A DNA stretch of 64,000 nucleotides from positions 1 to 64,000 of the IMG/VR virus record IMGVR_UViG_3300031853_000006. One strand, 5' to 3'. Position numbers and translations under genes: made by a program. Below, piece after piece: positions 1-64,000 of this stretch; within the stretch, counting starts at the first letter, position 1, and the number at the start of each line of letters is the position of its first letter. The stretch is from a virus. Its lineage: Duplodnaviria; Caudoviricetes. Below the pieces are notes generated by a model that saw only the letters and a program-made list of their open reading frames with translations, searched no databases and had not been told where the DNA came from.

Positions 1-342
1 GGTTACTTCGCGTATGCTATAAGTTCGGTATGTAGTTCCGTATCAAACTTTGGATGGTATTCATTCTCAGAAACAGGTACGTCACTTCGTTTAGGTGCAA
101 TATCTAAACTTGTAATTTCGGACATCAAAGATAAAATGAATGAACTATTCAGTCAGTGGCACAAGGTTACCTGGGAGATGGTAAGCGGTAACAGGGTGGA
201 ACCCTTATACGACAAGTTGCTTGAAGAAGCAGCTTCAAAAGGGTATCAAACTTACAAGAACATTTCACACGACTGCACAAAAGACCAATATGGTAACTTT
301 CATGACTCAATAGAATACGAAGTAATCAATCCAAACAAATGA
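1..342 (+). CDS. 5'-truncated hypothetical protein
   Basis: Frame 1 is open from base 1 and continuous with ORF 136..342. Confidence 0.6.
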   Translation, partial: GYFAYAISSVCSSVSNFGWYSFSETGTSLRLGAISKLVISDIKDKMNELFSQWHKVTWEMVSGNRVEPLYDKLLEEAASKGYQTYKNISHDCTKDQYGNFHDSIEYEVINPNK

Positions 343-374
343 ATCGTTAATATAAGTACAAAGGAGATATCTAA

Positions 375-671
375 ATGAATGATGTCAAGAAATCTAAAAT
401 AGAAAGAGCAATTGAGCCCTTTTTAAGTGACCGCGAATCTGTCGAAATTCTATTTAAGCTATTGTATTCTAAGCGATTGATTCCCGTTGTAATAGCACAA
501 CTCGAATCTGCTTACAATCGACCTGTAGATATCAAGCGCCAGGAGGATCGAGAGCTAGTAGAGGAGATTGTAGAGTACTACTTCGAGCATGATCTAGAAG
601 ACATTACGCATCCTGTTAAGTCGCTGATAAGTAAGGCGATAAGCAAAATAGGACTAGGCAACGACACTTGA
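375..671 (+). CDS. hypothetical protein
   Basis: ORF with AAGGAG RBS; ATCGTTA motif upstream at 343. Confidence 0.7.
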   Translation: MNDVKKSKIERAIEPFLSDRESVEILFKLLYSKRLIPVVIAQLESAYNRPVDIKRQEDRELVEEIVEYYFEHDLEDITHPVKSLISKAISKIGLGNDT

Positions 672-726
672 TACAATGAGCAATTTCTAGTTTAACAATA
701 CACACTACTCCTTAGGAGGGCATAAT

Positions 727-1011
727 ATGAATACTAAACTCGACGGCAACAAGGCTAAAAAGACAGGCTACAGAAAGGACAGGTTCAAAAACATAGCTCA
801 TGAAACTCCGTTCGAGCGGCTGACTAAACGAAGGGAAGCGCTCAAGGCTGCAAAGTATAGCTACGCGATGGACATTTATACGCTTCCAGACGGATCAATG
901 ATGACATCTTCTGCATATTACGAAACAGTATCAGAAGTAGAACTTGAATATAAGCGTGAAATTCAAAAGCAAAAATACGCAGCTGATCCTGATTCATTCG
1001 GCATTGTGTAA
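727..1011 (+). CDS. hypothetical protein
   Basis: ORF with AGGAGG RBS. Confidence 0.7.
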   Translation: MNTKLDGNKAKKTGYRKDRFKNIAHETPFERLTKRREALKAAKYSYAMDIYTLPDGSMMTSSAYYETVSEVELEYKREIQKQKYAADPDSFGIV

Positions 1012-1031
1012 AATCGTCATAGTATATGTTA

Positions 1032-1113
1032 GCAGGTATGGTGGAATTGGCAGACACGCAAGATTTAGGTTCTTGTGCTGCAAAGCGTGAGGGTTCAACT
1101 CCCTCTACCTGCA
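1032..1113 (+). tRNA. tRNA-Leu(TAG)
   Basis: GCAGGTA/TACCTGC acceptor stem, anticodon stem CAAGA/TCTTG with loop TTTAGGT, long variable arm, GGTTCAACT T-loop; CCA not encoded. Confidence 0.93.
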
Positions 1114-1155
1114 TTAGCAATTAAAAAGAAAGAAAACTTGAATGGAGGAAACTAA

Positions 1156-2157
1156 ATGTATACAGGAGAAAGACATTATGTAATGTCAGGTTCGTTGACA
1201 ACCGCAATGGTAGAAAAGCTAATAACCATACCTACATTTGAACCCATTGATGTACTTGTATCTCAGTTAGATCGAGCAGGTGTAAACAAGATGCTTGAGT
1301 ATATGGAAATGGGAGCTGTAAAGTCGCTATTCATCGATTCAGGAGCGTATTCGATCCATGCACAGGGATTTGAAAAAGTAGCCAAAGGCCGCTTCGCAAC
1401 TATCGATGAATTCATAGATGAGTACATTGAATATGTAAATGAATTAGATGATAAAATCATAGCCGTCGCTCAAGTCGATCATATTCCAGGTGTATTCAGG
1501 CAGCCGAAAACACCTCAAGACTATATCGAGTCAACAGAACTGTCGTGGGAAAACTTTATGTATATGTACCCCAAGATGAAGAGCCCCGAAAAACTGATAG
1601 CAGTAATGCATCAAGGAGAATCATTCGATTACTTGAGAAAGTTAGCAAACTGGCGAGGAGATCACGGAGAGAAAATAGAGTATCTAGGAATCAGTCCTAG
1701 TAATGACCGCGGAGTCAACGAGAAGGACATTTATCTTAAAGAAGTTTACGATTGCCTTCAGGGTACTACTCAGCCGGATATCAGGACGCACTTGTTTGGC
1801 TATACTTCATTGCCAGGATTGGAGAAGTTCCCATGGTATTCAGTAGACTCTACTTCTCATCGTTTGCGTCCTGCATATAATAAAGTATTTGTACGAGAGT
1901 TCGGAACCATTTCGTTATCTCGAAAGCGTGAGACTACAACCAAGACGGACCAAATGTTTTTGGAGGTTGCTGACAAAGAAAATATAAAGTTGCTAGAAGA
2001 TCGAGCCAAGAGTTACAACTTGACGCTAGACGAGCTGGAGAATGAAAGTTGGGCACGTACAGTATTTGATATCATGGAAGTGTCAGCTTTCGTCAAAGAG
2101 CATCCTTACAATCCGAAGAAGCTAGGCAGGAGGAAGAGGTTATTCAACATTGATTAA
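1156..2157 (+). CDS. tRNA-guanine transglycosylase (TGT)-fold protein, possible DpdA-like DNA base-modification enzyme
   Basis: Motifs FIDSGAYS, QVDHIPG, VMHQGE, HLFG and PWYSVDSTS typical of phage queuine tRNA-ribosyltransferase-like proteins. Confidence 0.6.
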   Translation: MYTGERHYVMSGSLTTAMVEKLITIPTFEPIDVLVSQLDRAGVNKMLEYMEMGAVKSLFIDSGAYSIHAQGFEKVAKGRFATIDEFIDEYIEYVNELDDKIIAVAQVDHIPGVFRQPKTPQDYIESTELSWENFMYMYPKMKSPEKLIAVMHQGESFDYLRKLANWRGDHGEKIEYLGISPSNDRGVNEKDIYLKEVYDCLQGTTQPDIRTHLFGYTSLPGLEKFPWYSVDSTSHRLRPAYNKVFVREFGTISLSRKRETTTKTDQMFLEVADKENIKLLEDRAKSYNLTLDELENESWARTVFDIMEVSAFVKEHPYNPKKLGRRKRLFNID

Positions 2158-2200
2158 GTCATCTGGCCAGTATGCATATCGTATTGAATACAACGAACAC

Positions 2201-2228
2201 AAGGTCTGTCATTACTTGACGGACCTTT
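2201..2228 (+). terminator. hairpin, putative terminator
   Basis: AAGGTCTGTC-attactt-GACGGACCTT stem downstream of the TGT-like gene. Confidence 0.5.
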
Positions 2229-2278
2229 AATATTTACAAGTGTTTTCAAATAGAAGGCAACTCATAAGGAGGTTGAAG

Positions 2279-2545
2279 ATGAGTATTGTAGATAAAGATC
2301 ACATGACAGAGCTTAGGTCTGCTGCTGATGCTCGAAACACCGCACAGACTGCTGAAGATGATCAGCAGCTCATAGCAGTAGCTTATGCGATTAACATGGC
2401 ATCAAATACCGGAGCATATGATACATTCTTCCAAGAGCCGCTAAGAGCAAATACAATCTCAAAGCTAGAATCTAAAGGATATACAATCAAGACTGAGGAT
2501 AAGCAGAACCAGCTGCATCGGACAGTCATCTCTTGGGCAGAGTAA
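2279..2545 (+). CDS. hypothetical protein
   Basis: ATG at 2279 after AAGGAGG. Confidence 0.7.
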   Translation: MSIVDKDHMTELRSAADARNTAQTAEDDQQLIAVAYAINMASNTGAYDTFFQEPLRANTISKLESKGYTIKTEDKQNQLHRTVISWAE

Positions 2546-2584
2546 CAATACGCAATACAGATACAATAGAAAGGTACAACTCAG

Positions 2585-3046
2585 ATGTTTGCAGATAAAG
2601 TGATGATGCTAGAAGCTTGCAAGTACAACGATCTAGCGAAATACACTAAAGTATTTAATACCACTCAAATTGAATACCATCTGTGGATCTATATGAATCC
2701 AGAAGACGTCAGAGACGCTGTTTTCCTAGAGGCTCGCGAAGTTCAGGACGACAATTCAAAAATATCTGATGGTGTATTCGAAAGGCAGTCTCAATGTTGG
2801 ATCCGAGTTGTAACTGACCACATAAACACATCCCCAGGAAAGCATACATATAAACTAATGATGGTAGACCGGTATACTGATACCGATTTCAGTTTGTATA
2901 TTTCATATTACATTCAAGATGATAATCCTGAGAAGCCTTATGTGTATATGAAGGACAAGGAGGACCCGGAGTATGAACCAGACGAGCCCGACGTCCCAGA
3001 AGATAGCAACACTGAGGAAGATGGCAACATCGACAATCAATCCTGA
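2585..3046 (+). CDS. hypothetical protein with acidic tail
   Basis: ORF with RBS. Confidence 0.7.
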   Translation: MFADKVMMLEACKYNDLAKYTKVFNTTQIEYHLWIYMNPEDVRDAVFLEAREVQDDNSKISDGVFERQSQCWIRVVTDHINTSPGKHTYKLMMVDRYTDTDFSLYISYYIQDDNPEKPYVYMKDKEDPEYEPDEPDVPEDSNTEEDGNIDNQS

Positions 3047-3326
3047 ATTACCTTCACGCGAAGAAGTCGAGAATGCCGAATGGGACCAGATAACTAGTAA
3101 CCAATATCAGATTACATTGAAGGATCTGAGAGTTGTAGTAAGAACCGATGTAGGATGGATGCCAGAAGATGAAGCATCCTATTGGTATACTATTGAGATA
3201 TGCGGGATTGGATTAGTAGAGTCGGAGTCACTTCCAGCTTATAAGAATGGCAAGCCCCGCTGTTGGAAAGCTGTAAAGAAAGAAATCGTTAAAATACTTG
3301 AAACTTATTCTACAAGTAAGGAGTGA
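3021..3326 (+). CDS. hypothetical protein
   Basis: ATG at 3021 after GAGGA. Confidence 0.55.
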   Translation: MATSTINPELPSREEVENAEWDQITSNQYQITLKDLRVVVRTDVGWMPEDEASYWYTIEICGIGLVESESLPAYKNGKPRCWKAVKKEIVKILETYSTSKE

Positions 3327-3330
3327 AACA

Positions 3331-4122
3331 ATGGAAAGCATTTTTTCTAGCAAGCTGTATATGGCAAGCCCTAGAAAAGAGCAAATCAAAGCTGCTCTTG
3401 CATTTACGGGTAACGCCGAGCTCGTGCAGCAACTAGCTTCAAGCCTTGATGAAGAGTATCAGACTCCTCAGAATGTAGGCGAAGCGGAAGCGATCGAAGT
3501 AGAAGACGTCGAAACGGGAGAAGAAGATCTTTTTGTAGACGATGACATCAATCCTGAAACAGATCTAATGACTGTAGACGATCTAACTAACAAGTCTTCT
3601 GGATCAAACAAGTCCGCTAGTAAGCCTTCTAGTAAATCTAGCACACCTATCGGTCCTAAGGGGCCTAAGCCTAAGCGAACTGAATATACAGATGTTCCAG
3701 ACAGTGCGCCATCTGATGATGTCAGTCCAGATGCACCTGAACCAAAGAGCGATAATTCGGAAAAGGACGAAACAGAAGCGTCAACTAAAATAACTTCTTG
3801 TGAGCAGATCAGCTTGACCGTGCTTAAAGAATCACTCAACAGCAGAGAGGATACTAAGGGAGTATCTCGAATAGCAGAAAAAGAAAACGAAGTTTGGATC
3901 TACTACAAAGACGAAGTCAACCTCAATAACCTCATGACGGAAGTCATTGAATACATGATGTCAGCCGGATATGATACACTCGAGTTTAACAGGCTTGCAA
4001 GGTCAGATAACGCAATCGTTTTCCAAAAGACTGAAGGCACTCCTGAAGAACTTGAAAGCATAGAGCCGCAATACACTGATGAGTCAGTCGAGGAAGTAGG
4101 ATTGGAGGGCAAAGCCGAGTGA
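3331..4122 (+). CDS. hypothetical acidic protein with low-complexity linker
   Basis: ATG at 3331 after AAGGAG; TEAS/ITSC sites. Confidence 0.7.
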   Translation: MESIFSSKLYMASPRKEQIKAALAFTGNAELVQQLASSLDEEYQTPQNVGEAEAIEVEDVETGEEDLFVDDDINPETDLMTVDDLTNKSSGSNKSASKPSSKSSTPIGPKGPKPKRTEYTDVPDSAPSDDVSPDAPEPKSDNSEKDETEASTKITSCEQISLTVLKESLNSREDTKGVSRIAEKENEVWIYYKDEVNLNNLMTEVIEYMMSAGYDTLEFNRLARSDNAIVFQKTEGTPEELESIEPQYTDESVEEVGLEGKAE

Positions 4123-4850
4123 AAAGATTAGTGTACTCCACATTAGATGTAGAGGTAGATCCAGGATATATGCTCGATGCAGGAGACAATTCAGTCTTCT
4201 TAAAGAGCCGAAAGCCTAGTTTAACTACTGATATGATTAAAGAAATGATAGGAGCGATGTGCGATAGGCGGGGGTTAGATGCGGCTGACAAGCGTAAGTC
4301 ACAGAGCAACGGAATAAATATCGTTAGAACTAGAGATCAAATTGTAAAGGCGATGCTTAATCACGTTTGCACAGATAGTACCGAATATTATCAGATCGAG
4401 GGTGACGACTTCTGCTATAGAATGTCCTTCGAAGATTTCATGAAGAAATTCACAGTATGTGAACCTAAGTTCGGCTGTAATTATTACAGTCGCTGTATCC
4501 AGTGTGCAGAGGAGCTTGATGAAGAAGCATGGCCCGGATTTACATTCAATTTCGGACGCAAAGAAATCTTTCTCAAGAGCGATAATCAGAATCTTACTAC
4601 TCGAATAATACGAGATTTCATCAATATTGTATGCGACATCAAAGGCGTAGGGGACGCGATCCGAAAGAAAGCGCTTTACGACGAAGCAACACTCAAAGAT
4701 TTCCGTCGTCGTATTATGAAAGGGACGCTCGAGCATCATGTAACTGCTAACGGCACAGAATATTACTCAATTTCAGGGAAGGACTATTCTTGGAGCTACC
4801 CTGCAGATGAGTTCGAAGACAGTGTAATTGTCATGACAGCTCGAGAATAA
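4119..4850 (+). CDS. hypothetical protein (MKRLVYS N-terminus)
   Basis: GTG start overlapping the previous stop, GGAGG RBS. Confidence 0.7.
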   Translation: MKRLVYSTLDVEVDPGYMLDAGDNSVFLKSRKPSLTTDMIKEMIGAMCDRRGLDAADKRKSQSNGINIVRTRDQIVKAMLNHVCTDSTEYYQIEGDDFCYRMSFEDFMKKFTVCEPKFGCNYYSRCIQCAEELDEEAWPGFTFNFGRKEIFLKSDNQNLTTRIIRDFINIVCDIKGVGDAIRKKALYDEATLKDFRRRIMKGTLEHHVTANGTEYYSISGKDYSWSYPADEFEDSVIVMTARE

Positions 4851-4865
4851 TTTTTATAAAAAGTC

Positions 4866-4894
4866 TTGACAAATTCATAGAATTGTCATATAAT
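4866..4894 (+). promoter_or_regulatory. sigma70/sigmaA-type promoter
   Basis: TTGACA-17 nt-TATAAT. Confidence 0.85.
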
Positions 4895-4943
4895 ATAAGT
4901 ACACAACTAATTTGTAGCTTAACAGCTAAGGAGGAATTAAATT

Positions 4944-5141
4944 ATGAAACGAGTAGTTAAAGCAAGTTCAACCGCAGAAGCTGTATACAATGCTGTGGAG
5001 TTTCTTGGAAGTAGAGGAGCAGACGAGCACGACGTGCTCATGCACTTTTTCGATTACCTTCCAGCTGCAGAAAGCCTAGAGGTTCTGGAAGACTACATCA
5101 AGATGTGCGATCTCGATGATGAATGGGCAGCGTACAAGTAA
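4944..5141 (+). CDS. tagged small protein (MKRVVKAS)
   Basis: AAGGAGG RBS; shared N-terminal motif. Confidence 0.75.
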   Translation: MKRVVKASSTAEAVYNAVEFLGSRGADEHDVLMHFFDYLPAAESLEVLEDYIKMCDLDDEWAAYK

Positions 5142-5196
5142 GAAGAGTGGGACACGTATCGCAGATACGCATTCTAATAACAGGAGGAACAGTTCG

Positions 5197-5538
5197 ATGA
5201 AAAGATGGATACACGCATCAGATGAAGTAATGAAACAATCAATCGCAGATGACGAATATTATTCTACTACTCCACGAAACGAAGTAGAATTCGACCACGA
5301 CGTTGTCTGGAGCGTACAATTTTACCCAGCAGGTGCTTTTCTCCTCTATGATAAAGAAGTATTCGTGCTCGGTAAGACTTACAAAGAAGCAAGAGATCAG
5401 GGAGTTGTACTTGCAGAAGCATGGGGCTATCCGACAGACCCGTCACATTGCGTAGTGCAGTATGCTTATGTTTCGATCAATAGATGGTCCAGATTCAACA
5501 AAGACGAATGCGACGGCGTTGAATTCGGCATAGACTGA
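5197..5538 (+). CDS. MKRWIHA-tagged protein
   Basis: ATG at 5197 after AGGAGG. Confidence 0.8.
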   Translation: MKRWIHASDEVMKQSIADDEYYSTTPRNEVEFDHDVVWSVQFYPAGAFLLYDKEVFVLGKTYKEARDQGVVLAEAWGYPTDPSHCVVQYAYVSINRWSRFNKDECDGVEFGID

Positions 5539-5553
5539 GGGAGGAAGTCAATC

Positions 5554-5724
5554 ATGAAAAGATGGATACACGATCCTAACGAACCTCAAGATGAATTTGA
5601 CAGACAGTGGAAAGAGAAGTTTGGAGACGATGATGAAACTATGAAGTTTAATTCATTGGAAGAGCTCCATGATTGGCTTGAGGAAGTTAAGAGATTTGAA
5701 CCTGTTTACGACAAGTCAGTTTAA
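5554..5724 (+). CDS. MKRWIH-tagged 56-aa protein (below the ORF-track cutoff)
   Basis: GGAGG RBS; translated by hand MKRWIHDPNEPQ...YDKSV*. Confidence 0.7.
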   Translation: MKRWIHDPNEPQDEFDRQWKEKFGDDDETMKFNSLEELHDWLEEVKRFEPVYDKSV

Positions 5725-5740
5725 GGAGGAGTATTTAATC

Positions 5741-6067
5741 ATGAAAAGATGGGTACATGCAACTACTGAGTGTGTTTTCGGAATGGCTGTTGTAGATAAA
5801 GATGAATTCGACCTTCCATATGATATATGGCTTGACCCGGCAGGTGCTTCCAGGAATGTTAAACATTCACTGCCTCGAGTAAAGGTAGTTGTGGATGGTC
5901 AGCGAATTCCGTTTTCCATCACAGATGATCCTAAACCGCTTATTAAAAAGCAAATAAAAGGTGAACGGCGCATAAAGGAGTGGATCCTTAAAAATAAAGA
6001 AAATCTATTGAAACAATGGAACCGTGAGTTGACAGATAGTCAGGTTCTTAAAGTTCTAGTAAAGTGA
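5741..6067 (+). CDS. MKRWVHA-tagged protein, DUF4160-like
   Basis: H-x-x-PRVKV...EWI-x-x-N-x-E-x-LL-x-x-W pattern resembling DUF4160. Confidence 0.55.
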   Translation: MKRWVHATTECVFGMAVVDKDEFDLPYDIWLDPAGASRNVKHSLPRVKVVVDGQRIPFSITDDPKPLIKKQIKGERRIKEWILKNKENLLKQWNRELTDSQVLKVLVK

Positions 6068-6089
6068 TAAGTGAGGAGGGGATTAGCTC

Positions 6090-6326
6090 ATGCTAATAGA
6101 TAATGTGCTAGATGTGTTGAATAACTTATGTAACATACTCATCAATGATGGACAGGTTCCCGAAGAAGTAATTGAGATACTCTTGGATTCGGGAGCTAAT
6201 GTAGATATGTTACAGAAGATTGGATTCACTGATGACCAGATTTCTGATTACGCTTATTATGAAGCTAACATGTCCGGAAGGTCAGAAAGTGATATTCTTG
6301 CAGAATTATATAATACGCAAAAGTAG
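6090..6326 (+). CDS. acidic hypothetical protein
   Basis: GAGGAGG RBS. Confidence 0.7.
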   Translation: MLIDNVLDVLNNLCNILINDGQVPEEVIEILLDSGANVDMLQKIGFTDDQISDYAYYEANMSGRSESDILAELYNTQK

Positions 6327-6338
6327 GAGGAACATCAA

Positions 6339-6821
6339 ATGAAAAGATGGATACACGCAAGTAGCAGCACTGCTAACATTCCTAATACAAAAGACGGATG
6401 GATCGATTATTTCCAAAATAACTATTTCAGAGAATATCCAGATTATGATGGACTTGACGATTTAGCAGATTACCTCGACGGAAAAGAAGCAGATACCGAT
6501 TGGTCTTATGCACTTGAAGATTATGGTGCTGATCCAGAAGTCGTAGCTGCACTCGAAAAGTTTGTAGCAAAGAATCAGTCAGCTGCATTTCCAGACAAAA
6601 TACGCATCGCTATGCATCCGGATAGCGCTCTGTTCCCTACTAAAGAGTATGTGTACGACAAAATGTATGTACATGAGGGTGGAGGCTGCTACTATCGCAG
6701 TAAAGACAACCCCGACCCAGTGACTAATGCGTTTGTAAGCTTGTACCCGGATGGTCATCTGACTTATTTGTGGAATGGTACTGAGATGGATTTGGATGCA
6801 AAAGTAACTAACAAATACTAG
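6339..6821 (+). CDS. MKRWIHA-tagged protein
   Basis: AGGAGG RBS; shared motif. Confidence 0.8.
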   Translation: MKRWIHASSSTANIPNTKDGWIDYFQNNYFREYPDYDGLDDLADYLDGKEADTDWSYALEDYGADPEVVAALEKFVAKNQSAAFPDKIRIAMHPDSALFPTKEYVYDKMYVHEGGGCYYRSKDNPDPVTNAFVSLYPDGHLTYLWNGTEMDLDAKVTNKY

Positions 6822-6914
6822 AAAGCTTCAGCAATAGATGCATCCTCCGATCCAGATGAAAAGATCAACAAGGCTCTGTTTAACTGCAGGGCCTCAAAAC
6901 TTTTTAAGAAACAG

Positions 6915-6943
6915 TTGACAAATTCATTGAAATGTCATATAAT
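6915..6943 (+). promoter_or_regulatory. sigma70/sigmaA-type promoter
   Basis: TTGACA-17 nt-TATAAT. Confidence 0.85.
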
Positions 6944-6969
6944 ATACATATAAGGAAGGAGGTAATGGG

Positions 6970-7677
6970 ATGAAACGATTATTAAGAAATCAACCTAGTA
7001 TCGAATTACATCTGTCCGACATCGTCAAAAGCATAGATCACATTGTCATCTGCGAGAATCTGATACAGAGGCCCTATATCATTTCCGCGGATACAGACGT
7101 AGACGAGGACGAACTTACAGATGAACAATTCTACATAACACTAACAGATTCAGAGATTGCCGGTTTGCCCATTGACAAGATACGCTCCTTCACTAACATA
7201 GAACTTTTAGGCAGGATCGCTAAGATCGACTACTCACTCCTCACCGTTGAGCAGAAAGAAGCGATCAAAAAAGCATTCGGCAGAAAAGTAATACTCAGCG
7301 AAAGCGATGTTCAAGAGATACTTAACATGATTAAAGGATGTACTTCTGTTTCGTATGAAGGTCAGCATTGGAAAACAAATAAGTTTCTGAAAGGTGCCGA
7401 CGGAAAGATCCGCAAACAAGATTGCCTTGACATCTTACATCAACTCACTGTTGAAGATTATGTTGCTAACTCTAAGAGTTTCAACTTAGATCATATCGGT
7501 AATCACATAATTATTTTTGAACCGGATAGCGATTGGGAGTTAGCAGACGGCACAATATTAAGCGACATCAAGATCTATGTGAAATTAGACCTAGATGAAA
7601 CTGACGGATCTGCAGCAGCGTTGATCTCAATGCACCAAGCAGCCTATGACGATGATAGATACCCTTATAGGAAGTAA
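6970..7677 (+). CDS. protein with C-terminal MqsR-like (RelE-fold) ribonuclease domain
   Basis: L-x-x-EDY...IF...IYVKL...ISMH pattern characteristic of MqsR-like toxins. Confidence 0.55.
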   Translation: MKRLLRNQPSIELHLSDIVKSIDHIVICENLIQRPYIISADTDVDEDELTDEQFYITLTDSEIAGLPIDKIRSFTNIELLGRIAKIDYSLLTVEQKEAIKKAFGRKVILSESDVQEILNMIKGCTSVSYEGQHWKTNKFLKGADGKIRKQDCLDILHQLTVEDYVANSKSFNLDHIGNHIIIFEPDSDWELADGTILSDIKIYVKLDLDETDGSAAALISMHQAAYDDDRYPYRK

Positions 7678-7733
7678 TTTCAATCTTTTATAAGAATGTG
7701 AACATTTGAATTCAATTCAAGGAGGAACATAGA

Positions 7734-8321
7734 ATGAAAAGATGGATACATGCAGCAACAGATAATCAGCCTGCTGGAGGAGCCCATTGGGAGCGCGGTA
7801 GCGGTGACCTTGCAGCATTTGAATGGTACATTGATAATGAAACAGAAAAGTTGTTAGGTATCATCGAAGAAGCATGGAGAGATGAACTAGGAGGCTACTG
7901 TGCATACGCTTGCTTAGGAGAAAGACGCAGCGACGATAAGTTCCTCGGCAAGTTCGATACACGTAAAGAAGCAGAAAGGTCAATTGTTAACTTCTACGAT
8001 GGCGGAAGCGTCATGAGGGGCAACAAAGGCGATCAGTACGAACTGGTTATGGAAAGTACAGATGCAGATTACTGTGAAGATGCAGTTGATGCATCAACAT
8101 TATCTGCACCAAAAGACAATCTGAAAAAGATAGCTGCTCCCGCAAGTAAGTGGGAGAAGAGTTACGAATCAGAAAGAGGTATCACCTTCTGGTCAAAAGA
8201 TTTTGACAACTGCTCCGCTGATATTTCAGATTATGATGATGACGGATCTGCCGGATACGAAGTAAGGATTGATATCAACGGCGGAGAATGGAACAAGGAA
8301 AACGGCGGAGAAGTACTTTGA
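7734..8321 (+). CDS. MKRWIHA-tagged two-module protein
   Basis: Internal VDAS junction; second module resembles the N-module of 8404..8859. Confidence 0.75.
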   Translation: MKRWIHAATDNQPAGGAHWERGSGDLAAFEWYIDNETEKLLGIIEEAWRDELGGYCAYACLGERRSDDKFLGKFDTRKEAERSIVNFYDGGSVMRGNKGDQYELVMESTDADYCEDAVDASTLSAPKDNLKKIAAPASKWEKSYESERGITFWSKDFDNCSADISDYDDDGSAGYEVRIDINGGEWNKENGGEVL

Positions 8322-8396
8322 GAATTATCGCAACTTCTTGAATAGAATATTCAAAGTTCTCAAAGACAATGGTTTTGAGATTGTAGATTGAGGAGG
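8320..8396 (+). repeat. 77-bp direct repeat of 13806..13882
   Basis: 75/77 identical by eye; a copy of the 3' end and downstream RBS of gene 13572..13877. Confidence 0.9.
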
Positions 8397-8403
8397 TTAT
8401 ATT

Positions 8404-8859
8404 ATGAAAAGATGGATACATGCAGCAACAGGAACAAATGACGGATGGAAGCATTCATATGATTCCGAACGTAGTTGCAGTTTTGATTCTAAAGAATTCG
8501 ATGACGGAGTAGCGAACATTCGTAGTTTTGACAACGACGGAGATTGGGGCTACTCCTTAACACTTGAGTTCGACAATGGCAAAACTATCAGCAAGTCAGA
8601 ATACGGAGAAGGTAGCTTGCAGCGATTGAAGGATTACGCAGAGGATCAGTTTTCGTCTGCAGCAGTACAGAGCCGCACAGAGGTATGTGCAAGCTCTAAA
8701 TCATTCGATGATTGGTATGATTCGTTGAAGTCAGCAGATCAAGCGAAGGTAGATGATTTAGCCGATGATATGGGACTTCCGCTTTACGAAGAGTGTTCGG
8801 AAGCAGAATTAGCCCAGTTACATGATTCTTTCACATCCAACAAAGGAGGACTAAGTTAA
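8404..8859 (+). CDS. MKRWIHA-tagged two-module protein
   Basis: Shared motif; internal VCASS. Confidence 0.8.
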   Translation: MKRWIHAATGTNDGWKHSYDSERSCSFDSKEFDDGVANIRSFDNDGDWGYSLTLEFDNGKTISKSEYGEGSLQRLKDYAEDQFSSAAVQSRTEVCASSKSFDDWYDSLKSADQAKVDDLADDMGLPLYEECSEAELAQLHDSFTSNKGGLS

Positions 8860-9080
8860 TGAAAAAAGTTATTAAAGCATCAGCAGCAAAGGACGACGCG
8901 TACAGGGCAGCCGATACAATCTTGAGCACTATGAAGAAGCTGTTCGACACAATGGATAGTGTGAGCATGGATTATCCTAGCTTCGTAGAAGATAACGGGC
9001 TAGGAGAGCTGTACGATTGCCTTGCAGAGGATATTCCCGCATTTCAGCTAGCTGTTAATAGCAAGACTCTTGAGTATTGA
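8859..9080 (+). CDS. tagged small protein (MKKVIKAS)
   Basis: AGGAGG RBS; motif variant. Confidence 0.75.
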   Translation: MKKVIKASAAKDDAYRAADTILSTMKKLFDTMDSVSMDYPSFVEDNGLGELYDCLAEDIPAFQLAVNSKTLEY

Positions 9081-9096
9081 TCGGAGGTCATTAAAC

Positions 9097-9756
9097 ATGA
9101 AGAAATGGATACATGCGAATAAAATCGTGGATAACGGTCAGATACAGAAGGGCCTCTTATGGTCACTAGATGGACATACACTTGAGGTTGTAAGCGTTAG
9201 TCCTGATCATAAGACTTGCAAAGTATCTGAAAAGTGGATCAATGAAGATACTTTCGAGGAGATGGATGAAGTCGATACGTACAATATAGCAACAGATGCA
9301 AACGGTCAGGAATACATTTACGCTCCCGAATACAAAGAGTACGCTAATCCGGAAAGCCGAGGAGACGACTACAGCTGGTGGGCACGCAAATACGCAACAG
9401 GAGCAAACAATTATCCGTACACGGAAGTTAATGCGTCATCTAATTATGATAATATGGTCAATGAGGACGGGGAGACGTTCCGTCAGTATCTTGACAGGAC
9501 CAGATGGGAAGGATTTGACCCGTCAGGATTATCAGACGATGAATACTATGAGCTCGAAGATGAATTCTATGGAAACGCTATGAAAGCTCCTATGAGCAAG
9601 GAAGAGTTTGATCAGTGGTGGTTCTCTTTGTCATCTATCGATCAGGAAATTGTAGTTGACATCATGGAGGATTGGGACATCTTCAAAGTAACTGAAGATT
9701 ACACAGACAAGATCGTTGAGGAGTTCGGCAAGCGCAAACAACAGAAGGAGTTATAA
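9097..9756 (+). CDS. MKKWIHA-tagged multi-module protein
   Basis: ATG at 9097 after GGAGG; internal VNASS. Confidence 0.8.
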   Translation: MKKWIHANKIVDNGQIQKGLLWSLDGHTLEVVSVSPDHKTCKVSEKWINEDTFEEMDEVDTYNIATDANGQEYIYAPEYKEYANPESRGDDYSWWARKYATGANNYPYTEVNASSNYDNMVNEDGETFRQYLDRTRWEGFDPSGLSDDEYYELEDEFYGNAMKAPMSKEEFDQWWFSLSSIDQEIVVDIMEDWDIFKVTEDYTDKIVEEFGKRKQQKEL

Positions 9757-9759
9757 GAC

Positions 9760-10092
9760 ATGAAGCGATATATTGAAGCAAACCGCAGAACAAGTGAAGC
9801 GAAGCTAATTTATAGTCAGCTTGGGTTCAGATGCCCTGATCTGAGGTCAATGTCGGGAGTTGGGCTCGATCCAAAAGAAGCACTGATGGATGCAATAGAT
9901 AGCATCGACTTTCCTTACTTAAACCTAGATTGGGAAGACCCGGATTCGTTCACATTCGAAGAACTGCTTGAGAAGATTGAGCACTTCAACGAAAACAAAG
10001 ACGGATACGATTACATCTTCTATTTATCTATTGACGGTAAAGTGTATATCGATTTCGTAGAAGAGGCCGTAAAGAAGGGCAACTGTTTTTAA
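9760..10092 (+). CDS. tagged protein (MKRYIEAN)
   Basis: AAGGAG RBS; motif variant. Confidence 0.75.
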   Translation: MKRYIEANRRTSEAKLIYSQLGFRCPDLRSMSGVGLDPKEALMDAIDSIDFPYLNLDWEDPDSFTFEELLEKIEHFNENKDGYDYIFYLSIDGKVYIDFVEEAVKKGNCF

Positions 10093-10226
10093 GTGAATGT
10101 CAGACATGATTCGTCACTACTTAAGGTGAAGCTACTAGCAAATTGCTAGCTGTTTCACCTTTTATAATTTCATCATTTGTTCCTCTATTAGGAGGATAAT
10201 ATACCTAGAAAGGAGAAGAGTAACTA

Positions 10227-11903
10227 ATGGCGAGATTAGTAAAAACGATTGAAGGCCAGCTGGTTAAGTGTAAAGTAGTAACCCACTTTGAAGACAATAC
10301 TGAATCAGTCAAGGTACTTTCAGTTGGCGATGTAGTCGAAGGCCTTAGATACATTGAGAAGGGCGAAGTTAAAACTGCAACAGGTCGTATCTCTGCAATC
10401 AACACAAAGTGCACTTCGGTTACATACGTAGACATGAATCACCCAGAGGATTATTTTGCCAAAGATGTAAAAGCATCTACAATCGAGATAGACGCTTCTG
10501 CACAGTATGAAGCCAAGCTCGTTAGCGTCGAAGCTATGGAAATAGTAGAAGACGCCGGAGTAGAGAACGTAGATAAGGTAACAGTTAGCACTGTACCCGA
10601 AGTAACTCTCGAAATGTCATATACAGACGGCAGGACGGTACTTCAAGATGTAGTAGTAGGTGACATACTTACTGATATGGTGATAATGACATCACCTGGT
10701 CAGCCGGATATCAAAGGTGATTTCAAAGTAGCAGCATTCATGTACAGCATATATCGTAAGGCAGTTAACATCAACGGAATCTATCTGCAGTCCTTACTTG
10801 ATGGCAAGTGCATACGAGCTACCTTCGAGAACATCGTCAGATTTACAGAAAAGCCTGCAGCTCATGTAACACTCAACAATTCATTCGCAGAACTCGCTGA
10901 AGCACTCGAAGAGTCATCTGAAGTGTATGCATTCATGGAGTCAGACGTGACCATTCCACCTCGAGAGGATGGAAGAATCACAACACTTTCAATTCCTGCA
11001 GGAAAGAAACTTGTGCTAGACTTACAAGGGCACAATATTGAAACACTCGCGTATGCATTCTATGTAGCTGGAGGCGATCTTACACTTCGTGATACTTCCG
11101 GAACCGGGCGTATCATTGGTTCAATCCCGAATAAGGCATATCCGATGGTACAAGTAAATGCAGGCGGTGTATTCACCATGGAAGGCGGTACAATTGATAC
11201 TACAGAAGTACCTTTAGCAGAGGGTGATGCAAATTGGCTGTACGGTGTTGTTTGCTCCGGAAATGGAATATTCAACATGACCGGCGGCCAGCTTATTACG
11301 CAAGACGCTGCAGGCATCTCCATAACTAACGGAACCGCATCAGGTGCAGGAGCTAAGTTCAACATCAAGGGTGACGCAGTAATTACTTCAAAAGACTGCA
11401 CAGCAATATATCTTGCAGATAACAAAGAAGTAAACATCAGCGGGCATGCGGTAATCAACGGAGGTATTCTGTTGAGATTAGGTGATCTTAATATCACCGA
11501 AAATGCAACTGTTAATGGTGCACCTGCAGGAACAGATATCTATCCGTTAGGTAAACTTGCATGCGAGTCAGGGTGCGAAAACCATAACGCAGCTATCTTA
11601 GCCATGACCGGATGTTACGGATCTGAGCTCGGCAACGATCTCAACATTAACATAAGTCAGTTTGCCAAAGTAGCCGGATACATTGATAATGCAATTGATA
11701 TTGCAACATTGAATACCAGATATGATCAGAAAGTCAATGTCACAGTCAACTCGCTATACGTTTCTTACACTAACAAGTTGTGGAACATCTATAATCACGC
11801 ACAACTCGCTAGTATGGCTGCTGCAGAGGGCAAGACCTTGCCTGCAGAACAGTCTACAACTGACCTTACAATCAAAGTCAACGGATCTAAGGTATATCCG
11901 TAA
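10227..11903 (+). CDS. putative virion protein with C-terminal beta-helix-like repeats
   Basis: Gly/Asn-rich repeats (GVFTMEGGTI, GIFNMTGGQL, EVNISGHAVI); preceded by an ACCTT motif. Confidence 0.55.
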   Translation: MARLVKTIEGQLVKCKVVTHFEDNTESVKVLSVGDVVEGLRYIEKGEVKTATGRISAINTKCTSVTYVDMNHPEDYFAKDVKASTIEIDASAQYEAKLVSVEAMEIVEDAGVENVDKVTVSTVPEVTLEMSYTDGRTVLQDVVVGDILTDMVIMTSPGQPDIKGDFKVAAFMYSIYRKAVNINGIYLQSLLDGKCIRATFENIVRFTEKPAAHVTLNNSFAELAEALEESSEVYAFMESDVTIPPREDGRITTLSIPAGKKLVLDLQGHNIETLAYAFYVAGGDLTLRDTSGTGRIIGSIPNKAYPMVQVNAGGVFTMEGGTIDTTEVPLAEGDANWLYGVVCSGNGIFNMTGGQLITQDAAGISITNGTASGAGAKFNIKGDAVITSKDCTAIYLADNKEVNISGHAVINGGILLRLGDLNITENATVNGAPAGTDIYPLGKLACESGCENHNAAILAMTGCYGSELGNDLNINISQFAKVAGYIDNAIDIATLNTRYDQKVNVTVNSLYVSYTNKLWNIYNHAQLASMAAAEGKTLPAEQSTTDLTIKVNGSKVYP

Positions 11904-12172
11904 GAAAGGAGCTACGTCATGGATGAGACCATCGAAGTAACTAACGAGGAGTGGAAAGAGCTCCCGACGCCGCCAGAAGATCCTATCGAAGAGGGGATAG
12001 TTGTTCCTGAAGGATCCGATAAGTGACTATTAACATCGTTAAAGATAGTGCAAGGAAGCAGAACTCCTTGCACTGTTCTTTTGTTGAAGCTGATAATGAA
12101 CTAAGCTCCGCAGTGTAGTAACCTTCAATAATACCGGAGTTTCTAAGACGCTTCAAAAGGAGTGCGCTACTT

Positions 12173-12598
12173 ATGAAAAGATTGATTTATGCGACAGAGG
12201 ATAAGCCGTTAGTAGAACGTGTTCAAGAATTCATTGATAAACGCCCACATAAGCTTTCTGTATTCGAAGAAGGTAATCTGTATATTGAGAAACAGTCTAT
12301 CCAAAGTATGATTCATAACTACATTCGATGGTTCAATCAGAATGTCGATGAGTATGGGAATGGTTTTGAAACCGATTGGGATGACGACGATACTATGACC
12401 ATTCGGTATAAGAATGGTGAGATACGAACAATCAATCCGCAGTGGGATGACGGCGACAAGAAGATCAAGACTGACGGAATTGACTCAATCATACTAGACG
12501 GATCCTGGGGCACAGCATGTGCCGGAAACAATCTTGTAGCAGAAGATTACACAGTATACGAAGATATCCCAGATATCCGAATTGATTTTCTAGAATGA
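12173..12598 (+). CDS. tagged protein (MKRLIYAT)
   Basis: AAGGAG RBS; motif variant. Confidence 0.75.
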   Translation: MKRLIYATEDKPLVERVQEFIDKRPHKLSVFEEGNLYIEKQSIQSMIHNYIRWFNQNVDEYGNGFETDWDDDDTMTIRYKNGEIRTINPQWDDGDKKIKTDGIDSIILDGSWGTACAGNNLVAEDYTVYEDIPDIRIDFLE

Positions 12599-12615
12599 TA
12601 GGAGTGAAGTTGGTC

Positions 12616-12933
12616 ATGAAACGCAATACAAATACAGGGAACTTAATTGCGGACGGACGCATACAGAAGGGACTTAAGTGGAAAGTAGGTTGCCACGAAT
12701 TTACAGTCACAGTTGTCGGATTGGGCAGGAAGAGATGTAAAGTAGTAGAAACTTGGCCAGGATGTGAAAACGGAATATTTGGCAGCTACTTATCTACTTA
12801 CTCAATCCATAAAGACGGCAATAAGCGAGAATTTGTACGTGCATACGACGGATTCAAGCTATATGCAACAGACGCAATCAACTATCCTGAATCAACTGCT
12901 AAATTAGATTATTCAGGTACAATATTAAGTTGA
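12616..12933 (+). CDS. paralog of the N-terminal module of 9097..9756
   Basis: IADGRIQKGLKW...CKVVETW vs IVDNGQIQKGLLW...CKVSEKW; YATDAINYP vs YATGANNYP. Confidence 0.7.
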   Translation: MKRNTNTGNLIADGRIQKGLKWKVGCHEFTVTVVGLGRKRCKVVETWPGCENGIFGSYLSTYSIHKDGNKREFVRAYDGFKLYATDAINYPESTAKLDYSGTILS

Positions 12934-12984
12934 AAAGAGAACAAGCATGAAAAGGGCGAAGAATATTAAAGGAGGTAATTTACC

Positions 12985-13554
12985 TTGAAAAGAGTAATCA
13001 GAGCAAACCGATATCAGGAAAAATCAGATAGGCACATGCAGTACATCGCTTTCGTCGGCGAGAAACTTGCACAGATCGCAAGGACGGATTCTGAAGAAGA
13101 ATTGAATCAATTAGCTAGCGATATTGGTTTCAAATTCAGTCACGCAACATCTAAAGAAGATTTGATGGAGCGTGTTCTGGAGGAACTTGAATGGTACATT
13201 AAAGAGTACAAGGAGCAGCGAGCAAAGAGCAACGCGTTACCGAAGGTCAAGGAAGATCTTATCACCTTCATCGACAGTGCTCTCGGATATGATCTTTACA
13301 AAACTAAGGGAGAGTGGTCAAAAGACGCATACAGGATCGAGCATTCAGATGGATCTGAACCTACTCACAAAGAGATGAATGACATCTGCAAAGCCATTAT
13401 CGAGCCTTTTGACGCTAAGTTTGACGAAGGTTTAGGAGGCTCCTGGACAAGCCACAGCGGCCATATTAGGGGAGTTGATTTCAGGATTGGTTTCAATAGA
13501 GATTATGATCTTGACCCGCAGGGCAAGGAATTCTCTTTGCAACTTCAGTTCTAA
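12985..13554 (+). CDS. tagged protein (MKRVIRAN)
   Basis: TTG start after AGGAGG. Confidence 0.75.
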   Translation: MKRVIRANRYQEKSDRHMQYIAFVGEKLAQIARTDSEEELNQLASDIGFKFSHATSKEDLMERVLEELEWYIKEYKEQRAKSNALPKVKEDLITFIDSALGYDLYKTKGEWSKDAYRIEHSDGSEPTHKEMNDICKAIIEPFDAKFDEGLGGSWTSHSGHIRGVDFRIGFNRDYDLDPQGKEFSLQLQF

Positions 13555-13571
13555 TACAGGAGGGTGAATAA

Positions 13572-13877
13572 ATGAAACGGTGGATACATGCAGCAACAAT
13601 TAAACCTGAATTCCAGAAAGGTGATATTGTAATCAAGGGACGTGCTTCTGGATACCAAGGAACATTCGAGATGACAGGAAACATCAATGAATTCCCTGAT
13701 GACTTGTTGGAGTTTGTAAGGAACATCTACTTAATCGACTTCACTGCAGAAGGTGATCCTATCTATAAAGTAGAATACTTGATGGACGAAGACGATTTAT
13801 TCGAAGAGAATTATCGTAACTTCTTGAATAGAATATTCAAAGTTCTCAAAGACAATGGTTTCGAGATTGTAGATTGA
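13572..13877 (+). CDS. MKRWIHA-tagged protein
   Basis: Shared motif. Confidence 0.8.
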   Translation: MKRWIHAATIKPEFQKGDIVIKGRASGYQGTFEMTGNINEFPDDLLEFVRNIYLIDFTAEGDPIYKVEYLMDEDDLFEENYRNFLNRIFKVLKDNGFEIVD

Positions 13878-13891
13878 GGAGGAGCTACACC

Positions 13892-14377
13892 ATGAAAAGA
13901 TGGATACACGCATCGAGCGCTGAGTATGAACATTTGACGGAAACACGTAAACAGCCGAACGGCGAAGATCGTCTCCGTGCTGAATGGTACACTGAGGAAA
14001 GTTATCCAGATGTAGATCCTGAACAGCTTGCAGCCATTCAGGAGATAGATTGGGGAGACGTAACCGCAGAAGATACAGAAAATCTTCTGTACGATCTTGA
14101 TCTTACAAAGATCAAGAGCATCAGATACTGCAACGCTGAGGAAGAGGAAGTAGTGCACGGAGAAGGATTTGAGGACGGATATGTAGTTACTTTCAAAAAC
14201 GGGAAGACCACTATATTCGCTTGGAGAAATTACCCGAATAATCTCGATCCGCTTACAGAACTCCCGGATGCTTTCGGTAACGCAAAGTACCATAGGAGTA
14301 AGAAAGAAAACGGATTTGCACATGCGATGGCAGATTACAACGAACGAATTGCTGACGAAGCTTACGGAAGGGGATAA
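13892..14377 (+). CDS. MKRWIHA-tagged protein
   Basis: ATG at 13892 after GGAGGAG. Confidence 0.8.
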   Translation: MKRWIHASSAEYEHLTETRKQPNGEDRLRAEWYTEESYPDVDPEQLAAIQEIDWGDVTAEDTENLLYDLDLTKIKSIRYCNAEEEEVVHGEGFEDGYVVTFKNGKTTIFAWRNYPNNLDPLTELPDAFGNAKYHRSKKENGFAHAMADYNERIADEAYGRG

Positions 14378-14400
14378 ATCAAATCAATTTAGCAACACAG

Positions 14401-14437
14401 AAAGAGTCACATACCTGATGGGCATGTGACTCTTTTT
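14401..14437 (+). terminator. rho-independent terminator
   Basis: AAAGAGTCACAT/ATGTGACTCTTT stem plus T-run. Confidence 0.75.
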
Positions 14438-14523
14438 AATTACCTAATGAAATCAAACTTGACTGTAAAATCGTTATGTATGATGTACAGACGAAAAACT
14501 CACCGAAAGGAGAATTTTCAATC

Positions 14524-14766
14524 ATGCAAAGCTTTGAATACGACGAGGAGTTACCGGAGGAGATTAAAGATGTAATCAAGCATTACTGGAAAGTATATAA
14601 TAACCTTTCAAAGAAGCTCGATTCTAAAGCGATCAAAGAAATAGAATTCGAAGAAAGGATCCAGAAACAGGCTACTAATACAACAAAGAAAATACTAGAG
14701 ATAGACAGCACATACACACCTCATAACGTATATAACATGATTATCAAAGGAAGGGACTGGGTGTAA
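14524..14766 (+). CDS. hypothetical protein
   Basis: ATG after AAAGGAG. Confidence 0.6.
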   Translation: MQSFEYDEELPEEIKDVIKHYWKVYNNLSKKLDSKAIKEIEFEERIQKQATNTTKKILEIDSTYTPHNVYNMIIKGRDWV

Positions 14767-14772
14767 AGAACA

Positions 14773-15498
14773 ATGTCTAGGAGATTCAAAACATGGCGAG
14801 ACCCATACGGGGAAGGTTTCTACACCTGCAGGCCTAAAGAAATTGAAATCAATGAAGGGCTCACTGTATTTGTAGGATGTAACGGAGCGGGCAAGTCTAC
14901 TCTGATGTCAAACATCGAAAACTGCTTAAAAGCTGACCACATTCCGGTACTTTCCTTTAACAATCTGAAGGACGGGGGAGGCCATGCAATGAGCAAAGCT
15001 GCCTTCGAGTCGGATTTTACACGTGTGAGTACCCTCATGTCATCTAGCGAAGGCGAGTGCTTAGGAATAAACATTGCAAACATGATTAAATACGCACGTG
15101 AGTTCATAATGCACGGAGAGGTCCAGGAGGACACTCGGCTTGAACGCCTAACTCAAGCACTCAATTCAATTATAAACGACGATTCGACTGAACTTAAGGA
15201 CACTAAACCTTCTAATGAGAGGTGGATCTTGCTAGATGCAGCTGATTCTGGTGCATCAATTGATCGAGTAGTTGCATTGAAGGATGTAGTCGGCTTAATG
15301 ATGAAAGACGCTAAGTCCTTCGGTGTAGAGCTATATGTAATCATTACTGCGAACGAATATGAACTTGCAAACGGCACTGATTGCTTCGACGTACACAACG
15401 GTAAATATATTAGATTCCGAGATTACAACGATTTCAGGAAATTCATCCTGCATTCTAGCGAATTAGTGGATAAGCGGTATGCAAGGGTGAACTCTTGA
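14773..15498 (+). CDS. ABC/AAA-type ATPase
   Basis: Walker A GCNGAGKST, SEGE signature, ILLDAADSG Walker B/D-loop. Confidence 0.8.
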   Translation: MSRRFKTWRDPYGEGFYTCRPKEIEINEGLTVFVGCNGAGKSTLMSNIENCLKADHIPVLSFNNLKDGGGHAMSKAAFESDFTRVSTLMSSSEGECLGINIANMIKYAREFIMHGEVQEDTRLERLTQALNSIINDDSTELKDTKPSNERWILLDAADSGASIDRVVALKDVVGLMMKDAKSFGVELYVIITANEYELANGTDCFDVHNGKYIRFRDYNDFRKFILHSSELVDKRYARVNS

Positions 15499-15571
15499 AA
15501 TGTTCAATCGATGTCAAAATCGTTAATGTAATAGAAGGCATCAATATTAACAATCCGGTGGAGGAAGTTAA

Positions 15572-16051
15572 ATGAAGCTAAAAGTGAAACGTATGATCAA
15601 GAAGGACCGACAAAGTGGTGATTGGTCACTTAACGACCTTGTTACATTCGTCAATGTAGTGAGGCGTGCAAACATCATAACACTGCTAGATAGCAAAGAA
15701 GCAGCTGACATACTGTCAGCAATGTATTCGGATCTACACACGGTATGTGTAAACTTCTTAATTCACGAAGGTGCGGTTGAAACTCATCACTGGGTTAATG
15801 TCACGTCTGATCATCGATTTGTAATCGACTTAACAGGAGACAGATTTAGTTATTCAGACTTTTATGAATACACTAGCAAAGTGACTCCTTGGATATATTC
15901 ACTGCAAGGTGACCTGTATATTAGTTCAAATCATCTGCCCGCATGGGAAGAAGAAATCAGCCCTATCATGACTGATATGGACATTGTGTTCAGGACAACT
16001 TATTTTTCCGGATTAAGGTGCTTATCTATTCCCAAGAAGATATATCTGTAA
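15572..16051 (+). CDS. hypothetical protein
   Basis: GGAGG RBS; ATCGTTA motif upstream. Confidence 0.65.
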   Translation: MKLKVKRMIKKDRQSGDWSLNDLVTFVNVVRRANIITLLDSKEAADILSAMYSDLHTVCVNFLIHEGAVETHHWVNVTSDHRFVIDLTGDRFSYSDFYEYTSKVTPWIYSLQGDLYISSNHLPAWEEEISPIMTDMDIVFRTTYFSGLRCLSIPKKIYL

Positions 16052-16063
16052 GTAACAAATATT

Positions 16064-16121
16064 TGGCCTTTAGCTCAGTTGGTGAGCATAGTCTCCAAGG
16101 GTTCAATTCCCAAAAGGTCAA
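16064..16121 (+). ncRNA. tRNA-like element lacking an anticodon arm
   Basis: TGGCCTT/AAGGTCA acceptor stem, D arm TAGCTCAGTTGGTGAGC, GGGTTCAATTCCC T-arm, only about 10 nt between them. Confidence 0.6.
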
Positions 16122-16124
16122 TCG

Positions 16125-16194
16125 TGACGATCTGCTGATTTTGTAGAAAGGAGGATCTTCTCCTTATGGCAATGCATTCAACAGCAGATCGTCA
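16125..16194. other. structured hairpin between tRNA-like elements
   Basis: 13-bp perfect inverted repeat TGACGATCTGCTG/CAGCAGATCGTCA enclosing an AAGGAG/CTCCTT stem. Confidence 0.6.
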
Positions 16195-16202
16195 ATGAAT
16201 AA

Positions 16203-16277
16203 CGCCCCTTCGCCAAATGGTTAAGGCACGAGTTTTTGGTACTCGTATTTTTGTGGGTTCGAGTCCCACAGGGGCTG
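16203..16277 (+). tRNA. tRNA-Gln(TTG)
   Basis: GCCCCT/AGGGGC acceptor, anticodon stem CGAGT/ACTCG with loop TTTTGGT, GTGGGTTCGAGTCCCAC T-arm. Confidence 0.88.
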
Positions 16278-16531
16278 TTTACTTCCCATTCTTAGCGAGG
16301 TAGGATATGAGAAAAGTTGAATCTGAAGTAATTACTTTCACCCTTAATTGTCCCGCTAACTTAGCCGATCAGGGTTTCCGCCGGCTATACCCAAATGATT
16401 CAATTCCGTCATCACTCAAGGGCAAGCTTACTACAGCTGTGCACGAATATCTTTGACCAGTTGTTAGACGATAGTTACGACATTCAGCATTTTCTTGAGT
16501 CCAAATATTTATAAAAGTTTCCAGAAACGTC

Positions 16532-16560
16532 TTGACAAATTATGGAAAAGGTCTTATAAT
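16532..16560 (+). promoter_or_regulatory. sigma70/sigmaA-type promoter
   Basis: TTGACA-17 nt-TATAAT. Confidence 0.85.
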
Positions 16561-16567
16561 TATAATA

Positions 16568-16718
16568 CGTCAAGACAAAGCCATGCTTCATGAGCTTATT
16601 TAATTTAATAAGTGTACTTACAATAGCTACTTGTTAGCTTTTGTAATATGACGCCACTCTAAGGGCCTGGCCAATTTGTCTTGACGGATCAATCGGTAAG
16701 TTCATGAGTGGCGTTTTT
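16568..16718 (+). ncRNA. structured leader/ncRNA, copy 1
   Basis: P1 16568-16579 pairs with 16675-16686; P2 16651-16659 pairs with 16706-16714; followed by a T-run; two internal hairpins. Confidence 0.65.
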
Positions 16719-16756
16719 CATTTGATATAGCACATTATTTACGGAAGGAGAATAAA

Positions 16757-17416
16757 ATGAAACGCTATCGATATTATATACGCGAATCTAAATATCTAGA
16801 CGAAGAACAGCACAATGTATTGTTAGATGATACTTTGGAGATAGATATCGACATCGGCAGGTATCTGTATAAAATTGCTTCTAGCACTTCTGCAGAATAC
16901 GATAGGTTTCCGGGAGTATTTCAATTTAAGGAAGATGTACTTAAGATTCTTGAAGACGAATATCATTTTGAAGTAATCGAAGACGTATATGACGGAGTGC
17001 TCCAAAAAGGTCACATATCTAATCGGGCAGACAGCGCTTCTCTATACTTTGATACCTATTATGATCTATCTAATGCTACAGAGCCTAAATCTAGATTAGG
17101 GATAGCTTCGTTGAATATACCTGATTCAGGTAAAGTATACTGCTACATACATCTACGCTTTTCTGATCATCTGCACCCTGATCTAGGAGATAAAGAGCAC
17201 AATGCTTATTTAGACAGAAACATAGATAAGTATGCAAATAGAGCAGACGTAACACATGTAATGAAGGAAGAAGTATTTGAATTGCGAGAAGAAGCGCTAA
17301 TGCTTGCTTATAAAGACGCTTTGAGAATTCTAAAAGATGATTTAGATTTTAGAATAACTTCCTGGGTCAAGAAAGCTGAACACTATAAGAAAATTGAAAA
17401 CAAGTTAAACTTGTAA
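16757..17416 (+). CDS. hypothetical protein with S-x-Y...LRFSDH motif; related to 60735..61301
   Basis: Shared F-x-ED-[VI]-x6-Y, S-x-Y and LR[FI]S[DN]H motifs. Confidence 0.7.
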   Translation: MKRYRYYIRESKYLDEEQHNVLLDDTLEIDIDIGRYLYKIASSTSAEYDRFPGVFQFKEDVLKILEDEYHFEVIEDVYDGVLQKGHISNRADSASLYFDTYYDLSNATEPKSRLGIASLNIPDSGKVYCYIHLRFSDHLHPDLGDKEHNAYLDRNIDKYANRADVTHVMKEEVFELREEALMLAYKDALRILKDDLDFRITSWVKKAEHYKKIENKLNL

Positions 17417-17433
17417 GGGACAGGAGGCTTACA

Positions 17434-19254
17434 TTGATTCTAGTAACACAAAACGACGACACATACGAAATAAGATTCCCGTACAATCAAGAGATCATTC
17501 AGTTGGTCAAGAATGTTCCGGGAAGGATGTGGAACCCGGAAGGGAAGTATTGGTATATACCTTCTGGGCGTCTTGGATTCTTGATAGCGCAGTTCAAGGG
17601 AACTCCTTACGAACAGCAGTTACAAATACAATCCAACGAAGATATCAATGTCAATGCATCAATTGACGATACCAATCACATTCCCGATCAAGATATTTCC
17701 GATGTTACATTATATGTAGCACCCGGAATGAAAGTGTTTGAGCATCAGCTAGATACGCTTAGATTTGCTAAGTGGCGCTACCTGCACGGTCTTAAGTCAG
17801 GATTCATCTTAGCTGATGAACCGGGCTTAGCCAAAACGTTGCAGACAGCACTCTGGTCAATGTATCTGAAGGAGAAGTACAATGCTAAACACTGCCTTGT
17901 TATAGCATGTGTCAACTCTGCAAAGTACAATTGGCGTGAAGACATCATTAAGCATACTAGAGGAAAGGAAGAGCCGTATCTTCTCGGAACTCGAGTTAAA
18001 CGTGACGGATCGCTTAACTTTTCAACCGGGTCTAAGGAGAAATTAGAAGACTTGATGACCCTGAAAAAGTACGGAGGCAAAGGAGACGAAGATCTTCCAT
18101 ATTTCCTCATTGTTAATATAGAAGCTATAAGAATGCGTTCTGGAAAGTCATATCCGATTGCCGATAGACTGATAGAGCTAATCAATGCAGGAGAAATTGA
18201 TCTCGTGGCCCTTGACGAAATTCATCGCAACTGTAGCCCTAGCTCCATGCAAGGGAAGCAAGTCCTCAGAATAAAGAAAGAAAGTCAACGTCAGATACAA
18301 TGGATACCCATAACCGGAACTCCTATTACATCAAGACCCACTGATGTATTTCTACCGTTGCGATTAGTAGACGGGCATGCTTCTTCTAGCTATTGGCATT
18401 GGTGTCAGCAGTATTGTGTGTACGGAGGCTATGGAGGGCATGAAATCATTGGGTATAAGAATATTCCGCAGTTGAAGCAGATTCTTCAGCCTAATATGCT
18501 CCGCCGATTGAAGAAAAACGTGCTAGATCTCCCGCCTAAGATACATTACACGGAATATGTCGAAAACAGCCCTTACCAGGATAAGCTGTATAAGCAGATC
18601 TTGAACGAAGTGAGATCATCTCGTGAACAAGTTGTCAAATCACTTAATCCACTTGCACAGTTCATACATTTAAGGCAAGTGAACGGTAGTCCCGAATTAG
18701 TCGATGAGTCAATCTCGCCTAACGACAAGGATTACTTAACTAAGAACGCAAAGCTAGCTAGAATGTTAGAATTACTAGACGATATACTAGCGGAGCCCGA
18801 TGAAAAAGTCGTTATTTTCTCCAATTGGGTTGAACCCTTACGAACCTTACATAAATTCGTCAGTAAGAGATACAAAACATGTTGTTACACGGGTACGATG
18901 TCAGCTAGCGATCGAGAAAAGCATAAAGCTGCTTTCATAAATGATCCGGAACGACGAGTCATGATGGGAACAGTGGGTGCGTTAGGAACATCGCATACGC
19001 TGACTGTAGCTCGTAACGTCGTTTTCTACGACAGCCCGTGGAACCCTGCAGATATCGAACAGGCAGAAGATAGATGTCACCGAGCAGGTACAACTGAATC
19101 TGTTTTTGTATACACGCTGATAACTAAAGGTACAGTAGACGAAAAGGTTCATGAGATTCTGTCTAAGAAGGAAGGTACAGCTAACTACATTGTAGATAAC
19201 GAGCTTGACCTTCACAGTCATCCGGAACTCTTTGATCTATTACTTAGGGATTAG
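17434..19254 (+). CDS. SNF2-family DNA helicase/translocase with N-terminal HARP-like domain
   Basis: LADEPGLAKT, LDEIH, ITGTP, MLRRLK, KVVIFS, PWNP-x4-QAEDRCHRAG. Confidence 0.92.
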   Translation: MILVTQNDDTYEIRFPYNQEIIQLVKNVPGRMWNPEGKYWYIPSGRLGFLIAQFKGTPYEQQLQIQSNEDINVNASIDDTNHIPDQDISDVTLYVAPGMKVFEHQLDTLRFAKWRYLHGLKSGFILADEPGLAKTLQTALWSMYLKEKYNAKHCLVIACVNSAKYNWREDIIKHTRGKEEPYLLGTRVKRDGSLNFSTGSKEKLEDLMTLKKYGGKGDEDLPYFLIVNIEAIRMRSGKSYPIADRLIELINAGEIDLVALDEIHRNCSPSSMQGKQVLRIKKESQRQIQWIPITGTPITSRPTDVFLPLRLVDGHASSSYWHWCQQYCVYGGYGGHEIIGYKNIPQLKQILQPNMLRRLKKNVLDLPPKIHYTEYVENSPYQDKLYKQILNEVRSSREQVVKSLNPLAQFIHLRQVNGSPELVDESISPNDKDYLTKNAKLARMLELLDDILAEPDEKVVIFSNWVEPLRTLHKFVSKRYKTCCYTGTMSASDREKHKAAFINDPERRVMMGTVGALGTSHTLTVARNVVFYDSPWNPADIEQAEDRCHRAGTTESVFVYTLITKGTVDEKVHEILSKKEGTANYIVDNELDLHSHPELFDLLLRD

Positions 19255-19267
19255 GAGGATTCTTAAA

Positions 19268-19552
19268 TTGAAGATCACTAAACATAAGATCTTAGCTGCA
19301 TCTGATTTCAGAACATTCAGTGGGTACGATCTAGATGAGCTCGAAGAGTCATTTCCTGATATCTTCTACGATTACATTTACGACATTCGTCATGATGTAT
19401 CTAGAGTATTTGTATCACATAATCCTAAATGCGAGTTCATCGGAGCGCTTGATTCAGATGGTGGCTATTATGTATACAAGAAGGAAGATCCAGATTTCGG
19501 ACCAGGATGGTTTGAAGTAGATTTCACTGAACTTGCAGAGTACTTAAAGTAA
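19268..19552 (+). CDS. tagged protein (MKITKHKILAAS)
   Basis: TTG start after AGGAGG. Confidence 0.65.
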   Translation: MKITKHKILAASDFRTFSGYDLDELEESFPDIFYDYIYDIRHDVSRVFVSHNPKCEFIGALDSDGGYYVYKKEDPDFGPGWFEVDFTELAEYLK

Positions 19553-19568
19553 AGGAGAGACAATTATT

Positions 19569-20429
19569 ATGAAACTTCAGAGGGTATCAGCGTCTAGCAA
19601 GTATCGCAGACGCAGAGTAATCAAAGCATCTAGATCTCCTCAGGATCTGATAGATGCATTTGAAGCAAAAATTGCAGAGCTCGAAGTAGAATCGTGTAAC
19701 AACATCACTTCTTCGGAAAAAGCAACAGCAGACGATGTTGAAGCAAATGGTTGTGCAAACTGCTCTACCGAGTTTGCCGATACTGAAGAGGTAGAAGGCT
19801 GCGACATTTCCGGATCTTGTGTAAATGGCTCTATTGAGCTTGACGATGCCGAAAAACAAGAGCTTTTTGAAGTCATCGACAAATACAATACTTCTGATCC
19901 TGTTTCCGGAAAATGGTCACTTGAAACAATGGATGAGATGCAGGCTATTGCAAACCACTTCGGTATAACACTTGATGAAGCAAAAGATATAATGATTAAC
20001 TACCTTGGTTTCGATGAAGATACACTGCTATCTGATACTGAAGGTGGTAGCTGGTTTGCACTTAAGGATCTAGGCGGAAACACTTTTACAGAACATTTTG
20101 CAAATGCAAAAGACGCATCAGAGTTCGCAAACAAGTATGATTACGAACTTGTAGGTCCTGTAGAAGCTAGTACCGATGACGATGACTGGCGCGCACGTCA
20201 GGAAGAGCGTGCAGTCGAAATTGATGATTACGACTACGACCTTGATTATGAGGATGTAGGAGGAGGCGGCTTCGAAGAAGTGAGCAAAGATGGTTCACCT
20301 ATACTTTCTCTAGGAGAAATCAAAGAGTATTGGAACAAAAATAATATCAATGATCCAGTTCTGGAGAATTATGATACATTTGAAGATTGGTGGAGTGACA
20401 CTAGCAGTAACTACTTGAGGGAGGTATAA
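19569..20429 (+). CDS. acidic protein with many [VI]-x-[AGS] sites (scaffold/internal-protein-like)
   Basis: RVSAS, VIKAS, VESC, ITSS, VEAN, VEGC, VNGS, VEAS. Confidence 0.7.
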   Translation: MKLQRVSASSKYRRRRVIKASRSPQDLIDAFEAKIAELEVESCNNITSSEKATADDVEANGCANCSTEFADTEEVEGCDISGSCVNGSIELDDAEKQELFEVIDKYNTSDPVSGKWSLETMDEMQAIANHFGITLDEAKDIMINYLGFDEDTLLSDTEGGSWFALKDLGGNTFTEHFANAKDASEFANKYDYELVGPVEASTDDDDWRARQEERAVEIDDYDYDLDYEDVGGGGFEEVSKDGSPILSLGEIKEYWNKNNINDPVLENYDTFEDWWSDTSSNYLREV

Positions 20430-20433
20430 TGAT

Positions 20434-21240
20434 ATGAAAATCACAGCTAGCAGACGGGACGACATCGAGCGCAGACGCGCTGAGTACGATGCCGAAACTG
20501 CAAAATACAATGCGATTGTTGAGGAAGGTAAAGAGAACTATAGGCAAGCTTCGAGAGCTCAGCGTAGTGCAATAGAGAAGGAAGTAAGCGAGTTGATTGG
20601 TGCTACTTCCCTTCCACTCGAGATCCGAGCAGACGAGACCTATGTAAAAGGTGGAAAAGGCTTCCAGATGGGATGGAAAGTTTTAGTTAGAGCTAATGAA
20701 TCTACGAAGTTCGATGATAACACAGCCCTTGCTTGGAGCTGGGAGGTAGAGTTAGACGCTGACGGTAACTTACTAAAGGATTCAAGTTCGTGGTCAGGTC
20801 TCAAAGCTTGCACACCTGCTCAGATAGCTGATCTTGAGGAGTCAGTCAGAGTGATCAAGCTACTTAACGACATCGATTGGAACACAGTGCTCGATAAAGC
20901 AGTGCTCGATTACGAAGACTTCTTGGATAAAGAAGCGTCTGCGAAACTTGCAGACAGAAAAGCAGCAAGACCTGACTTTGAGAAGGAAATCCTAAACGAT
21001 GAGCTGGAAGATATGCTCGGTGGTAATGTAGCCATCAAGCTTCGCAAGAATGATAATTGGAGAGGCAGTGTTTACATTCTCCCAGAAGCAGTTACAGATC
21101 AATTCGTTAAGGGTGTAATCTTCCCTGGATACTATGCAGATAAGGGAGCCGAAGTGTTAAAAAGCTGGGAAAGTAGCAAGACCAGGAAAGATAATCTTGC
21201 AACTGACGGCGGCGAGTTTGTAACACTTATGCTGCCTTAA
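20434..21240 (+). CDS. tagged protein (MKITAS)
   Basis: GGAGG RBS. Confidence 0.75.
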   Translation: MKITASRRDDIERRRAEYDAETAKYNAIVEEGKENYRQASRAQRSAIEKEVSELIGATSLPLEIRADETYVKGGKGFQMGWKVLVRANESTKFDDNTALAWSWEVELDADGNLLKDSSSWSGLKACTPAQIADLEESVRVIKLLNDIDWNTVLDKAVLDYEDFLDKEASAKLADRKAARPDFEKEILNDELEDMLGGNVAIKLRKNDNWRGSVYILPEAVTDQFVKGVIFPGYYADKGAEVLKSWESSKTRKDNLATDGGEFVTLMLP

Positions 21241-21297
21241 GATTCAATGACAGGCAATTCGATTGAAACTAAAGAGTAACAAGGAGGAACAGATAAA

Positions 21298-21531
21298 ATG
21301 AAAAGATACTTAAAAGCAGCAGAACAGCCTACTGTAGAAGAGCAGCTTGGCGACGCTATTGATAATCTCAACGACGATTTTGATTTCGTCATCAGCGGTA
21401 TTGAAAAGATCGCAGCAGATGGTGATTACGGAAAAGCAAATGAGCTTGTGAATAGCCTTAGTGAGATGATCAATGCATCTATCGAGGAGATGGCTGAGAG
21501 CATCTCTACAGAAGCTCCAGCAGCAGAGTAA
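21298..21531 (+). CDS. tagged small acidic protein (MKRYLKAA)
   Basis: AAGGAGG RBS. Confidence 0.75.
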   Translation: MKRYLKAAEQPTVEEQLGDAIDNLNDDFDFVISGIEKIAADGDYGKANELVNSLSEMINASIEEMAESISTEAPAAE

Positions 21532-21549
21532 TCAAGGAGGAGTTACTAA

Positions 21550-21885
21550 ATGAAGCGATTTGTGCATGATAAATCTGCAGTTGATATGCTACATGAGTTT
21601 GAATCTAAGCTGACTGATCTTAAGCACTCAGAAGATGAGGACATTGAAAGCGCAACAGTCTTAGATTCAGAAGAATCTCGTTTCGAGCGAATAGCTAAGA
21701 AACAAGTAGAAGATATCGACGGGTTCCTAACAGATTATTGTCTGTACTACGATAAAGCAGATGATATCTATGTCACTGTCTTCGGAGATTCAGATCTTTA
21801 CAGACCTGAAGATGGTTACTTCGATGAAGAGTTTGAAACTCGAGAAGAAGCAATCGAGTGGTTCGACAATTACGGAGAAGAGTGA
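21550..21885 (+). CDS. tagged acidic protein (MKRFVH..., IESAT)
   Basis: AGGAGG RBS. Confidence 0.75.
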   Translation: MKRFVHDKSAVDMLHEFESKLTDLKHSEDEDIESATVLDSEESRFERIAKKQVEDIDGFLTDYCLYYDKADDIYVTVFGDSDLYRPEDGYFDEEFETREEAIEWFDNYGEE

Positions 21886-22015
21886 ATTAAAAATGTTTTC
21901 AAATGACTAAATGAAGCCATAGTTTTTAGTCCTTGCTAAATCAGCCCTTGCCCATCGAGGTAAGGGCTGTTTCCTTGTTTAGTAAATCGTTAATAATGCA
22001 TAAGGAGGTACTATT

Positions 22016-22591
22016 ATGGGATACAAGTTTAGGCCGGTAAAAGATATCGAAACAGGTGAAGAGTATACGTCAGTCCGCAAAGCTGCTGAAGCAATTGGAG
22101 TACCTGAAAGTAAGTTGCGAAGTTGTCTACGGAGAGGTGCAGAATGTCAAGGTCATAAGTTTGAATATGTAGATGTTCCGGATGCAGACAAAAGGGTGTA
22201 CTCTAGCGACTTACCAGGAGAAGAGTGGAGACCTGTTCCAGGCTATGAAGGGCTGTACAGCGCATCTAATAAAGGGCGAATCCGTTCGGACAAGTTCAAA
22301 AATAGGCTCAAAACTCCTACAACTACTAAGACAGGACAGCAGATAGTATGGCTTTCCAAAGACGGTAAAGGGCAGTTTCATGATGCTCACACTGTTTGCA
22401 ATCGAGCATTTGGAATAGATGTTTCTAGCTGGAAACCCGTAAAGTGTGTCACAGATCGCAAGGAGTTCAGGTCTATTCGGCAGTGCAGTAAGCATTACAA
22501 AATGACTTACAGTGATTACCGCACTCTGCAAGCTGGGCTCAGGAGTAATCGCTCGTTTAGATTTAAGGGCAAGACTTTTGAACTAATCTAG
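22016..22591 (+). CDS. NUMOD1/NUMOD4-domain protein, HNH homing-endonuclease derivative
   Basis: EEWRPVPGYEGLYSASNKGRIRS (NUMOD4); YTSVRKAAEAIG and FRSIRQCS (NUMOD1-like). Confidence 0.75.
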   Translation: MGYKFRPVKDIETGEEYTSVRKAAEAIGVPESKLRSCLRRGAECQGHKFEYVDVPDADKRVYSSDLPGEEWRPVPGYEGLYSASNKGRIRSDKFKNRLKTPTTTKTGQQIVWLSKDGKGQFHDAHTVCNRAFGIDVSSWKPVKCVTDRKEFRSIRQCSKHYKMTYSDYRTLQAGLRSNRSFRFKGKTFELI

Positions 22592-22708
22592 ACCAAGAAC
22601 ATTATATAATAACATAGTAATAACCATAGAAGTGGAGGCTGACCGCCTCTGCTTCTTTTTAATTTACACAACTGATGAACCTTTAATATTTCAGGAGAGG
22701 GAAAGAAT

Positions 22709-22939
22709 ATGGAAATAAAAGCTTTTTTGAATATACCAAATTCACACCAAGTTATCAAACCCCATGACATTGTCCGTCTCGGAAGGTTTAGCAACGACGA
22801 TTGGGTTGTTCATTATGGTTGGTATGAATTTGGAGGTAACAGGCCGGTATGCGGTTGGTACCTCACAAAAGACGGCGGGCTAGTAACAAAGCCCTTGCAG
22901 CTTCCAGACCTCGATGATATATACCTTGTAGTCAAGTAG
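22709..22939 (+). CDS. small putative virion protein, similar to the N-terminus of the next gene
   Basis: WVVHYGWY...GWY vs WIIHNGYY...GWY. Confidence 0.65.
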   Translation: MEIKAFLNIPNSHQVIKPHDIVRLGRFSNDDWVVHYGWYEFGGNRPVCGWYLTKDGGLVTKPLQLPDLDDIYLVVK

Positions 22940-22956
22940 ATGAGGAGAATGCGATA

Positions 22957-24012
22957 ATGGCAAGTGAAAAATACATTATCATACCTGGCACACAGCAACG
23001 CATATATGACGGAACAGTTGTCATGTTGCATAGGTTGCCTAACTTAAGATGGATTATTCATAATGGCTACTATACATATAACGGCAAGAAAACAAAAGGG
23101 TGGTATTTTTCTTCAATTCCCTCAGATACAACAATGCCTGTTTTCAATGAAGATTTGATGGCCATGACGATTATAGATGATCCCGATCCATTTCCAGGAC
23201 CGCCTATACCACCGCCACATCCGCCACATCCGCCGGGCCCTATACAGATTCCGTTTACTCCGGAAGACAAGCGTCAAATAGATGCAGCTCTTATTACAGT
23301 TAAAGATCTTGCTGCAAGGGATATGCTCGGCAGCAGATGGACACCTAATGGTAAAGTTGTCAGGGTCAACGATATAGACGGAGAAGGCACAATAGATTAC
23401 TTCTCCTGGAACGCTGAAACATCTACCTGGGAGCCTGCTTCCTTCGGATACAGATACATGACACGAGAAGAGATCGAGCAGGCTACCGCAGATGATATAA
23501 TAAGCATCGAGTGGAGTAACGAAGAAGGTGCACTTGTCTTAGGAAGGCATGATGCTCCGATAGAAAAAGTAATGCTCAACGGAGTTGCACACGATCCGGT
23601 ATATACTGCAGAAGATCTTCAGCTCACAATTCCACGTTATGGAATGGAAGACCTCGTTGTAAACATCCCTCACGATAATTACATCAGGTCTATCCGATTT
23701 GAACAAAACTACACATTCCCGGATGGGCATGTAGGCCCTGCAATCGTAGTTGTAGTATCGGATGGAACTACTGAACACGAAGTAGCAGGTGATGCAACAG
23801 GCCTCATAGATGTTTACCAAGGCGGACAGACAGATACTATAGACGTTTCAATTCCGTCAGACGATAGGGTAGTAAGGGCATATGCTAAAATATCAACCCG
23901 ACCCAATAATCGGTTGAAGGTAGACGAAGAAGGACTATATGTAGATGTGTCTGATTTAGAAGATCAGTTGGATGAAGTAACAGAAGCAGTAACATGGGAA
24001 ACTTTTGAGTAA
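22957..24012 (+). CDS. putative structural protein with Pro-rich linker
   Basis: Position in the tail module; ends VTWETFE, like LTWQTF of the next gene. Confidence 0.6.
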   Translation: MASEKYIIIPGTQQRIYDGTVVMLHRLPNLRWIIHNGYYTYNGKKTKGWYFSSIPSDTTMPVFNEDLMAMTIIDDPDPFPGPPIPPPHPPHPPGPIQIPFTPEDKRQIDAALITVKDLAARDMLGSRWTPNGKVVRVNDIDGEGTIDYFSWNAETSTWEPASFGYRYMTREEIEQATADDIISIEWSNEEGALVLGRHDAPIEKVMLNGVAHDPVYTAEDLQLTIPRYGMEDLVVNIPHDNYIRSIRFEQNYTFPDGHVGPAIVVVVSDGTTEHEVAGDATGLIDVYQGGQTDTIDVSIPSDDRVVRAYAKISTRPNNRLKVDEEGLYVDVSDLEDQLDEVTEAVTWETFE

Positions 24013-24091
24013 ACAGAACTTACAAAGTTCTTTTTACAATATAGCAACTATTTAACTATGCCATGAAAAACTTGTACAAGGAGGAATACTA

Positions 24092-25114
24092 ATGGCTAAT
24101 CTAATTAAACTTGGTCAGGGTACAAAGTCAGGATATGATAGCGTAGCCGTAAAAGACCAGTATCAGGTGTATTTTACCACCGATACTCATCAGATTTTCG
24201 TAGGCTCAGACGAGTTTACAAAGGGCACAAAGGTTCTTTCAGCAGAGCCGACTTCTGCCACTCCTGGTGATCAGGACAGACTTTATGCCTTTGATGGCGC
24301 TCTGTACTTGATGTCAGGTAAAGAGGGCAGCACGTACAACTGGATTCGTGTTGCTAACATCAACGATACAGCCGGTACTGTAACATCTGTTGCAGCAGGC
24401 GAAGGATTGGAGACCGCAAGCGGTTCTGCAATTACTTCGACAGGCACAATTAAGCACTCAGTTCCGTCGGGAGCTGCAGCAGCTGCAGATAGCCTGACAA
24501 ATCAGACTCCTGATTTCGGTGAGTCATTCAACATCCAGGGTGTTGGTACAGATAAGTTCGGTCATGTTGTAGCAAACAATACACATACCGTAACTCTTCC
24601 GACCGAGACTCCTGTAACTGTATCAGATACAACAGGCTCAGCAGTAACACTTACTCCTGGTGACAGCTTCACAGTTGTAACTGGCGTTGGAATGAGCACT
24701 GCAGTAGACGCTACCGATCATGATGTAGTTGATACGAAGGTTACCTTCACGCTTCCGAGCGACGTCAACACAACTTACTCGATCAGCTCTACTTCAGAGG
24801 GTGTTGTAACACTTACAGGATCAGACAGCTCTTCTTCAACAGCTGTTATCGATGGATGGAGCGACCTTGCTAAGAAGTCTGATATCACATCAGTCTTCAA
24901 GTATAAGGGTTCTGTAGCATCAGTTGCAGATCTTCCGAAGGCAGCAGATGTTGGTGACGTTTACCAGGTTGGTACATCAGAGTATGTCTGCATCACCGCA
25001 GGTACAGGCGCAGAGGATCCGGCAACTTATGAGGAACTCGGTCCTGTAGTTGACCTGTCAGCTTACGCTACTACAGCTTATGTAGACGAGAAGCTCACAT
25101 GGCAGACATTCTAA
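24092..25114 (+). CDS. putative tail-fibre/appendage protein
   Basis: GTVTSVAAGEGL, DKFGHV, VFKYKGSVASVADLP fibre-type motifs; Thr/Ser-rich. Confidence 0.65.
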   Translation: MANLIKLGQGTKSGYDSVAVKDQYQVYFTTDTHQIFVGSDEFTKGTKVLSAEPTSATPGDQDRLYAFDGALYLMSGKEGSTYNWIRVANINDTAGTVTSVAAGEGLETASGSAITSTGTIKHSVPSGAAAAADSLTNQTPDFGESFNIQGVGTDKFGHVVANNTHTVTLPTETPVTVSDTTGSAVTLTPGDSFTVVTGVGMSTAVDATDHDVVDTKVTFTLPSDVNTTYSISSTSEGVVTLTGSDSSSSTAVIDGWSDLAKKSDITSVFKYKGSVASVADLPKAADVGDVYQVGTSEYVCITAGTGAEDPATYEELGPVVDLSAYATTAYVDEKLTWQTF

Positions 25115-25278
25115 TCTGTTTCGCTTGAAATAGTACTAATAAGGAGTGTGAGGAATCTTTAGGGCTCCTCCACTCCTTCATTTGTTTCGCAGAATACAAA
25201 GGGCAAAACTCTACAAAGGATTCACCTTTTATATGTGTGAAACACATTTGTCCACTATATACAGAGAGGAAAGATAGC

Positions 25279-25917
25279 ATGGATGTAAAATTCTACGCAA
25301 CAACATCGAGTAGGCTTCCAAGCTTGCCTGTCATAAATGGGCAGTTAATATATCTCGAAGATATCGATGCTTCATATTATGACATGGGCAATGTACGACA
25401 TCCAGTTTCAGGAGTCAAGCTTGTAAATGCTCTTCCGTCAACAGGGCAGCAAGCCAACATGCTATATGTTGTTATAGATCAAGGAGGCTCTGCAAAAGCT
25501 AGTATTTGGGATGCAGGAGCAAGCACTTATAGATCATTATCAAGTGATATTGCAACTACTTCAAATGCCGGACTTGTAAAGCCTGACGGTACAACAATTA
25601 CTATTTCTAATGATGGTACAATTTCGTGCCACGCAGAGGTTACATCGTTACCTGCAACTGCTATTACGTATGATAATACAACTTCTGGCACGACAGCAAC
25701 AAATGCCCAAGGAGCTCTTGACGAAATTGCAGCAGGAGTTGACGATGCTGTAGACAAGGCTACCGGAGCCCAGCAAGATGCAGACTATGCTCTTTCACAG
25801 TTAAGCACAGTCATCAGCACGATTGAAGGCATGGAAACAAGGCTACAAGCTGTTGAAGCAATTGCAGCTAGGGCACTTATCACTGAAGATCCAGTATCAC
25901 AACAGAATAACGACTGA
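25279..25917 (+). CDS. putative tail-fibre protein
   Basis: ATTSNAGLVKPDGTTITISNDGTIS repeat; ATNAQGALDEI motif; coiled coil. Confidence 0.65.
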   Translation: MDVKFYATTSSRLPSLPVINGQLIYLEDIDASYYDMGNVRHPVSGVKLVNALPSTGQQANMLYVVIDQGGSAKASIWDAGASTYRSLSSDIATTSNAGLVKPDGTTITISNDGTISCHAEVTSLPATAITYDNTTSGTTATNAQGALDEIAAGVDDAVDKATGAQQDADYALSQLSTVISTIEGMETRLQAVEAIAARALITEDPVSQQNND

Positions 25918-25956
25918 TACTTTTTACAATAATAGACCCAGAAAGGAGATTTAACT

Positions 25957-26295
25957 ATGGGAGTTAAATATTCGCAGCTTCCTGAGGCTACCTCAATAGC
26001 TAACAATGATCAGATAGCGATGCTTGACGTTTCAGGAAACATCTTGACCAGGATCCCAGTCGATCATGCTTACGGAACTACCGCATTCGGTGTAGGCGAT
26101 TCAACTCATTACGGCCATACTAAACTTAGCGATACATATGACGTAGTCGTTGGTAATGCCGCGTCTGGTATCGGTGCGAGTCAGGCTGCACTAAAAGCTG
26201 TTTATGACTACGCTAAGGCGGCACCCGACGCTCCTTTGACAGTAGTTAACGGGCAGTTATGCATCACATACGATGATGGTTCAAACGCTGAGTAA
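25957..26295 (+). CDS. putative tail-fibre protein
   Basis: YGHTKLSD...ASQAALKAVYD fibre repeat. Confidence 0.65.
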   Translation: MGVKYSQLPEATSIANNDQIAMLDVSGNILTRIPVDHAYGTTAFGVGDSTHYGHTKLSDTYDVVVGNAASGIGASQAALKAVYDYAKAAPDAPLTVVNGQLCITYDDGSNAE

Positions 26296-26311
26296 GAAGG
26301 GGGACTAGACT

Positions 26312-27802
26312 ATGGCAACAGTAACTAAGCCACCGATCTTAGATGATACAGGTCAGGGAATTGTAGGAGCACTCGATGATATTCTTGAAACAGCCCAGCT
26401 TTCTGCTCCGATTGCAACGCTTGAACATATCGGAAAAGTAAAGCCAGACGGGATAACAGTCAGAACTGACAATAACGGAGTCCTTACAGTTGTCAAATCT
26501 GTAATTGAAATCCCGAGAGTTGATCAGGATACTTTCACCTATGATGGATCACAGAAAACACTCACATTCATCAATATCAATCCGGACGAGGTGCTTGTAA
26601 CTGATAATGTAGCAACTAATGCAGGGACATATACTTGCACATGTACGCTTAAGAACCCGAATGCGGTATGGAGTGATAGAACAGCAGCTCCGAAAACCTA
26701 TAACTATACAATCAATAAGGCAGCAGGTTCAATAGTATTGTCACCTAGTTCCGTTTCACTTACAGGTTCACAGACATCTGTAACTGTAGACGTAACAATT
26801 ATCGGCGATGGCGTAGCTGTTTTTGGGTCAAATGATACCTCGATTGCAACTGTAACCCCTGACTCGTTGACTATGTCAGGTACAATAACTATAAGCGGTA
26901 CCGGAACAAACGGCGATACAACTATATCAGCTGTACTTGCAGCCGGTAATAACTATACAGGAGACTCAACAACTTGCGAAGTTTCAGCGAGTTACATTCC
27001 GATGAAGACGTTTGCAGCAGCTACGGATGCTGAGATTGCTGAGATGGTCGCTGCAGCTGATGCAGGTCTCATTGACTTGTATGAAGACTGCGGTTGGCGG
27101 GTTGGGCAGGAACACACTACAACATTGAGTGCTATTGCGGGGTCTGGGACGTATGACGGCGTATCGTGGACAGGTAGACCGCAGCCTGAACAGTCAATTA
27201 CCTTCGTGCTCCTTCATAGGGGGCTCTATCAGTTACAGAAAGCTGTTAAGAATAAGGACGGAAGTTCTAGGAACACTTGCTCGTTTGTAGTAGGACTTAA
27301 AGGAACGCTATCGCAGAACGCAAATGTTGACTCTAGCTCACCTAAGCCCTCTTGGCGATCGACTTCATTGAGGACTTGGCTGAATAGTGGATTTGTTTCA
27401 GGTATCCCGTCAGCCTTGCTACCTGCTTTTAAACAATTCTACACTACCACAGGATACATCACTGACCTCACTTATGGATGGGAAAGTACTGATCAAACAG
27501 TAGATAGATTTTCCTTAGCTGCTGAAAAAGAAATTCACAATACTCATCAATACAGTATTACAGCTGAAGCTAATCTATTGACCCAATTTAGCTATTATGA
27601 GATTTCAGCTAATCGAATGAAAAGTCGAGTCGGTATGACCGGCTATGACGAATACTGGAACAGATCAGTTGGGTCATATAATTCGGTGAATCGTGATGGA
27701 ACTATGTATGTTACTTCTTATGTTAGGAGTGGCAATCCTTATCCTTCGGCAAGAACATGCAGTTATGACTCATGTTTCGTTTCGCCATTCGGCGTCATGT
27801 AA
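26312..27802 (+). CDS. receptor-binding/fibre protein paralog A (Ig-like region plus C-terminal DUF6273/CLec-like domain)
   Basis: VKPDG repeat, Ig-like middle, LRTWLN...W-x-RS...SPFGVM C-terminus; paralog of 31381 and 33529. Confidence 0.75.
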   Translation: MATVTKPPILDDTGQGIVGALDDILETAQLSAPIATLEHIGKVKPDGITVRTDNNGVLTVVKSVIEIPRVDQDTFTYDGSQKTLTFININPDEVLVTDNVATNAGTYTCTCTLKNPNAVWSDRTAAPKTYNYTINKAAGSIVLSPSSVSLTGSQTSVTVDVTIIGDGVAVFGSNDTSIATVTPDSLTMSGTITISGTGTNGDTTISAVLAAGNNYTGDSTTCEVSASYIPMKTFAAATDAEIAEMVAAADAGLIDLYEDCGWRVGQEHTTTLSAIAGSGTYDGVSWTGRPQPEQSITFVLLHRGLYQLQKAVKNKDGSSRNTCSFVVGLKGTLSQNANVDSSSPKPSWRSTSLRTWLNSGFVSGIPSALLPAFKQFYTTTGYITDLTYGWESTDQTVDRFSLAAEKEIHNTHQYSITAEANLLTQFSYYEISANRMKSRVGMTGYDEYWNRSVGSYNSVNRDGTMYVTSYVRSGNPYPSARTCSYDSCFVSPFGVM

Positions 27803-27867
27803 TCATAACCATTCAACAACAATACAAATCGCCTGTAGTAGAAGGAAAGTTTGTCTCATTAACAAAG

Positions 27868-28082
27868 CTCGACAAACAGGGCAACCTGAGTTCAAAGCCT
27901 TAACCAGATTTACTTGGTACGAGACAACGAGTAATCAGAACAAAAACACCCCTTGGTGGGAGCGTTTGCCTCGTTACGACGGCGATAACTCTTTTTGTTG
28001 TGTGCGAGGCGACCGTGCCAGCTCTAACCTTGCCAGCAACTATATTGATGGGTATGTGTTGTCGCCTTTCGGCTGCTTGTGA
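27868..28082 (+). pseudogene. internally deleted silent 3' cassette B
   Basis: LDKQGN-coding DNA joined directly to EFKALTRFTWYE...SPFGCL*. Confidence 0.7.
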
Positions 28083-28315
28083 TGAAGAAATCTTAACCCA
28101 TAACACCCATTGGTATCTATCAGATAGCAGACATTATACAATACATTGCACTATAAGGTATGACAGGATACAAACAACCGCAACAGGAGAAGCTCTCAAA
28201 CACTTCTGGATAAAGAAATCGAGCTTCTCCTGTTTTACTGAATAGATACGCGAAGCGGTACAAGATCGTCAAATCGCTTTCGGTAGAATGTTCTTCATCA
28301 TTAAAAATACAAAAA

Positions 28316-28841
28316 GTTGGACACCAACGGCAACTCAAGATCTACTTGTTCGTTTGTGGTTGGGGTGAAGGATTGTTTGTATAATGCAGGGACAATTACA
28401 GGTAACCCCGACCCTTGGAGCGTTTGGAAATATTCGAAAAGGCACAGTTGGTGCAACAGCGGATTCAGAAGTGCATTCAATTCATATCTCAGGTCAACAT
28501 TTAAGCAATTCAAGTGCATCACAGGCCGCTACAATAATAGTAAAACTGGCGGAGATAACTATATTACACAAGAATGGTTCACTTTTGCGGCAGCTAAAGA
28601 AGTTTTTAATCAAAGTGGTTATAGTACTGACAATGAAACTAATGCGCTGCGTCAGTTCTCCTGGTACAGTTTAACAGATAATTGGTATAAAAATAATGCC
28701 CCTTGGCCGAACACATGGTGGTTAAGGAGCCCTTCTTATCAAACACGGGAAGGAGAGTATTCGATAGTTTCAAATAGAGGTGCGGGCGAGGGTAACGGTT
28801 ATGATCCTATCCGAGGTATCTCGCCTTTCGGCGTAATGTAA
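28316..28841 (+). other. silent 3'-end cassette C
   Basis: Begins mid-domain at the 64-bp repeat, no RBS, ends SPFGVM*. Confidence 0.85.
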
Positions 28842-29498
28842 TTCACTACCTTACCTCAACACGTATAAAAGCTTGAAAACAAAGAATCAGCAGGGTTGCT
28901 CACCCTGCTTTTCTTATTGTGTTGTTTCTATTAAATAGCTATGTGTTATATGCAGCCGAAAGGCGCCAACCCAGAAGCATCGCTAGCGTTGTAACCGGTG
29001 GCGTAGCCGTTGCTGTGAACACGACAGAAAGGGTAGCCGGAGTCGTAATTAGGCGAACGCTCCCACCAATAGTAGGCGGAGCCATTTTGGTTTTTGATTC
29101 GATTGCTTGTAGTCTCGTACCACGTGAACCTTGTTAACGCTTTGAACTCTGTCAGGTTTGAGTATGCGGTTTGCTGACCTGCTTTTCCTCCCTGGCCGTA
29201 CGTCTCATCACCCTTGAACACTTCTGCTGCGGCAGGAAGTGCAAAGTAATCTTGAGACGTCGTAGTGGTTGAAGCATTGTATGCAGTTACAGTCTCGCAG
29301 TGGAACTGCTTGAACGTTGCTTGCAAGCTAACTGGCAACGATTGGCGGAACCCTCCATTGCACCAATAACGTCTTTTAGATGACTTCCATGAGCCTGCGT
29401 TAGTATTCGAAGGATTCATATAACCTGCCTCGCTCAAACAATCCTTCACCCCAACCACAAACGAACAAGTAGATCTTGAGTTGCCGTTGGTGTCCAAC
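28316..29498. repeat. 64-bp perfect inverted repeat, arms 28316-28379 and 29435-29498 (C/D)
   Basis: GTTGGACACCAACGGC...GAAGGATTGTTTG. Confidence 0.92.
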
Positions 29499-29704
29499 AC
29501 AGGAGTGACAAGATGATACAGTCCCTTATGCATCAACACTAACGTGATCTGTTGTTCAGGCTGTGATTCCCCGACTGACCATGATACTCCCTCATAAGTC
29601 CCCGAAGCCGGAATCGCCGCAAGCGTCGTCACATGCTCCTGCCCAACCCGCCAACCGCAGTCTTCATACAAGTCAATGAGACCTGCATCAGCTGCAGCGA
29701 CCAT
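28946..29704 (-). other. silent 3'-end cassette D
   Basis: Homology to paralog A begins exactly at the 68-bp repeat; ends APFGCI*. Confidence 0.88.
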
Positions 29705-29973
29705 TGTTTGTTTTTTACTCAACACACTCGAACAATCACACCCGTGTTGCGCATGAGCTGACGCCCTACTGTCGGTGCAGTACACACATTTCAGAAACAC
29801 CGCTTCGCACATCATAAGTGGTCAACAGGAGAAGCTCTAAGTGTCACACACTACAAGAACACTGTGTAGTTGTGAAACTAGAGTAGTAGCGAGCTTCTCC
29901 TGTTGCGGTTGTTGCGGAGTGCAAGTGAGGTGTTTTTGAGAAGGTGAATGATTCTTTTTGATCGATAGAGAAC

Positions 29974-30507
29974 GTCGTGGGTGTGAAGGATTGCTTGAGT
30001 GCTGAGGGGTATATGCATAGGAGTGACTATACTACAGGATACTGGTCTAGATGTAGCCGCAGGTATTGGTGCAATGGCGGATTCTTAAGCAGCATTTCAG
30101 ATGAATTGCGCCTCGCATTCAAACAATTCAATTGTAGTACTTGGGAGAGGGACGACACTTACAACTGGAGCCTTCACACAGTTTCGGATTATTTTGCACT
30201 ACCTGCCGAAAAAGAGGTGTGGGGAACTGACCCCGAAACTTCTGGCCAGCTATGGAGTCCAGCTAAAGAGCAAGCTGTACTTACTGTATTCGCTTATTAT
30301 GAAACTAGATCTAATATAACTAAATATCGAGGGAGTGGCATAAATAGTTGGTATGAGCGTTCGACTGGTACTATGACTGATGGTAACGGTCCACATTTTT
30401 GCTATTGCTATTATAATCGCTCGCAAGAATTCTATGTGCCGAATGACATGCGGTACAACGAGACGATGTTGAATAACCAAGGTATCTCGCCATTCGGAGT
30501 TATGTAA
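29974..30507 (+). other. silent 3'-end cassette E
   Basis: Starts VVGVKDCLS; about 50-bp imperfect inverted match to cassette F; ends SPFGVM*. Confidence 0.85.
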
Positions 30508-30516
30508 AATTGAAAT

Positions 30517-30566
30517 AAAGTGCTGATTCATGCATCTGCATTGCAGGATTGAGTCAGCACTTTATT
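30517..30566. terminator. bidirectional terminator-like hairpin between convergent cassettes E and F
   Basis: AAAGTGCTGATTCA...TGAGTCAGCACTTT. Confidence 0.65.
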
Positions 30567-30616
30567 TAAGTTCATCTAGGATTTAATGCAAGGTCTAGCT
30601 AGCCTATTGAAGAATT

Positions 30617-31208
30617 TCATAAACATCCTACAGGGGATATTCCTCGAACAGAGTCAGCAAATCCAAAGCTGCTGCCCGGCTCAGTACCCATCACAAAGCA
30701 ATTGTAGCGGATGTCGTTATACCAAGGTGAGCGTTCTGACCAAGTTGATACATAAGTTCCGCCATGCCCTTGAGCCTTATAAAGATTTCGTTCTATTTCA
30801 TACCATTCAAAGCGAGTTAGCTGATTGAACTCATATATGTTGGAGTATGCGGTTCCTGTCCCTGCCGAGCTACCGTTGCCGTAAGTTCTGTGTCCTTTCC
30901 ACACTTCGGCTGCTGCAGGTAAGAAGAAATAGTCTTGAGTTTGCTGTACAGTTGAACTGTTATAAGATTCGGCAGTTAATACGATGCATTTCTTGAATAC
31001 ATTTCTCAGTGACTCAGGCACCGATTGCCTGAATCCTCCGTTACACCACTGTCTACGAGCACATCCCTTCCAAGATGTAGAATAACTACCACTCCTATGC
31101 ATATACCCATTCGTACTCAAGCAATCCTTCACTCCTACGACGAAGGAGCACGTTGTGCGGGGGTTGCCTTGTTTGTCGAGGACGGGGGTTGTTAGTTGGT
31201 AGAGGCCT
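30617..31208 (-). other. silent 3'-end cassette F
   Basis: Starts GLYQLTTPVLDKQGNP at the 91-bp repeat; ends SPVGCL*. Confidence 0.88.
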
Positions 31209-32379
31209 GGTTTGGCACATCTGCCCAGACTAAAATCAAGCCCGGCGCAGCGTCAAATTACACTTGCAAACTGATGATTAACCTTGTTTATTACTTGAAA
31301 AGAATTGTAGTTCAACTTACCATTCTACAAAGGAAACAAACAAATTCTTCATTATCTACAAGGAAGGAGAAAATAATCATATGGCAACTGTTACACAACC
31401 ACCGATTATTGATTCAACGGGTCAAGATATTGTCGACAAGCTCGAAGAGATCAGCGAAGAGATTCAATCGTCGATTACAACCGCAGCGGTTGGTCGTCTT
31501 GGCTTAGTTAAACCCGATGGAGATACTATCGAAGTAACCGCAGACGGAACGATTTCGGCAACAAAGATATACATTCCGACTCCCATAATCAGCACTCAGA
31601 CCTACACTTACAACGGATCTGAGCAGACGCTAGTCTTTACTTCAATCAGTACCTCTGATGTAGTTATAACTGGAAACAAGGCGACTAACGCAGGTAGCTA
31701 TTCTTGCACAGTTACGCTTAAGAATCCAAGTGCGATGTGGTCAGACGGGACATCAGCTCCGAAGGTCTATCCGTGGTCAATAGCCAAAGCAACTGGATCA
31801 ATCACATTTTCAGAAAGTTCCATCGAATTGACGACAGGGACACCCTCAGCAACTGTAGTAGTAACTATCGTGTCAGACGGAAACGCAACGATAGCAGCTG
31901 CTGATCCAACAGTGGTATCTGTTTCGCCTTCTATTATGAGCGCATCCGGTAACTTAACAATAACTGGATTAAAGACAGGCGCAACAACGGTTACCGCGAC
32001 GCTTCCGGCAACAACAAACTTTACGGGTGCGACAACATCTTTAACAGTCGATGCCCAGATGCTTCCGATGAAAACATTTGCAGCTGCAACTGATGCCGAA
32101 ATAGCTCAGATGGTTGCAGCCGCTGATGCTGGACAGATCGACCTTTACGAGGATTGCGGATGGAGAGTAGGGCAAGAGCATCAAACAACGATCTCAGCTA
32201 TTGCAGTATCTGGTACATACGACGGAGTCACTTGGTCAGTTGGTGAATCACAGCCGCAGCAAACAATAACACTCGTGTTAATGCACAGAGGCCTCTACCA
32301 ACTAACAACCCCCGTCCTCGACAAACAAGGCAACCCTCGCAGCACGTGCTCCTTCGTCGTCGGAGTGAAGGATTGCTTG
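31118..32379. repeat. 91-bp inverted repeat (4 mismatches), arms 31118-31208 and 32289-32379 (F/G)
   Basis: AGGCCTCTACCAACTAACAACCCCCGTCCTCGACAAACAAGGCAACCC...GGATTGCTTG. Confidence 0.92.
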
Positions 32380-32868
32380 TCTGCTGCTGGCTATATGAAC
32401 TTGACAAATACTAACGGAGGCTCGTGGAATGCATCAAATAGAAGACCATGGTGCAATGGAGGATTTCGTCAATCCTTATCGGATAGCTTGCGGTCTGTAT
32501 TTAAGCAGTTTGAGACAGTGACGGCTCAAACTTATAGTGGCTCAACAAATCAAACATCGCAAGACTACTTTGCCCTCCCTGCCGCAGCAGAAGTGTTTAA
32601 GGGCGACTCGATGTACGGAACTGGAGGTTCGGCAGGTCCAAAAACTGCATACTCAAACCTAACAGAATTCAATGCTCTAACAAGGTTCACATGGTACGGA
32701 ACAACGAGCAATAGGGTCAAAACCAGAAAAGATTCCGCCTACCCTTGGCGGGAGCGCTCGCCTTATTACGGCTCCAGCAACCATTTCTGTTTTGTGAGCA
32801 ACAACGGCGGTACCGACCTTACCACTGCTAACGGTACTGTTGGATTGTCGCCTTTCGGCTGCTTGTGA
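31381..32868 (+). CDS. receptor-binding/fibre protein paralog G
   Basis: Same architecture as A; AACCTT motif at 31280 and GGAAGGAG RBS. Confidence 0.8.
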   Translation: MATVTQPPIIDSTGQDIVDKLEEISEEIQSSITTAAVGRLGLVKPDGDTIEVTADGTISATKIYIPTPIISTQTYTYNGSEQTLVFTSISTSDVVITGNKATNAGSYSCTVTLKNPSAMWSDGTSAPKVYPWSIAKATGSITFSESSIELTTGTPSATVVVTIVSDGNATIAAADPTVVSVSPSIMSASGNLTITGLKTGATTVTATLPATTNFTGATTSLTVDAQMLPMKTFAAATDAEIAQMVAAADAGQIDLYEDCGWRVGQEHQTTISAIAVSGTYDGVTWSVGESQPQQTITLVLMHRGLYQLTTPVLDKQGNPRSTCSFVVGVKDCLSAAGYMNLTNTNGGSWNASNRRPWCNGGFRQSLSDSLRSVFKQFETVTAQTYSGSTNQTSQDYFALPAAAEVFKGDSMYGTGGSAGPKTAYSNLTEFNALTRFTWYGTTSNRVKTRKDSAYPWRERSPYYGSSNHFCFVSNNGGTDLTTANGTVGLSPFGCL

Positions 32869-33349
32869 TGATAGCATACAAAACAAGCTCCGCAACGTCG
32901 TTTAACTTTGCGGAGCTTTTTCTTTGATTAAGTTGAGAAGATTAGTTTGTTATAAGCAGCCGAAAGGCGCTAACCCAGAAACAATGTTAGCGTAGCGATC
33001 GGCGGCGGAGCCATAGCCGCTAACAAGACAGAAACCGCTGCTGTCGCGGTAACGAGGCGAACGCTCCCACCAATAGTCGGCGGATCCATTCCAATTTTTA
33101 ACTCGGTTACTTGTTGTTTGGTAATATGTTATTGCTGACAACGCGTTTGCTTCGGTAGTTGTGGAATAAGTCCGAGAATTGAAGATTTCCTTTTCAGCGA
33201 ACAGTGCAAAGTAGTCTTGTGAAGTAATATTTGCTCCTCCGGAAGTCGAGCCGCTGTAATCCCCAGTCACTGTCTCAAACTGCTTAAATACAGACCGCAA
33301 GCTATCCGATAAGGATTGACGAAATCCTCCATTGCACCATGGTCTTCTA
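32439..33349. repeat. 84-bp perfect inverted repeat, arms 32439-32522 and 33266-33349 (G/H)
   Basis: TAGAAGACCATGGTGCAATGG...GAGACAGTGAC. Confidence 0.92.
32950..33349 (-). other. silent 3'-end cassette H
   Basis: Starts at the 84-bp repeat; ends APFGCL*. Confidence 0.88.
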
Positions 33350-33528
33350 ATCGAGTAACCCTGTCCACAATTCTACGAACCCTCTAAACTCCCACACTGC
33401 AAACTACACTTAAATCTCAACAGACCAACCTTGTTTAATACTACATTGAAGGAGAGTTCTACCCCTCCGATCTTATACAAAGAAACACAACGAGAATTCT
33501 TCAAATACAAGGAAGGAGAAATATCAAT

Positions 33529-35022
33529 ATGGCAACAGTCACAGAGCCTTTATTGCTTGATGAAACCGGTCAGGCAATGATTACGCAACTTGAGAACATC
33601 AATGATGCACTCGAAGTTAAGGTAACACCTGCAACGACTGATAAGTTAGGGCTTGTCAAGCCTGATGGAGTTACTCTTAATGTCACACCCGACGGGACTA
33701 TATCGTCATCTCGCATCTTTGTTCAGGTTCCTGTAGTCAGCGAACAGACCTACACCTACAACGGGCTGACGCAGTACCTCATATTCACATCAATCTCTCG
33801 AGAAGATGTTACTGTCACAGGTGATTCTGCTACTGATGCAGGTAATTACACTTGTACAGTTTCACTTAACAATCCGAACGGAATGTGGAGCGACGGAACA
33901 GTCGCACCTAAAACATTCCCTTGGTCAATTCAGAAAGCAACCGGTTCAATCACATTATCTGAATCATCGCTTTCGCTCGATACTAACACACCCTCCGCAG
34001 TAGTTAATGTAACTATCGTAGGTGACGGAACAGCGACGTTTGCAGCAGAAGACCCAATGATTGCGAGTGCTTCGCCGTCAGTTATAACCTATTCATCTCC
34101 TGTAACAATAACAGGACTCCGGACAGGTTCTACAACGATCACAGCAACATTGGCTGCAACAACAAATTACACAGGAGACAGTGCAACTATAGAAGTTACA
34201 GCTGAGATGGTTCCGTTAAAGACGTTTGCAGCTGCAACTGATTCAGAAATCCGACAGATGGTTGAAGCAGCAGATGCGGGACTTATTGATCTCTACGAAG
34301 ACTGCGGATGGAGAGTCGGTCAAGAGCATCAGACGACTGTTGCAGCAATGGCAGCATCTGGTACATACGACGGAGTCTCCTGGTCAGTGGGTGAGACTCA
34401 TGCAGAGCAAACAATAACACTTGTATTGATGCATCAGGGCTTGTATCAGTTAGTCAACGCAGTTAAGGATAAGCAAGGAAATAACAGGACAACCTGCTCT
34501 TTCGTCGTCGGAATGAAGGATTGCCTTAACGAAGGCGGATATATGAATTCTACTAATACAAATAGTGGTTCATGGAACGGATGTGCAAGAAGATCCTGGT
34601 GCAACTCTGCATTCCGCCAAGCCCTCCCTGCCGATTTAAGAGCAGTGTTTAAGCAGTTTGAAACGGTCACCGCAACGGAGTACAACGCTAGTACGACCAC
34701 AACATCACAAGACTACTTCGCCTTAGCAGCTGCAGCCGAAGTGTTCAAGGGCGATCCTGATTATGGTCAAGGCGGCTCAGCCGGTCAGCAAACCGCATAC
34801 TCAAACCTGACCGAGTTCAACGCACTGACGCGATTCACTTGGTATGAGACATCAGCGAATAGGAGGAAGGCACAAGGACAGAACGGATCTAATATATTTT
34901 GGTATGAAAGGTCACCCTGTGCAGATGTTACAGCGACGTGGCTCTGTGTTAATCAAGGAGGAGGTCCTCGAGGGAGTGGGGCTAATAATCAATTCGGATT
35001 AACATTCTTCGGCTGCTTATAA
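33529..35022 (+). CDS. receptor-binding/fibre protein paralog I
   Basis: Same architecture; AACCTT motif at 33427. Confidence 0.8.
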   Translation: MATVTEPLLLDETGQAMITQLENINDALEVKVTPATTDKLGLVKPDGVTLNVTPDGTISSSRIFVQVPVVSEQTYTYNGLTQYLIFTSISREDVTVTGDSATDAGNYTCTVSLNNPNGMWSDGTVAPKTFPWSIQKATGSITLSESSLSLDTNTPSAVVNVTIVGDGTATFAAEDPMIASASPSVITYSSPVTITGLRTGSTTITATLAATTNYTGDSATIEVTAEMVPLKTFAAATDSEIRQMVEAADAGLIDLYEDCGWRVGQEHQTTVAAMAASGTYDGVSWSVGETHAEQTITLVLMHQGLYQLVNAVKDKQGNNRTTCSFVVGMKDCLNEGGYMNSTNTNSGSWNGCARRSWCNSAFRQALPADLRAVFKQFETVTATEYNASTTTTSQDYFALAAAAEVFKGDPDYGQGGSAGQQTAYSNLTEFNALTRFTWYETSANRRKAQGQNGSNIFWYERSPCADVTATWLCVNQGGGPRGSGANNQFGLTFFGCL

Positions 35023-35531
35023 TCTGCAAATCAAAAGAACTGCCATCAAAAGGCAGTTCTTTGAATGTACGCAGAAAGTTTAATCATACTAGCCCGCTGC
35101 CTACAACTGTGCGGCAGCGGGCTTCGCGGAGAGTGTTCTGTTCCTCCGCGAAATAAGATAGAGCCATCTAGTTCAGCCTAGTTGCATCAAACCGCCAATT
35201 TTAGGCGGTTTTCGTTTTGTGTCACAAGCAGCCGAAAGGCGACAACCCACGAGCATTGCTAGCGTTGCTACCGCCGGCGCTGGCGTTGCCCACAGCACAA
35301 AAACCGTCGCCGTTGTAGCAACGGGGCGAACGCTCCCACCAAGCGGAGGCGGAGCCCTCCACATTTTTAGCTCTGTTGCTCGTTGTCTCATACCACGTGA
35401 AACGAGATAGTGCGTTAAATTCGGTCAGGTTTGACCATGCGGTTCCTTGACCTACTGAAACACCTGTACCATAATCCGGATCCCCCTTGAACACTTCGGC
35501 TGCAGCTGCTAAGGCGAAGTAGTCTTGTGAT
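34704..35531. repeat. 48-bp perfect inverted repeat (64 bp with 2 mismatches), arms 34704-34767 and 35468-35531 (I/J)
   Basis: ATCACAAGACTACTTCGCCTTAGCAGCTGCAGCCGAAGTGTTCAAGGG. Confidence 0.92.
35222..35531 (-). other. silent 3'-end cassette J
   Basis: Starts SQDYFALAAAAEVFKG; ends SPFGCL*. Confidence 0.88.
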
Positions 35532-35534
35532 TAA

Positions 35535-35909
35535 TCAAAGGCAGCCGAAGGGAGATAGACCATAATTACCTATCACATAATAATTAGTAGGAGTGCCAGA
35601 GCTGCTCGCTAGACACTCATCAGTGTCATTATAGTAAGCAGGCGAACGCTCCCACCAACCATAGGCGGATCCGTTCATAGTTTTGATCCTGGTTGTTGTC
35701 CGATAGTAAGTGATAGCAGTCAGCGCGTTTGCTTCGTTTGTCGTGCTATTGGGATTTGATGCATGAACCTCCTTTTCGGCAAACAGTGCAAAGTAGTCTT
35801 GCGATGTAATGTTTGAGCCTCCGGTTTGATAATTATTAGATTGACCAGTAATGCAGTTAAACTTCTTAAACACTGCTCTTAAATCGGCAGGGAGGGCTTG
35901 GCGGAATGC
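35535..35909 (-). other. silent 3'-end cassette K
   Basis: Starts AFRQALPADLRAVFK; ends SPFGCL*. Confidence 0.88.
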
Positions 35910-36021
35910 GCTTAAACTCCGTCAAAAATGAAACTACATTATTATATAAGAAACAAAGTAATTGATGAACCTTATTTAATGTTGATGAAATCAATGATCA
36001 CTGGAAGGAGGAAATCTTCAA

Positions 36022-36261
36022 ATGGATAAGAGCACAATGCAAGAAATCGGTGCCATATGGGACAAATTCAATGAACTCGACAAGAAACTTTCTGACTTCA
36101 TTGACAGCGTTCACGGAGTTTCCACAGCCGGCATATCTGAGAATCAAGATAGTATCCTTGATGTTGCAGATCTATCAGACGAGAACAGCACAAGTATTGT
36201 AGAACTCGCTGATATGGTCGAAGACCTTGAGGGAAGAGTAAAAGCATTGGAGGAAAAGTAA
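36022..36261 (+). CDS. coiled-coil tail accessory protein
   Basis: Heptad pattern; AACCTT motif at 35968. Confidence 0.6.
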   Translation: MDKSTMQEIGAIWDKFNELDKKLSDFIDSVHGVSTAGISENQDSILDVADLSDENSTSIVELADMVEDLEGRVKALEEK

Positions 36262-36263
36262 TC

Positions 36264-36452
36264 ATGGTTAAGAAATACTCAAGACTTCTCGAGCAGAGAA
36301 TCACAAATGAAAAAACCGGATCGACTTGGGCAATCCAGGATGTTCCGAACACTTGGCGTGATGCAACTCACGACAAAGTAATCGCTGACCATTATGTTTT
36401 CCTTGAGGACGGGACAGCTGAGCCGATTCCGCCCAATGAGGACGAAGAGTAA
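36264..36452 (+). CDS. CD1375/XkdX-like small tail accessory protein
   Basis: Y-x-x-L...I-x-DVP-x-x-WR pattern; follows a coiled-coil gene. Confidence 0.5.
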   Translation: MVKKYSRLLEQRITNEKTGSTWAIQDVPNTWRDATHDKVIADHYVFLEDGTAEPIPPNEDEE

Positions 36453-36483
36453 TAACTAGCATAATCAGGAAGGAGAAAAGCAG

Positions 36484-37104
36484 ATGGCCCAAGTAACATC
36501 CCCTCTCCTGCTAGACGGAACAGGCCAGACCATGCTCACGAAACTCGAAGGAATTCGTGCAGCACTTGCTGCAGAGGTAACCCCTGCAACAACAGCAACG
36601 GCAGGTATCGTCAAGCCGGACGGAACCACAATTACAATAGATGGTAACGGAACCATTTCAGCTGCCGTAGCCCCTGCAACAACATCGGTCGCAGGTACTG
36701 TAAAGCCGGACGGAACCACCATTACCGTCACCAACGACGGAACAATTTCTGCAGATGTTGCCTTTGCAACAACCGCAAAAGCAGGTACTGTAAAGCCGGA
36801 CGGAACGTCGATCACAGTATCGAATGACGGCACCATCTCAGCACAAGCAGGCGAAATGGTGTTCCAGAGTCACTTAATAGAAGCATCAGGATGGTCAAGT
36901 AACGTATATTCATTTGAGCTGGAATATCCGAGTGCTTCATATGACATTCTTGACATCACACCTAGTGAGACTGCATCAGATGCACAGAGAAAAGCATGGA
37001 TTTCGGCAGATTGCGGTGGGTTCAGAGCAACTAACACAATTTATGCACACGGAACCGTGCCCACAACCGACATTCCCGCAGTATTGCTAGTAAGGTCAAA
37101 GTAA
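36484..37104 (+). CDS. tail-fibre protein with three tandem AT-x3-AG-x-VKPDGT-x-IT-x4-GTISA repeats
   Basis: Three ~90-bp tandem repeats at about 36580-36843; N-terminus like paralogs A/G/I. Confidence 0.7.
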   Translation: MAQVTSPLLLDGTGQTMLTKLEGIRAALAAEVTPATTATAGIVKPDGTTITIDGNGTISAAVAPATTSVAGTVKPDGTTITVTNDGTISADVAFATTAKAGTVKPDGTSITVSNDGTISAQAGEMVFQSHLIEASGWSSNVYSFELEYPSASYDILDITPSETASDAQRKAWISADCGGFRATNTIYAHGTVPTTDIPAVLLVRSK

Positions 37105-37183
37105 CAAGTGTGTTAGCTAATAAAGACACTTGCATATAAACAAATTAACAACCAAAAACTATTCAGATTGGAGGAATAAAAAC

Positions 37184-37513
37184 ATGAGAGCTGTTATTCT
37201 TGCAGACGGAACACGTATTGATAATGTCAGCGATTCTAGTTCAGTTGATGCAATTCTTGCCATCAGAGAGAACTACGAAGCAGCAGGAGCTGTTCGCGAT
37301 ATCTTTACAGCAGAGAATTCTACTTCTTTCGAGATCGTAGATGAGGAAGGAAAGCAGATCGCAGTAGCATCAGAGGTTATCCTCGGTGACGGTGCACAGC
37401 TGTATTCTACAGAGGGCGGAGTTATCTGCCAGGTTAACTTCCGTGCTAAGACTGATGTAGAGATTCTTCAGGATGAAGTTAAAGAGCTTCAGGATGCTGT
37501 AATCGAGGGATAA
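37184..37513 (+). CDS. tail accessory protein (XkdW-like position)
   Basis: ATG at 37184 after GGAGG; C-terminal coiled coil. Confidence 0.6.
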   Translation: MRAVILADGTRIDNVSDSSSVDAILAIRENYEAAGAVRDIFTAENSTSFEIVDEEGKQIAVASEVILGDGAQLYSTEGGVICQVNFRAKTDVEILQDEVKELQDAVIEG

Positions 37514-37526
37514 GGAGGACAAAGAC

Positions 37527-37676
37527 ATGAGTAAATCAATGGCTAAGATCTGGGCACGTCGCATTCACGACGGCGCTTATACACTCGACGATGTGAAAGC
37601 AAAGTACGGCGAAGAGGGAGTTCAGCAGGTTAAGGAAGCTTACAGACAGCTTTTCGGTACAGACATTCCGGAGTGA
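37527..37676 (+). CDS. CD1375-like 49-aa protein
   Basis: MAKIWARRIHDGAYTLDDV; AAGGAGG RBS; translated by hand. Confidence 0.6.
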   Translation: MSKSMAKIWARRIHDGAYTLDDVKAKYGEEGVQQVKEAYRQLFGTDIPE

Positions 37677-37757
37677 CACATAATTAACAATTAAGAGTAA
37701 GGGACGTCTAACATCAGATGTCCCTTTCTTTTTTCTTCTAAGGAGGAATAAGCTGTA

Positions 37758-38135
37758 ATGAACATCGAAGCTGCAACATTGAAGTATTACAATGCAAACA
37801 ACCGAGGGAACAGAACGAGTGACTGCGTAAAACGTGCATTGTCGTTAGCTCTAGATATTTCATACACCGATATTTCTAAACTCCTCAATGCAGAGATGCA
37901 TAGGCAGCACGAAGATGCATGGAACTATCCTAATGTTTACGGGAAAGTAGCTAAAGATCTAGGATGCTCTGATTGGATGTATGATGGAGTTATAAACGAA
38001 AACGGCAGGATGAAATTAGACGAATTTGTCGACACGGTGCTTGATCCTAATAAGACCTACCTTGTGCATACAGGGAGGAGCGCTTCAGCTCTCAATCATA
38101 CGAAAATTTTATTTTCTTTCCGCAAGTTTCGTTAA
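37758..38135 (+). pseudogene. phage DCV-x-RA family protein (putative papain-like fold), apparently truncated by the tnpB insertion
   Basis: YYNAN...DCVKRALS...H, then an abrupt switch to AT-rich sequence at about 38100. Confidence 0.55.
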
Positions 38136-39615
38136 ATTATTTATTAAATATAACGATTCTTACGAATTTTCACTGAATCTATAAGAATCTAGTGAAATAT
38201 ATAACCTTAAATATAATTAGATATCTAAACAAAGAATGAGAAAGGAGGTGAAACATATGAAAACTTGGAAATCTAACCTTAAGCATCTTAGTCTAAAAGA
38301 TTATGAAATCCTTCGTGATATGTGCCATGCAAGCAAGAATGTTTACAATGCTTCGCTTTATAACATTCGGCAACATTTCTTTCAACAAAGCGAATTTCTT
38401 CGATACGAAGCTAATTATCACTTGATGAAAGGTACCAATGTCTACGATTATCTTGGTAATGTTGCCCAGCAATCTATGAAAGCAGCTGACAGTGCATTCA
38501 AAGCTTTCTTTGCTTTGATTAAAATGTATAAGCAAGGCAAGTTGGAGAGTAGGCCTAACATTCCACATTACTTACCTAAAGATGGATTTTTCAAAATCGA
38601 GTTCAACAGCCCTAGGGACCAGAAGAAGAATATCGAGCAAGGCTACTATCAGCTACCAATGTCTCGATACCTTGCAACCAAGTACGAAGGCATCAGGGTC
38701 AAGATAACAATTCCGCCTTACTTGCGTGACAAACATATTCGACAGATCCACATCATTCCTAGATGCAATGGCAAGTACTTCGAAGCCTGTTTCTTGTTTG
38801 ACGATGTCGAAAATCAAAAAGTTAATCTCGATTTAACTAAAGCATTAGCAATTGATTTAGGTGTCAACAATTTTGCAACTTGCGTAACTTCTGAAGGAGA
38901 TTCATTTATAATTGACGGTAAGAAAATCAAATCAATCAACCAATGGTATAACAAAGAAAATGCCAGACTGTCAAGTATTAAGTATAAACAGAAGTTAAGC
39001 AAAGAGGCAACCAACAGGCAAGCACGATTGTCCGCAAAACGAGGACGCCGCATCAATGATTTCATCTATTGTTCTGCAAAGTACATAGTTGAATATTGCA
39101 TCGATCATAACATTGGTAATCTTGTTGTAGGATACAATGACGGCTTTCAGGATAATCCTAATCTAGGTAAAGTCAACAATCAAACCTTTGTGATGCTACC
39201 TTACGGCAAATTCAAAAGCAGGCTCGAACATTTATGCAACTCGGTTGGGATAACCTATACCAAACAAGAAGAATCTTATACCTCAAAAGCAAGTTTCTTT
39301 GACCTAGATGATATGCCAATTTGGAACCCTGATAATCCTCATCAAGGCAGCTTTTCTGGGAAGCGAATCTATCGAGGTCTGTATAGAAGAAACAATGGAA
39401 CTAATCTTAACGCTGATGTAAATGGAGCGCTAAATATCCTAAGAAAATGTAATGTTGTAGACCTTTCGGTCTTATACAGTAGAGGCACTGTCGTCGTGCC
39501 TACAAGAATAAGGCTATCCTGACTTTTTCAGGAGGAAACTCAAACAGCAACCTTCTTGCGAATAGAATTCTATTAAAAATCTTAATGTAACTTGATAATT
39601 TTTAATTTATTCTAA
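38100..39615 (+). mobile_element. solo tnpB element (IS200/IS605-IS607 superfamily), ends approximate
   Basis: tnpB without tnpA, AT-rich flanks, gene fragments on both sides. Confidence 0.6.
38257..39522 (+). CDS. tnpB: RNA-guided endonuclease TnpB
   Basis: AIDLGVNN (RuvC-I), LVVGYNDGF, QEESYTSKAS, NADVNGALNI (RuvC-III). Confidence 0.92.
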   Translation: MKTWKSNLKHLSLKDYEILRDMCHASKNVYNASLYNIRQHFFQQSEFLRYEANYHLMKGTNVYDYLGNVAQQSMKAADSAFKAFFALIKMYKQGKLESRPNIPHYLPKDGFFKIEFNSPRDQKKNIEQGYYQLPMSRYLATKYEGIRVKITIPPYLRDKHIRQIHIIPRCNGKYFEACFLFDDVENQKVNLDLTKALAIDLGVNNFATCVTSEGDSFIIDGKKIKSINQWYNKENARLSSIKYKQKLSKEATNRQARLSAKRGRRINDFIYCSAKYIVEYCIDHNIGNLVVGYNDGFQDNPNLGKVNNQTFVMLPYGKFKSRLEHLCNSVGITYTKQEESYTSKASFFDLDDMPIWNPDNPHQGSFSGKRIYRGLYRRNNGTNLNADVNGALNILRKCNVVDLSVLYSRGTVVVPTRIRLS

Positions 39616-39823
39616 GACGATAGTAAACGGATAGAGTTTGAAGCTTATGACTCAGCGTCTTTGAAAGCCATGTTGCAGAGGTATCGAGAAACTGGGGAAG
39701 TACCCTGGGAGGATTACTCGGTATCAGAGGAATACTAAAATCGTTAAAAAGAGTAGGGCATGGGTTCCTACTCTTTCTTTACAAAGATCAAATATAACTA
39801 GAAAGTGGAGTAGAGCAGCAAAA

Positions 39824-40033
39824 ATGATACGTTGGAAAAAACAAGAAGACAATACACTCAGGAGTGAAGATGATAGATTCTTAATAGTAGAATCACATGA
39901 TAGCGCACATGGAGATCAGTGGATCTTGCATGATCAAAAAGATGCACTTACAGGAAGCTACGCCTTTCGTACGCAGCTTGATTGTAAGCTAAAGGCTGAA
40001 ACACTACATAAGTTATCGAGGCCTAAATTCTAA
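39824..40033 (+). CDS. hypothetical protein
   Basis: ORF; ATCGTTA motif upstream. Confidence 0.6.
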   Translation: MIRWKKQEDNTLRSEDDRFLIVESHDSAHGDQWILHDQKDALTGSYAFRTQLDCKLKAETLHKLSRPKF

Positions 40034-40081
40034 AAACACCCAAGAAGAACCTTTAATAATCATTGAGGAAGGTATCAACAC

Positions 40082-40417
40082 ATGACTAAAGAAGAGAAAA
40101 TCCTCACCATAACAGAATCATCTGATTTCCATTGTTTATTGGAATTGATGTTACCCCTGTATGACATAGATGAATTTGCATGGTTGCCAGAATTATTCTC
40201 TATCATAGGTCATGAAAGGCTACTTCTACTTGCACGATATGCAGGAGGGGAAACATTGCGGATACCTTCTCTTGACGAGATTTCTCATGCAATCGAATCG
40301 CTTGATTGGTACTATCGTGTATATATAAAGCGAAGCAAACGACGCAAGTCAATTCCGCCTGAATATATTCATTCAGTAGATAAGATCAAAGAGGTGTTCG
40401 ATGCTGCAAGAGATTAA
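40082..40417 (+). CDS. Mor/C-like protein
   Basis: ELFSIIG...LLLARYAGGETLRIP resembles the Mor-family GG-x-x-x-x-IP segment. Confidence 0.45.
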   Translation: MTKEEKILTITESSDFHCLLELMLPLYDIDEFAWLPELFSIIGHERLLLLARYAGGETLRIPSLDEISHAIESLDWYYRVYIKRSKRRKSIPPEYIHSVDKIKEVFDAARD

Positions 40418-40604
40418 ACAATACATAGCAGAGCTTCCAGATGAACCTTTCGAAGATTATTATCAGCGTTATATCAAAGAATCGCAAGATAAGGCAATTC
40501 GTAGGGATTTGAAAGTAGCTTCGCAATCGCTTACACAACTGGAAGATACAGTTGATATAATCAAAGGATTAAACAAACTAACCGAGGAGTTGGGACGGAT
40601 ATGA
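40401..40604 (+). CDS. hypothetical protein
   Basis: Overlapping ORF with GAGG RBS. Confidence 0.65.
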   Translation: MLQEIKQYIAELPDEPFEDYYQRYIKESQDKAIRRDLKVASQSLTQLEDTVDIIKGLNKLTEELGRI

Positions 40605-40969
40605 CCTTATCATCTCAGGAATTCAGAAACGCATACGAAAAATTCTATAGCTCATTTAGGAATTACCTGTGGCCCTATCGAGTAGTTGAAGATCTCGCTA
40701 ATTTTGAAGTAGAGATCTTTAGTGCGTTCAACGACCTTGATAGCACTCGTAATCTTTTAATGAAGCTGAGTAAGCCCATTGAGGAAGTAGTCAAGGAGTT
40801 TGACGATAAAAAACTCGAAGAAAGATTTAATGCGTTCTTTGAATTACTTGATGAAGTTGAAGCCGATAAGATGTATCTTACATTACCGCAAGTTGAGGAG
40901 GTTACCACTAATGAAAATAAGCAAGACAAATCCGAAGAAGTCAATAAAAGCGAGCTCGCAGCAGACTAA
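40601..40969 (+). CDS. hypothetical protein
   Basis: ATGA overlap with the previous gene. Confidence 0.65.
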   Translation: MTLSSQEFRNAYEKFYSSFRNYLWPYRVVEDLANFEVEIFSAFNDLDSTRNLLMKLSKPIEEVVKEFDDKKLEERFNAFFELLDEVEADKMYLTLPQVEEVTTNENKQDKSEEVNKSELAAD

Positions 40970-41186
40970 GGAAAACATTCAAGCATGTGACGATGCAGAT
41001 GCAATCGTGCTGATCCAGGAGGAAGCAGCTGCAGATCCTACTTGCTGCTGCAAGTACGAAAGATCGCTTGAACTTATCTCGGCAGCTATTGAGTCACTTG
41101 CAGAAATTGCAAAAGACGATCAGATCGCAAAAGATTCAATTGCTAACTTAGGAGTAGTAATGCTCGATCTCAAGAGCAATTGTTAA
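40911..41186 (+). CDS. tagged protein (KKSIKASS, IQAC)
   Basis: ATG at 40911 after GAGGAGG. Confidence 0.65.
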   Translation: MKISKTNPKKSIKASSQQTKENIQACDDADAIVLIQEEAAADPTCCCKYERSLELISAAIESLAEIAKDDQIAKDSIANLGVVMLDLKSNC

Positions 41187-41217
41187 ACTAACAAAAAAAA
41201 ATCGGAGGATTGAACAC

Positions 41218-41634
41218 ATGAAAAGAGTAATCAGAGCATCAGCATACGACAACGCTACTATATTTGAAGACGAGAATTATATATTCAAAAAGGAGCATGG
41301 TATCGGCGTGAACGATACTCCGTATTACGGGTTAGCTGTAAAAGCGAAAAACGGATCGCCAGCAGATAAGCACGTAGTACAAGTCAGACTCAACAGCGAT
41401 TTTCCTAGGTATGAGGGAGCCCCTGTAGGAATTACTTATCAGGGTGCATATGTGGCTCACGGAATGCGAAGCTCAACAGATACGTGGGATGACACACAAG
41501 AATACATCGAAGTACTTCAAGATTCGCTTGATTTCGCAAAGAAAGTAACACAGTGGATCAAACATAACGGCTACGACAAAGTTAATCCGGATGTCGAGCC
41601 TGACTATGATGACGATTACGATCTTGATGAGTAA
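41218..41634 (+). CDS. tagged protein (MKRVIRAS)
   Basis: GGAGG RBS; motif variant. Confidence 0.75.
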   Translation: MKRVIRASAYDNATIFEDENYIFKKEHGIGVNDTPYYGLAVKAKNGSPADKHVVQVRLNSDFPRYEGAPVGITYQGAYVAHGMRSSTDTWDDTQEYIEVLQDSLDFAKKVTQWIKHNGYDKVNPDVEPDYDDDYDLDE

Positions 41635-41831
41635 TGTAACTAAGCAACCTCAATAAACCCTATCCATACATTTTAGGACAGAATACACCTACTTACACAT
41701 TGTTTTTCTTCCTAAAAGAGGAGCGCATTCGGCAATTGTTGAGTGCGCTTTTTCTTTGTAATCGTTGGACTGATTAAACTAACTAATACTTGAACCTTAT
41801 ACAATAATGTACTAATTTTTCGATATAATTC

Positions 41832-42059
41832 ATGAAAGGTATTTCAAAAATGGATGCAAAGCAGAAAATCAAAGAGCTGAGATCTAGAACAGGCTTATCA
41901 CAACAAAAATTCGGCATGCTTTTCAAGATGTCAGCAATCAATATCTCTAACTGGGAGCAAGGAGTAACTAAACCTCCCGAGTATGTTGTATACATGCTAG
42001 AAAGACTCATGGAATTGGATCCTGATATTCCAAAAGTAACTAACAAGGAGAATAACTGA
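41832..42059 (+). CDS. XRE-family helix-turn-helix regulator (start may be 41850)
   Basis: IKELRSRTGLSQQKFG...ISNWEQG-x-x-KPPEY. Confidence 0.85.
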   Translation: MKGISKMDAKQKIKELRSRTGLSQQKFGMLFKMSAINISNWEQGVTKPPEYVVYMLERLMELDPDIPKVTNKENN

Positions 42060-42061
42060 TA

Positions 42062-43132
42062 ATGTCGTACACTCAACCCTTCTTCAGCTTAGTAATTCCA
42101 TGCTACAACGATGGAAGATACAAAGCAGGAGCTTATTTGGATAGGTTACTCTCTAGTGTAGTGGCTTCAAATCTGCAGTATGACGACATTGAAGTCATAC
42201 TAGCAGATGATCATTCACCTAAGCCCTACATGCGGACAGTTAACAAATTCAAAAAGTATTTCAACATAAAGATGATAAAAACCGAATACCAGTTTGGGCC
42301 CGGAAACACTCGGCAGGTCGGTACAATGATAGCAAGAGGCAAATGGCTGTGCTTCGCAGACCATGATGACACCTTTTATCCGCGAGCATTGCATACAGTC
42401 ATGGACCTAATTAACAATAGCGAAGGCGATCTAGTATACGTCCATGCTGATTTCGACAAAGTGAACAGTAATAACCCAGATGAAATTGTAGAAAGGTTCT
42501 ATAAGACGGATAATAACGCACTTAAGTTTGTTCATGGCAAGTTCTACAACATCGCAAAGCTATGGAAACCGTTTCATCTGCATTTTCCGAAGGATTTGAA
42601 GACACATGAAGACGTCGCATTAGGTTGTCAAGTAGAATGCGTGCTGAAATACGTTGATCCTAGTCAGATCTTGTATGTCCCTACACCTGTTTATAAATGG
42701 ACAGATAATCCAGAGTCAATTTCTAATCAAAACTACAACGATACTAAGTCGAATCCATTTCTGGAGAGGGCTTACTCAGATTATCTTACTTCCAACATAG
42801 GGCAATTTGTTGAGCAAGCTGAATTAGGTCGGCTGACTCCTATAGAACTTACAAACAAGGTACTTGTAGTCTTCTTAGGCAGCTGGTTCCAATTATACAA
42901 CTTCAAAGTCAATCATCCAGACACTTACATCAAGGAAAACATCGACTATGTGAAATACTGGTGGCACAGATACAAAGAAGTGTCACATTTCAGTACTCCT
43001 GTAATCAAACTAATGATCGCACAAGGGTTCACACAGTTAGCGCTGACCTTGAATCGAACTGCACAAGCTTACGGAGTCGAAAATCTGGATGAATGGCTTG
43101 AAATCTTAGATAGAAAGGAAGAGAAACAATGA
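42062..43132 (+). CDS. glycosyltransferase family 2
   Basis: SLVIPCYN, EVILADDHS, GPGNTRQVG, FADHDD, HEDV. Confidence 0.88.
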   Translation: MSYTQPFFSLVIPCYNDGRYKAGAYLDRLLSSVVASNLQYDDIEVILADDHSPKPYMRTVNKFKKYFNIKMIKTEYQFGPGNTRQVGTMIARGKWLCFADHDDTFYPRALHTVMDLINNSEGDLVYVHADFDKVNSNNPDEIVERFYKTDNNALKFVHGKFYNIAKLWKPFHLHFPKDLKTHEDVALGCQVECVLKYVDPSQILYVPTPVYKWTDNPESISNQNYNDTKSNPFLERAYSDYLTSNIGQFVEQAELGRLTPIELTNKVLVVFLGSWFQLYNFKVNHPDTYIKENIDYVKYWWHRYKEVSHFSTPVIKLMIAQGFTQLALTLNRTAQAYGVENLDEWLEILDRKEEKQ

Positions 43133-44211
43133 GTAAACCATTTCTAAGCGTAATTATTCCATGCTACAACGACGGGAGGTACAAAGACGGTGTATATTTA
43201 GACCGATTACTGACCAGTATGACTAATCAGGGCATGAAACGAGAAGAAGTAGAGGTCATAATTGCAGATGACTGCTCACCTGAGCCATTTTTCGATAAAT
43301 ATGAGGAAAAGTTCGGTGATAAGTTTATTATGAAGTATGTCAAGACTGATTACAACTTCGCTCCTGGAAATACTCGTGCTAAAGGAGTTGAAATAGCGAC
43401 GGGCGAATGGATGGCTTTCGCAGACCACGACGATATGTATTATCCGCAAGCGTTTACAGCAGTACGAAATGCAATCCGCGAACGCAACGAGAAATACTTC
43501 ATATTCACAGATTTCACTGGAGTAACTCCCGAAGGAGAAGTCACAAAAGCGTACAAATGTGTGCTGAACTGGTGCCACGGCAAGTTCTACAATAGAAAGA
43601 ACCTCTGGGACAAATTCGGGATACATTTCATCCACGATCTTGCTTCGCATGAAGACATAGCAATATGCACTCAGGTCGCATGTGCGTTTACACAGCTACA
43701 ACAGGAGCTTACATATCTCGCAGTTGCATCTTACGCTTGGACCGACAATCCTCAGTCAGTGTCCCATGCAAAATACTATGTAGAAGGGTCAGACGGGCCT
43801 AGATACTTCTTAGAAGTATTCTTTAAGGACTATCTAACTGCAACTGGTTATATCTACTTAAATGAATTTGCACAACATAAAATATCACTTAAGTATGCAG
43901 TAACTAGGTGCATCGAGATAGCTGTATACTGCTACATATACACGCAAGGCTTCCAGTTCAAACGCAAGGATTTTCTGAAAGAGAACTTATTCCATTCGGG
44001 TGAATTCTTGAACCGAGTTAAAGAAACATTCAATCTAACTAACGAGCAGATTTATGATGCAGTAGCTGAAGATAACGCAGCCATCTATCGAAAAATCAGA
44101 CCATTAGCCGACCCGGGAGCAGGTGCATACATTCCCCAACAAAGCTTTATGGAATGGATTGAGCTAGTCGACCAAGCATATATCAGTGCAGAAGAGCAGC
44201 CTAATCGTTAA
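43129..44211 (+). CDS. glycosyltransferase family 2 (tandem paralog)
   Basis: SVIIPCYN, EVIIADDCS, FADHDD, HEDI. Confidence 0.88.
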   Translation: MSKPFLSVIIPCYNDGRYKDGVYLDRLLTSMTNQGMKREEVEVIIADDCSPEPFFDKYEEKFGDKFIMKYVKTDYNFAPGNTRAKGVEIATGEWMAFADHDDMYYPQAFTAVRNAIRERNEKYFIFTDFTGVTPEGEVTKAYKCVLNWCHGKFYNRKNLWDKFGIHFIHDLASHEDIAICTQVACAFTQLQQELTYLAVASYAWTDNPQSVSHAKYYVEGSDGPRYFLEVFFKDYLTATGYIYLNEFAQHKISLKYAVTRCIEIAVYCYIYTQGFQFKRKDFLKENLFHSGEFLNRVKETFNLTNEQIYDAVAEDNAAIYRKIRPLADPGAGAYIPQQSFMEWIELVDQAYISAEEQPNR

Positions 44212-44306
44212 AGTTGATGTACCTGTCGGTGGAGGTCAGCATTATAAAGTAACCTTCAATAAATAAGACGAAATTCCAACAGCTTTTTAACGAAAGGAGT
44301 TTATAT

Positions 44307-44927
44307 ATGAAGAAATTCGTCAAGTCCGAACTTACATTGGACATGCGTGAATTCATTGACGGTGTGTGCAGATCGTTGAAAGGGCAACGAGCTTCAGCTA
44401 CTGACTATCGTGAAGCTGCACGTGACGTCGCACATAGATTCCTACCTACTACGTCTACTAAAAGTGCTTTCACAAAGATGGAAAAGGAGATTCTAAATTA
44501 CATGGTTTCACATAACTACATAACTAAAGACGTGCTGAAAGCAGGATTCACAGATAACAACGGAATCAGCGTAATTGATCCGGATGAAGTGCTTCCCAAA
44601 GAGCTAGCCAGCAGAAGATACGGCTGTAGACTTCAGTTTAGCAATGATTCATCAGCTAACGAAGAAGTATTGGAGCTAATGCTTGATCAAGGCTTCGTTA
44701 AAGTAAGCGCTTACAAGCTTCGTGAATATGGAGTTCTGTATCCTGATAAGTCAGTGTTCTTTGCACATTCAGACAGTCATTGCAACGAGATTGCAAATGA
44801 CATAACAGAAGACTACACCGGATTTCGAGTAAGCAGAACAATCAATGTCGTTTGGCCTCAGTACTACGACATCACAATCGTTACCGATGAGAAGGAACAG
44901 AAGCTTAAGTATCATCAGTTAACTTGA
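44307..44927 (+). CDS. hypothetical protein (MKKFVKS N-terminus)
   Basis: AAAGGAG RBS; AACCTT motif at 44251. Confidence 0.7.
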   Translation: MKKFVKSELTLDMREFIDGVCRSLKGQRASATDYREAARDVAHRFLPTTSTKSAFTKMEKEILNYMVSHNYITKDVLKAGFTDNNGISVIDPDEVLPKELASRRYGCRLQFSNDSSANEEVLELMLDQGFVKVSAYKLREYGVLYPDKSVFFAHSDSHCNEIANDITEDYTGFRVSRTINVVWPQYYDITIVTDEKEQKLKYHQLT

Positions 44928-44964
44928 TCAGTAATCACATTCAAGAAAGCGAGAAAGAATCGCA

Positions 44965-45357
44965 GTGCAAGCATCAGCATATTCGATAGTTGCTCAGTCT
45001 ATTCAATTAAAGAGTTTAGAGAAAGACGGAAAGCTTTACTATCGTTACACCATAAGCATTGACTCTGTAGATAAGCTACCCGAGTCAGCTTTAACTAAAG
45101 CGAAGAAGGTGCTGTCAACAGTAGCTACAGCTAAAAAGACACAGAAGTCTACGCCTATAAAACATCCTAAGGCCGCTAGGCTCAATCACCGAATGGACCA
45201 CGATGCAATACCACTACCATCATATAAGAGAGAATGTATGAAGGTAGCCCGGCAGCTCGGATATGATGATAAGGTACTCCAAATGATTGAAGCAGCTACA
45301 ACCGAAGCGCAAGTGCAGTCGGCACTTGTTACAGGACGACATCTAATGAAGGATTGA
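44965..45357 (+). CDS. hypothetical basic protein
   Basis: ORF, start uncertain. Confidence 0.55.
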   Translation: MQASAYSIVAQSIQLKSLEKDGKLYYRYTISIDSVDKLPESALTKAKKVLSTVATAKKTQKSTPIKHPKAARLNHRMDHDAIPLPSYKRECMKVARQLGYDDKVLQMIEAATTEAQVQSALVTGRHLMKD

Positions 45358-45366
45358 TGATTACTC

Positions 45367-45624
45367 ATGGTCAGACTAATATACTACGACGAATCAACAA
45401 GAACAGGAGTGCTTAGTAGCTCTTCAGAAGCATATGTACGCACAGTTGCAACAGAAGTGCTAAAAGAAGACCCAAACACAGATTGTAATCAACTCTCTAG
45501 AATACTCGCAGGAGAGCTAGAGGAAACTCATAAGGTAACTAATCAGAATTCGACCGATGTCCTTATAGATGTCAAGTCAATCGTGTACGCAACACGGTCA
45601 AAGCTAAGAATGCTAATCAAATAA
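45367..45624 (+). CDS. hypothetical protein
   Basis: ORF. Confidence 0.6.
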   Translation: MVRLIYYDESTRTGVLSSSSEAYVRTVATEVLKEDPNTDCNQLSRILAGELEETHKVTNQNSTDVLIDVKSIVYATRSKLRMLIK

Positions 45625-45794
45625 GCAAGCTACTTTTTACTAACATATACTCCTCTATAAAGCAAGCCCGAAGCGTCTTATCAGATGCCTTCGGGCCATG
45701 CTTTGTAGTAAGTTGAACCTTATTTATACACAGAAGAGAATATACAATGATCAAGTAGATGATCATTCAACATAAACAGAAAGAGGTACAGTAC

Positions 45795-46385
45795 ATGGAC
45801 GAACCCAAAACCGTTGGCGGAGTCGGAACTGATCTTTTAGTAGAGCAAACTAGGGATGTTTCGGCAATGCGAGACACCCTTATTTCTTTTAATAAGACCG
45901 ACCCAAATGCAGTCAGAAAAGCAATGCAAAATGTAACGCTGTTACGCGTCTATCACCAGTTAGAGCGCATTGTTAGATACACTGACCTCATTGACCGGAT
46001 AGAGGATAGCATTTATCAATCAATCGATGCGAAACTTGATAGTTCAGACCCGTCTGACCCCGAACTTTATTTCAGTTTAATCCCAATACAGGAACGATTA
46101 CAGCGAATGATGGTAGAATCACACAAGCTGTTAGAGCCCTACTTGAATATGGAACAACTTGCAACATTCGATGTGCCAGTAGCAGAAGATCCAAGTCAAG
46201 CATTCGCTTCTATGATACTCGATCAAGAATCACGAGAAAAGGTAAGAACATCCGCACAGGAGCTGCTTGCAGCTATATCTGCACTTGATGGAACATCTGT
46301 AGACGCAGAGTCAAGAGAAGCAGTTAAAAGCAAAGCAGCCGAAGCACTTGCACAGATAGAAGACAACAGCGAAGACGAGGAGTAA
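45795..46385 (+). CDS. candidate terminase small subunit
   Basis: Helical protein immediately upstream of terL; positional inference only. Confidence 0.45.
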   Translation: MDEPKTVGGVGTDLLVEQTRDVSAMRDTLISFNKTDPNAVRKAMQNVTLLRVYHQLERIVRYTDLIDRIEDSIYQSIDAKLDSSDPSDPELYFSLIPIQERLQRMMVESHKLLEPYLNMEQLATFDVPVAEDPSQAFASMILDQESREKVRTSAQELLAAISALDGTSVDAESREAVKSKAAEALAQIEDNSEDEE

Positions 46386-46391
46386 CCACAG

Positions 46392-48356
46392 ATGGCAGAA
46401 TACAGCGCAATATACGAAGACGCAGTAGATCGCATAACCGCTGTGTATAATTCATGTTCTATAGCCGAGCAGAAACTCCTTAAGAGTATCCTGGAGGAGA
46501 TGAGTGTCCACGGATACTCTCAAACTCTTGAACAGACATGGTTGAGTGATTTCCGAGAAGTTCCTGTGAGTCTCAATCAGTTTTTAGATGACCCTGATTA
46601 TCTTGGCCATGCGACAGACATGGGCAAGTCAGTGTTTCCGTATTGGCGTCAGATGATGAATGATTTATTCAATGCAGGTAACAGGTACAATGAAGTTATA
46701 CTGTCAGGAGCTACGAGAATCGGAAAAACGAGCACAGCAATCACCATAATGGCTTACATGTTATATCGCTTGATGCTTTACAGAGATCCTCATAGCTATT
46801 TCTCACAGAAGCCTACAGCCAGATTTACACTAGTGTTTGCAAACTTGACAAAAGAGCTAGCAACCGGAGTTGCCTTCTTCGAGTTTAACTCTACTATAAA
46901 AGAGTCACCGTGGTTCTTGAGGCATGGATCGATGAATCGAAGTTCGGCTAATCCAATATACCTACCAGACGGTGATAAAATAAACATACTACCTTGTTCA
47001 GATGCAGCACATGCGCTCGGGATGCAAGTTTTTGCGGCGATCATGGACGAGGTGTCGTTTGCCAAGGCGGGAATTAAGGATATTACAAAGGCCAAAGCTA
47101 GTATGAAAAACATGTACGATACAATCAACGCTCGTATTTCAGGTACCTTCAGAATTGGCGGTGAAGTTTACGGCAAATTGATTGCATCGTCATCTAAGAA
47201 TCAGGACAATGACTTCTTAGCCGATCACATTGAGACACAACAAAGGGCAGATAATGAACATTTGTTCCTAGTAGATGAACCGCAATGGAAGATACTACCA
47301 AAAGAGAAGTTCTCAGATAAAGTATTTCATTTTACTGTAGGAGATAGATACAAAAGAGGCTTCGTTATTCCTGAAGAAAACGATGACGAGGAACACAGAA
47401 AGGAATACGAGGAGCAAGGATACAAAGTCATAGAAGCACCTGCCGAATTGAGAAAGAACTTCGTTGCAGACTATGATATAGCCCTCAGGGACATCGCAGG
47501 AATATCTGTTGCAGGAGCAATGGGCTTTATCACGCAGGAGATGGTAACGCCATGTGTTACTCAAGAGAGGCAGAATCCGTTCTACGAAGATGTGCTTGTG
47601 ATAGGTACTCGTGACGAAGGAGTTGAGATATCAGATTACTTTCATGAAGAAGCAGTGCCGAGCGATTTGAAAGTGCAACAGATGGCGATACACATAGACC
47701 TAGCAGAAACTAGGAACCGAACAGGTATCAGTGGCTGTGTGGTTTCGGGTAATAAGGTAGTAGAAACGGAAGATGGCAAGAAAGTAGCACTCCCTTACAT
47801 AAAGCAAGTTTTTGCAGTCGGCGTTGAAGCTCCTAGAGGCGATAGACAATCATTTCAAAAAGTAATCAATTTCATAGTTTACCTCAGGCAGCATCATTTC
47901 AACATAGGGACAATCAGCACTGACCAGTATCAGTCATCGTTTCTTCGTGAAACATTGTCACAACAGGGGTTCGATGTAACTAAATTCTCTGTTACTGGTT
48001 CAATGGATCCGTTTATTGGAATGAAGAATCTTCTAATTGATCAAAGGATCGAGCTAGTCAAGAACCAGGTGCAAGAAGATGAACTCGTTTCAGTGCAGCG
48101 AGTTAACAACAAGATCGAAATACCTGAATCGTCAGATGGCGGGCACGGAGATATTGCAGAATCTGCAGTTGGAGCTGCTTACTCACTTGTGAAGGATCAG
48201 GTAACTGCCCGCCCGCCTGCAAGGAATCTAGCTTCAATCGCAGCAGCAGTTAACACAGGAAGAGGAGGCCGGAGACCTAATCCAATGTCTTCAGCTAATA
48301 CTATAAATAGCGGGCCAAAGGGTAACTACCCTGTTAAGTTTCCGAAGTTGAGGTGA
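46392..48356 (+). CDS. terL: terminase large subunit
   Basis: Walker A SGATRIGKTS, Walker B AIMDE, nuclease HIDLA, STDQYQS, HGDIAES. Confidence 0.88.
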   Translation: MAEYSAIYEDAVDRITAVYNSCSIAEQKLLKSILEEMSVHGYSQTLEQTWLSDFREVPVSLNQFLDDPDYLGHATDMGKSVFPYWRQMMNDLFNAGNRYNEVILSGATRIGKTSTAITIMAYMLYRLMLYRDPHSYFSQKPTARFTLVFANLTKELATGVAFFEFNSTIKESPWFLRHGSMNRSSANPIYLPDGDKINILPCSDAAHALGMQVFAAIMDEVSFAKAGIKDITKAKASMKNMYDTINARISGTFRIGGEVYGKLIASSSKNQDNDFLADHIETQQRADNEHLFLVDEPQWKILPKEKFSDKVFHFTVGDRYKRGFVIPEENDDEEHRKEYEEQGYKVIEAPAELRKNFVADYDIALRDIAGISVAGAMGFITQEMVTPCVTQERQNPFYEDVLVIGTRDEGVEISDYFHEEAVPSDLKVQQMAIHIDLAETRNRTGISGCVVSGNKVVETEDGKKVALPYIKQVFAVGVEAPRGDRQSFQKVINFIVYLRQHHFNIGTISTDQYQSSFLRETLSQQGFDVTKFSVTGSMDPFIGMKNLLIDQRIELVKNQVQEDELVSVQRVNNKIEIPESSDGGHGDIAESAVGAAYSLVKDQVTARPPARNLASIAAAVNTGRGGRRPNPMSSANTINSGPKGNYPVKFPKLR

Positions 48357-48533
48357 TACATTATGGATAAAGAATCAACAGAAGAAGAACAGCATCTAGT
48401 CGAAATGTTTCAATGTACTAAAGAACAATACGATAACAGAGATGAACTAGAACCAAAGGCACTAAACAGCGAAAAGAAAGCTGATTAGTATATAAGTAAC
48501 TCGCAAACATCAAATAATAAGGAGGAAATAATC

Positions 48534-50141
48534 ATGGAGTTTGCAAAGACTTTTTGCAAACCTGGAGCGTGCATAGCAGTAACGCCCGTAGGTTTGCAGA
48601 CAGTTCTGCAGTATAACGAAAACGGCTTGCTGCAGAAAGTACTGATCGGGTTCGGATCAGATCTCGACAATGATCGAGGTACTTACACGATCACAGATGA
48701 GGGAACTTACAAAAAGCTGTTTGAGTCTATCAGAGGTCGTGTGCCTGTGAAGATTTCGACAACCGGAGGAACCACTTGGATCTACGGAGTTATGTATTCC
48801 GATAGAATTCCGAGCGACGACGGAGTCCTTCCTGATTCGCTCTTCAAAAGCTACATTGATGACATCGTCAAGGGTGAATCATATTCGTTCTATGCAGGGT
48901 ACATTCACAGTCTTGCAGCAGCATTCCAAGGACCTGTAGTGATCCGAAATTACTTGAGTATGGCAGGATTCAACGATCTTCCTCAGGTACTTGTCCCAGT
49001 TACGCTTACTGATAACACAATCGAGGGAGCATTACATTCTACTAAGACTCCGTTTAACAAGAATTTCATAGCAGGATTCTTTGTCTTTGAAGATATGAAA
49101 TGCAGATATGCCCCTCTCGGGTTGAAGCAGATCACTGTAACTAAAGATCCCGAAATTGAGATTGGTCCTGATGGGTGCTGGAAAGGTACAGTAGTCGGAG
49201 CTAACGAATCTATTGTATTCAATTATTCAGCTATTAAGCATCATCAGGTAGGCAAGGGAGCTACGCTACTGTTGCAGCAGATCAATGAACATCATCATGA
49301 CATCATTTCAACTCGAGTTGGATCTGATGCAGAACTAGTTAAGCTCGGAGTAGGCGCTGAAGTAAAATGCCCTGTATGCGGAAAGGTATGCAGAGTAGGA
49401 GCAGACGACGCTGCATATCGATGTGACGATCCTCACTGCGTATCACATATGTATACAGATACACAGAAGATGCTTAAAGCGTTGAAACTTGCGGAATTGT
49501 CTTTTGAAGAGTATAAGAAAGCAGTTGACCAGAAAGACATACAATGCCTAACAGATGTGTTAGCACTGCCTCAGTATAAAGATGAAAAGATCCAAGTTAC
49601 ATTGGCTTCAGCACTTTACGCTGTGATTCCATTTACACCTTTTGAGCTTCTTGAAAAGTTTGCAAATAAGTGCAACAACAAGGTAGAAACAGTTGTATAT
49701 TATATCGAAAATCCGTTAAGGATTGAAACAGATTTAGACATCACAGAAGTAGCGGTAGCTAGATTAGTTAAGTGGTTAGAGGATCCGTATAATATCACAA
49801 CACTTACGACTATTTTCGACATTGTTGAAATCGAGGAGAAGGAACAGAAGTTTGATGGCGCTCCCATCTTCCGAGGTAACAAGATTGCAATAACTGGAAG
49901 GTTCAAAAGAGGAGACCTTCCCGAAATTGAAGCAATTCTCAGAAGCTACTCTGCGGAAGTTACTACATCGATCAATGTAGGAGATGATCTTCCAGATGTA
50001 GTTGTAACTGGCGGAACCGCTGAAGGTATTTCTGGTCAGGTTATTCAGAAAGCTAAAGTTCATGGCATTCCGATCTACGAAGAGGACGATTTTTTCATCC
50101 GCTACGAAATAGATCAAGACCTGGCGAGCAACCTTCTATAG
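48534..50141 (+). CDS. NAD-dependent DNA ligase-like protein, catalytic motifs degenerate
   Basis: CPVCG-x13-C-x4-C Zn finger, C-terminal BRCT (FRGNKIAITG...KAKVHGIPIYEEDDF); motif I reads TPVG instead of KxDG. Confidence 0.7.
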   Translation: MEFAKTFCKPGACIAVTPVGLQTVLQYNENGLLQKVLIGFGSDLDNDRGTYTITDEGTYKKLFESIRGRVPVKISTTGGTTWIYGVMYSDRIPSDDGVLPDSLFKSYIDDIVKGESYSFYAGYIHSLAAAFQGPVVIRNYLSMAGFNDLPQVLVPVTLTDNTIEGALHSTKTPFNKNFIAGFFVFEDMKCRYAPLGLKQITVTKDPEIEIGPDGCWKGTVVGANESIVFNYSAIKHHQVGKGATLLLQQINEHHHDIISTRVGSDAELVKLGVGAEVKCPVCGKVCRVGADDAAYRCDDPHCVSHMYTDTQKMLKALKLAELSFEEYKKAVDQKDIQCLTDVLALPQYKDEKIQVTLASALYAVIPFTPFELLEKFANKCNNKVETVVYYIENPLRIETDLDITEVAVARLVKWLEDPYNITTLTTIFDIVEIEEKEQKFDGAPIFRGNKIAITGRFKRGDLPEIEAILRSYSAEVTTSINVGDDLPDVVVTGGTAEGISGQVIQKAKVHGIPIYEEDDFFIRYEIDQDLASNLL

Positions 50142-50161
50142 TTGATGGAGGTTAACTACAT

Positions 50162-51667
50162 ATGGCGACATGGTTAGATAAAATACTACGACGCTCCGAA
50201 AGGGCTCAGAGAGAAGCAGGTCCGATAACCTCGATGCTTCGACAGATAGTCGGAGGGTCATTCTACAAGGTATCAGCTCTCAAGGGTGATTCAAGCGTCA
50301 ATACAATCAGAACGCAGATTGATACAATGAGAGCTCTTGCTCAAGATTCGCAGATAGCAACAGCTTTATCATATTATGCGACAGATGCAACCACACTCAA
50401 TTCTTCTGGTCAGATCATCTGGGCAACTGCAACTGAGTCAGGTTATCAAGAAATCGCAGATATAGTCAACACAAAGTTTACTGAATGGAAGATCAACACA
50501 TATGCACGTGATCACATTCTGGAACTTGCGACGATAGGTAACTTGTACCTTCCGACTACTAAGCTGTATCGAGAGCAGGGTGAACACGTACAAGGGAAAG
50601 AGCTAGTTTCCTTAGATAGTAATACTGTCCGTAATGACTTGTATGAAATTATTACCTCTACAAAGATTCCTCCAGAAGACGTCGTCCACTTATGGTACAA
50701 GGGTAAGCCGCAAGGTTACGCAATCCAGGAGAATTCAGATAGCGGAGAGGCGGTTAGGTATGACGAGAATGCTGTTATACATTTCACATTAGGTGGACTG
50801 TTAGGCGATTATACGCTTCCGGGTCGTAACGCAGATGGCGAGGACATAGATTTCGACATTCAGTTCGGACAGCCGCTCATGGCTGCTGCAACACAGCCCA
50901 CACAGACACTTAACTTGCTCGAAGATGCACTTGTCCTTTCGTCCCTCACTCGAATAGTCAGATTCATCAATGTAGAATGTGGAAATTCTGAGGAGGAAGA
51001 AATACAAGCGACCCTGCAGCAGATAAAAGATATGATAGAGCAGCAGCTTTCTATCAATACGTCGACAGGCGATGCACAGAGCTTCGTCAATCCGCAGAGT
51101 CCAAATAACTTAATTTACTTGCCTAAGATCAACGGACAAGATGCAATTTCAGTATTAGATATGAATATGGCAGAGGCAACCGACGCTGACAACAAGCTGC
51201 TTGACTACTATCAGGACAAGAAGCTGTCTGTGCTAGGTGTGCCGAAAGAAGCCATGAACTTCTCATCTGCAGAGGGACTCGGAGGTGCCGGAGCAGTTAT
51301 GTCACAGAGATCTGCTCTTTATGGAAACTCATTACAGCGTATCGAAACAGCCTACATGGAGGGTTGGAAGAACGCAATGAACATGTATTTTGTAGAGCAT
51401 GGGTTTAGCGGATACCAAGATAAGTTCGTACTTCACATGAATCCGATTATCACTCAGCTCAGTACCGTCAATTCAGAGAGACGCGATAGCACGCTTGGTC
51501 AGGCTTCGACAATGACGGAATTGCTCAAATCCTTAGGAGTATCTGATGAGGCACCGTATAGGAAAGCCCTCACCGAGATCCTATCCGAAGTGTTCCCTGA
51601 AACGGGTTCAGATGCTAATACATGGAACATTCAAGTAGAGTCAGGAGGTGAGGAAGGTGAGTTCTAA
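50162..51667 (+). CDS. portal protein (T4 gp20-like)
   Basis: Size and position; IATALSYYATDAT, EDALVL-x-x-L-x-R, YYQDKKLSVLGVPK. Confidence 0.75.
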   Translation: MATWLDKILRRSERAQREAGPITSMLRQIVGGSFYKVSALKGDSSVNTIRTQIDTMRALAQDSQIATALSYYATDATTLNSSGQIIWATATESGYQEIADIVNTKFTEWKINTYARDHILELATIGNLYLPTTKLYREQGEHVQGKELVSLDSNTVRNDLYEIITSTKIPPEDVVHLWYKGKPQGYAIQENSDSGEAVRYDENAVIHFTLGGLLGDYTLPGRNADGEDIDFDIQFGQPLMAAATQPTQTLNLLEDALVLSSLTRIVRFINVECGNSEEEEIQATLQQIKDMIEQQLSINTSTGDAQSFVNPQSPNNLIYLPKINGQDAISVLDMNMAEATDADNKLLDYYQDKKLSVLGVPKEAMNFSSAEGLGGAGAVMSQRSALYGNSLQRIETAYMEGWKNAMNMYFVEHGFSGYQDKFVLHMNPIITQLSTVNSERRDSTLGQASTMTELLKSLGVSDEAPYRKALTEILSEVFPETGSDANTWNIQVESGGEEGEF

Positions 51668-51668
51668 T

Positions 51669-52082
51669 ATGAAATCTTCAAAAGAGTTAGTTAACATCTT
51701 CTTCAGAGACCTCAAGCGTTATAATCAAACAAACTTCAAAACGATTGAGAAAGCAGATCTCAGTAAGCAAGATGCAACAGTTCATAAAGCATTTAGCTCT
51801 GTAGTAACTAGGTACTTCATATTCAAAGAGAAACATCCGGAAGTTTCAGAAGTGGAACACAGGATGCTCTATTTCAAGCTAAAGCTCGACATGGTAGCAA
51901 GCTATTTCTCAGAGTATCCAGACACATCAACTGATAACTTGGTTGCATTTCAGCTTGAACTCAAGAAGTACATCAAGGAGAGCAAGCATAATCCGGATGA
52001 AGGAGAAGAGATAAAAGATGGACAAGAAACTGCACTATCAGATATCCAGTTGGGATCAGATAACGGAATGCCTGTCGAATAA
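51669..52082 (+). CDS. hypothetical protein
   Basis: ORF after portal. Confidence 0.65.
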   Translation: MKSSKELVNIFFRDLKRYNQTNFKTIEKADLSKQDATVHKAFSSVVTRYFIFKEKHPEVSEVEHRMLYFKLKLDMVASYFSEYPDTSTDNLVAFQLELKKYIKESKHNPDEGEEIKDGQETALSDIQLGSDNGMPVE

Positions 52083-52752
52083 TAGCAGGAACCTCTATCT
52101 GAATCTGATTAAACTAATGGACGGGCCTCACATCAAAGGTGAGGTCCTCCAAGTAAATCATGCTTCGTATGGCACATTGTTTGCAGCAATGATCATGGGG
52201 CATGGTGAGCTAGTTACAGAGTTTGACGAGGATGGCAACGCAATTCCTTTCCTCTCAACAGATGAAATTCTCAAACAGATTGAAAAATTCGGCTTCTATG
52301 TTATCTACGATGTTAAGAGTAATCTACCGATGAATGTAATCACATTCCTTCAGGAACTATACGAATTCGGATATGACAAGATTACACGTATTGTAGTAAG
52401 CACAAAGAGCAAAGAGTCAGGATCTCTTATATGGAGACCTCAAGTCATTGCAATCAAGTCACAGTTTAATTCTGATTTACTTTCATACGGTGCAAAGATC
52501 ACTGAGAAAGTATTCAAGAACAAGTTAGCTGATAACACTATCATGAATCTATCTTACGAAGCAGATATGAAGTGGGACTGGCTGACCTATATCGCTAACA
52601 TAGCTGACTTGCTTGAAGAGAACATAGATCCACGAGATGATATTGCAGAGTTGCACTCATTAGATCCGTTTGATCCGATTCATAACGAGGGCTTGACTCC
52701 GTACACAGACCCAGAAGAACCTGACGAAGAATCTCAAGAGGAGGGCAACTGA
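52018..52752 (+). CDS. hypothetical protein
   Basis: ORF in the structural operon. Confidence 0.7.
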   Translation: MDKKLHYQISSWDQITECLSNNSRNLYLNLIKLMDGPHIKGEVLQVNHASYGTLFAAMIMGHGELVTEFDEDGNAIPFLSTDEILKQIEKFGFYVIYDVKSNLPMNVITFLQELYEFGYDKITRIVVSTKSKESGSLIWRPQVIAIKSQFNSDLLSYGAKITEKVFKNKLADNTIMNLSYEADMKWDWLTYIANIADLLEENIDPRDDIAELHSLDPFDPIHNEGLTPYTDPEEPDEESQEEGN

Positions 52753-53303
52753 TGTCGTTGAATAATCTGATAGGCCCAGATATAAAACTGATGAGAGCAC
52801 GCTATGATGAAGCGTTACAGCTTCAGGGCATACCAGTTACTTATCAATATCCTAATTTACCTGATACTAACGCTCAAAGCGAATCGGTAGTAGACGCTTA
52901 TTCAGAGCCGATTGAAACTAGCATATTCTTTGAAGGTAATCCTAAAGTAAGGACATTCAAAAGGCTCGGATGGGTAGTTGAAAACGCACAGGACTTACCT
53001 GCCCTAATACATTGTAGTTTCAACTTACCGCATGTACAGCGTGACAGTATCTTCAGGATCGCAGGGCAGTATTCCGAATTACCTGATAGGATATTCCGAG
53101 TAACTGAAATAACATATGATGCACAAAGTCCTGATCACTTGGTGTGCCAGATTGTTCCCATAAACGGAACAGAAGAACAGATAGTAGGCCGTACAAAAGT
53201 AGAAGTAAAGAAAACATTCAATACTTCAAACCATTTCTTGAAGTCCGAACTAGATTACAGAGGTAATCAGCATATGACTGTAGAAGAAACAGAGGAGAGA
53301 TAA
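52752..53303 (+). CDS. putative head-closure/neck protein
   Basis: Position before sheath; LKRLGW-like and IFRVTEI-like beta-strand motifs. Confidence 0.45.
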   Translation: MSLNNLIGPDIKLMRARYDEALQLQGIPVTYQYPNLPDTNAQSESVVDAYSEPIETSIFFEGNPKVRTFKRLGWVVENAQDLPALIHCSFNLPHVQRDSIFRIAGQYSELPDRIFRVTEITYDAQSPDHLVCQIVPINGTEEQIVGRTKVEVKKTFNTSNHFLKSELDYRGNQHMTVEETEER

Positions 53304-53307
53304 TTCT

Positions 53308-53928
53308 ATGTTATGGGCATATGATGACGCAATTGTCAAAGACTTATCAGATTGTATAGACCCTTCGGGAGAAGCAAACAACACTGTCCGAGTGATGGGT
53401 GAAGAAGGCATCATGGGAGTAATGGGTCAGCTGCAAGACGATAGAATTACTTTTCCCGCTATATTTCTAGATCGACATGCAGATACTCCGCTTGATCCTA
53501 GCAGATACAACTTTACTCGTATGAAGAAAGGAGTACCTGCTGTATTTGATCCAGAAGAGAATAACATCTATCTAGAGAAGTCAGTGCCCATTTCACTCAA
53601 ATATGATTTGCATGTGTTAACAACTAATACTGTTGACATGGACGAGCTAATGCGAGAGATTCTATTTCGGTACAGTTCTCTCTATTATATAACAATGGAA
53701 GTGCCATATGAATCTAAACGTAAGATCAGATTCGGTGTTGCAATCAATCCTGATACTTCTATCTCTCGCAAGTCAGGCACTGCAGAGTATCTTGAAAACG
53801 GCAGACTTTACGAATCAATCATGGAACTAGAGTGCCAAGGGGCAGTGTTAATACACTATACTCCTAGGCATATGGAACGGGTTGTTCTGGATCATAATAT
53901 CCAGATCAAGAACCCCGAAGAACCTTAA
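53308..53928 (+). CDS. putative tail terminator/completion protein
   Basis: YDDAI, ITFPAI, VPISLKYDL...MDELMREI pattern; position. Confidence 0.5.
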   Translation: MLWAYDDAIVKDLSDCIDPSGEANNTVRVMGEEGIMGVMGQLQDDRITFPAIFLDRHADTPLDPSRYNFTRMKKGVPAVFDPEENNIYLEKSVPISLKYDLHVLTTNTVDMDELMREILFRYSSLYYITMEVPYESKRKIRFGVAINPDTSISRKSGTAEYLENGRLYESIMELECQGAVLIHYTPRHMERVVLDHNIQIKNPEEP

Positions 53929-53950
53929 ATAAAAAGGAAGAGGTGATTCA

Positions 53951-54247
53951 ATGTTATACAAAAATGTATCCAGCTCCGTTAAAACTTTTCACGGAAAAGA
54001 ATTTCAACCTGGACAGATTCAAGAAGTAGACAAGTATATCAATAACAAATTCATGATATTGGTAGACGAACAGCAGAACACCCAAAAGGAAAACAAACCG
54101 CAGAAGGAACCGTCTTCTGAACAGTCTAAGAAGGACACTCCTAAGAAAGAAGATCCTAAGCCCGATGTGTCAACAGAGGCTAAAGAAGAGTCAAAAGATA
54201 ATCAGAAAGAGAATCAAAAAGACTCTAAAGACTCGAAGAAGGCGTAA
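53951..54247 (+). CDS. small protein with Lys/Glu-rich tail
   Basis: ORF with RBS; AACCTT motif at 53921. Confidence 0.65.
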   Translation: MLYKNVSSSVKTFHGKEFQPGQIQEVDKYINNKFMILVDEQQNTQKENKPQKEPSSEQSKKDTPKKEDPKPDVSTEAKEESKDNQKENQKDSKDSKKA

Positions 54248-54321
54248 CGATTAGCAATCAGACGAGTGTTTGTCTTAAACAAAACGTAACATATTAACTA
54301 CAGTATTAAGGAGGAAGGTTC

Positions 54322-56148
54322 ATGGCTAAGATAACCATCAATGAAATCTCCAAGAACTATACTTACTCTAGCGGTACTAGTTCATTTTGCTCAGTAGCTC
54401 TGCCAATGACGGCAAGCTGGGGACCTGCATTTGAGGATCCCAAAGCAGCAGGACAGGATCTTGCAACAATGCTAGAGACTACTGCATTCCAGCATTTCGC
54501 ATCTACTCAGGAAGGTCTGGAAGCATTTACAGCAACTTATAGAGGACCCGCTGCTAACTACAGATCAGCAAAGGATTACTCATACCAGATTGCGCTCACG
54601 TTGCTTACAATAGGATATGATCTTGATGTATGCCGTGTATGTGCAGGATCACACGCGTCAGGAAGATTTGATGCAACAATCGGATCATCAGCTGGATCGC
54701 TTACACTTAGAGCAAAGTACCCAGGATCATTTGGTAATAACCTGATCGGTGCTTTTTCAAAAGTAAACGGAAGAAACTACTGGAACCTTATCACTTATGT
54801 TGTTGATTCAACAGGTGCTAAGTCCGCAGTAGAGAATCTCGTGTTTGTGTTCGACATCGAGAACTCAACAGACACTATTCCGCATGTTTCTGAGATTGAG
54901 TCAGCATTCTTTGATCTGATTGTAGACGGAATTGACACAGACGACGATGTAGTATTCAACGCCGAAACAGTTACACTTGAAGGTGGATCCGATCGTCTTG
55001 CAGATGACGCCGCGGACGTAATGATGGATAGCGCTATTGCGCTTGCAACAACACGTTACGGACTTGTTTCTGCATCAGATCCGACTGATTACCTTGCAAC
55101 ACTCAACAATGTAAAAGCATCAAACCCGTCGGTATCAAAAGCATCAACAATCCGCTACATGGAGTGGAACTACAATGCAGCTTATTACGTACTTGAGATA
55201 CTTACAGATAAGCTTGCATACAATCATAAGAGAATGATCCTTCCCGGATGGGATGACCAGAACTTCGAGTTCCTAACAGGTGAACAGGTAGCAAGAATCG
55301 GAAGCATTTCACCGCTTCACGCAAGAATGATGAATGTAGCAGCACAGACCAGATGCGCATGTGCATTGCTTGATATTCCGAAATCACTTCTTAGATCCGG
55401 CGTATGGAACGACTCAACAGTTCCTACACAGGAAGGCTACGCACAGAAGATCGGCAGATACGTTCCTGATTCATCGATCAGCTCAGACGGATTGTTCCAG
55501 ACACACAGTGCATTGTTTGCACCTTGGTGCCAGTACAAATACGTAGGCACAGCAAGAAATAATCCGGCTCCGCCGGCATTCCTCGCACTGATGCTTCAGA
55601 TCTCAATGCTCAAGAATCAGTCACTTCAGTACGAGTGGGCTATGCCGACAACAAGAAAACATAATCTTGTAATCGGCGCACCTGATTACAAAGTGCCGAA
55701 GAAGCTGTTGGATCAGTGGCAGGGAGAAAGTGGAGTAAGCCTAAACATCATAACACCTATCCCGGATCAGGGCATGACCTTATGGGGCAACAGTACGGTT
55801 TTCGACCTCCCCGTAGCAACTTATCAGGCGCTTGCAAACCTGTCATCTAGATATCTTCTCGACGCCGTCGAAGATGTCGTTTACAGATGTGGTATCGGGA
55901 TTACCTTCCAGTATAACAACGAGGAAGCATACAGCAAGTTCTACGCGGGGGTATCTCCTTTATGCGATACTATGAAAGCAGTTGGTGCTATCACGTCTTA
56001 TAATATTACAATGTCCAAAGATATCAACGGATTGGATTCAGTCAATTTGAATTCTGTAGTTGGTGTCGTGGAACTTTATGTAGAAGGTATTATTACATCG
56101 ATTACTTGCGACCTGGTAGTACTCCCCGCAGGTACAGAAGGGGCTTAA
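54322..56148 (+). CDS. contractile tail sheath protein
   Basis: AKITINEI, WGP, AKYPGSFGN, APW, LWGNST, RYLL-x-x-VE typical of sheath proteins. Confidence 0.85.
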   Translation: MAKITINEISKNYTYSSGTSSFCSVALPMTASWGPAFEDPKAAGQDLATMLETTAFQHFASTQEGLEAFTATYRGPAANYRSAKDYSYQIALTLLTIGYDLDVCRVCAGSHASGRFDATIGSSAGSLTLRAKYPGSFGNNLIGAFSKVNGRNYWNLITYVVDSTGAKSAVENLVFVFDIENSTDTIPHVSEIESAFFDLIVDGIDTDDDVVFNAETVTLEGGSDRLADDAADVMMDSAIALATTRYGLVSASDPTDYLATLNNVKASNPSVSKASTIRYMEWNYNAAYYVLEILTDKLAYNHKRMILPGWDDQNFEFLTGEQVARIGSISPLHARMMNVAAQTRCACALLDIPKSLLRSGVWNDSTVPTQEGYAQKIGRYVPDSSISSDGLFQTHSALFAPWCQYKYVGTARNNPAPPAFLALMLQISMLKNQSLQYEWAMPTTRKHNLVIGAPDYKVPKKLLDQWQGESGVSLNIITPIPDQGMTLWGNSTVFDLPVATYQALANLSSRYLLDAVEDVVYRCGIGITFQYNNEEAYSKFYAGVSPLCDTMKAVGAITSYNITMSKDINGLDSVNLNSVVGVVELYVEGIITSITCDLVVLPAGTEGA

Positions 56149-56181
56149 GTAACCTACAACGTACTTCAAGTTAATTCAATC

Positions 56182-56218
56182 AGAGCGAAGCTTATAAAAG
56201 AGCTTCGCTCTTTTTTTT
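56182..56218 (+). terminator. rho-independent terminator
   Basis: AGAGCGAAGCT/AGCTTCGCTCT stem plus 8 T. Confidence 0.85.
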
Positions 56219-56228
56219 GAAAAAACAG

Positions 56229-56257
56229 TTGACAAAATTGCAAATACATATTATAAT
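56229..56257 (+). promoter_or_regulatory. sigma70/sigmaA-type promoter
   Basis: TTGACA-17 nt-TATAAT. Confidence 0.85.
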
Positions 56258-56312
56258 TCTTACACAATGTTAACTAGTCCTACTATTCTGTTAAAGTAAG
56301 GAGGAATATAAT

Positions 56313-58568
56313 ATGCCTAAAGCAATCAATCTAACTAGCACACAAGTAGAAGAACTGAAACAGCTAATTGCAGACGGCACTACACAGCAAAACGCTTGCA
56401 AACATTTTGGAATCTCCGAAAGTAAGTTAGCAGCTATTTGCAAAGAGAATAACATTGAACGCAAGTGGGTTAGAGAATATACTTGTGTTCTGTGCGGAAA
56501 GGTCTTCAAGGCATCTCATAAATCTGCTATATGTCCTGAATGCAAAGCTACTCCGAATGTGTGTGTAATCTGCGGAAAAGCATTCCCAAAGAAGTATTTC
56601 CCTTACAATCAAAAGACGTGTTCCGCTAAATGTCGAGGAGCATACAGAGCTCAATCCGGCACCGCAAAAGCAGGAGCACAGAAAATGAAAGAAACTAAAA
56701 TGGAGCGCTACGGCACGCTAGATCCTGCGGAAGTAACTAAGAAGAAAAAGGGAGGAGAACTTGATCCCAAGATCTGCCCATTGTGTGGAAAAGAATTTGT
56801 ACCGGATACTCCTAGACAAGTCTACTGCAAAGATGTTCATTATGTTCCCTGTCCGGTCTGTGGCAAGATGACAGAACTCAAAGATATTTCTATAGGCCCT
56901 CAGGCTTGCTCAGAAGGATGTAGAATGGCAAGGATCAATCAAACTTGCCTAGAGCGATACGGGAATAAGGACGCAGTCAATTCGGAGCACGCGAAGAAAC
57001 TGGGAAAGCAAACATCGCTTAGAAAGTATGGCAAAGAATATTACATGCAGACTGATAAAGCGAAGCAGCATTACAAAGATGTTATCCAAGAGAGATATGG
57101 AGTCACAGCTCCTATAGCATATCCAGAATTCAAGGAGAAGGCTAAGCGGACTAATCTGGAGAAGTATGGAACAGAGTATGCTTCACAGTCTGAAGAGATA
57201 AAAGAAAAGGTTAGACAGACTAATCAAGAGCTCTATGGTGGGGCAGGCTTCGCTTCGCCTATATTACGCAAGCGCATAACAGAAACAAACAAAGAGCGGT
57301 ATGGAGTAGAATTTCCAGTGAGCAGCCCAGAAATCCGACAGAAGATATCTCAGTCCCTTCGTGATAATTATGGAGTAGATAACTTCTGGAAAACCAAAGA
57401 AGACTTAGCAAGACGGATCAAAGATCCAAGAAAGATTGACGATTACTACGCATTTAAGCAAGATCCTAGAGGGTATGTAGAAAGCCATTACGAAGATAAA
57501 CCTCCAATCTATGTACTAGCAGATGATCTGGGAGTCACAGATACGCCCATTTATGATATACTCATCAACGCGAAATGTCAAGATGTAATAGATAGAACTA
57601 AACAGTCTAGCATGGAGTATGAAATCGAGCACTTATTGCGAAAGCTGGTGCCCGATGCAGAGATATGGGTCAATTGTAGACGAGTTCTTCCTGAAAATAA
57701 AGAGATTGATTTCTACTTGCCAGAATACAAATTCGGCATTGAATGTAATCCAACTATCACGCATAATTCTACAGTGTCTGCATGGAACCCTGGAGTAGAT
57801 CCCGCGCTGCCCGTCAGTTATCATAAACAGAAATCAGAACAAGCCATGCAGGTAGGCGTGTTCCTATTTCATATATTTGGATATGAATGGACAAACAAAC
57901 GAGCCATAATAGAATCAATGATTGCAAATATCTTAGGCAAAAATACAAATAAGGTCTATGCGAGGAATACACAGATAATACAAGTAGACGCGCCGACGGC
58001 TAAGAAGTTTCTAGACGATAATCACCGCCAAGGAGGGACTAACGCACCTATCAGATTAGGGCTCAAAGATAAGATTACTAACGAATTAGTGAGCCTCATG
58101 ACCTTTGGAAAAACACGTCCTAGTATCGGAAAGGAGCAAGATGCATTAGATACAGATTACGAATTGATACGATTCTGCAACAAATTGGGTACATCTGTAG
58201 TCGGAGGAGCGTCGAAGTTATTTAAGCATTTCTTATCAGAATATGCCCCAACAAAAGTGATATCATTTTCTGACATAGCACATACTAAAGGAGGACTGTA
58301 CCGGACACTAGGGTTCAAGGATGTAAGTCATTCTGATCCCGGATATGTATGGGTGAAACATTACACTGACGAATACCGAAACCGTGTATCCTGCCAGAAG
58401 GCGAACCTTCTAAAAATGTTTGACGATGTGACAGAAGAGGATATTGAAACAAAGTCAGAACGAAAAATCATGATAGACCACAAATACGTACAGGTTTACG
58501 ATAGCGGAGTCATACGATGGGAGTATACTCCAGTATCGTTAAATAGTGCAGAAGATGGAGGTGAATGA
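56313..58568 (+). CDS. multidomain endonuclease-like protein (Zn ribbons, [KR]YG repeats, Vsr/PD-(D/E)xK-like nuclease, C-terminal GNAT/Mom-like domain)
   Basis: CxxC pairs; ERYG/EKYG repeats; EIDFYLPEYKFGIECN; ELIRFC...VVGGASKLF...LY-x-x-LGF. Confidence 0.7.
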   Translation: MPKAINLTSTQVEELKQLIADGTTQQNACKHFGISESKLAAICKENNIERKWVREYTCVLCGKVFKASHKSAICPECKATPNVCVICGKAFPKKYFPYNQKTCSAKCRGAYRAQSGTAKAGAQKMKETKMERYGTLDPAEVTKKKKGGELDPKICPLCGKEFVPDTPRQVYCKDVHYVPCPVCGKMTELKDISIGPQACSEGCRMARINQTCLERYGNKDAVNSEHAKKLGKQTSLRKYGKEYYMQTDKAKQHYKDVIQERYGVTAPIAYPEFKEKAKRTNLEKYGTEYASQSEEIKEKVRQTNQELYGGAGFASPILRKRITETNKERYGVEFPVSSPEIRQKISQSLRDNYGVDNFWKTKEDLARRIKDPRKIDDYYAFKQDPRGYVESHYEDKPPIYVLADDLGVTDTPIYDILINAKCQDVIDRTKQSSMEYEIEHLLRKLVPDAEIWVNCRRVLPENKEIDFYLPEYKFGIECNPTITHNSTVSAWNPGVDPALPVSYHKQKSEQAMQVGVFLFHIFGYEWTNKRAIIESMIANILGKNTNKVYARNTQIIQVDAPTAKKFLDDNHRQGGTNAPIRLGLKDKITNELVSLMTFGKTRPSIGKEQDALDTDYELIRFCNKLGTSVVGGASKLFKHFLSEYAPTKVISFSDIAHTKGGLYRTLGFKDVSHSDPGYVWVKHYTDEYRNRVSCQKANLLKMFDDVTEEDIETKSERKIMIDHKYVQVYDSGVIRWEYTPVSLNSAEDGGE

Positions 58569-58569
58569 C

Positions 58570-60582
58570 ATGGCAACTTACACCTGCAAACGGTGCGGAA
58601 AACAGTTTGACCTAAGAGGTTTCAGCAAGTATTGCAAAGAATGTCGTGATTACTACACACCTTGCGTTATTTGCGGAACTCCAGTGCACCAGACGAATCC
58701 GGAAAATGAAGCTAAAACATGTTCAAGAAAGTGTGCAGGGCTGTATAGAAAACAATCTGGAATAAGTAAAGCTACTGCGGAGAAATCGATAGCGACTAAG
58801 AATAAGAAGTACGGCAACGGGTCAGGGGCTAAGTACAAGCCGAGGAAGTGTAAGCTCTGCGGAAAAGAGTTTATCCCAAATGGTTCAAAACAAGTTTACT
58901 GCAAGAATCCACATTACGGTCCGTGCCCTGTTTGCGGTAAGCAAACACTTATAAGGGAATTAAGCAAAGGACCGAACGCTTGTTCAGAAGAGTGTAGAAT
59001 AGCTCTTATTACTAAGTTAGCGAGAGAGCGCGATAATACCGAGTCGCTGAAGAAGAACCGGCAGACTTGCTTAGAAAGGTACGGAGTTGAATATTATTCC
59101 CAGACTAAAGAGTGGCGTGACAAAGTAGCCGAAACGTCAATGGAACATTACGGAACTACTTGCCCGCTAGCTAGCCCCGAAATTCATGAACAACTTGTTA
59201 AAACTAATATAGAGAAATATGGCTATGCTAATCCTGCGCAAGCTCCTGAAATAATTGAAAAGATTTCAAAGACTTTAGAAGAGCGTCATGGAGGTTGCGG
59301 AATGGCATCTGACGCAACACGTGAAAAGATATATGCAACTAACAAAGAACGCTACGGAGATATCCACCCTGCAAGGACTTTACAATGTAAGGAGAAGGGG
59401 AAGCAAACATCGTTGGCTCGTTACGGATACGAAAGCTATGCAAGTACTAAGGAAAGCATTGCACGTAGTATGCTAGATCCTAGCAAAATTGATGACTTCT
59501 GGAGCTTTCGCGCAGATCCTGAAACGTATGTAACATCTCATTACAAAGTGAAACCATATGCAGATGAATTAGCTGCCGATCTAGGATTCAATGAAACATC
59601 TGTATATGACATATTGATCAACTTCAACTGCAAAGATGTAATCAATCGTAGCAAAACTTCTATTATAGAAAGAGAGATGTACGAGTTCCTGACTACATTA
59701 GTCCCCGAATCTGAAATCAGAAAATGTGACAAACGGACAATCACCCCACTAGAATTAGATTTCTATCTGCCGAACTATAATTTTGCAATTGAATGCAATC
59801 CAACATATACTCACAATTCCTCATTCAAGTCCTTCGGAGAGGGTGAGCCTAAAACAACAGTGTACCACAGAAACAAAACAGATAAAGCAGAAGAAGCTGG
59901 GATATTTCTGATGCATGTTTTCGGGTATGATTGGCTTTATAAACAGGACATCATTAAATCGATGATACGCAACGCCTTAGGAAAATGTGATACTACAATT
60001 TACGCCCGGAATACAGAAGTAAAAGAGCTAGATGCAAAAACTACTCGTGAGTTTCTCAACACTAATCACAGACAAGGTGATGCATCATCTCCTATCAGAT
60101 TAGGTCTAATAGATAAGCAGACGAAAGAGCTTGTTTCAGTAATGACGTTTAGCAAACCTCGTACAACTATCGGAAGTAGTGCAGATGATCCTGAAGGATC
60201 TTATGAGCTTGTCAGATTCTGTAGTTTGCTAAATACTTCTGTAGTAGGAGGGGCTTCAAAACTATTCAAGTGGTTTAGTAGTAACTATAATCCTACAAAG
60301 ATAATATCATTCTCAGATAGAGCGCATACTCGAGGAAACTTATACAGCTCCTTAGGTTTTCACGAAGTTCGAAGATCTGATCCCGGTTACGCATGGGTCA
60401 ACGTATACACAGAAGACTACAAGAGCCGTGTAGCCTGCCAAAAACACAAACTCCCTCAGCTATTTGACGACGTAACTGAAGAAGATATGAGCAATAAGTC
60501 AGAACGAATCATAATGATGGAACATAATTACGCGCAAGTTTATGACAGCGGGACAATACGATGGGAGCTAGAACCCCGTTGA
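58570..60582 (+). CDS. tandem paralog of 56313..58568
   Basis: ELDFYLPNYNFAIECN; ELVRFC...VVGGASKLF; ATG at 58570 after GGAGG. Confidence 0.7.
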   Translation: MATYTCKRCGKQFDLRGFSKYCKECRDYYTPCVICGTPVHQTNPENEAKTCSRKCAGLYRKQSGISKATAEKSIATKNKKYGNGSGAKYKPRKCKLCGKEFIPNGSKQVYCKNPHYGPCPVCGKQTLIRELSKGPNACSEECRIALITKLARERDNTESLKKNRQTCLERYGVEYYSQTKEWRDKVAETSMEHYGTTCPLASPEIHEQLVKTNIEKYGYANPAQAPEIIEKISKTLEERHGGCGMASDATREKIYATNKERYGDIHPARTLQCKEKGKQTSLARYGYESYASTKESIARSMLDPSKIDDFWSFRADPETYVTSHYKVKPYADELAADLGFNETSVYDILINFNCKDVINRSKTSIIEREMYEFLTTLVPESEIRKCDKRTITPLELDFYLPNYNFAIECNPTYTHNSSFKSFGEGEPKTTVYHRNKTDKAEEAGIFLMHVFGYDWLYKQDIIKSMIRNALGKCDTTIYARNTEVKELDAKTTREFLNTNHRQGDASSPIRLGLIDKQTKELVSVMTFSKPRTTIGSSADDPEGSYELVRFCSLLNTSVVGGASKLFKWFSSNYNPTKIISFSDRAHTRGNLYSSLGFHEVRRSDPGYAWVNVYTEDYKSRVACQKHKLPQLFDDVTEEDMSNKSERIIMMEHNYAQVYDSGTIRWELEPR

Positions 60583-60734
60583 TAACACAACGAAAAAGGT
60601 TGTATCTCTAATTGAGGTACAACCTTCTTGATATTTATGTAGAATGTGAATCTAGTGGAGTTTCGAGGTTAGATCAGTGTGTTAATTGGCCTTGCGTGTC
60701 ATGACTCCTATTGCATGCTCTAAACTACTTGTTA

Positions 60735-61301
60735 CTATCGGCTAGCAACTTCTACAGCGCGTTTGATTACTTTCTTAGCATAGTCGAAAGCCTCTTCGTA
60801 AGATCCATATTTCTCTCCGTTTACAGTTATAATTCTTGTATAAGTTTCTAAATTTTCTATCTGCTCATCAGTCAAATATTCTTTAAGTTTTTCAGATTTC
60901 AGCTCCTGATCTTTGTTATATTTCTGTGAAGCGCTGCGCTTGGGACTATGATTAGATATGCGCAATCTGATCCTGATATTAGCTATGACATTTCCATCTG
61001 CGTCTGTTGCTAAGTAGTTATAGTAGTGTGAATGATCTGGACTAACATTTTTATATGTCCCAATCAATCCGTAGTTAACTTCGCACAGCCATTCTATGTC
61101 CTCCATGAATGCTTCGAAATCATCTATCATCCATTGCTTAATCTTCTTCTTATGCCTCGAAATTACGGGCCTGGAGGGGAGTTTAGGATGCGGAATACGT
61201 TCAGCTGCAGCTATAGTTCGAGGGTCAATCGAATAACCTGCGTCTACTACTATGTCAATGATTGCAGGATTAGTTTGATTACCCCTAACAAATATCTTCA
61301 T
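60735..61301 (-). CDS. hypothetical protein with S-x-Y...LRISNH motif; related to 16757..17416
   Basis: GGAAGGAG RBS on the minus strand; shared motifs. Confidence 0.75.
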   Translation of the reverse strand: MKIFVRGNQTNPAIIDIVVDAGYSIDPRTIAAAERIPHPKLPSRPVISRHKKKIKQWMIDDFEAFMEDIEWLCEVNYGLIGTYKNVSPDHSHYYNYLATDADGNVIANIRIRLRISNHSPKRSASQKYNKDQELKSEKLKEYLTDEQIENLETYTRIITVNGEKYGSYEEAFDYAKKVIKRAVEVASR

Positions 61302-61321
61302 ATCTATACTCCTTCCTAAAA

Positions 61322-61447
61322 TATAAAAGCATCACTAGAAGTAGAACAGTATGTTCTCGGCCAAGACAACAATACCCACGATTCTCTAGTGATGCTAATA
61401 TTCATAACGATTTACATCGTTGGGTACTTATCTCTATGTCTTGGCTT
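61322..61447 (-). ncRNA. structured leader/ncRNA, copy 2
   Basis: P1 61437-61445 with 61360-61368; P2 61385-61396 with 61328-61339; U-rich tail; same topology as 16568..16718. Confidence 0.65.
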
Positions 61448-61453
61448 AATTTT

Positions 61454-61482
61454 ATTATAAGCCCTGATAGGTGAAAAGTCAA
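61454..61482 (-). promoter_or_regulatory. sigma70/sigmaA-type promoter
   Basis: TTGACT-17 nt-TATAAT on the minus strand. Confidence 0.8.
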
Positions 61483-61621
61483 GACTTTTCTTAATATTTT
61501 CCAAATTACACAACGATTGCATATGAAAATCGTTAAATAATTCAAGAAGGGCACTTGACCCCTCACACGACGTAATGAGCAAATTACTTGAATCAGGATT
61601 CTAAAAGGAGAAGAACCGCCT

Positions 61622-61930
61622 ATGGATCACAGAGATAACAAAAAGAAAGTACTAAGTTCCGGAGGAAGCCGAAGATTATCGAATCAGCTGAATCCGTCGT
61701 TTACAACAGAACGAAGAAAAGATGAATGGTTGATTGATAGTTGCATTTACAAAGCCGATCAAAAGTTTTCTAATTCGCACTGCGGTAAGAGGTGTAAGAA
61801 TAGGAATGTTAGCGCTCTTAAGTGCCGAGGCGGATGCGGTTGTGAATACTACTTGTCGACGAAAGAATGGCGTCTTTCAAAGAAGGGCAAAGCGATTAAC
61901 CTGAAGGAGGAGTTAGGTCATGCCAGATGA
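61622..61930 (+). CDS. basic Cys-containing hypothetical protein
   Basis: AAGGAG RBS; ATCGTTA motif upstream. Confidence 0.6.
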   Translation: MDHRDNKKKVLSSGGSRRLSNQLNPSFTTERRKDEWLIDSCIYKADQKFSNSHCGKRCKNRNVSALKCRGGCGCEYYLSTKEWRLSKKGKAINLKEELGHAR

Positions 61931-62285
61931 TAACTACGACAGCTCTATAATTGTCCAAAATTGGCTCAAAGATCACAACATTCCTTTCACTACAGAACAG
62001 ACATTCGAAGGACTTGTAGGACAGAGCGGAGCTCACTTGAGATTCGACATTTACCTAGAACAGCACAAAATGTGTATAGAAGTGGACGGGCAGCAGCATT
62101 ATCGAGCGTGCAAAAATGTCAATATGAAAACTTTTCTCAAAAAGAGAAATCATGACAGGCGTAAAGAATGGTACTGTTATACACACGGGCTGTTCTTGTT
62201 GAGACTAGTCTGGGACGAACTCGCTTACTTAGATCAAATTCTCGGTTTCCTACTAAAATGGGAAGCGACGCTAGTACAAAGCTGA
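61920..62285 (+). CDS. DUF559/Vsr-like endonuclease
   Basis: LRFDIYL...IEVDGQQHY...DRRK...LLRL. Confidence 0.75.
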   Translation: MPDDNYDSSIIVQNWLKDHNIPFTTEQTFEGLVGQSGAHLRFDIYLEQHKMCIEVDGQQHYRACKNVNMKTFLKKRNHDRRKEWYCYTHGLFLLRLVWDELAYLDQILGFLLKWEATLVQS

Positions 62286-62322
62286 GAAACTAGACTAATT
62301 TTGTTTTCATTATAAAAAAGTC

Positions 62323-62351
62323 TTGACAAATTCATATATTTATCATATAAT
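62323..62351 (+). promoter_or_regulatory. sigma70/sigmaA-type promoter
   Basis: TTGACA-17 nt-TATAAT. Confidence 0.85.
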
Positions 62352-62398
62352 ATAATTGTATCGATCATTAAACACTTTATCAGGTAGGAGGCGTAATC

Positions 62399-62962
62399 AT
62401 GAAAGTATTCAGAGAGATGGAAACAGATACAAATACCTTCAAAATAGGAGACAGGATCGAAGTACAGTTCGGGAATGAATCTCACTACGCAACAGCCATC
62501 CAGCAAAGAGGCTATGAAATGCTCTTTCTAACCGATGATTACCTCGACGATGCAATGCCTATGAATCCAACACCCTTGACTGAGGGAGGATGGGCAGAGA
62601 GTGAACTCAGGAAAAGACTGCAGAGTGTAGCAGAAACCGTCGACATCAAAGATCAGCTAGTGCCCTTTGAAAACGGGGACCTTTTGACTCTCTTAAGTAT
62701 TCAAGAGATGTTCGGACTTGACAAGAGCTTCAATGAATGCGAAGGGCAGATTGAGTGGCTGAAAGATCGCAGACACAGAATCACAGAAAGAAAGGGCGAT
62801 CCTTACGAATGGGGATGGCTGCGCTCAGTCGTATCCGCGTCGAGTTTCGCGATTGTCGACAGTGACGGCTGTGCGGACCGTGGGGGTGCGTCCTACGCTC
62901 ATGGCGTCTGCCCAGCTTTCCTGATCAAGAATACTATCACAGAAAGCGAGGTAGAGGAATGA
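62399..62962 (+). CDS. stand-alone DUF6273/CLec-like protein
   Basis: W-x-x-SELRK-x-L, LLS-x-x-E, WLRS...GVCPAF. Confidence 0.7.
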   Translation: MKVFREMETDTNTFKIGDRIEVQFGNESHYATAIQQRGYEMLFLTDDYLDDAMPMNPTPLTEGGWAESELRKRLQSVAETVDIKDQLVPFENGDLLTLLSIQEMFGLDKSFNECEGQIEWLKDRRHRITERKGDPYEWGWLRSVVSASSFAIVDSDGCADRGGASYAHGVCPAFLIKNTITESEVEE

Positions 62963-63507
62963 AGAACTCAATGGAGGTATTAAGAGAGATCGAGACAAAA
63001 ACAGATCGTTTGCAGGTCGGGGATAGAATAAAAGTTAGCTTTTCAGGAGAAGAGCACTATGCAACGGCTATTCAGCAAAGAGGCGATGTGATGCTCTTTC
63101 TGACTGACGACTACCTCGATGACGCTATGCAGATGAACCCTACAGACACGACTGAGAGAGGATGGGCAGGGAGTGAGCTCAGAAAAAGACTGCAGGATAT
63201 AGCGGACAACACAGATATAAATGATCAGCTGATACCCTTCGAGAACGGAGATCTTCTGACTCTTCTGAGCATCCGGGAGATGTTTGGACTCGATGAAAAT
63301 TTTGATGAGTGTGACGGTCAGATTGAATGGCTAAAGGATCGCAGACACAGGATCGCATTAAGAAAAGGAGAATCCAACGAATGGGGGTGGCTTCGCTCCG
63401 TCATGTCGGCGACGCATTTCGCTAATGTCTACAACAATGGGTTAGTGAACTACTACTACGCGGGGAGTGCTATTGGCGTCCGTCCAGCTTTCCTGCTTAA
63501 GTTATAG
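62959..63507 (+). CDS. tandem paralog, DUF6273/CLec-like protein
   Basis: Highly similar to the previous gene except the WLRS...GVRPAF segment. Confidence 0.7.
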   Translation: MKNSMEVLREIETKTDRLQVGDRIKVSFSGEEHYATAIQQRGDVMLFLTDDYLDDAMQMNPTDTTERGWAGSELRKRLQDIADNTDINDQLIPFENGDLLTLLSIREMFGLDENFDECDGQIEWLKDRRHRIALRKGESNEWGWLRSVMSATHFANVYNNGLVNYYYAGSAIGVRPAFLLKL

Positions 63508-63582
63508 AAAGTGAGGTAGAAGAATGAAGATAGCAATTGGTACACCTGACGAAATCCATGAGAAGACAGGAGGAGATGACAA

Positions 63583-63858
63583 ATGCTAGAAATCTACCAG
63601 AAAGAACTGTTAAAGTTAGCCGAAGGCCTTATTAAGAGGGCTGTACCGTTCAAATTCATCCCGCTAGAGGGAGGTGGGCAGATACGAACAGCTACCTGGG
63701 ACGCTGTGTGTCATAAGTACAGCTATGGAGGAGAATCAGGTAAGCTAGAAGTAGCTGGCAGCATAGTAAACACTCATAAGACCGATGACACAGTCGAAGG
63801 AGACTTAACTGCAGAAGAAGTGCTTTCAAGAATTGATAAAGGCGCGCTATCGGAATAA
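63583..63858 (+). CDS. hypothetical phage protein
   Basis: WDAVCHKYSYGG-x-x-G-x-LE motif; AGGAGG RBS. Confidence 0.7.
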   Translation: MLEIYQKELLKLAEGLIKRAVPFKFIPLEGGGQIRTATWDAVCHKYSYGGESGKLEVAGSIVNTHKTDDTVEGDLTAEEVLSRIDKGALSE

Positions 63859-63859
63859 T

Positions 63860-63919
63860 AAAACAGCCACTAGTTGCACAGAAGAAAGCTGATGCAATGC
63901 ACAGTGGCTGTTTTTCTTT
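63860..63919 (+). terminator. terminator-like hairpin
   Basis: AAAACAGCCACT...AGTGGCTGTTTT. Confidence 0.6.
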
Positions 63920-64000
63920 GTATGTTAATGCTTTTAAGGAACTTGGTTATCGATAAAGCACGCCTGAATAATTAGGAGTGCTGATATTTGTTACGCCGTC

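What the first reader, a model, noticed from the sequence alone, without database searches (positions are those of the whole stretch)
60735..61482. Second copy of the RNA-protein unit, on the minus strand
Seen: TTGACT-17-TATAAT, P1 GCCAAGACA/TGTCTTGGC, inner TACCCAACGAT/ATCGTGGGTA, crossing P2 AGCATCACTAGA/TCTAGTGATGCT, U-rich tail, GGAAGGAG, then a 188-aa ORF sharing F-x-ED, S-x-Y and LRISNH with 16757. It is the only clear full-length minus-strand gene in the window, suggesting a self-contained, insertable module.
Basis: partly seen in the sequence, partly recalled or inferred. Interest (0 to 1): 0.7.

Follow-up and report, generated by a model that had tools for sequence, protein, structure and literature searches.

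The report
Pseudoknot-terminator leader before a phage gene
An uncultured cattle-gut phage places a ~125-base folded RNA, whose tip pairs with a downstream transcription-stop signal, between a strong early promoter and each of three distantly related genes of unknown function; this is the second copy, it most likely throttles or times the gene's expression, and no experiment has tested it.

Summary
Every element is at the stated coordinates on the minus strand: the promoter, P1, the inner stem, the crossing helix, the U-tract, the SD and the 188-aa ORF.

The layout is not chance. A descriptor for it finds exactly three sites in the 116,896-base phage record and none in 30 shuffled genomes. All three lie before the three paralogous genes. 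Of 14 near-consensus promoters, only these three carry long structured leaders.

The 188-aa and 219-aa proteins are homologous (hhalign 98.4%, E 4e-15). They belong to an uncharacterised, metagenome-only family with no Pfam, PHROG, PADLOC or PDB relative. The predicted fold resembles an endonuclease only weakly.

My best reading (0.55) is a cis-acting transcription attenuator. The 5' arm of its terminator helix sits in the apical loop of a P1-closed domain, giving pseudoknot geometry with a 19-nt linker in all three copies.

A toxin/RNA-antitoxin pair is less likely, because homologues in two other contigs have no such leader. The leader also holds a phage promoter-like motif, so a dual-promoter design is a live rival.

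The claim of a self-contained insertable module rests only on neighbouring homing-endonuclease genes and one weak flanking repeat.

The scan had already noted copies 1 and 3 of this genome, and this same stretch read in another window.

The parts
61454..61482 (-). Early sigma-A-type promoter: TTGACT (61482-61477), 17-nt spacer, TATAAT (61459-61454). It shares the AAAAGTCTTGAC flank of the phage's promoter family. The predicted start is near 61447.
   Evidence: 11 of 12 consensus matches
61437..61445 (-). P1 5' arm GCCAAGACA, about 2 nt from the predicted RNA 5' end
61416..61426 (-). Inner stem 5' arm TACCCAACGAT
61404..61415 (-). Apical-loop motif GTAAATCGTTAT. It is shared with leader copy 3 and resembles a recurrent promoter-like motif of this phage and a relative.
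61385..61396 (-). 5' arm (c) of the long-range helix, AGCATCACTAGA. It lies in the apical loop, 2 nt before the inner stem's 3' arm.
   Evidence: (I1)
61373..61382 (-). Inner stem 3' arm ATCGTGGGTA
61360..61368 (-). P1 3' arm TGTCTTGGC
61340..61359 (-). 19-20-nt linker holding a small hairpin (61357-61343). The linker is 19 nt in all three copies.
61318..61339 (-). 3' arm (c') TCTAGTGATGCT (61339-61328) followed at once by the U-tract TTTATATTTT (61327-61318). This is the putative attenuator stop signal.
61309..61316 (-). Shine-Dalgarno GGAAGGAG, 1 nt after the U-tract and 7 nt before the ATG
60735..61301 (-). 188-aa ORF. It belongs to an uncharacterised phage protein superfamily with the signature S-x-Y ... 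LR-x-S-[DN]-H ... VN ... Y-x-x-A.
60596..60626 (.). Canonical hairpin terminator in the convergent gap. It could serve both the minus-strand ORF and the plus-strand gene that ends at 60582.
   Evidence: I2

Best explanation
The stretch is a cis-acting transcription-attenuator leader placed in front of a phage gene of unknown function.

Proposed mechanism:
- Host RNA polymerase starts at a near-consensus early promoter, near 61447.
- The first ~90 nt fold into a P1-closed domain (P1 plus an inner stem). Its apical loop displays a 12-nt segment c.
- After a 19-nt linker the complementary segment c' is made, followed directly by a U-tract.
- The c:c' helix forms either as an H-type pseudoknot stacked on the inner stem or by displacing P1 and the inner stem. 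Either way it acts as the stem of an intrinsic terminator, so most transcripts end at about 61318, one base before the ribosome-binding site.
- Only read-through transcripts express the 188-aa protein.
- Read-through is probably set by something that occupies the apical loop. That could be the encoded protein (autogenous control) or another phage or host factor. The gene's amount or timing after infection would be controlled this way.

Shown: the sequence elements, their non-random recurrence before all three paralogues, the energetics, and the protein homology. Inferred: termination at the U-tract, the pseudoknot itself, and any factor that modulates it.
For: 1. Specific association. Of 14 near-consensus promoters in the record, 11 have unstructured leaders of about 19-73 nt, where a downstream gene was called reliably. 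Only the 3 before the paralogous genes have structured leaders of 145-189 nt.
2. The architecture descriptor hits exactly these 3 sites, with 0 hits in 30 shuffled genomes and 0 in 145 kb of other loci.
3. Arm sequences differ completely between copies, yet complementarity is kept. P1 is GCCAAGACA, TTGCTAGAGGAA or CGTCAAGACAAA. Segment c is AGCAUCACUAGA, CGCCGUCUAUU or ACGCCACUC. Geometry is also kept:
- c lies directly 5' of the 3' strand of its enclosing stem
- the linker is 19 nt in all three
- c' abuts UUUUAUAUUU or UUUUUCAUUU
4. Energetics for copy 2, from the start site to the U-tract:
- nested fold with c:c': -35.1 kcal/mol
- P1 fold: -30.8 kcal/mol
- c:c' duplex alone: about -18 kcal/mol
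- crude pseudoknot estimate: about -43 kcal/mol
- whole-leader z-score -2.96; copy 1 z-score -3.72
5. No promoter lies between the U-tract and the SD, which is 1 nt downstream. The gene therefore depends on read-through.
6. Leaderless homologues elsewhere fit an optional regulatory add-on.
7. Protein-dependent attenuators of this general logic exist in Bacillota, such as the L20/infC leader (PMC1865079).
Against: - There are no RNA data. No 3' end at the U-tract has been seen.
- The terminator helix is not a local hairpin. It encloses a 43-50-nt insert, and the standard terminator scan does not call it. Its termination efficiency is therefore unknown.
- Only three examples exist, all from one genome, so covariation rests on paralogues and not on a phylogeny.
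- No relative with the leader could be retrieved.
- The conserved loop motif could act as DNA (a promoter) and not as RNA.
Confidence: 0.55

Rival explanations
1. Dual-promoter gate. The apical-loop motif GTAAATCGTTAT(G)AATATT would be a second, phage-specific promoter inside the leader. Early transcripts from the sigma-A promoter are stopped by the c:c' terminator. Later transcripts start within or next to c, lack P1, the inner stem and part of c, and so read into the gene.
For: - AATCGTTAA occurs 12 times on the gene strand and 0 times on the other strand, against about 2 expected. It usually lies 31-61 nt before an SD and start codon.
- The related AAATTCGTTATA precedes 13 genes in the related record G001, including a paralogue of this protein.
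- The 12-nt motif is identical in leaders 2 and 3, although the rest of those leaders has diverged.
- In copy 2, a start about 7 nt after the -10-like GAATAT would fall inside c.
Against: - The leaders carry the TCGTTAT variant, which shows no strand bias in this genome (3 plus, 4 minus).
- Several AATCGTTAA sites are simply gene ends with a TAA stop.
- The motif-to-ATG distance is 111-119 nt here, against 31-61 nt at the other sites.
- In copy 3 the inferred start would leave c intact.
- Copy 1 has only a one-mismatch version, in a different place (the linker).
- No start site has been mapped.
Confidence: 0.13
2. RNA-protein neutralisation pair of the type III toxin-antitoxin or AbiF-RCd22 kind. 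The terminated ~125-nt RNA accumulates in excess and binds and inhibits the harmful protein made from rare read-through transcripts. There would be three orthogonal pairs in one phage.
For: - The linear layout matches RCd22-abiF: a SigA promoter, a 100-130-nt structured RNA ending in a terminator, then the RBS and ORF, with short and read-through transcripts (PMC12373285).
- RNA and protein have diverged together in three copies.
- Both structure models weakly resemble endonuclease folds, including the metal-independent tRNA-splicing endonuclease.
- The protein has a basic segment after the LRISNH motif.
Against: - There are no tandem repeats.
- There is no abiF or other Rfam match.
- No Pfam, PADLOC or NCBIfam toxin family matches.
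- Three homologous genes on two other contigs have no such RNA upstream. That would be lethal if the RNA were an obligate antidote.
- The family was found only in phage or metagenome contigs and in none of 185,579 prokaryote species genomes.
Confidence: 0.12
3. Independent small RNA gene. The promoter-to-U-tract unit would make a stable trans-acting RNA with its own target, and its position before the ORF would be incidental.
For: - It has a strong promoter, a 5'-terminal stem and a 3' helix plus U-tract, the usual anatomy of a bacterial sRNA.
- No other promoter for the ORF is needed if read-through is leaky.
Against: - The RNA occurs only, and always, directly before paralogues of one protein family.
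- The SD follows the U-tract by 1 nt.
- Arm sequences differ between copies, so there is no common seed for a trans target.
Confidence: 0.08
4. Small-molecule riboswitch. The P1-closed domain would be an aptamer, and ligand binding would decide whether c is free to form the terminator.
For: A P1-closed domain followed by a terminator whose 5' arm lies inside the domain is riboswitch-like. The two folds are nearly isoenergetic.
Against: - The interior of the domain is not conserved between the three copies, apart from a 12-nt motif in two of them.
- No Rfam family matches.
- The downstream genes are not metabolic or transport genes.
Confidence: 0.07

Closest known systems
Protein-dependent terminator/antiterminator leaders of Bacillota, e.g. 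the L20-controlled infC-rpmI-rplT leader of Bacillus subtilis (PMC1865079)
   Same: A leader of about 150-200 nt lies between a single promoter and the first gene. It has alternative folds, one of which is an intrinsic terminator, and control acts on transcription elongation. The suggested autogenous control by the encoded protein would work the same way.
   Different: Here the terminator's 5' arm is displayed in the apical loop of a P1-closed domain, in pseudoknot geometry with a fixed 19-nt linker, and not in a local hairpin. The regulator is unknown. There is no Rfam match. It is a phage element present in three diverged copies.
RCd22 RNA / AbiF (Abi_2) system of a Clostridioides difficile prophage, and type III toxin-antitoxin systems such as ToxIN (PMC12373285; ToxIN from my own knowledge)
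   Same: The order of parts is the same: a sigma-A promoter, a 100-130-nt structured non-coding RNA, a Rho-independent stop signal, then the RBS and ORF. Expression depends on read-through.
   Different: There are no abiF motifs and no tandem repeats. The protein is not Abi_2/HEPN, ToxN, CptN or TenpN. The terminator is non-local. Homologues occur without the RNA. The host element appears to be a virulent-type large phage and not a prophage or plasmid.
Phage T4 gene 32 mRNA leader (5' pseudoknot that nucleates gp32 binding; my own knowledge, not checked here)
   Same: It is a phage leader with a pseudoknot near the 5' end, used for autogenous control of the downstream gene.
   Different: The T4 case is translational repression by cooperative single-strand binding. 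Here the pseudoknot helix is joined to a U-tract, which points to control of transcription.
Restriction-endonuclease-like (PD-(D/E)xK) fold proteins: archaeal Hjc, VRR_NUC, I-Ssp6803I, tRNA-splicing endonuclease
   Same: Both AF2 models (188-aa and 219-aa families) show an alpha-beta-beta-beta-alpha-beta core. Both return the same set of nuclease chains.
   Different: Z is only 4-6, below the tool's stated noise level. The canonical acidic and lysine catalytic residues are not conserved. The conserved residues are S, Y, R, S, H and N.

Membership tests
Canonical intrinsic (Rho-independent) terminator | Local G+C-rich hairpin with a short loop, directly followed by a U-tract | tested here: not met
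   The scan finds no local hairpin-plus-T-run in the leader. The only helix abutting the U-tract is long-range, with a 43-45-nt insert.
Canonical intrinsic (Rho-independent) terminator | Stable helix whose 3' arm ends 0-2 nt before a U-rich run of 7-9 nt or more | tested here: met
   The 12-bp c:c' helix (duplex about -18 kcal/mol) is followed at once by UUUAUAUUUU.
H-type pseudoknot | The 5' arm of stem 2 lies in the loop of stem 1, at most about 2 nt from stem 1's 3' strand, with the 3' arm of stem 2 downstream | tested here: met
   Sequence geometry in copies 2 and 3: 2 nt and 1 nt. In copy 1, c is followed directly by the 3' strand of the enclosing stem predicted. Whether the helices coexist cannot be tested with these tools.
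Type III toxin-antitoxin (ToxIN, CptIN, TenpIN) | Antitoxin RNA made of tandem direct repeats | tested here: not met
   No tandem repeat in 60500-61700. No direct-repeat family in the leader.
Type III toxin-antitoxin (ToxIN, CptIN, TenpIN) | Toxin of a known endoribonuclease family (ToxN/AbiQ, CptN, TenpN) | tested here: not met
   No Pfam, PADLOC or NCBIfam match for any of the paralogues.
AbiF / RCd22-like system | abiF RNA motif (Rfam RF03085) upstream of an Abi_2 protein | tested here: not met
   Rfam E-value scans of all three leaders list no abiF match up to E = 10. There is no Abi_2 Pfam hit.
Any Rfam riboswitch or cis-regulatory family | Match to a curated covariance model | tested here: not met
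   The gathering-threshold scan of the window finds only two tRNAs. Permissive scans give only sub-threshold chance hits.
PD-(D/E)xK nuclease superfamily | alpha-beta-beta-beta-alpha-beta core fold | tested here: inconclusive
   Both models show that order of elements. Both return Hjc, VRR_NUC, I-Ssp6803I, FokI and similar chains at Z 4-6, below the level the tool calls meaningful. Foldseek finds nothing at E <= 0.001.
PD-(D/E)xK nuclease superfamily | Conserved acidic residues and lysine (E ... D ... (D/E)-x-K) | tested here: not met
   Across 65 diverse members the nearly invariant residues are F65, S91, Y93, R114, S116, H118, V160, N161, Y168 and A171. There is no conserved D/E-x-K.
LR-x-S-[DN]-H phage protein superfamily (unnamed; defined here) | Significant profile match and the shared signature S-x-Y, LR-x-S-[DN]-H, Y-x-x-A | tested here: met
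   There are 119 clusters at E <= 1e-3. A4 against A2 gives 98.4%, E 4.4e-15. Copy 3 links both families.

The most novel reading that the evidence does not exclude
A previously undescribed kind of regulatory RNA: a pseudoknot-type intrinsic terminator. Its 5' arm is pre-displayed on a P1-closed scaffold at a fixed 19-nt distance. It has co-evolved in three orthogonal copies with a new family of endonuclease-fold, possibly metal-independent RNA-binding or RNA-cleaving proteins. Each protein would recognise its own leader, either for autogenous control or as an RNA antidote. The result would be three private RNA-protein switches in one phage.
Probability: 0.2. Interest if true: 0.75.

Novelty: new variant of a known kind. 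Interest (0 to 1): 0.55.

Why it matters
If the long-range helix does stop transcription, it would be a clear natural case of a terminator built as a pseudoknot on a scaffold. That design is not in Rfam, and standard terminator finders miss it.

It would also give a handle on an uncharacterised protein family of large gut phages: 119 clusters, with no Pfam or PDB relative. Whatever controls read-through probably reports on what these proteins do early in infection.

Three diverged copies in one genome form a ready-made set of compensatory variants for experiments.

Tried and rejected
The contigs of the 16 + 23 + 7 metagenomic homologues could not be fetched, so no phylogenetic covariation test of the leader was possible.
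- GenBank phages gave no DNA or protein match.
- IMG/VR gave no relative of the 188-aa family or of copy 3, and one relative of the 219-aa family (L005).
- JGI metagenomes gave one locus (L002).
- GTDB genomes gave none.
- The A4 profile was too diverse for a locus scan.
- A scan for the phage promoter word returned 15 apparently unrelated phage loci with no leader.
- The phrog_2657 'transcriptional regulator' hit (E 1e-4) was rejected. It matches only 1 of 17 family members, in a K/E-rich helix.
- The ESM Atlas gave no usable hit.
- The PDB sequence profiles gave nothing.
- The apparent mini-leader hairpin before the paralogue in L005 was rejected. It consists of the TCGTTATA promoter-like DNA itself.
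- The MAFFT alignment of the three leaders does not respect the structure. I therefore built no covariance model and used a descriptor search instead.
- No RNA holder was listed among public runs.
- Laying contigs from four bovine-gut DNA runs gave only short, near-identical fragments. They showed no variation in the leader, and none bridged the module's borders.
It was rerun from coordinates.
- Complex prediction was not used. No protein partner is claimed, and the tool does not take RNA.

Full report
**What is there**

The window is the first 64 kb of a 116,896-base linear IMG/VR virus record, estimated 78% complete. Near-identical fragments turn up in several bovine-gut DNA runs.

- TTGACT (61482-61477), 17 nt, TATAAT (61459-61454), 11 of 12 consensus positions
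- P1 GCCAAGACA (61445-61437) with TGTCTTGGC (61368-61360)
- an inner stem, TACCCAACGAT (61426-61416) with ATCGTGGGTA (61382-61373)
- a crossing helix, AGCATCACTAGA (61396-61385) with TCTAGTGATGCT (61339-61328)
- a U-rich run (61327-61318)
- GGAAGGAG (61316-61309)
- an ATG at 61301 that opens a 188-aa frame ending at 60735

A canonical hairpin at 60596-60626 sits in the convergent gap and can terminate both the minus-strand gene and the plus-strand gene that ends at 60582.

**Is it more than chance?**

I listed all near-consensus sigma-70-type promoters in the whole record. There are 14 good ones, and they share flanking sequence (AAAAGTCTTGAC...). The promoter of this unit therefore belongs to the phage's own family.

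Following each promoter to the next SD-preceded ORF gives short unstructured leaders for eleven of them, about 19-73 nt where the gene call is reliable. The three before the paralogous genes at 16757, 61301 (minus strand) and 99381 have 189, 145 and 171 nt with deep predicted folds.

I then wrote a descriptor for the architecture: an outer stem of at least 8 bp encloses the 5' arm of a helix of at least 9 bp, whose 3' arm ends 0-2 nt before a U-tract, with one G-U pair allowed.
- It finds exactly these three places on both strands of the record.
- It finds nothing in 30 Markov-shuffled genomes.

**The RNA**

The three leaders share almost no sequence in their helices. P1 is GCCAAGACA, UUGCUAGAGGAA or CGUCAAGACAAA. 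The crossing helix is AGCAUCACUAGA, CGCCGUCUAUU or ACGCCACUC.

They do share geometry:
- The 5' arm c lies inside the P1-closed domain, directly before the 3' strand of the stem that encloses it (2 nt in copy 2, 1 nt in copy 3).
- The linker from the end of P1 to c' is 19 nt in all three (19-20 in copy 2, depending on a terminal G-U pair).
- c' is followed at once by UUUUAUAUUU or UUUUUCAUUU.

This is the geometry of an H-type pseudoknot whose second stem doubles as the stem of an intrinsic terminator.

Energies for copy 2, from the start site to the U-tract:
- nested fold containing c:c': -35.1 kcal/mol
- P1 fold with c and c' free: -30.8 kcal/mol
- c:c' duplex alone: about -18 kcal/mol
- crude pseudoknot estimate: about -43 kcal/mol

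The leader folds better than its shuffles (z = -2.96; copy 1 z = -3.72). No Rfam family matches any of the three leaders at any useful score. There are no tandem repeats. The standard terminator scan does not see the element because the helix is not local. The SD starts one base after the U-tract and no promoter lies between them, so the gene depends on read-through.

**The protein**

The 188-aa protein has 16 metagenomic relatives at 41-60% identity. A profile search of 1.84 billion representatives finds 119 clusters at E <= 1e-3, nearly all 160-200 aa.

BLASTP against the 219-aa protein of copy 1 is not significant, and the first profile comparison gave only 14.5%. The deeper evidence shows they are homologous:
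- A third paralogue, found with the copy-1 profile at 99381-99896, matches both families over their full length (89%, E 2e-6; and 95.7%, E 1e-8).
- A 65-member profile of the 188-aa superfamily matches the 219-aa family at 98.4%, E 4.4e-15.

The nearly invariant residues are F65, S91, Y93, R114, S116, H118, V160, N161, Y168 and A171.

No Pfam, PHROG, PADLOC, NCBIfam or PDB sequence relative exists.

AlphaFold2 models of both families (pLDDT 76.6 and 75.1) have the same alpha-beta-beta-beta-alpha-beta-alpha order. Foldseek finds nothing significant in the PDB or BFVD. The wide structural search returns, for both models independently, the same weak list at Z 4-6: Hjc resolvases, VRR_NUC, I-Ssp6803I, I-Bth0305I, FokI, McrC, Bax1, tRNA-splicing endonuclease, and also chimallin. 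The tool itself rates that range as possibly only a common arrangement. The canonical PD-(D/E)xK residues are not conserved. I therefore call the fold endonuclease-like at most and the function unknown.

**Relatives**

Only two other contigs carrying family members could be read.
- In L002 a close homologue of the 188-aa protein follows another paralogue, with a 4-nt gap and no leader.
- In L005, part of a 34-kb IMG/VR record, a 190-aa paralogue (hhalign 99.96% to the family) and a 207-aa homologue of the copy-1 protein both lack the leader.

The short hairpin before the 190-aa gene turned out to be promoter-like DNA. The word TCGTTATA recurs 25-60 nt before 13 genes of that record.

This observation also bears on the leader itself. 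The 12-nt word GUAAAUCGUUAU is identical in the apical loops of leaders 2 and 3, and AATCGTTAA occurs 12 times on the gene strand of this phage and never on the other strand, mostly 31-61 nt before gene starts. The loop motif may therefore be a second, phage-specific promoter embedded in the leader, or the binding site of a common factor. I keep this as a rival, or a complement, to the main reading. Its weak points are the following:
- the leader variant (…TTAT) shows no strand bias
- the distance to the ATG is two to three times the usual one
- copy 1 has only a degenerate version elsewhere

**Interpretation**

The best-supported reading is a cis-acting attenuator. The early promoter fires, the scaffold folds, c' pairs with the displayed c, and the helix next to the U-tract stops most polymerases one base before the SD. 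Read-through, possibly modulated by a factor bound to the apical loop, sets how much of the protein is made and when. The encoded protein is the obvious candidate for that factor, by analogy with the L20/infC leader (PMC1865079).

The layout also equals that of the RCd22/AbiF system (PMC12373285) and of type III toxin-antitoxin loci. However, none of their defining features is met, and leaderless homologues argue against an obligate RNA antidote.

A ligand riboswitch is unlikely because the domain interior is not conserved among copies. A free-standing sRNA is unlikely because the element is found only, and always, before this gene family.

**The 'insertable module' idea**

The unit lies in an accessory patch after the tail-sheath-like gene. 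On one side are two tandem homing-endonuclease-like genes of about 700 aa (56313-58568 and 58546-60582). On the other is a 121-aa endonuclease fragment (61920-62285). An 11/12 direct repeat (60582-60593 and 61505-61516) brackets the unit exactly, but a single such pair in 2 kb can be chance. The promoter is of the phage's own type. Presence or absence at this site in relatives could not be examined. Mobility is therefore possible but not shown.

**Standing**

The scan had already noted the same architecture at copies 1 and 3 of this genome, and this stretch itself in another window. I used those notes as leads only.

Noticed in passing
G000 whole record; in the window at 342, 3284, 15518, 21985, 39739, 44203, 61528 (+), variant at 14469: AATCGTTAA occurs 12 times on the plus (gene) strand and never on the minus strand, against about 2 expected. 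It usually lies 31-61 nt before an SD and start codon. It is probably a second, phage-specific promoter class or a regulator site, though some copies are simply gene ends with a TAA stop.
   Followed up: partly
L022/L023 (IMG/VR record IMGVR_UViG_3300028887_001852, 34,150 b): AAATTCGTTATA recurs in 13 intergenic places, 25-60 nt before gene starts, all on the gene strand. It looks like this related phage's main promoter motif.
   Followed up: partly
window 4866, 6915, 16532, 56229, 62323 (+), 61482 (-); further copies beyond the window: Fourteen near-consensus sigma-70-type promoters share an extended consensus, AAAAGTCTTGACAAATTCATA..TCATATAATATACTTGTA. This points to one promoter family that spread or was homogenised within the genome. 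Many contigs in bovine-gut runs carry the 62323-62360 version.
   Followed up: partly
window 60582-60593 and 61505-61516: An 11/12 direct repeat, ATAACACAACGA / ATTACACAACGA, brackets the whole minus-strand unit (terminator, ORF, leader and promoter). It could be a target duplication or chance.
   Followed up: no
window 56313-58568, 58546-60582, 61622-62285: Two tandem homing-endonuclease-like genes of about 700 aa (phrog_3339, E 1e-99 and 5e-106; DUF7487) and a 121-aa endonuclease fragment flank the unit, just after a tail-sheath-like gene (54322-56148).
   Followed up: partly
G000:C1:77586 (-), outside the window: This is the only other minus-strand near-consensus promoter with an SD-preceded ORF. 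It precedes a 328-aa ORF that starts MEDDFKKEKICEFCGKPF; its cysteine pattern suggests a zinc finger, but no family search was run on it. Minus-strand genes in this phage may be later additions.
   Followed up: no
L002:3-416 and L005:564-1136: Other phages carry the family as tandem or neighbouring paralogues (a 137-aa fragment and a 190-aa protein). Paralogue expansion is therefore a general trait of the family.
   Followed up: partly
N-termini of the family: Most members start MKR[YF]I[RK]xS. The copy-2 protein has a degenerate version (MKIFVRGN).
   Followed up: no
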